Positions 1-64,000 of a DNA stretch of 64,000 bases are shown here, one piece after another (the first letter of the stretch is position 1; each line of letters opens with the position of its first letter). The stretch is from Octopus vulgaris (taxonomy: Eukaryota). Where the stretch lies: assembly GCA_951406725.2 (NCBI GenBank), contig OX597822.1:36828001-36892000 (forward strand), given 5' to 3'. Below the pieces are notes generated by a model. The model had not been told where the DNA came from, did no database searches, and saw nothing but the letters and a program-made list of their open reading frames with translations. The translations under genes and the position numbers were made by a program.

Positions 1-527
1 ATAAAAAGAGATTGCTGTTCTCCCCACAAACCCATACTGAAGCTTGGATACAAATAAGGCCAGGATACAATGGATTTAATCAACCTCCAGTATATTGCTT
101 GTATTGTGTATGAACTCCAAAGGATTCAGACAACACAAAGTTGACTCCAGAATGCAGAAGGATATAATAAGGCATTCGGTTACTCCTCTCTTTGTTTCTT
201 AACTCACTGCCCTTGAAGAGCAAATAACATTTGTGCACTTTGACATAATAATAATAAATAATGATTTCTTTATTACTGGCATGAAGACAATTGGAGGGAG
301 GACACTACAGAGACGAGTTACAAAATATGTGTGAGTCAGATGAATGCAACAGAAGATAAACTTTTTACTTCAAGTTTTTATAAATTTTTTACTGATATTT
401 GATAAGATGAGATTCATTGAAACCAGTAATATTTTCTTCATATAATTTTTAAAATCATTTTTATTAAATTCCTTCTTAAATTGAAATGTCAGACATACTT
501 CTGTGTTATTTCCACCTCCATATTTTA

Positions 528-582
<55 letters not shown>

Positions 583-3500
583 ACTTATACAGACATACAA
601 ACACAAACATATATATATAAAAATGAAAAACAAGGTCTACCACCTAGAACCAAAACTAACAACAAAGAATTATATTTAATGTCAACAGGATACATAAAAA
701 GATACAGTAAACATATTCACATACAGAATCAATCAGTTTAACAGTCTTTGGTTTCAATGAGTTGATTTAAATATAGGGAGGAGAGTTGTGTGTGTGAGTA
801 TGTGTGTGTGTGTGTGTGTGTGAAAGAGAGAGAGAGAGTTTGTTTGTGTGTGGGTATTTGCTCATTCATTTTACATCTGTTTTTTCCGTGCCAGCATGGG
901 TTAGACAAATACATTATTGAGGTATCACTTTACATCTAGATGCTACTCCTGTAGCCAACATTTACCTATTTTTATCAAGTAAGGGATTTTTAAAATTCCA
1001 TGTGTCTTTGAAAGCACAGAGCTATTTGTTAACTGGGAATTGTTAACACTCACCATATACATCCTGTGAATCAAAGAATTTAAGCTTTCACCTGGGCATA
1101 CACACAAACCTCAAACCACCAGGGACTGTATAAACATGAAGAGTGAAATTTTCTCATCATGTCCACACTTTAGAAAATATGTTGAGTGAGAAGTAAAAAT
1201 AAACCACCAAACAGGCTGGATGCACAGGCATCTCAACACTGATAACCCCTACATCTCAACTTCTATCAATGCAATAACCTTCCTACTGTTTGTTTGCCCT
1301 TTGTGCAGTTAATTTACAAAATTTTCACTTCTTGTAAGAGCCTAGCTCTATTTACTGTTCAGTAAATTATCTCCCTTTGATAATCTCTTGTGTTTTACAA
1401 ACTACATGTTCTCACTTAAACCTCACTTACTTCATACAGATTTGCTAACCCATCATGTTGACATTAACAGTTTGAGAAGTGGTGACATAAATTTAATATT
1501 CTGGCTGTGGCTTTTATTAATATATATATCAGATTGGAGCCTGGTGTGGCCTCCTGGCTTGCCAGTCCTCAGTCAAACCATCCAACCCATGCCAGCATGG
1601 AAAACAGACGTTAAACAATGATGATGATGATGATGACAAAGAGAAATAATAACTTACAGAAAACAGGTATGGTATTCAATGCTTTACAGAACATACACAT
1701 GTTTCAGCAAAATCCCATAATAATTACATAATGTAGTCTTGCACTATACCTAATTGAAGTGCAAGATTGCATAATGTTTCTATATCTGTTACGTAATTAT
1801 TGAGACATTTTGATGAAACATGTGTATGTTCTATAAAGCATTGAATACTGGAGTGGTGTGTGGAATCCACTATTCCGCCTGATCTTTGGTTATATGTCAT
1901 ACTTCACAGTGTCTTTTTTTGATACACACATACACACCCGCACATGCATATAAACATATATATACATATACACAAATACCCACAGACACACAGAAATGCA
2001 CAAACACAAATACAAACACACACACACACACATATATATACACATCATACATAAGTATATATACATTATACATAATTCATACATAATGGTGAAGTATGTG
2101 ATACATCAAAGAATATTTGCATACAATTATAATATAACATTGTGAAACTGATAACATTACAAACAACAGCAAGTAGTGATAGTGGCGGCGACGAAGGTGG
2201 TGGTGGTGGTGATGGTAGAGGAGAAAAGGAGAATCACTATGGTAGTTGTGGTAATGGTGAAAGATAACGGTGGTGGTGGTGGTGGTGGTGGTTGTAGTGG
2301 GGGTAGTAGTCGTTGTTGTCCTGATAGCAGAGAATAAAATAGATGACATATAAATGGGAAGGTGATAGGAAAGTTTGTTCTTAAAGTTTCTTCCTTTGTT
2401 CTGAGTACAAAATAAATTCTTATTTCAGAAAACTCTCCTACACACACACACACACAAAATTGTGACATTGACCCCTAAGACACCTCCCCACCTTAACTCC
2501 TGTATTACTTTAACAAGTGATAGTAACCACGCTACAATTCTCACTTACAACAGACACTGATCTCACCAGCTCTGCCTATTATTCCCAACAAACATACCAA
2601 AAAAAAAAATGGGTACTGCACATTCTTAAATGTTAATTCAATAATTCCATCAAAAAAAAAATACAGAATAACTGCAGCTTGAACACTCATTCATATTTCT
2701 TTGAAACCGTAAGCATTTAAACCAGCCATAAATGGCCCAAATATTCTACCTGTTTTATGTTCAAACTAACGAGAGCCAGCCTCTCACAGCTACCATTCAA
2801 TGTCATTCTAAAAATGAACAATCACGTGATTGAAATCTTGAAGCTATGAGGTAAATGTATGATTACTTCAAAACAATGTGTATTAATAAGCATTACATTT
2901 GGCAGGGTAGTCTGAATGCTAAGGGATTAAATATTAATTTCATAATTTCATGATACAAACAGAATGGCCATGACTAAAATATTCATTCAATCTTCTTTCA
3001 AAGGAGAGCTGAACTGAGCCGGCTGGCTGGTTGGGAGGAAGGAGAGGGGCAGAGAAAGGGTCAACACCAAGAATAACAATGAAAAATATATATTAGAGGT
3101 ACATTTATGAAAGTCATAACAGCAGCTGTATCTCATTACTGTTCAAGTTGATCATTATTCAAGAAATAATATCTTAACAGAAAAGTTTTTAATTAATTAG
3201 AGCCAGGCTTTGTTTTTGTTCAATGGCATCAATAATTGACTTTCTGCTGTTGGTATTTAAGCAAAACGCTTGGTACCATTCCAAGTCCAACTTTCATACA
3301 GATTTAATAGGATTAAATATATGCAAATGAAAAACAACAGTTAATTAATTTGTGAAGCAAGCAAGTTAGGTAGTGCATAGACAGTGCTGAAGAGAAAAAA
3401 AAAAACTATACTGTGTCTATAATTATTTGTATTCATGCAGGGATTAATGGCAATGATAACAGAAATCAGTGATAGGTTCAATTCAGATTATTAACTAGAG

Positions 3501-3603
3501 ACATAGAAACTGACATATATAATAGAAGTAAACAACTAACAGCCTAAGCTTTATGTCTGCGTCTCAGTGAAATTCTGTGTATGCTTTTGTGTATAAACAC
3601 ACT

Positions 3604-3635
<32 letters not shown>

Positions 3636-4073
3636 TGTATGTATTTGTGACTGTGTGGTTGATAAGCTTGTTTTCCAATCACCTGCTTCCAGGTTCAGTC
3701 TTACTATGTGGTACCTTTAGTGTTTTCTACTGTAGCCCTGGGTTGACCAAAACCTTGTGAGTGGATTTGATAGATGGAAGCTGGAGGGGTCCTGTTGTGC
3801 ATGTGTGTGTGTGTGTGGGTGTGTATACACATACACATATATACACATATATGCATACATATATATCAGAGTTCCTACAGAAGGATCATCTGTTTCACGG
3901 GTCTAGCTGATATATAAACCAGACTCACATCATCAAGAAACAGGCTACGAGGACATGAGTAGAAGCGTAGTTGTATAGTTTTTTTATGCAACACGTACAT
4001 CTGTGTGTGTGTGTGTGCCTGCAGGTAAATGTGCCTACAATATATAGTATTTTGTGCATGTATGTGTGTGTGA

Positions 4074-4112
<39 letters not shown>

Positions 4113-4813
4113 TGAGAAAGAGAGAGTGAACCAGAGATTATATACTCCGAAACAGCAGTTTCATAATGTTCATACATGTCAGTGGGTTGGAAAGTAACAA
4201 GACGATTCTACAATGGGATGATACTAAGCAGTGTACATCATCAACTGATGTCTGCCATACATCAAGGGTATCCTCTTTGAAATTTGGACATATGTCGGCA
4301 AATGGGAATTAGTTCTTTCTGTTTAAGACTAGGGTAGAATGATGGATGGTAAGGAGTTCCTCTGTGAGGTAGAAGTTGTAAGACTTTGAACCATTTGTAA
4401 AAAGCCTATACCTTATCTAACACTGCTCATGAAATGTTGGTGGCCTATCAATGAAATTATTATCCTTACTTTCTAATTTTCAGAGAATCCTACAAAATTA
4501 TTGTCAGACAAAACCTTTTTGCAACAACTGACCAAATGCCAAAGCTGCATCAAAAGCATAAGCCAGGACTCTAAAATCAAAAATAATTTGATGACACTTA
4601 ATTGTTTTTAATTGAAGTTATTAAAGACAATGTTTGTGTTTGTTTTTTAAAGCTAACAAAAGTAATTACTGAGAAAGAGTAAAAAAAAAAAAAAATTGAA
4701 AATAAAATTGATTAATAATTTTCACAATATATATCAGGAAAAAGGAAATCCATGACATAGTCCATATATATGAACAACTTAAAAGTAAACAGAGCTACAG
4801 CTGCAATGAATAG

Positions 4814-6919
4814 TCACTGCAATATTGTCTCAACATCCAATTCTTTCTTCTTTTTCCTTGCTGACTTTAATCTTGAAGCAGTTTTTGGTCGTCCTAATTT
4901 ATTACCTTTAGCAGAGTTTACTCTCATACTCTGAGTAGCTCCTTCTTTTGTGTAGGCAAGATAGACTCCAGATATGTCAGATTCATTAAAGCTAGCTGAT
5001 AGACTTTCAGTATGCGGTGAGTGTTTGCGCATATTGTTCCCTGTGTATGCAACACATTTTAGCTGCCATTCCCCAATATCGTCATTCCAGTGAACATAGT
5101 GCTCCAACATTTTCTGGAATTCCATAGGAATGAAATTGTCAATAATCAGCATTTGAAGCTTCAATTCTCGGCTGAGCTGGCGAACATTTTCAAGCAGACC
5201 TTCCATTTCTCTCTGGTGGTCTTTTTGTACATCAGCAATTTCAATCTTAGCTTGTGTGTACATAGACCAGCATTTCTTGAGTTTTTTGGTTTTACCAATA
5301 ACTTCTTCCTGCAAAGTTGAATATTTTTCTTCTATATCCAGTCTTTCTTGTTCTTTTTCTTCTAAAGCTTTCCGTAGTTCTTCTTCTCTCTTCTTCCTTT
5401 CTTCTAACTCACAGGCACTTTCTTCCAATAGTCTTTCTTGTTCTTCAGCCTTTTCTAAAAGATTCTCACCACCAACAATAATTTTCTTCTCTATCACAGC
5501 TAACTTTTGTGCCAATTGGTGTTGTTCTTCTAAATACTTCTTCATCTCAGACTCTTTCTCATCAAGATTATATTTTATTTTCTTTCTCTCCTCTTCAGCT
5601 AAATCTTTCTTTTCTTCCAGTATTTTGCGATCATCTTCAATCTTAGACTGAATTTCTGCCATTTTTTCTTTAGAAATTTTATGTGTTTTTTTCACTTTTT
5701 TATTGCTGCTTTTCCCATCTTTCTCAATAATTTCTTCATTTCCATCAGACCCATCATTATCATTATTAAACTCACCTTCTTCAAGTTGCCGTTTTAGTTC
5801 TTTAATTTCTTCCTGAAATTGCCGAAGTAAAGCATCTTTTGGATCTTCATTAACCTTAGCTTTGTTCTTTATACATTTTGCTCTGTTGGCATACCTCAGA
5901 GTGCTAATGGTCTCATCATAGTTATAATCTGCTGGACCAATATTGGCAATCATTACTGTTTTTGAGTTACCTCCAAGGGAATCTTGCAACAAACGTGTCA
6001 GTTTGGAATTTCTGTAAGGAATATGGCTACTTTTCCCATCAACTAAGGCAGAGATCACATTGCCAAGGGTAGAAAGAGATAAATTAATTTTTGTAGCTTC
6101 TTTAAGTCGTTGACCGGTGGCACCTGTTTTTGCTTGACGTTCAGAGCCTGCTAAGTCAACAAGATGAAGTTTCCCCATTCGGACATGTTGTTTTCCATCA
6201 ATACCTTTCTCACTACATTCAATGGTCAAGGAGAAGATAGCATGTGATCGTGAACTGTGAGCATTCATATTAGTAGCACCCACAACCCGATTTTTGTTCC
6301 CTAGCGTCATGATTCGATCCATATCATCGGCATTATTTACAACAAAAGCAGAAAGGTCCTTCACGTAAACACCAATGTCAGGCCTCTCTTTAACCTCAAG
6401 CCGTTGCATTTGGTCCTTACCAAGCAAATCACGTACTTCTTCATTATAAATCTCTAGATAAGATACTCTTACCAAGAACTGAGTTTCACCCTCAGCTTTA
6501 GCAATGGCACCAAATATATGAGCAAATGAATTAGGAATAATACCCCGCTTTTCTGCCACTACCCTGAGGCCCTCCATTGTGAATGTTTTGCCTGTTCCAG
6601 TCTGGCCGTATGCAAAAATTGTTCCATTGTAACCAGCAAGAACTGAATCAATAATAGGGCGAGCAACCTCATTATAAACATCAACCTGTTTGCAATCATG
6701 TCCAAATACAGTATCAAATGTATAAACTTTCATAGGTTCACCATGGCCAGGGGTAGGGTTTTCTACTGAGACTGTTCCTCTTACAGAATCGACAAAAACT
6801 GTCTTCTTACATTCTGAAGAAATTTCTTTTTCATTGAGTGGCCGACAGCGAACAGCTACCTTAACATTATCACTGCTGTCACCACCAACCTTACCTTCCA
6901 CTAACTTATTCACTTTCAT
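4814..6919 (-). CDS. KIF3A: Kinesin-2 motor subunit KIF3A (KRP85/KLP64D-like), 701 aa, single coding exon
   Basis: N-terminal motor domain with VRCRP, P-loop [25 protein letters not shown] and [20 protein letters not shown], followed by a coiled-coil stalk. The tail [15 protein letters not shown]...VYLAYT...RPKTA...ETILQ is KIF3A-like. An in-frame TAA lies 27 nt upstream of the ATG. Confidence 0.95.
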
Positions 6920-7313
6920 ATTTCTGCTTCTATATCTTATTTCTTATTGTTCATAGCTCTCGTCATAAAATCAGCTGTCATGGAATGTAACATTGACAGT
7001 TACTGTGTTGTAACATCAATTGTTACTGTGGTATAACATCAGTTGTGACAAATGTGTAACATCAGTTGTAATTGTGGTGTAATATGAACATTCACTGTGT
7101 TGTAACATCAATTGTTGCTGTGGTATAACATCAGTTGTGACAAATGTGTAACATCAGTTGTAACTGTGGTGTAATATGAACATTCACTGTGTTGTAACAT
7201 CAACTGTGACTGTGTTGTAACATCAGCTGTTACTACTGTTGTGATTATCGAATGACATCAGCTCTTTCTGTGTTCTGTGATGTAAGGTCTGCTACTTTCT
7301 CCAGTGAAACAAT
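6920..7313 (-). other. KIF3A: Putative 5'UTR part of the KIF3A coding exon
   Basis: Strong splice acceptor on the minus strand (tttcattttatttcttttattacag|att, AG at 7315-7314). No pyrimidine-rich acceptor is seen closer to the ATG. Confidence 0.6.
6985..7240. repeat. Minisatellite of ~23-nt units (tgtgttgtaacatca...) with a 92-bp higher-order period
   Basis: ctgtgttgtaacatcaa recurs at 7003, 7095 and 7187. Confidence 0.9.
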
Positions 7314-8209
7314 CTGTAATAAAAGAAATAAAATGAAATTGGATAAGATACAATATTTAACAACAACAATAACAACACCAAATGCTTAAAGACCATGTTT
7401 TCTGCTAAGCCTTGCAGACCCCCTTTGACAGTCTCTTCCATTTTACCCTACTTAATACATCCCTTCTCCAAAGCCTTCGCCTGGTTTCTTTCTCCATCAA
7501 CTAACTATTTATATATTCTTTTATGTGTCTATTCTTTTACAGGTTTGTATCACTGGGCTATGGCCGTGCTGGGGCACAGCTTCAATGATTTAGGTCATCA
7601 TATTGACTCCAGTACCTATTTCAGTCTTTGAACTATTATGGAACTGATAAATTATATCACAAATTCACCTCTGATTTTGCTGGCTAACAAAGAAAACCCT
7701 TATGTTGCTGCTTGACAGGCTAGAAATAGCAGCCAAATTTCCTGCATATCACACAATACTGTCTGAAAAAAGTAAGATATATATCTGTATACATGACTCA
7801 TATTTAAGAATTTAAAAGATTTTATCACATCCATCCAGTTCCAGAAGCTATTTTAGGGTAAAGATAAACCAACTGACAAGATAAGTCCCTCTAAATTCCT
7901 TCATATATCTAATGTGTAGGGAGGTGGAATAAACATTTAACAAGATAGTGACACATACATACATACTAATATTGTCAATGCTGTCATCATCATCATCAAT
8001 GTCAATATCTAAGTGAATGTAGGTATATGTTAGTTTACCTCTAAATAAGTAACTGCTGTGAAACATGGAAACATCACAAGTGATGAAGTAAAAGATATGT
8101 GGGGATACTATCAGATGGTGATACCATTTATCTGGTGATATCATTACCTTGTGATACCATCAGGTGATGATACCATTTACTTGGTGATTTCATTAAAATA
8201 ATGAATGAA

Positions 8210-9383
8210 ATGGTACATGGATACATGAGTTCCTTACAAATAGAACTCAAACAGTCACTGTGAATGGAACCCATTCAACACCATCACCTGTGACCAGCAG
8301 TGTTCCTCAGGGTACAGTACTCGGCCCAATCCTGTTTCTCACCCTCATCTCTGACATAGATGAAGATACAACCAGCAACGTCTCATCCTTTGCTGATGAC
8401 ACCAGGGTCATGAGACAAATCAAAGACGAGGTGGATACAGGGGCCTTACAAAAGGACCTGACCACCATATATAAATGGCAGGAAACAAACAACATGTTGT
8501 TCAATGATAAGAAGTTTGAACTAATTCGCTACGGAACAGATCAAGATCTGAAAAATACAACAAACTACAGAAACCCATCAGGACAACAAATAATGGAAAA
8601 ACAGTATGTGAAAGATTTAGGCATCCACATGGGAACCAGCCTAAAATTCAGAGAACACCTTGACTCAGTCTGTCTTACTGCAAGAAAGTACAGCGGGTGG
8701 ATCTTGCGCACCTCCAAATCAAGAGATACCTCAACAATGAAAACCCTCTGGAACAGTATGATACTTCCGAGGATTGACTACTGTTCTCAGTTGTGGTCAC
8801 CAACAACAAAGGGCCAACTATCTAAGATGGAATCGCTCCAAAGAAATTTTACCTCATACTTCTCAGAAACAAGGGACCTGGACTATTGGCAAAGACTCAA
8901 AACCTTGAAGATGTACTCAATAGAAAGAAGATTTGAGTAATACCGAATTATATACATTTGGAAAATGATAGAGCAAAAGGTGCCAAACTTTGGTATCAAA
9001 ACCTACCACTCACTGCACCACAGAAGACGCTGCCAGCTACCACCAATCAACAAAAAGGCTGGCCAGGCAGCAAAAACCCTGCGAGAGTCAAGTCTGTTGG
9101 TTCGAGGAGCACAACTATTCAACTCCATTCCGGTACATGTCAGAAATCTATCAGGATGCAGTGTGGAATCATTCAAATTGCAGCTGGATAGATACTTAAG
9201 CACCATTAGAGATGAACCCCATCTCCCAGGATATACACAACGAGCACAAACTGACTCAAACTCGCTCCTACACATGTCAAAATTAAACAGAGAATACAAC
9301 CTGGCAACCACACCAGACTCTAAGGGTGGAGTCTTTGACTTGGCCTGAGCATGGACTCAAATTCAAATGAAATGAAATGAAAT
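8210..9383 (+). mobile_element. 5'-truncated CR1/L2-group non-LTR retrotransposon (RT C-terminal half) with (AAATG)n tail
   Basis: Motifs WIHEFLTNRTQTV, VPQGTVLGPILF, FADD, KDLG and DYCSQLWSP. A single in-frame TAA (8938-8940) separates two ORFs. An aaatg repeat tail lies at 9366-9383. Confidence 0.9.
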
Positions 9384-9459
9384 AACAAATGCCAGTCAAG
9401 CAACAAAATGCAATATACTGTGTGTTAAGAACATTAAAACAATTGACATCCACCATTCA

Positions 9460-9680
9460 TTCTGTACCATGATAATACAGTACTATATAGTGATAGTACA
9501 GTACTATATGATGACAGTGCAGTACTATATAGTGGTAGTACAGTACTATACAGTACAGCACTGTATAGTGATACAACAGTAATATACAATAATAGTACAG
9601 TACTATATAGTGACAGTACTGTATTATACTGTAATAGTATAGAACAGGAATAGTATAGTACTACACAGTGATACCACAAT
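9460..9680. repeat. Degenerate minisatellite (tacagtactatatagtgatag-like)
   Basis: Repeated tacagtactata units are visible directly. Confidence 0.75.
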
Positions 9681-10716
9681 ATAAAGGTGGTACAGTTGTA
9701 TACTAAAGAAATAGTTTAGTAAAATACAGTAATAGTAAAACAAAAACTAGTGAGTAATTTAATTTAATGACACTAAAAAATAAATTAGTTGGTTATAAAA
9801 AAAATTTGATGAAATTTTAAATTTAATTAATATTTGTTATTAGCAATGGAAGCAGTATTACTTCAAATTAGGGATCTTTTCTGTTGCTGTCAGTTACTGA
9901 AATTTTAAATTTCAATAGTTCACTGTTATATGCAGAAAATCGTAATCATCAATTTCAGGAATGTGAAAGTAGGCCCTCCACAAGTCACTTAAAATTAAGG
10001 TTCCATGAAGAATTGACTGGTGTCTGCATTCCTCTAGCATGTTGTGATTCTGACATGGCACTGCATAAAGAAAATCATGTCTGGTCTTGCGACACACTCT
10101 TTCAAATACCTATTGTTCAGGTTGTATTTATGTCTGTAGCTTAAGCAGACTATACACTGGTTTGTTATGGAAACAGGCACTAATATGTCCATGGCTTTCA
10201 ATTGGCTAAAATTACCCAGAATTTTCAAACTTTAAAAGCTATTAACTTTTTATTTATCAATTTATGGCAAAAATGAATTCCATTTCCATAATTAGCACAC
10301 AAAACTACATCAGTACACCAAATCTGAAAACAATTGAAACAAGATTTAGAAAACTAACTACTGCGACAGCAACTGAAAAGATACCACACTAGCAATCTAA
10401 ATATCACACTTAAAATATATATACTGTTGAAAGCCTTCCAAATTGTGTAATTCATTTTGAGAAAGCATCTCTTATAGATGCTGCTAAAAGAATTTTATTC
10501 AGCCTGTCAGCTAAATGCAACATCAGTGACCTTTCAATCACTGATTAACTATATTAGCCAGCAACCGATTTTTGCTTAGCATACAGTGCCAGTGGACCCT
10601 TGCTACTGATGAAGCTCAAAGAAGCAGAAATCCTGATTTCTCAATGCCATTGCCACTGCCATGCAATTTTCACTTGTTGCTGATATATTTCTGTGCTTTT
10701 TAACACTATTAGAAAT

Positions 10717-10796
<80 letters not shown>

Positions 10797-10917
10797 ACAC
10801 ACACACAATCATCATCGTCATCTATGAATGCATGTCCTATGCATTCAAGGCCCAGCTCTCACTACCATGTAACACTGCTGTTCATACACAAGCATTGTAC
10901 AATCTGCCTTTCTATGA

Positions 10918-10958
<41 letters not shown>

Positions 10959-11051
10959 GGGGGGGAGGAATTCACAAAAAAACAAAAGACGAAGAAAGGT
11001 GGTGTAGACAACAAACAGATGTATTAGTATAACGCTTGGGAAGTGAAAAAG

Positions 11052-11089
11052 TCTTTAACGTTTCGAGCCTATGCTCTTCCACAGAAAGA
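11052..11089 (-). ncRNA. Hammerhead-like motif with variant core (CUGUGGA), probably in a Penelope-LTR-like repeat
   Basis: Minus strand reads tcttt-CTGTGGA-a-gagc-atag-gctc-GAAA-cgtt-aaaga. Helix I and helix II pair, and helix III is the palindrome AACGTT. Confidence 0.5.
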
Positions 11090-11158
11090 AATAAGGAGAG
11101 AAAATAAAGAATGTGTAGTGGCTAGTGATCTATCATGGCGAATGCCGGACAGAAGGGT

Positions 11159-11201
<43 letters not shown>

Positions 11202-13545
11202 ATGTATATGTAATGTAATTGGCCATAGTCGCATATGGTCCCAGCTATGGTTTTAATTAGTATGTTATGGAAGAAACTCCAAGCACAAACCCTCACTGCC
11301 CTTGGGAAAGGAAAAAGCTAAGGGAGTCAACCTCAACAGCAAATCAAAGAGTGGGATCTCTCTGGTGGTTCACTGTCCTCTTTGACACCTTTCAAGCAAC
11401 TCCAGGGTAGATGGAGATCCCCGACTCTGTATGGCAATTCACTAAAGTGAAGCCCATTCCAATGTAAAACTGATCATCACAGCCATGTTAGCCCACTGAG
11501 ACAGACCTCCAAGTCTAAAGAGTGGGCTGTGATTGCACAGACTCATCGTCATCATCATCATCTCTGGTTTCCATGCTGGTGTGAGTCGGACAGTTTCACA
11601 GGAGCTGGTCAGTTGGAGAGCTGCATCAGGCTCTAATTGTCTGTTTTGACAAGGTTTCTACAGTTAGATGCCATTCCAAACACCAAAGATTTTACAGTGT
11701 ACAAGGTGTTTTTTTACATGGCACCAGCCAGGTGGCACAGGCGCTTTTCAGTCTGACACCAGCATAGGTGATTTTTATGTGGCACCAGCATGGGTGCTTT
11801 TTACATGATCCCCCAGCACTAGTGAGTCCACAAAGCAAGAGCTTCTCAGGTATGGCCATAAAGGACTGACTCTCATTTTAGAACCACTATGCACAATCAG
11901 GAAGAAAAACTTTGCAGTGTCAAGGATCATTTTACATATGCATTTGAGAGCATACATATATATATTATAGCTGCCACCGCCATCACTTTCCCTACAACTG
12001 CCATCTACCACTGCTTCTACAATTATCCTCACCATGGGTTAAAATAGAAAAATCTCTACTCTTGCAGCATGTTTGCTATCTCTAAAATTTCAAGCTTGTT
12101 CATCAACAAACAGGTTTTCTAGCTTATACAGACACTTTCTATTTGAAAACACACAGACGCATACACACGTTTTCTCTCTCCCTCTCTTATGCAAATGCCT
12201 TAATAAATTACCTGCACCTGTCATTTATTAATAACAGGAAAAGATATGAATAACCTTCTCCTCCTCTACACACTAGCAGACTGACACAGCTGATAGGAAG
12301 ACTAGAAAGTACACAGCTGTTGCCCTCTCTCACCACCACACTAACACTATTAAGGCTTCCTTTTGTGCCACACATTAAGGTAGAGAGTGAAGGCCTATAT
12401 TTCAAAAACTACCCTTATAACTACTACTACTACTACAGCCGCCACCACCACCACCACAACTGCTGCTGCTGCTATTGCACATTATATACCAGCCTTTACT
12501 ACATCAGTATAACATAAAACAATTCTTAACACCTTTGTATATGATGACTCAGTGTACATCATAAAACTGTCCTTACTACTAATATACATCATAAGATAAT
12601 CTATACAAATACTCTACATCATAAAAGCAACTGTCACTACTGTGAGTCATATGACAGATAGAAAACTTCTATATAGTTCTTTGATCTGTTAGGCATAGCA
12701 ACCAAAATCCTGCTCAATTCACACTCTTGCCGTCTTAAATAAGAAAAGGATAGATTCAATATTATAGGCCTACATACTAAATTTACAAGATGGGTATGGC
12801 TGGAATGTTTTTGATCATAGGTCTGTTCAACTGGGATTAATCTTCAGCTAAGTAAAAAATATCAACAACATCAGACAATCCATACTACCAAAGCATATCA
12901 CATCTCTCCAACATACTTATTCCTTCCTGGAATGACCAGATCGCTACTTTCATACTTAAGTACTATCTACACATACATAGCATATATATATACACACATA
13001 GAATCACGCGCGTGCACACACACACACATAAACAAGCACACAGATGCAGAGTTTCTCACACTCACACCATTCTATGTAATGTTGCAGTGAAGATCCCTAA
13101 ATATAGCCAGAGTTGCTCAGTTGTAGTAATGCATTCCAGCAGACTACAGGTGTGTTAATTGTGTTAATGGTATGATGGTAGAGAGAGGGAGAGAGAGGGA
13201 AAGAGAGGGAGCAGTATTGATTACACCTCAATGGCAGGTTTACTGCAAACATCAGCATCAATAAACTGTATGTATATATGTATGTATGTATGTAAGTATG
13301 CATGATGTATGTATGTGTGTGTGTGTGTGTGTCTGCATCATCCTCATCATCATTTAATGTACATTTTCCATGCTGGCATGGGTTGGACGCATGTGTGTGT
13401 CGATATATATATATATGTATGTATGTGTGTGTATGTGTGAATTTATGTATGATTTATGTTTATATGTATGTATGTATGTATGTATGTGTGCATGTATGCA
13501 TGTGTGTGTACGTATGCATGTATGTATGCATATATATGTAGTTGC

Positions 13546-13599
<54 letters not shown>

Positions 13600-14153
13600 T
13601 CATATTTACCTCTTCATAAAAACAGAAACAGGCACACAGAACAAGTTTGAAACTAACTTCTCACACTAACAACACACACACACATATACACACACACATA
13701 TATACACACACACACACATACATAGCAACACAAATAAGGTTAGGTAAACACACTTGTATTCGTGTACAGACATATACATACAGGTAATGGCATTCAGGTA
13801 ATAGACAAGTATACTTAAATATCTACATGCATCGGCACAGAACTACATACATAGACCCATAAAGATGCATAGACATATAACTACAGTTACAGACATAAAT
13901 ACATAACCATATACTTATATAAATAACTACAGTACCAATGCAGCATGAGTTATGGAAAAATATGCATAGAGAGTCTCTTATCCATAAGTTTAATGAATAC
14001 ATATTTGGTCTCACTGTGGAAGCTGACAGGAAAGATGAAAGTCAGTCCAATTTCTATTCAAAGTTGCTAAAATCCCTGTGGTTTAATCATGGGCGTCTGC
14101 CTTCAGAAAACTAAATATATGTTTATCAAACATTATATTGTTTGTATATCTAT

Positions 14154-14238
<85 letters not shown>

Positions 14239-14287
14239 AGTATATTGAGTTCTACACCAGGTTATTAGCATATATTGCAATGCCTAA

Positions 14288-14318
<31 letters not shown>

Positions 14319-14433
14319 CATCATCATCGTTTAACGTCCGCTTTCCATGCTAGTATGGGTTGAATGGTTCGACTGGGGTCTGGGAAGCCAGGAGGCTGCA
14401 CCAGGCCCAGTCTGATCTGGCAATGTTTCTACA

Positions 14434-14518
14434 GAGATTCTGATGAAACTGTAATGTGTTATTCAAGCACTCAACTATGGTGTTTGCCACATGTTATAGT
14501 GGAAACAGCTGTAACCTA
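14434..14518 (+). ncRNA. Minimal type I hammerhead-like motif
   Basis: CTGATGA at 14440; 12-bp helix II actgtaatgtgt/acatgttatagt (with G-U pairs); GAAAC-AGCT-GTA gives a palindromic loop and GUA triplet. Helix I pairs poorly. Confidence 0.5.
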
Positions 14519-14635
14519 ATGAAGTTCATAAGATAATTGTTTGCTCCTTTCTCATCTCTTTTCTTATATATATATATATATATATAATTGCAGCGTGGAA
14601 GATGTTTATAAATATATATATATATATATATATAT

Positions 14636-14905
14636 AATTGCAGCATGGAAGGTGTTTATAAGCCATTTAAGAAACACACAAAATCCTTTAGATTCACTTC
14701 AGCATTTAATTTTAATTTGTCAAAATATTTTCGTCACTTTGAGACCACGACCTGTTCACTGACAGCATGGAATTTTGTCAGTGAACAGTTCGTGGTTTCA
14801 AAGCGATGAAAATATTTTGACAAATTAAAATTAAATGCTGAAGTGAATCTAAAGGATTTTGTGTGTTTCTTAAATGGCTTATAAACATCTTCCACACTGC
14901 AATTG
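14636..14905. mobile_element. Foldback/palindromic element (copy 1), ~125-bp arms
   Basis: Inverted arms flank the spacer agcatggaatttt. The same element occurs at 45882-46149. Confidence 0.85.
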
Positions 14906-15169
14906 TTTTCTTTCCAGCACAGGATCTTAGATCAGGTCACTTGGTATGCAATACATCTCCATAATACATATATATAAATATATATATATACACACATATA
15001 TATATTATATATAATCACACACACACACACACACACACACCACCACCACACCACACCCATGCCACACCACACACACCACAACACACCACACCACACACTC
15101 ACACCACAACACACCACACAACGCACTACACCACACACATATATACATAAACAGTCTTGTTGCACCCAC

Positions 15170-15780
15170 TAGTGCCTTTAAAAATCTTACAGTCAATATT
15201 AGTGATAAGATATCTAATCTCTGCCCCTCCTCTAAGGAAATATTCAATACAGTAGCCCCAAAAGTGGCTTCAAAGAGAAGATGCTTAATACTCCTACCAT
15301 AAAAAGAATGAAGCCTAATAATAGACCTAAGAAAAACTATATGGTTTCTTCTCCACCTTCTGTAACCCCAGCCTCTTTTTTTTTCCTTGAATGTTAAGAC
15401 AAAACATAGTTAGAAAATTCCTAGCCTTGATAGAAAAGCATTTCCCAGATATCCATAGTATAAGAATATTTTTAATAGACATTCTGCAGAAGTTTCTTGC
15501 AGCTGCTACCTCAACATGAAGAACATTATTACATGTAAATCACACCAGGTACCCATCCTAAGATATAACTGCAGAAACCCAGATATGTGCCCACTCAACT
15601 AGGCATGCATGGTTTCCTCAGTTTTATTTATATATGAAGTTACAGCCACCTCAGTTCTACCAAATAACAAAACTGTAAAGAAAAAAATATACTGAACAAT
15701 GTGAAAGTGATTTTACAAAAAGACATGCCAACCACCAGTCTTTATTCTGAGATGGGATAAGAAGAAAATTGTTGCATGAC
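15170..15780 (+). mobile_element. Decayed Penelope-like element fragment (RT C-terminus / linker toward GIY-YIG)
   Basis: Broken frames give RKTIWF..PP, KFLALIEKHFP, IFNRHSAEVSCSCYLNMKNII and NCRNPDMCPLN, typical of the PLE region upstream of the endonuclease. Confidence 0.7.
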
Positions 15781-15789
15781 AATACAAAT

Positions 15790-16024
15790 CTCGTCCTTTC
15801 CAACTATCACCTCTTTAAATCACTCAAACATCCTTTAAGAGGCTGTTGATATGCTATGGATGAAGAGGTGCAGGAAATGGTGCATAAATGGCTGCACAAC
15901 TGGCTAAAACTTTTTTCTCTGATGGAATAAGCAAGCTTGTAGACCACTGGAAGGAGTGCATTGAAAAGCACTGTTTTAATAAATTACAGAAACAGGAGTG
16001 CATATAATTCTTGACCTACTCTTG

Positions 16025-16027
<3 letters not shown>
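15790..16027 (+). mobile_element. Mariner transposase 3' fragment with right end
   Basis: YHLFKSLKHPLRG...DEEVQEMVHKWL...FFSDGISKLVDHWKECIEK, followed by a TIR-like end and a TA run. Confidence 0.75.
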
Positions 16028-16068
<41 letters not shown>

Positions 16069-16289
16069 GCATGATCTTCTAACGTTGGGCCTCACAGAGG
16101 CAATGACAAAAGACCGAGACCTCTGGAGATATGCTGTGACTGAGAAGACCCGGCAAATAAAGTGAGTTCACAGCTGTAACCTACACCAGTGTCGCATAAC
16201 CAGCCCACTCAAAAGTACCTTGGATCGTAGGGTGTCATGCCATGCTTGAGGAGACCTATTATTCGCTCACCTCGAAGTAAGGTAAATAA

Positions 16290-16592
16290 AATCAAAATAA
16301 GCAACAGGATATCAAGAAGTGATGCAGTACGACTGTTTCAAGCGGCTCCATTTATTTTTCAAGTGGCTCCATAATTTTTCTCAAATACTTTAACAGAGCA
16401 TCTCCTTGCTCTGTTAAAGTATTTGAGAAAAAATATATTAATGTGTCCAACTGATTAAAATCCTATTTATTTGTGCAACTGATGATAGCGCTGCATTTAA
16501 ATCGATGTAATGATTGTATTGTTCAATTAAATGGAGCTGCTTGAAACAGTCATACTGCATCACTTCTTGATATCCTGTGGCTTATTTTGATT
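16290..16592. mobile_element. MITE-like foldback element with ~65-bp terminal inverted repeats and an internal perfect 26-bp hairpin
   Basis: aatcaaaataagcaacaggatatcaagaagtgatgcagta... is mirrored at 16527-16592. Hairpin arms lie at 16375-16400 and 16407-16432. Confidence 0.8.
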
Positions 16593-16596
16593 ATAT

Positions 16597-16632
<36 letters not shown>

Positions 16633-17683
16633 CTGCTGGTGACAAAGGGCCTCTCGCTCAGAGTAAAAAGTAAAAGGTAGACTGTATGATGCATGTGTAT
16701 GAACAGCCATGCTACATGGCAGTGAAACATGGGCCATGACTGCTGAAGACATGAATAAGCTTGCAAGGAATGAAGCCAGTATGCTCCGCTGGATTTGTAA
16801 TGTCAGTATGCATACTCGACAGAGTGTAAGTACCTTGAGAGAAAAGTTAGACCTAAGAAGCATCAGATGTGGTGTGCAAGAGAGGTGACTGCACTGGTAT
16901 GGTCATGTGGCAAGAACGGATGAGGACAGCTGTGTCAAAAAGTGCCACACCCTAGCAGTTGAGGGAACCTGTGGAAGAGGTAGACCCAGGAAGACCTAGG
17001 ATGAGGTGGTGAAGCACGACCTATGAACATTAGGCCTCAACAAGGCAATGACTAGTGACCAAGACCTTTGGAAATATGCTGTGCTTGAGAAGACATGGCA
17101 AGCCAAGTAAGACCATAACCCATGGCCTATGCCAGGGGTGTAACCAGCCCACTTATGCATACCTTTCCTTCATTGGGCACTAAAATCTACTTGCGAAGAC
17201 CTATTGGGGCAAGTGAAATCAAAATCAAAATCAAAGACTGGCATCCGTGCTAGTGGAGTGCTAAGAGCACCATCTGAGCATGATCATTGCGAGAGCAGCT
17301 GACTGGCTTCCGTGCTGGTTGTACATATAAAGCACCATTCGAGCGTGATCATTACCAGTGTCACCTTACTGGCACGTGAAAAGATATCCGAGTGAGGCCG
17401 TTGCCAGTGCTGCTGGACTGGCTCCTGTGCAGGTGGCACGTAAAAAACACCATTTGAGCGTGGCCGTTGCCAGTACTGCCTGACTGGACCTCATGCCGGT
17501 GGAACGTAAAAGCACCCACTACAATCTTTGAGTGATTGGCATTAGGAAGGGCATCCAGCTGTAGAAACTCTGCTAGATCAGATTGGAGCCTGGTGCAGCC
17601 ATCTGGTTCGCCAGTCCTCAGTCAAATCATCCAAACCATGCCAGCAAGGAAAGCAGACATTAAACGATGATGATGATGATGAT
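16633..17683 (+). mobile_element. 5'-truncated RTE-clade LINE (RT C-terminus, 3'UTR, (GAT)n tail)
   Basis: LLVTKGLSLRVK..GRLYDACV..AMLHGSETWA..RNEASMLRWICNV..LHWYGHV..GRGRPRK, ending in gcagacattaaacgatgatgat. Confidence 0.85.
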
Positions 17684-17818
17684 ATATGCCAACTTATATA
17701 TACATTTCTGTGTTATTCAGGGCACCAACTTTGATGTCAAAATGATTTGATCTGTGGAAACATGTAGCGATGTATTAAATATTTATAAATTCCATCCTAG
17801 TATTATTGTTATTATATA

Positions 17819-18707
17819 TAAGGTCTGATCAATAAGTATCCGGACTATTGCCATAGTTAAAGCACACAGAGTGAAGCTGCTAGGCAAAGATTGACCTTGA
17901 ACTCTGCTGTACATGCACACTAAGTTTTAATGTTCTACCTCACCTCCGCTCGTTACAGCAGTGCTTGGAAGGAAGATGTGTAGCATGTGATCATCACATT
18001 GACCATGACAGGGGAAGTTGTCATGGTGATACCTGCTCAGACATCTATGCAAAGTTGCAGAAAGTGTATGGAGAGGAGTGTATGAGCTGCACACAAGTGT
18101 ATGAGTGGTTCAGATGTTTCCAAGATGGCAGAAAAAATGTCTATATTGACGAACGTTCTGGGAGACCTGCAACCAGTAGAACTAAGAAAAGCATCACAGA
18201 TGTGTGTGCAGCTGTGAGGGTGAGCTGTTAAACCACCATCTGTGAGTTATCAGAGAGTTGTGCAGATTAGTTACAGTTCAGTTCAGTCCATTATTACTGA
18301 AGATTTGGGTATGAGACACAGGTCTGCCAAGTTTGTGCCAAGACTACTTTCAGCTGACCAAAAAGACACTGAGGTTTCAGTTGCACAAGATCTCCTTGAT
18401 TGAGTCAAGAATGATGAAAACTTTTTTGAAAACTTTGCATAAGCTTCTGAGCAGGTATTGCCAATCTTTTGGCAAAATTTAATGCAGATTCTCTGCTCAA
18501 CTTTTTCTGTCATGGTCAATGCAACAATCACACGATACACACATTACTTCCAAGCACTGCTGTAAACGGCGAAAGTGGGCTAGAATGATAAAACTTAGAA
18601 CACACGCACAACAGAGTTCAAGGTCAATTTATGCTAAGCAGCTTCACTCTGCATGCTTTAGCTTCGTTACAATGGCAACAGTCCGGATACTTATTGATCA
18701 ACTTACG
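17819..18707. mobile_element. Non-autonomous mariner derivative built from two inverted 5' ends
   Basis: TIR gatcaataagtatccggact at both ends with TA flanks. The plus strand encodes KVYGEECMS..QVYEWF..FQDGR..ERSGRP..AKFVPRLL. The minus-strand right arm encodes the N-terminus MTEKVEQRICIKFC. Confidence 0.85.
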
Positions 18708-18750
<43 letters not shown>

Positions 18751-18942
18751 CTGAAACAGGATATAGCATAAATATGTGTGTGTGTGTGTCATTGTATGTA
18801 TGTAATTTGTACATAAGATATACATATACAGCATAGCAATATACAACACAAGTGTGCATTGCATACTTTAATGTTTTCACAAGTAAGCCAAACATATAAA
18901 CATCTATACATAAACACATACACACACATGCATATATATATA

Positions 18943-18986
<44 letters not shown>

Positions 18987-19343
18987 AGCTGTCCTTCTGC
19001 TATTGTCTCAGGTGGCTGACCAATACCTTGTGCATGGAATTGGTAGATATTAACTGTAGAAATCATTCTGTGTGTGTATTTTAGCAGGTGTGTGTCTGTT
19101 TATGTTCTCCCATTGTCTTAACATCCATGCACTGCATAAAAACATTGTGAATGTCTATGTCATAGTGACTTTGTTCACATATCCAGCCACTAAGTGGCTC
19201 ATTGTCTGAAGGGCTAAGAAAAATAGTATCCTACTTGGAAAAAGGTGAAGATTGATAACAGGAAGAGCATACTACCAAAGAGAAACTGTCTCTATAAGTG
19301 TTATCTGAACTATACCATCGTGGGAGAGTGGACATCAAAATGA

Positions 19344-19375
<32 letters not shown>

Positions 19376-19736
19376 TTACATGTTTGCATTCTGTTACAAG
19401 TTGAAGCTTCTTGAATCATTACTCAGAGTTTCACACTAGTGGTTATTCAAACAATTCAAGTTGTCTGGCAAAAGAGAATATCTAAACAAAAATATTCATA
19501 AACATGAAAATATGATTAGTTATTGAGATTTCATTGGTTGCTAAAAACTGTTAGAAAAATATGTCATTGAGTCATCTCTTAAATTGTTAGGTGCAGGCGT
19601 GGCTGTGTGGTAAGAAGCTTGCTTACCAACCACATGGTTCCGTGGCACCTTGTGCAAGTGTCCTCTACTATAGCATTGGGCTGACAAAAGCCTTGTGAGT
19701 GGATTTTGGTAGACAGAAACTGAAAGAAGCCTGTCA

Positions 19737-19802
<66 letters not shown>

Positions 19803-20069
19803 ATCATCATCGTTTATCGTCTGTTTTCCATGCTAGCATGGGTTGGATGGTTCGACTGGGGTCTGGGAAGCCAGGAGGCTGCACCAGGCTCCAGTCTGAT
19901 CTGGCAGTGTTTCTACAGCAGGATACCCTTCCTAATGCCAACTACTCTGTGAGTGTAGTAGGTGCTTTTTACATGCCACCAGCACAGAGGCCAGAGTGGG
20001 GTTGCAAACTGCCACGATCAGTTGGTGCTTTTTACGTGTGTGTACTGTATGTGGCCAATTAACATGAGC

Positions 20070-20820
20070 CCTTGTAATCTCTTTTATTATAAGATCCAAC
20101 ATCTTGATCCCATGCCTTGCTAGCTCTTCTTCTTCCACAGGTTCTATCCATTTTGAGTACTAAGCACATCGTCTATACATGTCACATACTTGTACTGATG
20201 CAGTTTTCCCTCCTCTTATACACATCTTTCTGTCAGTTCATTTGTACTCTATTGCACAGACACAAGAACATTACACATCCAGTGAAGCATGCTTGCTTCG
20301 TTTCTTTTTAGTCTTTGAAAATCATATGCATTCAAGTCCCACATCCCACCACAATGTAACATCACACTTTGCATACAAGCATCATGCAATTTACCTTTTA
20401 CTCTGAGGGCAAGACCCTTTGTTGCTAATAGAATTTTTTCCAACTTGTTCTTACTCAGGCAACTACACTTTCAAGATAACCATAACCCCTGCTAATTAGG
20501 TCACTTAGTTAAAAGAAGCTATTGAATACTTCTAGGGAACCATCTGGGCATTTGAGAGAATCTGTTTTTTGGGAGTTTAATGCTTTTATGATGGTTAACT
20601 TTGCTATTAGCCTATTGGTCATCTCACAACACCTCTTGTGCATCTACTGTTTACACTATGATGTTTCTACCAACTTCTTTTTTGCATACCCAGTACTACT
20701 GTGTCCCTGATGGCTGCAGGATCCTGTCTTTTTTTCTGATTGACATACTTCCACATTTGGAGTTTCTTCAACCAATCATCTACAAGGTCAACTGCTACAG
20801 GAGCTCTCATAGATAGCTAG
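20070..20820 (-). mobile_element. Decayed RTE-clade LINE fragment
   Basis: ORF 20249-20443 (LLATKGLALRVKGKLHDACMQSVMLH..RNEASMLHWMCNV) is homologous to the copy at 16633. Confidence 0.75.
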
Positions 20821-20949
20821 CCTTAAACTTCTTTATCATGGTTTAGAGAAATAGCCATAACAGAAGAGCACTGATGGCTCCTCTATAAGTGCACAAGAGA
20901 TGCAGTGGTTTCATAGGCAGGCTGACAGAGAAGAAAGACTTTGTATAAA

Positions 20950-21650
20950 ACTGATACATAGGACTAATTAGTGGTCAGAGCACCCACGAAATAAGTGCTT
21001 TCAAATGCTTAGAAGGTTCCTTAGAACTAGTTGATAGCCTCTGTTTCATAGGTAGCCAAATTAACATTGGGAACAAGTGTTCCAAGGGCAAAGATGCCAG
21101 TAAGAATCAGCTGGAAAAAAATTTAGGGAGCTACTACTGCTACTGGAAACAAGAGCATTTTTTTCTGCAGGTAACGTGTAGATTGTGTGATACTTGCGTA
21201 CAAAGTGTGCTGTTGATTAGTAGCAACAAAGCACAAAAGAACTGAGAGTAATAACAGGATATAAGAGGAAAGCTGAAGAGACAAGAGAGAAAACTGCACT
21301 GGTACAGACATGTGATGTATATGGAGGATGGCAATTTGGTATATAAGGAATTTAAGTGGAAGGACTATGTAGGACCTAAAAGGACATGAGAACAAGTGGA
21401 GAAAGTTGATCTCGAAAGGCATAACCTCATATAGGAGACAACAAAGGATCACAACAGATGGTAAGATGCAGTATTACAAAAGGCCCATTCAAACCAAGTA
21501 TGGAAATGCAGACGTAAAATAATGAAGATGATCTCTTATATAAAATCTCTTCTGTCTGTCTGTGGCTTCTAGGATCTCGGGCATCCTCCATCCAATTGCA
21601 CTCAAATTTGATATGTAGGGCATGTATAAGTCTTGAAAAAATTACAAAAA
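20950..21650 (-). mobile_element. Possible highly decayed LINE endonuclease-region fragment
   Basis: Weak resemblance only (SSSLFYVCISILGLN ~ N-I-R-G-L start of an APE domain), with many frame breaks. Confidence 0.3.
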
Positions 21651-23047
21651 TCGATTCCAGGTGAGAATGCAATACTAAAGCCGTGGGAAATCATTTATCT
21701 TTGGAAGAGACAAAAAGTCTATCTTTATTTCTTCTTTTGCTGGTGTCTCAAATTTAGGTTAAATTAGTGTTTCTCAAAGGGGAGGCCTATGGGACAGTCG
21801 GACAAGTTGTTTTGAGAAAATTTGGTTTAAATGTTTGATGGAGTGGGGGGGGGGCGTTTTGCTCGTGTGTATATATATATAACAGAAAATGTATATGAAC
21901 GTGTCTATGTATGTATGTGAGTGTTGGGGTATATAATAACAGAACAATATAGTATCCATACCTGTAATGATTTTAGAACTCTCCCCCCACACAAATGAAC
22001 CAAACAACCTCTCATGCACAACGCCTGCTTTTCCTCCACCATGCCATGTCTTTTTCTTGTCCTCCTCTTGTCAACTGTAGCATGACAATCAACTTCTTTT
22101 ATAGTTGCAGGCTGCCTCTCCATCCCCTGTTCTGCTCCACATACAATCTTGTAATAGTTCTACTCACTTCTACTTACCTTGTGCCTTGAGATAGATAATG
22201 GACACCTAATCTCCATTATCTATCTCTTGCAGTTCCAACTTATCATTTTCTTTCTCCTCTACTAAACGTGAGTAATCTACAAGAACCTGCTCTGTCCCCC
22301 ACCAATCTCTGACATACTTTAAGCCCTCATCCCTTAGCATAAAGCCAATCCCCTCCCTCAGAGTTCATAGTCTTGCGAGCTGCATGACAACCTCACTTGT
22401 GCAAGTAGCCACCCAAAAAAGCTGCAAAGTGGTTAACTTTAGGTAGGGCATCCAGTCATTTAAAATCAGGCCAAAGCGGACAAAAGAACACAATGCAATC
22501 GTTGGACCCATCAGAACCTGCCCAGCCCATGCCAGCATGGAACATGGACTTTAAATGAAGATGATGATGACAGCAACATACTGTTATTGATGTTTAGCCC
22601 AAATACTACCCAGTACGGACCGATGATCAAAGGTATTCCGGCACTGGTCATCGCCATCCTGTACTTGTCTTGAGCACTGGATATCAGGGACTATTATGCA
22701 ATGCACCCCGCATTTTTTAAGACCTTGAACAATTATTTGAAGGAAATTTGGCTGCTTTCTTTAACAAAGAAAATGATCATGTACTTGCTTAGCTCCAGAT
22801 CAACTCTGATTAGGGAGAATCATAACTAACTACCAATATATCTTCAATCTTAGTGAAATACATTTTAGTGCTGATATATTAGTATGTAGCGTGGCACAAG
22901 GGTACCTTTACATTTATCTGTACAAGTGTATCTGTTATGTTGCATTTAAACAATAGAGTAACGTGGGTAGGGATGAATTACAAACAATAATCCTGCTTGG
23001 CCACAATTCAACGATTAAAACCAATAAAAAGAACGTACATACACACA

Positions 23048-23107
<60 letters not shown>

Positions 23108-23300
23108 CTAGCCAGGTACACAGGCAAACCAGTGCTAATATAAAACATTATATTATTTTAAGGTTAATGCGAATATCAATGCATATAAAAATAGTTATAT
23201 TTCTATAAAGTTTTAACATTCGTAGCGGAAAATATCGGAAACTGAAAACAAGAGAAAGTAGCAAGCTTGAAATGATGAAGATGACAACGATAGTTCATAC

Positions 23301-23500
23301 CTGTGTTGCTATGACAGTAACAACACTGTCAGTAGATCTATTGCACTAAATTACTGATCGATTTCACTACCTTGATTTCTCTTCTCTGTTGATCCAAACG
23401 ATATTTCTGTTAAGTGTTCGTCTGTCTTTCACCTATCGGTCAGACAATCTGGCCAACCGCAGAAATCAACTGTTGTCAACCGCTTCTCCGTGTATCACAG
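23301..23500 (-). other. KIF3A: Putative non-coding first exon of KIF3A
   Basis: Consensus donor CAG|GTATGA at 23301/23300, with an alternative AAG|GTAGTG at 23371. Unique, CpG-enriched sequence lies directly downstream of promoter motifs. The 5' end is approximate. Confidence 0.5.
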
Positions 23501-23585
23501 CAACGGCATAACAAGCTTTCAATACAAGCTTCCGGTATGTCTCAATGACGTCATTTCTCACGGAAATTGCCGGAAAGAAGCGAAA
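23500..23585 (-). promoter_or_regulatory. Putative KIF3A proximal promoter (CRE plus ETS-like sites)
   Basis: Palindromic AATGACGTCATT at 23544-23555, CCGGAAG (minus strand) at 23529-23535, further CGGAA cores, and local CpG enrichment. Confidence 0.55.
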
Positions 23586-24029
23586 TTTTTAAGCTTATTT
23601 CCCTTGAATTTAAATTTTGTATTTTTAAAAATAGGTCTTTACTTAAAAAACACAATTGAAAAAAAATGCAACCTTTTAAAGTAAAAATGAATCGTCAAAA
23701 CTTTTAAGCAAAGAATATTTAGAAATAACACTTTACGTGCACAATACACACGTTTTGTATTATTAGTTGAATATAAAAATTAAAAACAATTTTTCTTTCT
23801 TAAATTCATTCATTTGGATAAAAGTTTCCGCAAATAATTCCGTCGAAGAGGGATCGAAAAAGTTTAAAATGTGAACGATATTGAACAACATTTATTACAG
23901 TATAATGTAATTTAAAATCATATCTTTTTATATCTCTTCACAGCAACTGAGATTATTTTAAATTCTATAAATTCAGATTAATTTTTAGACAACTTTTTAC
24001 CACAATTGCTCAAATAGCATTGTCCTCCG

Positions 24030-24043
24030 GTTGCCATAACAAC
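24030..24043. promoter_or_regulatory. RFX X-box upstream of KIF3A
   Basis: GTTGCC-AT-AACAAC fits the GTHNYY-AT-RRNAAC consensus and lies about 0.5 kb upstream of the putative TSS of a ciliary motor gene. Confidence 0.55.
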
Positions 24044-24799
24044 TGGCAAGTAGGGATTGTGTAACCATATTGTATTTCAGAACAATTCACAGATTATTTT
24101 GGTGAGGTTTCCCTCTTTTCTTTTATCTCTTTTTTACTTTTTCTCTTTTTTTTCTTTTTCTCTTTTTCATTCACAGCATATATGTGGTGTGAAAAAGTCA
24201 AACATCAGTCTTCCAACTACTGTATACTTTTCTATGTGATTAGATCATATTTATGAAGACAAGCTGAGTTGGAAACAATTTAGTGCTAGGTAGATCAAAA
24301 GTAGGTTTATTATAAACACAAGTGACTGTTATTTTATGATGGAAGATCCAGACCTTGACTGGATAGCTCCGCAGAGATTTTCAATTACAACACTCCTTTA
24401 CTCACACTTAGCTTGGCAATGGAGAATATGAAAAAAAGGTTTTCTTAATATCTCAATGAAAGTAATACAGCTTTGAACCATTCATCTTCCACAATTTAGA
24501 TCAAATATTTCTGTAACAAAGAAGATTTTTTTTTTTATTCATTAAACATTTAAATAATTATTTCACCTGTAATTTCTGCTCATGTTGTATCATGGAAATG
24601 TGTTGAGTTTCTTTCTCATTAGAAACAGTAGGAATCTTCGTACAAGCTTTACTGTTGCATCTTCTGCCAGGAATGTTCTGCGAGTTGTGTTAATGCTATT
24701 TTCAGTCTTTCAAAATGTTTTCTCTCTCACAAACAACAATTTCAGATTTAAAAATCCTTGATTATTTGAAATCAAAAGATTTGATATAGACATGAAATA

Positions 24800-25640
24800 A
24801 TCTGAAGCAATGTAGAATAATATTTCTTAAAAGTTCAACCCCAATGATTGTTTTTGCACTTCCTGACACCAAGAACATACTTTGCCAGGGGAATGTTACT
24901 GCCACCTCTTCCAGAAATATGAATCTAGTCTTTAGATTCACTTGTATCTCCTGGTCTGAGGTCTGATACAAAACAGAAAATTGGTCTCCCACAGCTACTT
25001 TCATCTTAGGAACCTTATCACCTTCCTTAAGGAATCTGATACCCTTGGGTAGTGAAGGCTGCTGCTTGTGGGCCTTAACATTCTGTAGGTCTTTCTGTCT
25101 GGCAATTTCTACAAGAACTTTCTCATACCTCCATTTCTATTGGCTTTCTCCCAGTACCCTGTGCATCTAGTTAAAATGTGGTTTGGAATGTGCAAGATGT
25201 TCCATGTTGCTTGTAGGACAGATTCTCCCTTTTGCACAATATTTGAAGGTTATTTGGGGTTGGTAAAGGGTCAACAATGGCACACATGAGGAAGGATAAT
25301 TTTCTCTGGTCAGTGTTCTAGAGTTACCTTCAGGACAGTGGTCACTCAATGCCTGATCCTACTGTCTATGGTGGGCAAGCCCTACCACTTTCACATGGTG
25401 ATCTTATCTTCCTTAGTTGAATCACACATCTTTTATATTATGAGTTCTCTTTTACTCCTCACATTTGGATCTTGGATCTCTCCAACAATCTCCTGATGCT
25501 TCCAGTATGTTTCTGCTTCCTTCACAACTTCCTATGGTTTCCACTTCTGCTGACCTTTATGATCTTATTGACATGTCTGACTCTCTTATCCACAGATAGT
25601 AGCAATGTACTAACTGCTCTTGCTTTTGTGGTTTTGAAGT
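24800..25640 (-). mobile_element. Decayed HERO/NeSL-type (restriction-like endonuclease) non-LTR retrotransposon fragment
   Basis: Broken frames give KWKP.EVVKEAETYWKHQEIVG, FLMCAIVDPLPTPNNL, WRYEKVLVEIA, FLKEG and VNLKTRFIF..VSGSAKTIIGVEL, in the order expected for the RLE-clade C-terminus. Confidence 0.65.
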
Positions 25641-25736
25641 GTAACACAATTGGACAGACCAATTTTCATATTAAACACTGATAAATCTAGTGGGTATTTA
25701 AACAATATATTTGTGGGTAGTTGATGGGTTAGATGA

Positions 25737-25781
25737 GGTGCTGACGAAAGGAGAATAATGCCTGAAATGTGCATATATACC
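25737..25781 (+). ncRNA. Minimal type I hammerhead-like motif
   Basis: ggtg-CTGACGA-a-agg-agaataatg-cct-GAAA-tgtgcata-TA-tacc. All three helices are formable and helix III is near-palindromic. Confidence 0.55.
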
Positions 25782-26744
25782 CTTTACCTATTTTTCCTAT
25801 CTTTGCATTATTTACATAGATGTATTTGTTTACATAGACATATTGTAACTTACAGTGCTGGATCTGAATTCTATAGAAAATCTATAGAGATAATCTTAAA
25901 AATCTTTTATTATGTTTAATGTTTGAAACAAGAATGTCATAATATTTAATTATCTATACAGATTTTTAAAAGTACCTTAATCATCACATTACAAAATAAA
26001 AACTCTTATTTCAGAGTTATCAAGACTAGTTGACTTCACATCTCTCTAGTTTCACCCTATTGATTTTTGCTTTACATAATTGATTCCAAGATGAGCATCA
26101 GATGAAAAGGTTCATCATGTATTAAACAGTTAATGCAATTTAATGTCTGGGACAAAAAAAGAATGTTACTCACTAAGTCCTAATAAGTCTTTCAAGCTTT
26201 CATAAGTTGTTCTTGTCTAATTTTAATCAAACAGGCATATGATCAAATGCTTCCTAGCCATGAACATCGCATCATTTTCTCTGTCAGACACTACAATGTT
26301 CAGTGTATGTTTCTCCTTTTCTTTTCTTTTTTTTTTTTGTTGAGATGGAAGAGGATGGTTCAAAAGATATTTAGCTTCTAGTTCTAACAGCTCCATCAAA
26401 CACATAGACACATCATTTTAGTATAACCTATAATGCAAGCTATAAGTTTTTGCAGGTTCTCCACGATGGCACTTTGTTGTTCATCAGAGACGACAGTTAA
26501 CAAAGCAAAATTTCTTCCAAGCTGGCTTGGAATATGTGCAGAGTGGACTTTTCACATCTTGGAAAGAATCTTAGACTACAACTGTTAAATACATGTAGCT
26601 ATGGTAGTACAACCTCTATACTTCATTTGGGCCTTCAATTAAAGAGTGACAAAATATTAACAATTCTTTAAAAGAGCTATAATGGAAGGCAAGGTTTACG
26701 ATATTGGGAGAATATCACCTTCTCCCATTATATCTTGTTCTTCA

Positions 26745-27146
26745 TGTAGTTCAGGCTCCGGCAGGTGAAGAAAGAAGTCGTTAAGTACAAATGCAATTTA
26801 CGACTGGTTTATTTACAAGTTTCACAGAACAGGTGAAGTGTGTTGCTCTCAGCAACCATCTCAAGCTGTGTGCGTGGTGTTGTATCTCCATTGCCTCTGG
26901 AGGTACAACATGCAGACAGGCCCAGCCAGTGAAGTGTGCACAGCAACGGCTGATGTGTTGAAGCGGAGAGAGAGAGAAAATGAGTCTGTTTCTGTTTTGC
27001 CCTTAAATACAGTTTGCCATTGCAAGCCTCGTTGTGATCTCGCACATGGCAAATGGATGCAGGTGAGGTCTCGCTCCAGTCTCAGAGATGGCAATGGCTG
27101 CCACGAGATCTCATCCAATATGGCACTGATTGCTTGTGCCGCTACA
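26745..27146 (-). mobile_element. Possible solo LTR
   Basis: 402-bp GC-richer block bounded by TGTAG...CTACA, with AATAAA on the minus strand (26808-26813). No TSD was recognised. Confidence 0.4.
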
Positions 27147-27339
27147 AAGCCATTATTTGAAGAACATTTTAAAACTAGTCAGCTTTCCTAAATTGATTGT
27201 GTGATGCTGTTGCATGTAAATGTAGGTGGGTTAAATGAACCTTGTGAGAACTTGGTTATTATTTATTTTGATGTATGATCTCACAATACTTCGAGCTTAT
27301 GTAAGTTTAGGGATATATATAAACTGGTGCTCCTTCACT

Positions 27340-27650
27340 TATGATGATAAGGGTTCCAGTTGATCCAATCAACAGAACAACCTGTTCGTGAAATTAAAAT
27401 GCAAGTGGCTGAGTATTCCACAGACATGTGTATACTTAATATAGTTCTGAGGGAGATTCAGTGAGGCACAGAATGTGATGAGGCTGGCCCTTTGAAATAC
27501 AGGTACAACTCATGTTTGCCAGTTGGGTGGACAGGAGCAATGTGAAATAAAGTGCCTTGCTCAACGGCAAGAACATGCCACCAAGAATCAAACTCATGAC
27601 CTTATGAACATGGGCCAAATACCCTAACCATGCAGCCACATGCCTTCACT
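27340..27650 (-). mobile_element. tRNA-derived SINE (family C); related copies at ~29125-29370 and ~46840-47075
   Basis: Shared core ggccctttgaaatacaggtacaactc..gagcaatgtgaaataaagtg..ttgctcaa with a tRNA-like head on the minus strand. Confidence 0.7.
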
Positions 27651-28661
27651 CCATATATAAGTGTGTGTGTGTAAAACCAAAATATTGCTAGCTGTTCTTC
27701 TCCCCACCTACTATACACTTTCTAAGTAACTACTACCTCAGACTATGTTTAACACCAACCACCTTTCTAATATAATGAAAGAGAAACAACTCATTCCTTA
27801 CACTGCCACTTGCACCAACTATCTCCTTAAAGTAATGAGAGAGAGGGTGGAGGAGAAGGACAGACAGAGAGATAGCTAGATAGATAGAAGGAGGAAGAGA
27901 ACTGCTTCCTGCAGAAGTTTGGTTTGCTATTTTCTGGCAATCTGGTTTGCCCTACTGAATCACAACCTAATAATATTTGACACCATGTAAGGTAAGGTCA
28001 ATGAATGTTGGTTGGTCTTGGAGTTCAACAAAGAAGCTTCTACGTGGTCATGCAACCTGCTGGAATTAGTAACAAAATCTCTCTCAAATCAGACTCTACT
28101 GTCTTAAAGGATATATCTGATATAGTAATACCTTGCATAGTCAAGTCAATACAGGAAGGCTTCAGTGAAGTTGCTCAAACTGGCAGAAATAGAAGAGAAA
28201 TTTCCCTCAAATTATCATCTTAAATTAGGAAAAATAACATATAGCTAAAAAAATGCAAAATATATTTACATGAACTAGGAGAGAACCACTTGGAGAGTAG
28301 TGATTCACCTTGTTACTAAAATAATGTTTATGTTTCATCTGAAGTAAAGTGTAAAAACACAGAAAACTAACATTAAGAAAATATTTTGCTTCTCATTCAA
28401 CCCAAAATATTTGTGCTTTTTATAAATGAAAATTAGCAAGAACTTGCTACAATTTACATAACATTAGTAATTTGATGTTTGACAATATATAAAAATAACT
28501 TTTTACTGTTGATTTTTACAGTTTATATCATTTTATATATCAGCCCTTTAGCATTCGGATTACTCTGTAAAATATAATTCTTATTTATTCATACTTTGAA
28601 TTAATCATGCATTATCTTGTAGTTTTGAGATTTTGATATGATACACACATACATATACATA

Positions 28662-29052
28662 TTCTTTTACTTGTTTCAGTCATTTGACTACAGCCATGCT
28701 AGGGCACTGCCTTTAGTTGAACAAATCGACCCCAGGACTTATTCTTTGTAAGCCTAGTACTTATTCTATCGGTCTCTTTTGCTGAACCATTAACTTATGG
28801 GGACGTAAACATACCAACATCAGTTGTCAGGTGATGGTGGGGGACGAAACAGACACAAACATATACACACACATATATGTGTGTGTGTATGACAGGCTTC
28901 TTTCAGTTTCCGTCTACCAAATCAATTCACAAAGCTTTGGTTGGCCTGAGGATATAGTAGAAGACAGTTGCCTAAGGTGCCATGCAGTGGGACTGAACCC
29001 AGAACTATGTGGTTGGTAAGCAAGCTACTTACCAGAAAGCCACTCCTGTGCC
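28662..29052 (-). mobile_element. tRNA-derived SINE (family A)
   Basis: Reverse complement of the full-length copy at 42451-42850. Confidence 0.85.
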
Positions 29053-29901
29053 TGTATGTATATATATATATATTTTTTTTACACACACACACATACACAT
29101 AGATATAAAACATTGATCAGATGATCTGATCAATAGAACAGCCTGCTCATGTAATTAACATGCAGGTGGATGAGCATTCCACAGCACGACAGAGAGTGTG
29201 ACAAGGCTGGCCCTTTGAAATACAAATACAACTCATTTTTGCCAGATGAGTGAACTGAAACATCATGAAATAAAGTGTCTTGCTCATAAACACAGCAGGC
29301 CACCAGGAATTGAACTCCCGATCTTATGATCATAAGCCAAATACCCTAACTATTAAACCACATACCTTCACTATATCTGTGTGCGTGTGTATATTGCTTA
29401 ATAACAGTCTGACTCTGCTCCATGCAAGTTCGTGGGTTGGTTCTAGAAGCTTACAAAATTGTAAGTCGCATGGAGCTGAGTCAAACTGTTATTAAATAAT
29501 ACATGTAAATCCTAGCAAATGTGTTGAGTGCCACTTTCTTTCATTTGTCCACTCACTCATGCACATGTAAGTGTAAATACATTGTAACTACGAGCCATAT
29601 CACAATTTCTGTAGTGCCAGCCACCACTCTCCTTCCTGTAGGCTACACCCAACAGACATTTATGCATCAGCCCAGCTAATATAGGTTAGATGGAATGAAA
29701 TTGAGGTAGGATTTGTATGGCCAGGTGCAGGTCTTGTCATGGACCCTTACTTGCTTTTCTAAGTGATTTTATTTTTTTAGTTTAAAAGACATTATTTGAG
29801 AGTTTCATTAAAAATTATGATAAGGCCACAAGGTAACATTAAATTAAAACACAAATAAAAAAAGAATTCCAATAAGAAAAGTAAGAAACAGAATCAAGAT
29901 A

Positions 29902-29907
29902 TTTATT
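29902..29907 (-). terminator. Candidate IDI1 polyadenylation signal (implies a ~1.7-kb 3'UTR)
   Basis: AATAAA on the minus strand, followed by U-rich sequence, at the end of a repeat-free block downstream of the IDI1 stop. Confidence 0.35.
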
Positions 29908-31562
29908 TAAATTGTGATTAAATGAAAATAAATTATTTTATCAAACAGAAGTGTAATAGGTTTCAAAGTTTAGAAATGAGACATAAAAAAATATATAATT
30001 AGAGTCCATATGAATTTTTGAAGCAGAAATTTTAGTACAGCAGATACTAATATTTTCTCTCTGGATTACCAAACAAAAGAAAAATCTTTGTAATAAGTTT
30101 TTAATGTCTGGTTAATATTACATTTGAAATGGTGTCACCTCACCATTTAGAGAGTAAACAGAGATAAAGATTTCATTTACAAGATGGTAGACATAACAGA
30201 GACAAGAATCTATGAGAGAACAGAAGGTAAGGAGTTTATTTTTCATGCTTTGTAGTGGTAAGAGAATGTTTCAGTAATTGGTACAGCAGAAGTAAAGAAA
30301 TTAAATCAGTTACAGAACCAAGTCTCATTCAAAAAGAGATGCTGCTATCTCCAATCGCTGAAATATTTTATATCAAACAACAATTTTTTGAATGTTAGGC
30401 AATGAGCCGATCTTTACCAATTCTACCAAGAATTTATAAAAATACAAAATAAACTCTCAACTTCCAATACAAATGTGTCTATTGTTAGAGACATCAAGTC
30501 TATTCTTAAAGAAGTTCAATATAGAAAAATATTGTTTATATACAAGACAATGTACACAACTATATTACAATCGTTTTTCTTCATCTCATGAGTTTCATGG
30601 TTTGTTTCTCAGGATAATTGTTTATACTGACAGATGCCCTTGTAATCCTACCCATTGATTTAAGGATAGAACCTGCAGTCAGTCTGGTAAACTAAAATAT
30701 ACAAAAGTATGTTACCCAGAGATATACACAATAATTAGCTATAGAGTGTCTTGAACTCATAACCACATGATCAGTTTTCTCCATGGAAATAGTAAAATAT
30801 AATTTTCAATCAATCCTTTGACAGAATGGTGGCAATATAAAGACAGGTTTTAAAAATCAGACACCAGCTCTAACTCTATGATCTAAGTCATTATCAATAT
30901 CTTCCTTTCCCCATTCCTCCACCTCCTCATCATCATCAATAGCAATCAGCATCATGACAGAAGTAACAGAGGGTCTAACGACAATATTAAAGCACTGTTC
31001 CCAAGAATAACATTTACAAAATGATTAATACAGTAATGAACAATTAATGTCTATATATCAATATTTCTCTCAACATCGACTGTTGTTGGAGCAGTAGATA
31101 GCCTTAATAGTCGTGCTGTGGTGTGTGGGTGGATAATGAGGGTTAGGGTCTTGTAAAAGGCAAAAACCTTTCTACTCCACCAAGTAGAATGGCTGAAAGT
31201 TCGATCATTGTTTACTGTCCTTACTTTGTATATTGCTAAATTTTTGACTGATCTGTCACTAAAAACTGGGCCTCAATTCAAAGTTCTTATCACATGATTT
31301 GCCAGTTTTACCTAACTTGATTCTTTAAAATTATTTACACACATAATCAAGATAAAATATTATCAAAACAAAATCAAATTAATATTTCATTCTATCCATT
31401 TCATAAAGAAAACAAAAGAAAAATAGAAAATAACAGAGAAAAAAAATAAAATGTAAAGATAATAAAATATGAATTGCTGAGGAAGTATGGAGGTCGCAAT
31501 CTGGGAATTGAGTTGATGTTATCAGAACTGTTGTAATATTAACAAAGGTTCTACAGGAGTCT

Positions 31563-47587
<16,025 letters not shown>

Positions 47588-47649
47588 TCTGGAAGCAGGT
47601 GCTCTGAAAAATAGAAATATCATGATTATTATTATTATTATTATTATTA

Positions 47650-48232
47650 TTACACCCCTGGCATAGGCATATGCCAGGGGTGTAACCAGCCCACTTATAC
47701 ATACCTTTCCTTCATTGGACACTAAACTCTGCTTTCAAATAACTTTTGAGGCAAGTGAAAACAAATTCAAATTCGATGATTGGCATCCATGCTAGTGGAG
47801 CGCTAAGAGCACCATCCAAGCATGATCGTTGCCCAGAATAGCTAACTGGCTTCCATGCCGGTGGCACGTAAAAAGCACCATTCGAGCATGATTGTTACCA
47901 GCGTCGCCTTACTGGCACTTGTGCCAGTGGCATCTGAAAAACATTCAAGCAAGGTCGTTGCCAGTGCAGCTGGACTGGCTCCTGTGCAGGAGGCACGTAA
48001 AAAACACCACTTGTGCATGGCCGTTGCCAGTACAGCCTGACTGGCCTTCGTGCCGGTGGCACATAAAAGCACCCACTACACTCTCAGAGTGGTTGGCATT
48101 AGGAAGGGCATCCAGCTGTAGAAACTCTGCCAGATCAGATTGGAGCCTGGTGCAGCCATCTGGTTCATCAGTCCTCAGTCAAATCATCCAACCCATGCTA
48201 GCATGGAAAGCGGACGTTAAACGATGATGATG

Positions 48233-48235
<3 letters not shown>
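47650..48235 (+). mobile_element. RTE LINE 3'UTR copy with a short 5' inversion
   Basis: Homologous to ~17125-17683. It begins with the 16-bp hairpin ttacacccctggcata/tatgccaggggtgtaa. Confidence 0.8.
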
Positions 48236-48263
<28 letters not shown>

Positions 48264-49559
48264 CTATTATTATTATTATTATTGAATGAGAGAGTAGCAC
48301 ATGCCATCACAGTGACATAGGGGTACGAATATACAAAGCTCAATATACCTGTCATGACTACCAGTCTGATAAGGGTACACCAGGTACATGTATCACAACC
48401 ATATGGGCACAACATGGTGACTTCATATCAAAATAAAGCACATAACCTTGCAAATGGGACCCACTTGACTAGGACATATTTCATTGACCCCTGCATGATT
48501 TGAACTCGGAATGTACAGGGACATAACAAAATATGGTAGGAATTTGTCAACCATCAACCAGATCTACTATTCACTATCTTGTATTGCTCATAATATAATA
48601 ATATACTAACAGTAGTGGCTGTATTTATAAACAGTATCAGAAAAAGTTACACTAGTCTCTTTCCTCTTCTGTCTGAGATTGTGTTCAATAAATGGGTGAA
48701 TGTGAACTTGGCATATGTGTATGCATGTTTGCGTATATACTTATATATAGGTGTGTATGCTTATATGTATTTGTGCGTAAATGTGCATGTGTATAAGCTT
48801 GTATGTGTGTGTATGCTTTTATATATATAGACCATAACTTCAGGTGAATTGCTGTGCTTGAGAAGACACATCAAGCTAAGTGAAAAATGTGGTCATGGCC
48901 AGTGCTGTGTAAAAGGCACCCATGCCAGTGACACATAAATAGCACCCATACTTGTGACACATAAAAGAAACCCAGTACACTCTGTGCTATGGTTGGTGTT
49001 GGGAAGCGCATCCAGCCATAGAAACCAAGCCTGGTGCAGTTCTCCAGCTTACCATATCTAGTCAAACCTTCTAAGCCATGCCGGCATGGAAAAATGGACA
49101 TTAAATGATGATGATGATGATACATGCACATATCTTTAATATAGGAATTCTTCCTATAAGGAAGAAGTTGCTTTCTAACAAAGAAACTAAGATCTGTTTG
49201 GATAACAAGAGAAATGATGCATGTAGTCTGTTGAACTATAGAAATGCCAAATATTGAATACTGGTCTCAAATTTTGGCACAAAGCCAGCAATTTCAAGGG
49301 AAGGGGTAAGTGGATTACATTAACCCCAGTGTTCAACTGCTACTTATTTTATCGTTCCTGAAAGAATGAAAGGCAAAGTCAACCCTGGCAGAATTTAAAC
49401 ACAGAATCTAAAGACGGACAAAATGCCACTAAGCATTCTGCTCGGTGTGTTAAAGATTCCGCCAGCTTGCTACCTTAGGCAGGATTCTACAGTTCTATAT
49501 TTAACAGATGAGGAATTATTCACATTCGACGGATATTTGTCCTCATCTTGTTTGTTGTT

Positions 49560-49605
49560 AACACAACGTTTCGGCTGATATACCCTCCAGCCTTCATCAG
49601 GTGTC
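49560..49605 (-). ncRNA. Minimal type I hammerhead ribozyme motif (intact copy)
   Basis: gacac-CTGATGA-a-ggctg-gagggtatat-cagcc-GAAA-cgtt-gtgtt. Confidence 0.65.
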
Positions 49606-49845
49606 TTGGGGAAATTTCGAACCTGGGTTCTCATTCCTAAGGTATTTTTCGATGTTATTATTATTATCATTATTCAGGTCACTGCCTGGAATCAAACTCG
49701 GAATCTTATGGCATAGTGTTTAAGAGCACAGGCTACTAACCCCAAGATTCCGAGTTCAATTCCAGGCAGTGACCTGAATGATAATAATGATAACAACATC
49801 GAAAAATACCTTAGGAATGAGAACCTAGGTTTGAAATTTCCTCAA

Positions 49846-49891
49846 GACACCTGATGAAGGCTGGAGGGTATATCAACCGAAACATTGTGTT
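49846..49891 (+). ncRNA. Minimal hammerhead motif (mutated mirror copy)
   Basis: gacac-CTGATGA-aggctggagggtatatcaacc-GAAA-catt-gtgtt, with two G>A changes relative to the left copy. Confidence 0.55.
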
Positions 49892-50594
49892 AACAACAAA
49901 CAAGATGAGGACAATTATCCGTCAAATGTACATAATGTTAGGTAGGATTTATATTAACACACACAAATGGTGGATCACAGGAAAGCTGAGAAAAGCTGGA
50001 CATTATAGGTGAAATGGTGGAGATAAAAGACATGAAATGAAGTGTTCACGTGTGGTGAGTGTACTGATATGGTAAACATGTGATGTGAATGAGACGTGAA
50101 TGGGAGAATGAGAGATGGTTAAAGATAAGGAATGAATGAGTGGGTGAATATAATGAAGAACAAATGTAGAGGGGTGATAAGTAAGGGGAATCAGGGAGGT
50201 GGGAAGAGTAGGTGACAACTGTAAAAATTGGGTAGGGTTGAGGTTTAGGCTGATGGATGACTATTGATACATGTGATAGGGGGTGATAAGGTGGGGAAAG
50301 ATAAATGACAGTGCAGAAAGGGGATGAGTTGTTGAAGAACAGCTAAGTAGTAGTAGCAGTAGCAGCAGCAGTAGTAGTAGTAGTAGTAGTAGTAGATAAT
50401 ATTATTAACAGAATATTACTGCATTGGGTATAACACAGTAATATACTGCTGATATCAAGAGAATGGGTGAGAAAAACTTAGGAAGAAGTTGTGAAGACAA
50501 ACCTCAGGTTACTAGATTGTGATCAAAGATTGAAGTGATTGGTGATATGCCAGACCTATGTAACTTATGGCAATAGTGTTTCATGGACAGAATA

Positions 50595-50824
50595 TTAACC
50601 CTTTCAAAACCAACTCAGCTGCAATCGCCCCTGGCTTTGTAGTACAAATGTCTTATTTTCCTAAGTTTTGAATTAAAATCTTCCACCAAACCTTAGTCAC
50701 AATTTATGTTTCTAACACTAGTTTAATTATAACTAAATTATTTTACTAATTTATTTGTTATATTTAAAATTAATTGAAAGAAACACAGAGCATCTCAAAA
50801 TAAATACAGTAAAGAAAGGGTTGA
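50595..50824. mobile_element. piggyBac-like MITE (inverted copy of 37668-37896)
   Basis: TTAACCCTTT...AAAGGGTTGA ends, with internal sequence complementary to the other copy. Confidence 0.7.
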
Positions 50825-51439
50825 ATTCTTCATTACCTCATTTGACTTATCTGTCATGAATAAATGGCTCCAGGAAACCTATATGTGATAAATCAGTGTG
50901 ATATCCAAGATAACTGTTTTCCTTTATCTGTTTTTAATATGAACTCAAGTTAAAGTGGTGTGCTGGAAAAATCATTAGCACCCTGGGTAAAATGCTTGGT
51001 GGCATTTCATCTGTCTCTACGTTCTGAGTTCAAATGCCACTGGGGCTAACTTTGCCTTTCGTCCTTTCAGGGTTGATAAAATAAATACCAGTTGAGCGCT
51101 GAGGTCAATATAATGCCCCGAAATTGCTGGCCTTGTGCCAAAATTTGAAATCATTATTATAAACAATACACAAGGTGGCAAGCTGGCACACTCGTTAGCA
51201 TACCAGGCAAAATGCTTAGCAGTATTTCATCCACCTTTATGTTCTGAGTTCAAATTCCACTGAGGTCGACTTTTCCTTTCATCTTTTGGGGATCAATAAA
51301 ATAAGTACCTGTTGAGCACTGGGGGGGGGGGGGGGAGTCGATGTAATTGATTTACCTCTCCACCCAAAATTGCTGGCCTTGTGCTAATATTTGAAACCAT
51401 AATTATCAGCAATATATACATGTCTACATTCTCATTTAC

Positions 51440-51632
51440 ACTCTTTTACTGGTTTCAGTCATGTGATTGTGGCCACGCTGGAGCACTGCCTTTAGTCGAG
51501 CAAATCGACCCCAGGACTTATTCTTTGTAAGCCTAGTACTTATTCTATTGGTCTCTTTTGCCGAACCGCTAAGTTACAGGGACCACTAAGCAGTGTTGGG
51601 GGGACAAACACAGACATACAAATATATAACAC

Positions 51633-51678
<46 letters not shown>

Positions 51679-51860
51679 ATGATGATACACATACACGATG
51701 GGCTTCTTTCAGCTTCCGTCTACCAAATTCACTCACAAAGATTTGGTCGGCCCGAGGCTATAGTAGAAGACATTTGCCCAAGGTGCCATACAGTGGGACT
51801 GAACCCAGAACCATGTGATTGGTAATAAAGCTACTTACCACACAGCCACTCCTACGCCTA
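51440..51860 (-). mobile_element. tRNA-derived SINE (family A)
   Basis: Reverse complement of the 42451-42850 type. Confidence 0.85.
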
Positions 51861-52599
51861 TTGTTCATATTATAAACTATAAATATTTATATTTCTTATA
51901 TTTTTATAAACAATAAGTACCTTATGCAAATTATTTTAATTTTATTATTACATAGCTTTTGTTTCTTAAATATTTTACTATGTGACAATATGCTGAATTG
52001 CCATGAAATTTGCCAAACTGCCAGAAAACTCATCATTTAATAGTATGGTACAAACAGAGATGGGAGGATAGCAGCAGCAGCAGTAGTGGTGGTGGTGGTG
52101 GTAGTATGGGGAGATGCTGTAGCTTTTGGTTTATTCTCAAGCTCTATTACAGGTCAAAGGTAGTAATCTAGACGAATTAAATTCTGTTTTCCATAGCTGT
52201 CAACATTGATAGAGGTGAGAAACTGTTGAAATGTGATATCAGTTAAATGGGGACCATTAGATAGTTCTGTGAGTGGCAACAGATTGTAGTTACACTGTCA
52301 CCTGCAAACTCTAAGAGATAAAGTACGTTCTACTTGTATATAACACTTGTTAAAGAAACTAATGATAAGAATGATTTAATAAAGCAGATAAGTATTTTAC
52401 TGTCTAGGAGACCTCAATAACCTGGTCAATAAATAAAATCAGCATATTTAAGCTGTCCTCAATTGAATAACATTGATGAGAAAATAAAACTAAGTACTAC
52501 AGAAAAGTGGCTCTCATACAAAATTTTTGTTTCATCTTAGTTTGGCTTTCTTTTGTAGTATATGGCATTTTTTCAGTTCAGTAAAATATTTTTTTAAAT

Positions 52600-53220
52600 A
52601 ATGAATAAATGATGCTAATTGTTCAATTTCTTTTATTCCAAGATTGCTATCTTAACCTACTGACATGACAGATTATGTTCAAATAGCTTTTGCTTCCAAA
52701 CACAACCAACATTACTCAAACTATGGACTAGAGAATTATTACTAAATTCAAAGACCACTTTTTTATCGCACATCATTAAGTTCTTACAAGATCTAAATTC
52801 ATCGATTGTAAAGAATTACAGCATGGTTAGTTACCATATCATGAATGCTACTGAAAATTTGATCAAGTCAGCGTGAGAAGTAAAAACAATCACAATTAAT
52901 TTTATCTGGAGTAAAACCTATCCAAACTGCCTTACAGACTTCCTTGGTTTTGAGGAAGCAATATAAAATACTAATCAAGAGGTTATTGGATTGGAACACT
53001 AGATTTAATGAAATAAATACAGATGATCCAGCAGAGATACTTGAATCACACAACAAAAAAATATCTAATGAGGACCTCATAGAGATGGAGTAGCACTGTG
53101 CTAAAGATGAAGATGAGAGTAAAGATGTGGAATTATCACAGATTTTAACAACTAAATATTTATCTGAAGTTTTCCAGTTTTTAGTCCAAAAACAACATCC
53201 TCTCACCAGTCTGAAAGGCC
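52600..53220 (+). mobile_element. Decayed pogo/Tigger DDE transposase fragment
   Basis: LLPNTTNITQTMD*RIITKFKDHF matches the LPPNTT..QPMDQG motif, and EILESHNKKISNEDLIEME resembles the Tigger C-terminus. Confidence 0.7.
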
Positions 53221-54029
53221 TAAAACAGAGTTATAGACACTTTCCTTCCTCCACTGGCTAAGACATTAATAAAAATGTCTCAATTACTTAACATATGGAA
53301 AACTAGTATTAGCTCCCACACATTGTAACCTCATATTCTCCTTCCCCTACAATCTTGCAAACCACTCACCCACCCATCCACTTTTCCCCACCTTGTGCCT
53401 TGTGGGAGCTACCAGGGCACTTCACACCATCATCTATCTCTTGCAGCTCCTACTGATCATTTTCTCTTTCTCCTCTTCACCTACTAGATGTGAGTAGCTA
53501 TGCAGATCCTTCTTCTAGAACCTGCTCTGCACCCCAGCTTCTCGTAGTAATCCCCCCACTACCATCCTCTAGCATGTATCTGTCCCCACCACCTGCCCCA
53601 GAGTTCATAGTCTTGCATATTGCACAGCAACTCAAATAATGCAGGGATACAAAAAAAAAAAGCACCAAGTCCATGCTATAAAGTGGTTGATGTTAGGAAA
53701 AGCATCAAGTCAAAGAAACCATACCAAAGCAGGCACTGGTACATAATGCAGTCCTTGGGCCCATCAAATCCTGTCAAACCATTTGATCCATACCAGCATG
53801 AATTATGGACATTAAATGATGAAATAAAATAGTGAAATAATCATATTTTAGGAGTCCAGTCTCATTGCATACAACTATCAAATATGAAAGGTCTGATTCA
53901 AGTTGTTGAAGACAAATGGGTTAATTTATCAGTCTTTTATCTTAATGCTAGAAAGATAAAAGATGTTGATTCTTAAACCTTAACAAGGTCACATCCCCTG
54001 GTGAAGAGGGCTGGCTTGCAAGGGTGCTG

Positions 54030-54312
54030 TGCCAGTGCCACATAAAAAGCACTTGTGCCGGCGCCACGTAATAAGCACTTGTGCTGGCGCCGTGTAATAA
54101 GCACTTGTGCCGGCGCCGCGTAATAAGCACTTGTGCCGGCGCCGCGTAATAAGCACTTGTGCCGGTACCATGTACCACATAATAAGCACTTGTGTTGGTG
54201 CCATGTAATAAACACTTGTGTCGGTGCTATGTACCACATAATAAACACTTGTGTTGGTGCCATGTAATAAACACTTGTGCTGATGCCATGTGATAAGCAC
54301 TTGTGCCGGTGC
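54030..54312. repeat. ~26-bp minisatellite (gcacttgtgccggcgccgcgtaataa) inside an RTE 3'UTR copy
   Basis: About 10 tandem units; the host element ends at ~54485 with an RTE-type tail. Confidence 0.9.
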
Positions 54313-55553
54313 TCTGTTAAACACATCCAGTACACAATGTGATATGGTTTGTGTTAGGAAGGCCATCCAGCCATAAAAACCAAACCAAATCAGACTGGAA
54401 CCTGGTGCAGCTTCCCAGCTCTGGTCAAGCCGTCCAACTTATGCCAGCATGGAAAATGGATGTCAAAGGACGAGGATGATGATGAAAAATACTTCTTCCT
54501 CTTTTTGTGCGATAAAAATAGTTTTAGCTTCTTCAGTAAAAAGTCAGCAGTGGACATCATTTCAAAACGAAATTGTTTCTCACATAAAATATTTTATATT
54601 TTTAGCACAAACATTTTCAAATATGTTTTACTCTGCCCATTGTTAGTTTGGTAATTCTCAACTAACACATGGAATGTAATGTTTACAGATGTTTCACATA
54701 ATTTTGTTAAATTTTTCAGTCATGAAAGCACTGTCGTCTCGGTTTCCTCAAAATTGTCAACAACATTATAGAATTCACCTACTTTTCCTCATCCCACTAC
54801 ACACACACATACATACACTCTACACAAGGGCAAGTTATTGAAACTTTATTTTTCTCACAACATAGTCAGGGAAAGAAGGTCAAGAATCACAAGACAATGT
54901 TTAAAACTAGTTTCAAAACAAATATCACAAAAGACTTTGCTTAAAGAACACCAGTTTTTGACTTCCTAGCTGGTGTTTACTTCATTGATATACATCAGCA
55001 AAAAACATACAAATACATATATATACATACAACAGGCTTCAATACAGCGTCTGTCTACCAAATTCCACACTCAATGTATTGATTGTATCAACCCAAAGTG
55101 AAGTTAGAAGACACTTGCTCATGGTGCTGTGCAGTGGGATTGAACACGAAACCATATGGTTGCAAGGTGAATTTCATAACAAGAAATACGCCTGCATCCA
55201 GTCTATCTTCAATGGCAGTTTTAATCAAATATTTATCCCTCCTTTACATTGTAAAGGCTTACAAAAGGCTATGGCTACTGCCCTGAGTCAAAAGCACCCA
55301 GCACACTCTGTAAAGTGGTTGGCATTAGGAAAGGCATTCGGCCATAGAAACCATGCCAAAACAGATAAACAAAGCTCGGACAGCTCTCTGGCTGGTCAGT
55401 TCCTGTCAAACCGTCCAACCCATGCCAGCATGGAAAACGGACGTTAATCAATGATGATGAATTATTGACAAAGGAAGTATTACATGGTAAGCTTTTGATT
55501 TGTCAAGTCCACACTCCTGATGCTAGGTTATGATTATTTTAATTAAGTTAGAG

Positions 55554-55814
55554 TAGGGTTACCATACTTGAACAGTCAGAATCCAGGACATCTCCACTAA
55601 CAATCACCATGACCCTCCGTGATCCAGCCCAACACACACTTTGAGCCTTTGGCTTTTTTCTTATTATAAACTACAGATTCTGGGGGACATGGTAAATAAA
55701 AAAATTACACATAATTTTGTAAAATTACAAATTTTTTTTAATTATTCAGGGACGCAAATTTTGACAACTGAATCCAGGACATGGCCTGGACAATGCAGAC
55801 GAATGGCGACCCTA
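55554..55814. mobile_element. hAT-like MITE
   Basis: TIRs tagggttaccat / atggcgacccta. Confidence 0.55.
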
Positions 55815-56067
55815 GTCTAGTTGCAAACTTTAGTACAAGGAATGTCAAAAGCTAATCAGAGAAAAAAATTATACAGGGTGGAAAAAACAATACTAATCAA
55901 AACTTAAACCACTCTTATAAATACGATTACTTCTGCCTCGCATATATATATATATACATTATCATTAATGATTTCATTATAAGTAATCCCCTTTATGTCT
56001 ATCTTTGTGTTATCACCTTCCTCCTTCGCCCCGGTGGCAAATAAAAGAAATAGTTATTAATATTACG

Positions 56068-57420
56068 AAGGCGGCGAGCTGGCAGAATCGTTAGCACGCC
56101 GGGCGAAATGCTTAGCGGTATTTCGTCTGCGTTACGTTGTGAGTTCAAATTCCGCCGAGGTCGACTTTGCCTTTCATCCTTTCGGGGTCGATAAATTAAG
56201 TACCAGTTACGCACTGGGGTCGATGTAATCGACTTAATACCTATGTCTGTCCTTGTTTGTCCCCTCTGTGTTTAGCCCATTGTGGGTAATAAAGAAATAG
56301 GTATTTCGTCTGCCGTTACGTTCTGAGTTCAAATTCCGCCGAGGTCGACTTTGCCTTTCATCCTTTCGGGATCGATAAATTAAGTACCAGTTACGCACTG
56401 GGGTCGATGTAATCGACTTAATCCGTTTGTCTGTCCTTGTTTGTCCCCTCTGTGTATAGCCCCTTGTGGGTAGTAAAGAATAGGTATTTCGTCTGCCGCT
56501 ACGTTCTGAGTTCAAATTCTGCCGAGGTCGATAAATTATGTACCAGTTGAGTACTGGAGTTGATGTAATCAACTTGCCCCTCCCCACAAAATTCAAGTCT
56601 TGTGCTTATAGAAGAAAGGATTACTATTATTATTATTATTAAGATGCCGAGCCATGTGCCAAAAATTGAACGCATTATAATTATAAAGGTAGCGAGCTAC
56701 CAGAATCGCTAGCACGCTGGACAAACTGCTTTGTGGCATTTCTTCCACCTTTACGTTCTAAGTTCAAATTCTGCCGAAGCAGACTCTGTCTTTTATCTTT
56801 CCGGAGTCTTCAATATAAATACCAATCAAGCACTGAGGTCGATGCAATCGACTAGACTCCTTCCCCAAAATTTCAGGCTTTGTGCCTATAGTAGAAAAGA
56901 TTGTTATTATAAATGGTAAAGCAGCGAGTTAGCAGAATCGTTAGTGCGTCTAACAAAACACTTCGTAATATTTCTTCCAGTTCTTTACGTTCTGAGTTCA
57001 AATCCCGCCGAAACCAACTTTGCTTTTCAAGCTTTTAGGGTCGATGAAATAAGGTACCAGTCAAGTACTGAGCCGATGTAACTGACTTTTCCCTTCCATT
57101 TAAAAGTGCTGGCCTTGTGCCAAAATTAGAAAGAATTATTGTTATACTTGGCAAGCTGGCAGAATAGTTACCGCGTTAAAATAAATATTTGGCAATATTT
57201 CTTTATGTCTTGAGTTCAAATCTCGCTGAAGGGTTGATAAGTTAAAGTAACAATCAATTGTAATCGACTACACAACTCGCTTAAAAATTGCTAGCACTGT
57301 GCCTAAAATAAAAACTATTATTTCACCAGTACTTTATTTTATCAACCCTAAAACGATGAAAAGTAAAGTTGACCACAGCGGAATTTGAACTCAGTCCGTA
57401 AAGAGCCAGAAGATACACCA
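56068..57420 (+). mobile_element. Array of family-B SINEs (tRNA head plus Nin-like domain gcctttcatcctttcggggtcgataaattaagtacca)
   Basis: About 7 same-orientation units plus one inverted unit at the end. The first three have an exact 183-bp period (56117, 56300, 56483). Confidence 0.85.
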
Positions 57421-57957
57421 CGAGGAATTTCATCTAGGTTAAGACGTCCACCACAAATAAATCGATTTTACTGAATCCTTTAGTATACAAGTTTTGTTTG
57501 GTGTCAAGGAGTATCACATAAAACGGAAAGGCTTCCGCCCAAACAAAAGGTGAGTCAAAAAGGGAGCGTACACGTAGTCGCATGGGATCAGCCAAATTTC
57601 TCTAAAATCACATCCCGTTATCTATTTTTTAAAAAAAGGCGACACGTAGTCCGGAATGTACATAATGCCTTACTTTAGTAAGAAAGAAAAGAAAGAGATA
57701 TGATCACGACAGAAATACCTGCATTCATAGATCTACTCATTCATGTAAACAGAAACACCCACTTATCTGCGAGAGAACTGCAGAGCTGCCAATTGAACTG
57801 CTAGAAATAGCAACCAAATCCCCTTCAAATTACACCCTAATAAAATTTAAAACAACAGAGATGCATTAGATACTGCTAGTCCAAGATACAGTATATTCGA
57901 AAAGAAAGACTAAACGGTCACGGTTGGAACATCTTTGACCACTGATACGTACTAGAT

Positions 57958-58090
57958 TAGGCATGGACAACTTTTTTCGAGAAGCGGGCCGCATGATAAG
58001 GCTCATCATCTGATGGGTTGCACTATAATATAATTTTTCATTAGGCGTGTCATTCAAAAGGTTCAGCCGGCCGCAGGTTGTCCACGACTG
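57958..58090. mobile_element. hAT-like MITE
   Basis: TIRs taggcatggacaac / gttgtccacgactg, with 8-bp TSD-like flanks tactagat / tataagat. Confidence 0.65.
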
Positions 58091-58888
58091 TATAAGATTA
58101 AAGCTGATCTAAACAACAGCGCTTTGAATGGGGCAGAAACTGAGTAAAAACTACCGGGGAGTTTGTATAATTTAACGTTCCTATTTAACTTTAAGTTCTG
58201 GACTAGTTACATTAATAAAAATAACTTTCTTTCGTGTGACCATGGCCAAATTGAATAACAAAGTTTATCAAAAGCAGCCTTAATTTTTATACACTGCGAT
58301 TCTATGTATTTTGAAGTGGCGATTATAATATAAAAGAGTAAACATTTATAAACAGCAAATGTATGTTGAAGATATACAGGTGATTGTGTCGATTTCAGAG
58401 AAGCACTGGATAATATATGAATAGGTCAACATGAGCGTGTATAGATGAGAGAAAAGATGCAGGTGCCTAAGAATGTGAAAAGGACAAGCAGTATCTAAGG
58501 AAAATAAAGAAATAAGTGTTAGAAACGATTAATAAACATACATACGTGGCGAATGAAAAGTTAGAGAAATCTGCGTAACAAGCTTTAGACAACTTAGTTA
58601 GCCTGGAATAAAGTGGGGTACTGAATAAAAGGGGTTTCCAACTGGAACGACTAATGGCAACGTGTTGATGGAATAAACAGCGAATCATGATGCTTACTGC
58701 TAATTTAACCTGTCAAACTGTTTTGATATGTAAATATCTAGAGTTATCTAACCTTGTCAGAATTAGTTCAGGAGTTTGCCGAAAGAGGGAACTGTAAAAC
58801 GGCAGAACCGTTCATAACTTTCTTTTATTCTTGAGCTTCGTCTTTAGTTTTTTCTTTATTTATATCTTAACTGGTGAACAATACTCAC

Positions 58889-59030
58889 GTTTATTACAAG
58901 TTTCCTATGGGTCAGTTGGTGATCCTTGAATCTAAGAGTCTCCGCTCATAAACTTTGTCAAACTGCAGTTTGTACCACTGCTTTCGGCATGCGGCAACCT
59001 TGGGCTAAACTGTGTGTGCGTCTGTCTCCT
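58889..59030 (-). other. IDI1: Putative non-coding upstream exon of IDI1
   Basis: Donor AC|GTGAGT at 58889/58888 in unique CpG-enriched sequence. The frame that would join exon 47603 contains stops, so it would be UTR. Confidence 0.4.
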
Positions 59031-59035
59031 CTCTG

Positions 59036-59061
59036 TCTGTCTCTCTCTCTCTCTCTATCTC

Positions 59062-59155
<94 letters not shown>

Positions 59156-59156
59156 C
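59036..59156. repeat. (CT)n/(TCTA)n microsatellite
   Basis: Directly visible. Confidence 0.95.
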
Positions 59157-59339
59157 ATCCACATATATAGAAAGAGAGTTTTGTTAAATTTCTTCCGACC
59201 ACTTAAAATTTTACAAATTTTCAGAAAATGTTGTTCCCATGTTGTTTGGTGTGCTGATGAAAAAAATCGCGTTCATATTTTTTCCGTTTTTTTTTCCTAG
59301 AAATTAATAATGAAAAAATTACAAGCATTTAAAGTTATG

Positions 59340-59650
59340 TCATTTTAGCCAATCGAAAATCTCCATTGTTGACGTATCGTGTTCGCTGATTTCCATTGCC
59401 ATGGAGATCGGCATACACGAAACCTTTACATGGTCTCTTGACATGCTGGAAATAGCAGCCAAATCCTCCTTAAACTACACCATAACGTCCAAAAAACAAA
59501 AAGAACGAAGCATTGTTCCACAGCACCGTTTGATCCGTCGCTTGAGACTGACCCAAGTACTTTCCACTTGTTGAGTGTTGTCAAAACTATTTTAATTAAA
59601 GTCAATTTCCACAATTCCCGGCGGAAGTAAAGAATACGTACACCCGGTGT
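59340..59650. promoter_or_regulatory. Candidate promoter region (CCAAT box, ETS site)
   Basis: agCCAATc at ~59347, gCGGAAGT at ~59621, and CpG enrichment upstream of the putative IDI1 first exon. Confidence 0.35.
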
Positions 59651-59779
59651 TTAGGGTTAGGGTTAGTATGTCAAGAGGGTTAGGATTATGGTTATTGTAA
59701 TGCCGAAAACGTCCAATTCCCAAATAAAGATTTCAAAAAAAGGGAAAAGATTATAGACAACTTTTAATTGGTTAATGAA

Positions 59780-61330
59780 GAAGTGGAGCTATGTCCATGA
59801 CCTTTGTAGACCTTGTAAGATTTGTCAGGTCAATCTGGTTTATGTTTAGCAGGTAAAGAACATGTAGAGTGGGGTGTAGAGTTAACACTTTGAGGAGGGT
59901 GGGTTGGGTAATGTGATTAATAGAGGGCCTTAAAGATAAGACACTATATAGATAGTGATTGAAGGAGAGACAGATATGATGCTGGGTTGTGAGCTATTTC
60001 ACAGGAGCAGAACCCATTTCAGTAGTGGTAGAAAAGGTGGAGTAGACCAGGGGTTATATTTTAATAGTGAGTCTTCTCCATTCAATCAAATAGTTTTAGT
60101 GATCTGATCTAGTATGCATATGTGTGTGGTAGTTGCAATATAATCCCAGATATTTTTAGATTGTTGCATATGGATTATGTTTCTGTGTGGAACATTTAAT
60201 AAATAAGAATGGAAACATCTGTTCAGTAGTGCATTGTTGGAGGTGATAACAGAGTCAAACTATGAAGCATACCAGAGTTGATACTCTGTGGGTTAAAGAG
60301 AACCATGAGCACATGTTGCAATGAAATATGGTCTGACAAGAAGCTTCCAATTGGCGAACTGGCAGAAACGTTAGCACACTGGGCAAAATGCTTTGCGGTA
60401 TTTCGTCTGTCTTTACATTCTGAGTTTAAATTCTGCTGAGGTCGACTTCGCCTTTCATCCTTTCGGGGTTGATAAATTAAGTACCAGTTACACACTGGGG
60501 TCGATGTAATCAACTTAATCCATTTGTCCCCTCTATGTTTAGTCCCTTGTGGGCAATAAAGAAATAAGAAGCTTCCAATTGAAGACAGAAGAGATGGAAA
60601 GAGCACAGAGATGGCAAGTTTAGCTGGAAAGTTCTCATGTCAAATACAGTTAAATGCTTTACTGATACCAAATGCAACAACTTTGCTTTTGTTGAAATTC
60701 TCAAAGTGAGGGAACACCTACTATTGAAGACCAACTGGTCACAGAGAAGAGAGAAAGACACAACATGTTGAAGGTGTTTGCTAATGATTGTTTCTATTGT
60801 CTTTGATAACTTAAAGGTGAGACTGATAGTTTGGTAGTTGGCAAGAACAGAGAGATTGCATTTCTTGAGGACGGGACATACTGGCATGTCTCTCAGGGTA
60901 AGCTAGAACCTCTAAAGAGAGATAAGGATTGAAGAGTTTGACAAAGATAAATATTAACTCTAGGGTCCACTGAGGGTGATAAAATAATTGTTTGAAGGGC
61001 AGTGGCCTTGTTGACATAAAGTGGCTGGAAATGTTTTTAACATCTGGCAAAGATGTGCACATGGAGATGGGAGTGAAGTTGGAAGCAAACAGGCAGCAAA
61101 TATGGAATCTGTTTCCATAGGAGTACTCTTTATTGGTTGTTGAGATTTCTACAAAGTTGGTAGAAATCATCTTGAGACAGGAACAAAAAACAAAACAAAA
61201 AAAAAGACCAACCACAATTCTGGAGGTGGCTGAGGTGTACAACACATGAAAGTATCTTTTGCTTTATGAGTAGTGGTCTTACAAAAGTTGATGCAAGTGG
61301 AGGAGTTTCTTCAACTGTTGGAGACCACAC
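59780..61330 (-). mobile_element. Decayed CR1/Jockey-group LINE RT fragment interrupted by a SINE
   Basis: VCPVLKKCNLSVLANYQTISLTFKLSKTIE matches the P.PKKG..S...NYRPI.L motif. Confidence 0.65.
60354..60565 (+). mobile_element. Family-B SINE with 16-bp target-site duplication
   Basis: aagaagcttccaattg at 60338-60353 and 60566-60581. Confidence 0.85.
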
Positions 61331-61892
61331 TATTTAATTGTACTGCTGTGTAGAGGCAAATATTTTGTATTTGTTGCTATCAGATAAGCATTTTTAGATG
61401 TAAAATATAACTATTATGCATAACATTCTTTATTATAAGTTACAACAAATACAAATGTCTATATTCTCATTTCATAAATATACAAAATTACTCACTTGCA
61501 TCCAATTAGCTAATTGCTTTGAAACACCCCCATACATATATGTGAAATATGTCAAATTATGCACATGAGTGGCTGTGTGGTAAGTAGCTTGTTTGCCAAC
61601 CACAAGGTGCATGACACCTTGGTCAAGTGTCTTCTACTATAGCCTCGGGCTGACCAAAACCTTATGAGTGGATTTGGTAGACGGAAACTGAAAGAAGCTC
61701 ATCATATATATGTGTGTCTATGTGTTTGTCCCCCCAACATCGCTTTACAACCGATGGTGGTGTGTTTACATCCCCGTAACTTAGCGATAGAATAAGTACT
61801 AGGCTTACAAAGAATAAGTCCTGATGTCCATTTGCTTGACTAAAGGTGGTGCTCCAGCATGGCTGCAGTCAAATGACTGAAACAAGTAAAAG

Positions 61893-61933
<41 letters not shown>

Positions 61934-62946
61934 CATTGTTGTATGGTTAAGTAGTTTGTTTTGCAAGCACAAGATTTTGAGGTTAGTCTCACTGTGCAGC
62001 TTTTGGGCAAGTGTCTTTTATGGCTCTGAGCAGACCAAAAGCGTGTGACTGAATTTTATAGACAGAAACTGAAAAGTAGCTTGTAAAATGTGTGTTTGTG
62101 TGTGTGAGAGAGAAAGAGAGAGTGTGTGTAAACAAACTTCATCCCCATTGTACAAACAGTGATGTTTGTTTGCAGACTTTTTTCAAAAACATTTCCAGAC
62201 TAGGGAAAAATATTACTTTGCTTGGAGAAAAGTGGAGGTTGGCCAATATAAGAGCCTCCAGCTGCAAGTAATTCTGCCTCAGTAAATCTCACCTGACTCA
62301 TTCAAGCATGAAAAAGAAGACATTAAAATAATGATAATGATGACACACGCACACAAACACACACATCATGCTTCTTTCAGCATTCATCAAACCAGGGCTG
62401 TAGTTGGAAAAGTGTTTCTCTGAAACTTTTCATATAATGTCTGAGAAAATAGTTCTAATTGAATTCATTTCTACTGTTAACAACACACCCATAAAAGTAT
62501 GATGGTACTTTAAAGTTGTTTGATAATGATTACTATTAACTTGTGATTTATTCATTTGCAAAAAGAATGCTGTATGCTCTCATTCACACAAACCTATTTC
62601 TTATTCATGAATTATTTTTTACCAATAGGTTTAATCCGATTATAATGAGTATTTAGAGTAACAGTTATGAAAGGAAGTGTGAGAGAAGTAAGTTTGTCTT
62701 GTATATCTTTTTCTTGTTTCGGTCATTAGACTACGGTCATGCTGGAGCGCTGCCTTGAATAGTTTTTTTGTCAAACAAATCAACCCCAGTACTTTTAATC
62801 TTAAGCCTGGCACTAATTCTATTGTTCTCTTTTGCTGAACTGTTAAGTTACAGGGATGTAAACACACCAGCACCAGTTGTCAAGTGGTGGTAGAGGACAG
62901 CCACAAAGATGCACACACACACACATATGAAGAAGCTCATCATATA

Positions 62947-62979
<33 letters not shown>

Positions 62980-62980
62980 G

Positions 62981-63017
<37 letters not shown>

Positions 63018-63036
63018 ATATATATGTATATATATA

Positions 63037-63071
<35 letters not shown>

Positions 63072-63559
63072 GGTTAGGAAGCAAGCTTCTTACCACACAG
63101 CCACATATAAATTATAAAAACGTCTTGTCCAGATAGAAATGGTAGTGGCTTAACAGTTTAGTTGTGTGTCATTGATAGTTATGAAAATGACAGACTGAAA
63201 ATATTTATCAAATTACCAATTCATTAATTATTAACTGTGATTTCACATTTTGCTCTTGTTGTTTGAGCAAGACATTTAAATTTATATTCCTAACCAAATT
63301 GGGAAATAAGTATCTGTGACTTTTCTGAAGTTTACTTTCCAACATCTGCAAAATTCCTCAAAAAGCAGAATGGCATTTAAAAATAAATCTTTTAAATACT
63401 TCCTGATTGACCATAGGTTCATATATAAATGAAAACATGGCATCAAATCAGACTGAAATTTCTTCCTTGCCATTCCAATATCAAACTAAAATTCCCTTTT
63501 TACTCATTTTTCAAGCAATTGGTATAAACTGAGTAGTCTGGGAGAAATTATAAAGGCTA

Positions 63560-63820
63560 GGGGTACTGCCCCTCCCTACTGACAATAAACTAGTGAGTAT
63601 AAACCTTGACAATGTGATCAAGGTGGGTAAATTTGTGAAGGTGATGGTTACTGCTCCTCTCTACTGACTAAACCAAATATAAACCCTAACAATGTGACCA
63701 ACGTGAGCAAATCTGTGAAGGCCACGATTACTGCCCCTCCCTACTGACTAAACCCTAATACTCTGACCATTGTGGTTAGATCTGTGAGGGCCATGGGTAC
63801 TGTCCCTCTCTTCACACTAA
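63560..63820. repeat. Degenerate tandem repeat (4 units; tactgcccctccctactgac...aaacccta)
   Basis: The motif recurs at ~63564, 63649, 63729 and 63798. Confidence 0.7.
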
Positions 63821-64000
63821 ATCATAAAAGAAAAATATGTCACTAAACCATCCTTATCTAAAACTTGATATCACTTCCACTTCAAGATAAAGTAGGAAAT
63901 CGATGGAGTCAGTTAATCATGGGAAGACAGATAACCCAGATATTGAGGTGGGAGAACAACAGTCATGTAAATATGAGTCATAAGGATACCTCTGAAGATA

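What the first reader, a model, noticed from the sequence alone, without database searches (positions are those of the whole stretch)
6937..7258. Chain of six stop-start-coupled uORFs leading into the KIF3A start codon
Seen: the minus-strand leader is tiled without gaps by uORFs at 7258-7223, 7223-7200, 7200-7108, 7108-7016, 7016-6978 and 6981-6937. The first four junctions are UGAUG overlaps and the last is an AUGA overlap. The final stop is 17 nt before the KIF3A AUG. uORFs 3 and 4 are near-identical 30-aa peptides (MLQHSECSYYTT.TTDVTHLSQLMLYHSNN). Known: UGAUG/AUGA overlaps mark coupled termination-reinitiation in caliciviruses and influenza B, and uORFs usually repress translation. Inference: this could be a minisatellite-built reinitiation relay or translational rheostat whose strength changes with repeat number. 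Caveat: a TGATG-containing repeat with 23/92-nt periods can produce such chains by chance, although uORF1 and uORF6 lie at or beyond the array edges.
Basis: partly seen in the sequence, partly recalled or inferred. Interest (0 to 1): 0.72.

Follow-up and report, generated by a model that had tools for sequence, protein, structure and literature searches.

The report
Minisatellite-made uORF chain in octopus kinesin
A short DNA repeat in the spliced front end of an octopus kinesin gene (KIF3A) creates fifteen weak false start codons whose back-to-back arrangement follows from the repeat's length, so it likely just dampens protein output a little rather than acting as a designed ribosome relay.

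Summary
The six chained uORFs exist exactly as described. The leader is spliced: contigs from six probable RNA runs break at an acceptor at 7314 and, where read, join an exon 16 kb upstream, while two genomic-type contigs run on. The chain is a by-product of a 23-nt TGATG minisatellite. Since 23 is 2 modulo 3, each unit stops on the next start. The leader holds 15 uAUGs in three merging chains. 85% of unit-order shuffles give chains of six or more, and an unrelated minisatellite in a random 600-kb sample also gives six. There is no TURBS core (UGGGA) and no notable structure, and the last uORF is not coupled to KIF3A (17-nt gap). On an Octopus Kozak matrix all 15 uAUGs score below the genomic median, while the KIF3A AUG is at the 95th percentile. 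A related lineage carries an array 69 nt shorter. Best reading: a tolerated, length-variable uORF cluster crossed by leaky scanning and ordinary reinitiation, probably lowering output of one of two KIF3A paralogs. A true relay is unlikely (about 5%). Translation itself is untested.

The parts
4814..6919 (-). KIF3A coding sequence, single exon, 701 aa. One of two KIF3A paralogs in this genome whose coding regions lack introns.
   Evidence: Pfam Kinesin E=2.8e-124; 98% identical to O. bimaculoides and 92% to Argonauta KIF3A; paralog on C2
6920..7313 (-). Untranslated 394-nt part of exon 2, holding 15 uAUGs
   Evidence: Probable-RNA contigs cover it and break at 7317; AUG list
6976..7228 (-). 23-nt minisatellite of about 11 units, 8 with TGATG. 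It includes a recent 92-nt (4-unit) duplication whose copies differ at 3 of 92 sites. A degenerate copy lies at 7263-7241.
   Evidence: TRF periods 23/46/92; unit tables
6937..7258 (-).
7108..7183 (-).
7016..7091 (-).
6937..6993 (-). Last uORF frame with four in-frame AUGs (6993, 6981, 6966, 6954), stopping 17 nt before the main AUG; inferred main inhibitory element
7034..7102 (.). 69 nt (three units) absent from the haplotype in runs X11, X15, X16 and X17
   Evidence: Joint 7033>7103 with only 8 ambiguous letters, in both genomic-type and spliced contigs
7314..23300 (-). Intron of 15,987 nt in the 5' leader, GT...AG, with a strong polypyrimidine tract (pyrimidine fraction 0.83)
   Evidence: Loose end at 7317 matches once at 23305-23334; junction
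23301..23545 (-). Non-coding exon 1. Its 3' end is shown by 30 matched letters; its 5' extent is inferred from contig overhangs of 63-240 nt, and one run has 587 nt.

Best explanation
A 23-nt minisatellite containing TGATG sits in the spliced 5' leader of an octopus KIF3A paralog and, because its period is 2 modulo 3, automatically forms stop-start-overlapping uORFs; ribosomes likely reach KIF3A by leaky scanning past these poor-context AUGs plus ordinary downstream reinitiation, which would damp output modestly. Shown: the repeat, the splicing, the 15 uAUGs, their poor context, the arithmetic origin of the coupling, a shorter array in a related lineage, and a conserved intact protein. Inferred: that the uAUGs are mostly skipped; that ribosomes ending a uORF do not restart on the overlapped AUG because they lack initiator tRNA; that the last uORF frame (stop 17 nt before KIF3A) is the main sink; and that array length shifts output by less than twofold.
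For: All five chain junction distances are 2 mod 3. 16,984 of 20,000 unit-order shuffles give chains of six or more, so the native order is not optimised. A chain from uORF1 still reaches the last stop in 51 of 60 whole-unit deletions and 43 of 45 duplications. In simulations, 43% of TGATG-containing 23-nt repeats gave chains of five or more, against 0.25% at period 21. In 600 kb of random genome, an unrelated 37-nt minisatellite (L041) gave a six-link chain, and 13.9% of all ATGs are stop-start coupled. With the O. bimaculoides Kozak matrix (PMC7889888 supplementary file 11), all 15 uAUGs fall at the 1st-47th percentile of genomic ATGs and the main AUG at the 95th. There is no UGGGA, the fold z-score is +0.84, and Rfam gives no match. 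TGATG is no better kept across units than neighbouring pentamers. Octopus annotation holds 140,116 uAUGs in 13,547 genes, O/E 0.857 (PMC7889888 supplementary file 6), so uAUG-rich leaders are common. Reinitiation after short uORFs needs distance to rebind eIF2-TC (PMC5972666 sections 5 and 16).
Against: There is no ribosome profiling or reporter data, so translation of any uORF is untested. The poor Kozak scores are partly built in, because a TGA overlap forces T and G at -2 and -1. The best-kept core of the unit includes the ATG. None of 6 listed single-letter variants hits an ATG or overlap, though the chance of that is 0.35. The -69 haplotype keeps a six-link chain if its unlisted differing letters spare the motifs. 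The two flanking junctions (35 nt each) are not forced by the 23-nt period; their joint chance is roughly 0.05 (inference). Fifteen uAUGs is more than composition gives (P=0.0008) and has been tolerated in front of a conserved gene. No orthologous leader outside the closest relatives could be obtained.
Confidence: 0.72

Rival explanations
1. The uORF cluster is a selected translational repressor (a rheostat working through uAUG number, not through coupling). It keeps this paralog low or restricts it to conditions such as eIF2-alpha phosphorylation, high eIF1, or germ-cell stages.
For: 15 uAUGs against 6.4 expected. A second KIF3A paralog could buffer dosage. The array is retained, with different length, in a related lineage. 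A toy scanning model gives 4-34% output relative to a leader with no uAUG (parameters assumed).
Against: Contexts are uniformly poor. The same model gives only 1.0-1.8-fold differences between alleles. uAUGs are only weakly depleted in octopus leaders. There are no tissue or translation data.
Confidence: 0.13
2. The leader isoform with the array is largely bypassed or acts at DNA level. A shorter transcript from an internal start or a cryptic acceptor at 6976-6975 makes most of the protein, and the repeat may be a cluster of transcription-factor sites.
For: The array carries 7 Myb-type YAACKG and 11 E-box CANNTG sites (motifs recalled; copies not independent), and a weak acceptor at 6976 has pyrimidine fraction 0.61. 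Two O. bimaculoides accessions share one protein sequence, which suggests UTR isoforms.
Against: No laid contig shows a joint or loose end at 6976 or near the AUG; X17 had 1 and X6 had 5 contigs laid, all listed. Contigs drop rare forms and cannot show start sites. Exon 1 has promoter-like motifs of its own.
Confidence: 0.1
3. A true termination-reinitiation relay hands ribosomes from each stop to the overlapping AUG along the repeat and delivers them to KIF3A.
For: Gapless coupling from 7258 to 6937. The 17-nt gap lies within the 20-nt range quoted for TURBS systems (PMC10275272 passage). TURBS-free coupling has been reported for some cellular mRNAs (PMC5972666 section 16). The -69 allele keeps the chain on paper.
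Against: No UGGGA. No structure. The last link does not overlap KIF3A. Influenza B restarts about 10% of ribosomes per junction, so five links would pass almost nothing (inference). In the model, coupling barely changes output unless uAUG capture is high. The chain is reproduced by shuffles and by an unrelated repeat.
Confidence: 0.05

Closest known systems
Multi-uORF 5' leaders controlled by leaky scanning and short-uORF reinitiation (GCN4/ATF4 class and ordinary uORF mRNAs; PMC5972666, PMC7889888)
   Same: Several short AUG uORFs (5-30 codons) in poorer context than the main AUG; repression is expected.
   Different: The uORFs are generated by a minisatellite and overlap each other. There is no evidence of a spaced permissive/inhibitory design as in GCN4, and no demonstrated regulation.
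TURBS-dependent termination-reinitiation (caliciviruses, influenza B M1/BM2)
   Same: Stop and start codons overlap in the -1 phase (UGAUG, AUGA).
   Different: No UGGGA motif 1, no structured element, upstream ORFs are short rather than long, no protein-coding ORF starts at an overlap, and there are many junctions rather than one.
SLAMF1 long-isoform leader and GAD embryonic bicistronic mRNA (PMC5972666 section 16)
   Same: Cellular animal mRNAs with a UGAUG overlap; SLAMF1 has four uORFs, the last of 29 codons.
   Different: There the overlap is with the main or downstream ORF and a TURBS-like core is present. Here the overlaps are among uORFs only.
Mycobacterial interspersed repetitive units (MIRU-VNTR) and similar bacterial repeat-built relays (MIRU recalled; also named in earlier scan notes)
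   Same: Tandem units each carry a mini-ORF whose stop overlaps the next start, with variable copy number.
   Different: In bacteria the chain links an upstream gene to a downstream gene's start, where coupling is the normal mechanism. Here it lies in a scanned eukaryotic leader and stops short of the gene.
5' UTR VNTRs such as the TYMS 28-bp repeat (recalled)
   Same: A length-variable minisatellite in a 5' UTR that may tune expression.
   Different: This unit carries AUG and stop codons, and its effect is untested.

Membership tests
TURBS-dependent termination-reinitiation | Overlapping or close stop and start codons | tested here: met
   TGATG x4 and ATGA x1 in the chain; 17-nt gap to the main AUG
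TURBS-dependent termination-reinitiation | UGGGA motif 1 upstream of the stop-start site | tested here: not met
   No TGGGA or TGGG in 7313-6920 or in 23900-23301, and no GGGA in 7313-6920; motif defined in PMC5972666
TURBS-dependent termination-reinitiation | Structured element (motifs 2/2*) presenting motif 1 | tested here: not met
   MFE -72.7 against shuffle mean -77 kcal/mol, z +0.84; no Rfam match at E<=1
TURBS-dependent termination-reinitiation | Long upstream ORF coupled to a protein-coding downstream ORF | tested here: not met
   uORFs are 5-30 codons; the 30-aa peptides have no Pfam match; KIF3A does not overlap the last stop
TURBS-dependent termination-reinitiation | Downstream translation depends on termination at the overlap | not testable with these tools
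   Needs reporters or ribosome profiling
Multi-uORF leader (leaky scanning / short-uORF reinitiation) | AUG uORFs lie within the mature mRNA leader | tested here: met
   Contigs of six runs (five guessed to be RNA, one unlabelled) break at the acceptor; in X17 and X6 the loose end matches exon 1; X15 and X16 continue into the intron
Multi-uORF leader (leaky scanning / short-uORF reinitiation) | uAUG context weaker than the main AUG, permitting leaky scanning | tested here: met
   15 of 15 uAUGs below the genomic median; main AUG at the 95th percentile
Multi-uORF leader (leaky scanning / short-uORF reinitiation) | uORFs are translated and lower main-ORF output | not testable with these tools
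   No ribosome profiling or reporter data
5' UTR minisatellite VNTR | Tandem array with copy-number variation | tested here: met
   TRF; -69 nt haplotype in 4 of 8 laid runs from 3 studies; a -92 skip in X4 may be an assembly collapse
MIRU-like coupling repeat | Chain begins on an upstream gene's stop and ends on the downstream gene's start | tested here: not met
   No upstream gene on the transcript; the chain ends 17 nt short of KIF3A
KIF3A (kinesin-2) | Kinesin motor and full-length orthology to KIF3A | tested here: met
   Pfam PF00225; top named hits are KIF3A; tree

The most novel reading that the evidence does not exclude
A eukaryotic counterpart of MIRU-type relays: a minisatellite in an animal mRNA leader whose phase-locked stop-start overlaps keep ribosomes on the message without TURBS, so that repeat number sets kinesin-2 dosage and differs between octopus lineages.
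Probability: 0.05. Interest if true: 0.75.

Novelty: new member of a known kind. Interest (0 to 1): 0.25.

Why it matters
As read here it is an ordinary but clean case: a minisatellite seeds 15 uAUGs in the leader of a conserved gene and is tolerated, probably because the starts are poor. It also warns the scan that any TGATG-bearing repeat with a period of 2 mod 3 gives a perfect 'relay' and survives copy-number change by arithmetic, so such chains need a phase-specific test. The natural 11-unit and 8-unit haplotypes offer a ready reporter pair for asking whether animal ribosomes ever restart on an overlapped AUG after a short uORF without TURBS.

Tried and rejected
Region is intronic or upstream of the TSS: rejected. 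Conserved structured RNA or snoRNA-like element: no Rfam hit, no excess folding. Mobile or dispersed repeat family: the 701-nt search and one exact 18-nt unit pattern each hit only this locus in G000; this is weak evidence, since exact patterns miss diverged copies. Functional uORF peptides: no Pfam match; they are four repeat units read through one degenerate unit; no wider peptide search was run. N-terminal extension of KIF3A: an in-frame stop lies just upstream (ORF bounds 4814-6943), and orthologues start at the same Met. A-to-I editing removing uAUGs: no listed difference hits an AUG, though contigs drop rare variants. Distant orthologous leaders: the metagenome scan gave no close full-length orthologue (best full-length match 70%). 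No run is on record as RNA; RNA status is the tool's guess, backed here by the splice. The -92 skip in X4 has 39 ambiguous letters and was not counted as an allele. Literature: searches for octopus+KIF3A, repeat/uORF/VNTR, uORF stop-start chain and cephalopod+uORF listed no paper on this leader; only listings were seen, and subscription papers are not covered. Earlier scan notes: nothing for this locus.

Full report
Observation. The list is partial.

The gene. The ORF 6919-4814 is a single-exon, 701-aa kinesin. It is 98% identical to an O. bimaculoides KIF3A and 92% to an Argonauta KIF3A, and these start at the same Met, so the protein is under constraint and the start is right. The genome has a second KIF3A with an uninterrupted coding region on contig C2 (746 aa). 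A 20-protein tree puts the two in separate, fully supported clades, each with octopod members and a deeper sister pair; Sepia is named in the clade of the window's copy. I infer a duplication older than the octopod-decapod split. One exon of the spliced kinesin on C5 matches OSM-3 best; the spliced kinesin on C7 looks like KIF3B from recalled motifs. The C2 paralog has two ATGs in the 400 genomic nt before its start; its transcript structure was not determined.

Is the region in the mRNA? Eight runs were laid out of 24 listed. None is on record as RNA; five are guessed to be RNA and three are unlabelled. Contigs of six runs (X1, X3, X4, X6, X11, X17; six studies) cover the leader, stop matching at 7317 and continue with 63-587 other letters. 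In X17 and X6 the first 30 of those letters are identical and match one place, window 23305-23334. That places a CAG|GTATGA donor at 23301|23300 and an acceptor with a long pyrimidine tract at 7314|7313, an intron of 15,987 nt. Contigs of the two large runs X15 and X16 run straight on into the intron, as genomic DNA should. The array is therefore in a spliced leader. Contigs cannot give the start site, strand, level or rare isoforms.

Why the chain exists. The leader holds a 23-nt minisatellite of about 11 units; 8 contain TGATG, and a degenerate copy supplies the AUG at 7258. A stop overlapping the next AUG needs a start-to-start distance of 2 modulo 3, and 23 and 92 both satisfy this. The two 30-aa peptides arise because one unit per 92-nt block has lost TGATG, so the frame reads on four units to the next in-phase copy; the two blocks are a recent duplication differing at 3 of 92 sites.

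Controls. Shuffled letters never gave six links (0 of 20,000), but shuffling the order of the 11 units gave six or more in 16,984 of 20,000. Chains from uORF1 still reached the last stop in 51 of 60 whole-unit deletions and 43 of 45 duplications. Simulated 11-copy repeats containing TGATG gave chains of five or more in 43% of cases at period 23, 22% at period 22 and 0.25% at period 21; random units at period 23 did so in 6.5%. In 600 kb taken at fixed positions from 20 contigs, 13.9% of 24,780 ATGs were stop-start coupled, and one unrelated 37-nt minisatellite (L041; 60 arrays were examined) gave a six-link chain. Six-link chains are thus likely to number in the thousands genome-wide (extrapolation from one event). 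The two 35-nt flanking junctions are not forced by the period; I estimate their joint chance at about 0.05, after the fact.

Variation. Four of eight runs (X11, X15, X16, X17; three studies) share a haplotype lacking 69 nt, seen in both genomic-type and spliced contigs with only 8 ambiguous letters, and carrying many intron differences, so it is probably a related lineage. Treated as a plain deletion it keeps six links with 12 uAUGs, but about eight differing letters in these contigs were not listed, so this is approximate. A 92-nt skip in X4 may be an assembly collapse. None of six listed single-letter variants hits an AUG or overlap, which has a chance of 0.35. TGATG is no better kept across units (0.89) than neighbours such as TTACA (0.96). 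There is no sign of selection on the overlap, but power is low.

Mechanism. Viral stop-start coupling needs a TURBS with a UGGGA core, and influenza B uses UAAUG with about 10% restart (PMC5972666, passages; PMC10275272, passages). The leader has no UGGGA, folds less well than its shuffles (z +0.84) and matches no Rfam family. After a short uORF the 40S must travel to rebind initiator tRNA, and even a 1-nt overlap is thought to preclude ordinary reinitiation (PMC5972666, section 16 whole and part 1 of 5 of section 5). The chain also fails to couple to KIF3A itself. With the O. bimaculoides start-context matrix (PMC7889888, supplementary file 11, one part read), all 15 uAUGs score below the median of genomic ATGs (1st-47th percentile; all overlapped AUGs at or below the 25th) and the KIF3A AUG is at the 95th. 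Part of this is built in by the TG of the overlap. The same paper's table lists 140,116 uAUGs in 13,547 O. bimaculoides genes, O/E 0.857 (one row seen; counts span isoforms and annotation quality is unknown). A toy scanning model with assumed parameters gave 4-34% of unobstructed output, 1.0-1.8-fold differences between alleles, and little effect of coupling unless uAUG capture is high; it illustrates and does not test. I conclude that leaky scanning plus ordinary reinitiation, with modest repression, is most likely (0.72). The remaining weight goes to selected repression by uAUG number (0.13), a bypassing isoform or DNA-level role (0.10) and a true relay (0.05).

Comparison and novelty. It works like a multi-uORF leader with a VNTR. 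It fails three of four testable TURBS features and is not a member of that class. It resembles bacterial MIRU-type repeat relays in form (earlier scan notes, unchecked; MIRU itself recalled) but lacks their defining link from an upstream gene to the downstream start. Searches (listings only) showed no paper on this leader. Verdict: real, explained by the repeat, new member of a known kind; interest 0.25. What remains open is translation itself and the leader in more distant octopods, which could not be fetched.

Noticed in passing
window 4814-6919 and L003 (G000:C2:123.67 Mb): Both KIF3A genes in this genome have intron-free coding regions and form two old coleoid clades. No spliced KIF3A parent was evident among 50 matches, which suggests ancient retroposition with loss of the parent.
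   Followed up: partly
window 23305-23318 and 24030-24043: X-box-like (RFX) motifs at the end of exon 1 and upstream, fitting a ciliary gene; the pattern is recalled.
   Followed up: no
window 23529-23553: TGACGTCA palindrome and CCGGAAG near the inferred start of exon 1; the C2 paralog also has TGACGTCA about 310 nt upstream of its start.
   Followed up: no
window 23495-23509: Four-codon uORF in inferred exon 1, in poor context (9th percentile); its stop lies upstream of the exon junction.
   Followed up: partly
window 8209-9348 (+): LINE-type reverse transcriptase fragment in the leader intron, antisense to KIF3A, in two frames (Pfam RVT_1 E=2.8e-11).
   Followed up: partly
window 47429-47734 and 35476-35793 (-): Exon-like ORFs resembling isopentenyl-diphosphate isomerase (recalled motifs; no Pfam hit), upstream on the same strand. 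An unassigned coding-like ORF lies at 24762-25136.
   Followed up: no
L041:2510-3043 (G000:C6, about 10.003 Mb): 37-nt minisatellite giving a six-link stop-start chain with 74-nt steps; used as a control.
   Followed up: partly
window 9468-9661: Second minisatellite (period 21/42/78) in the intron; not examined.
   Followed up: no
window 6800-7690, run X16: A run labelled organism A carries the same -69 haplotype as runs labelled B and C, so the species labels do not track the haplotypes.
   Followed up: no
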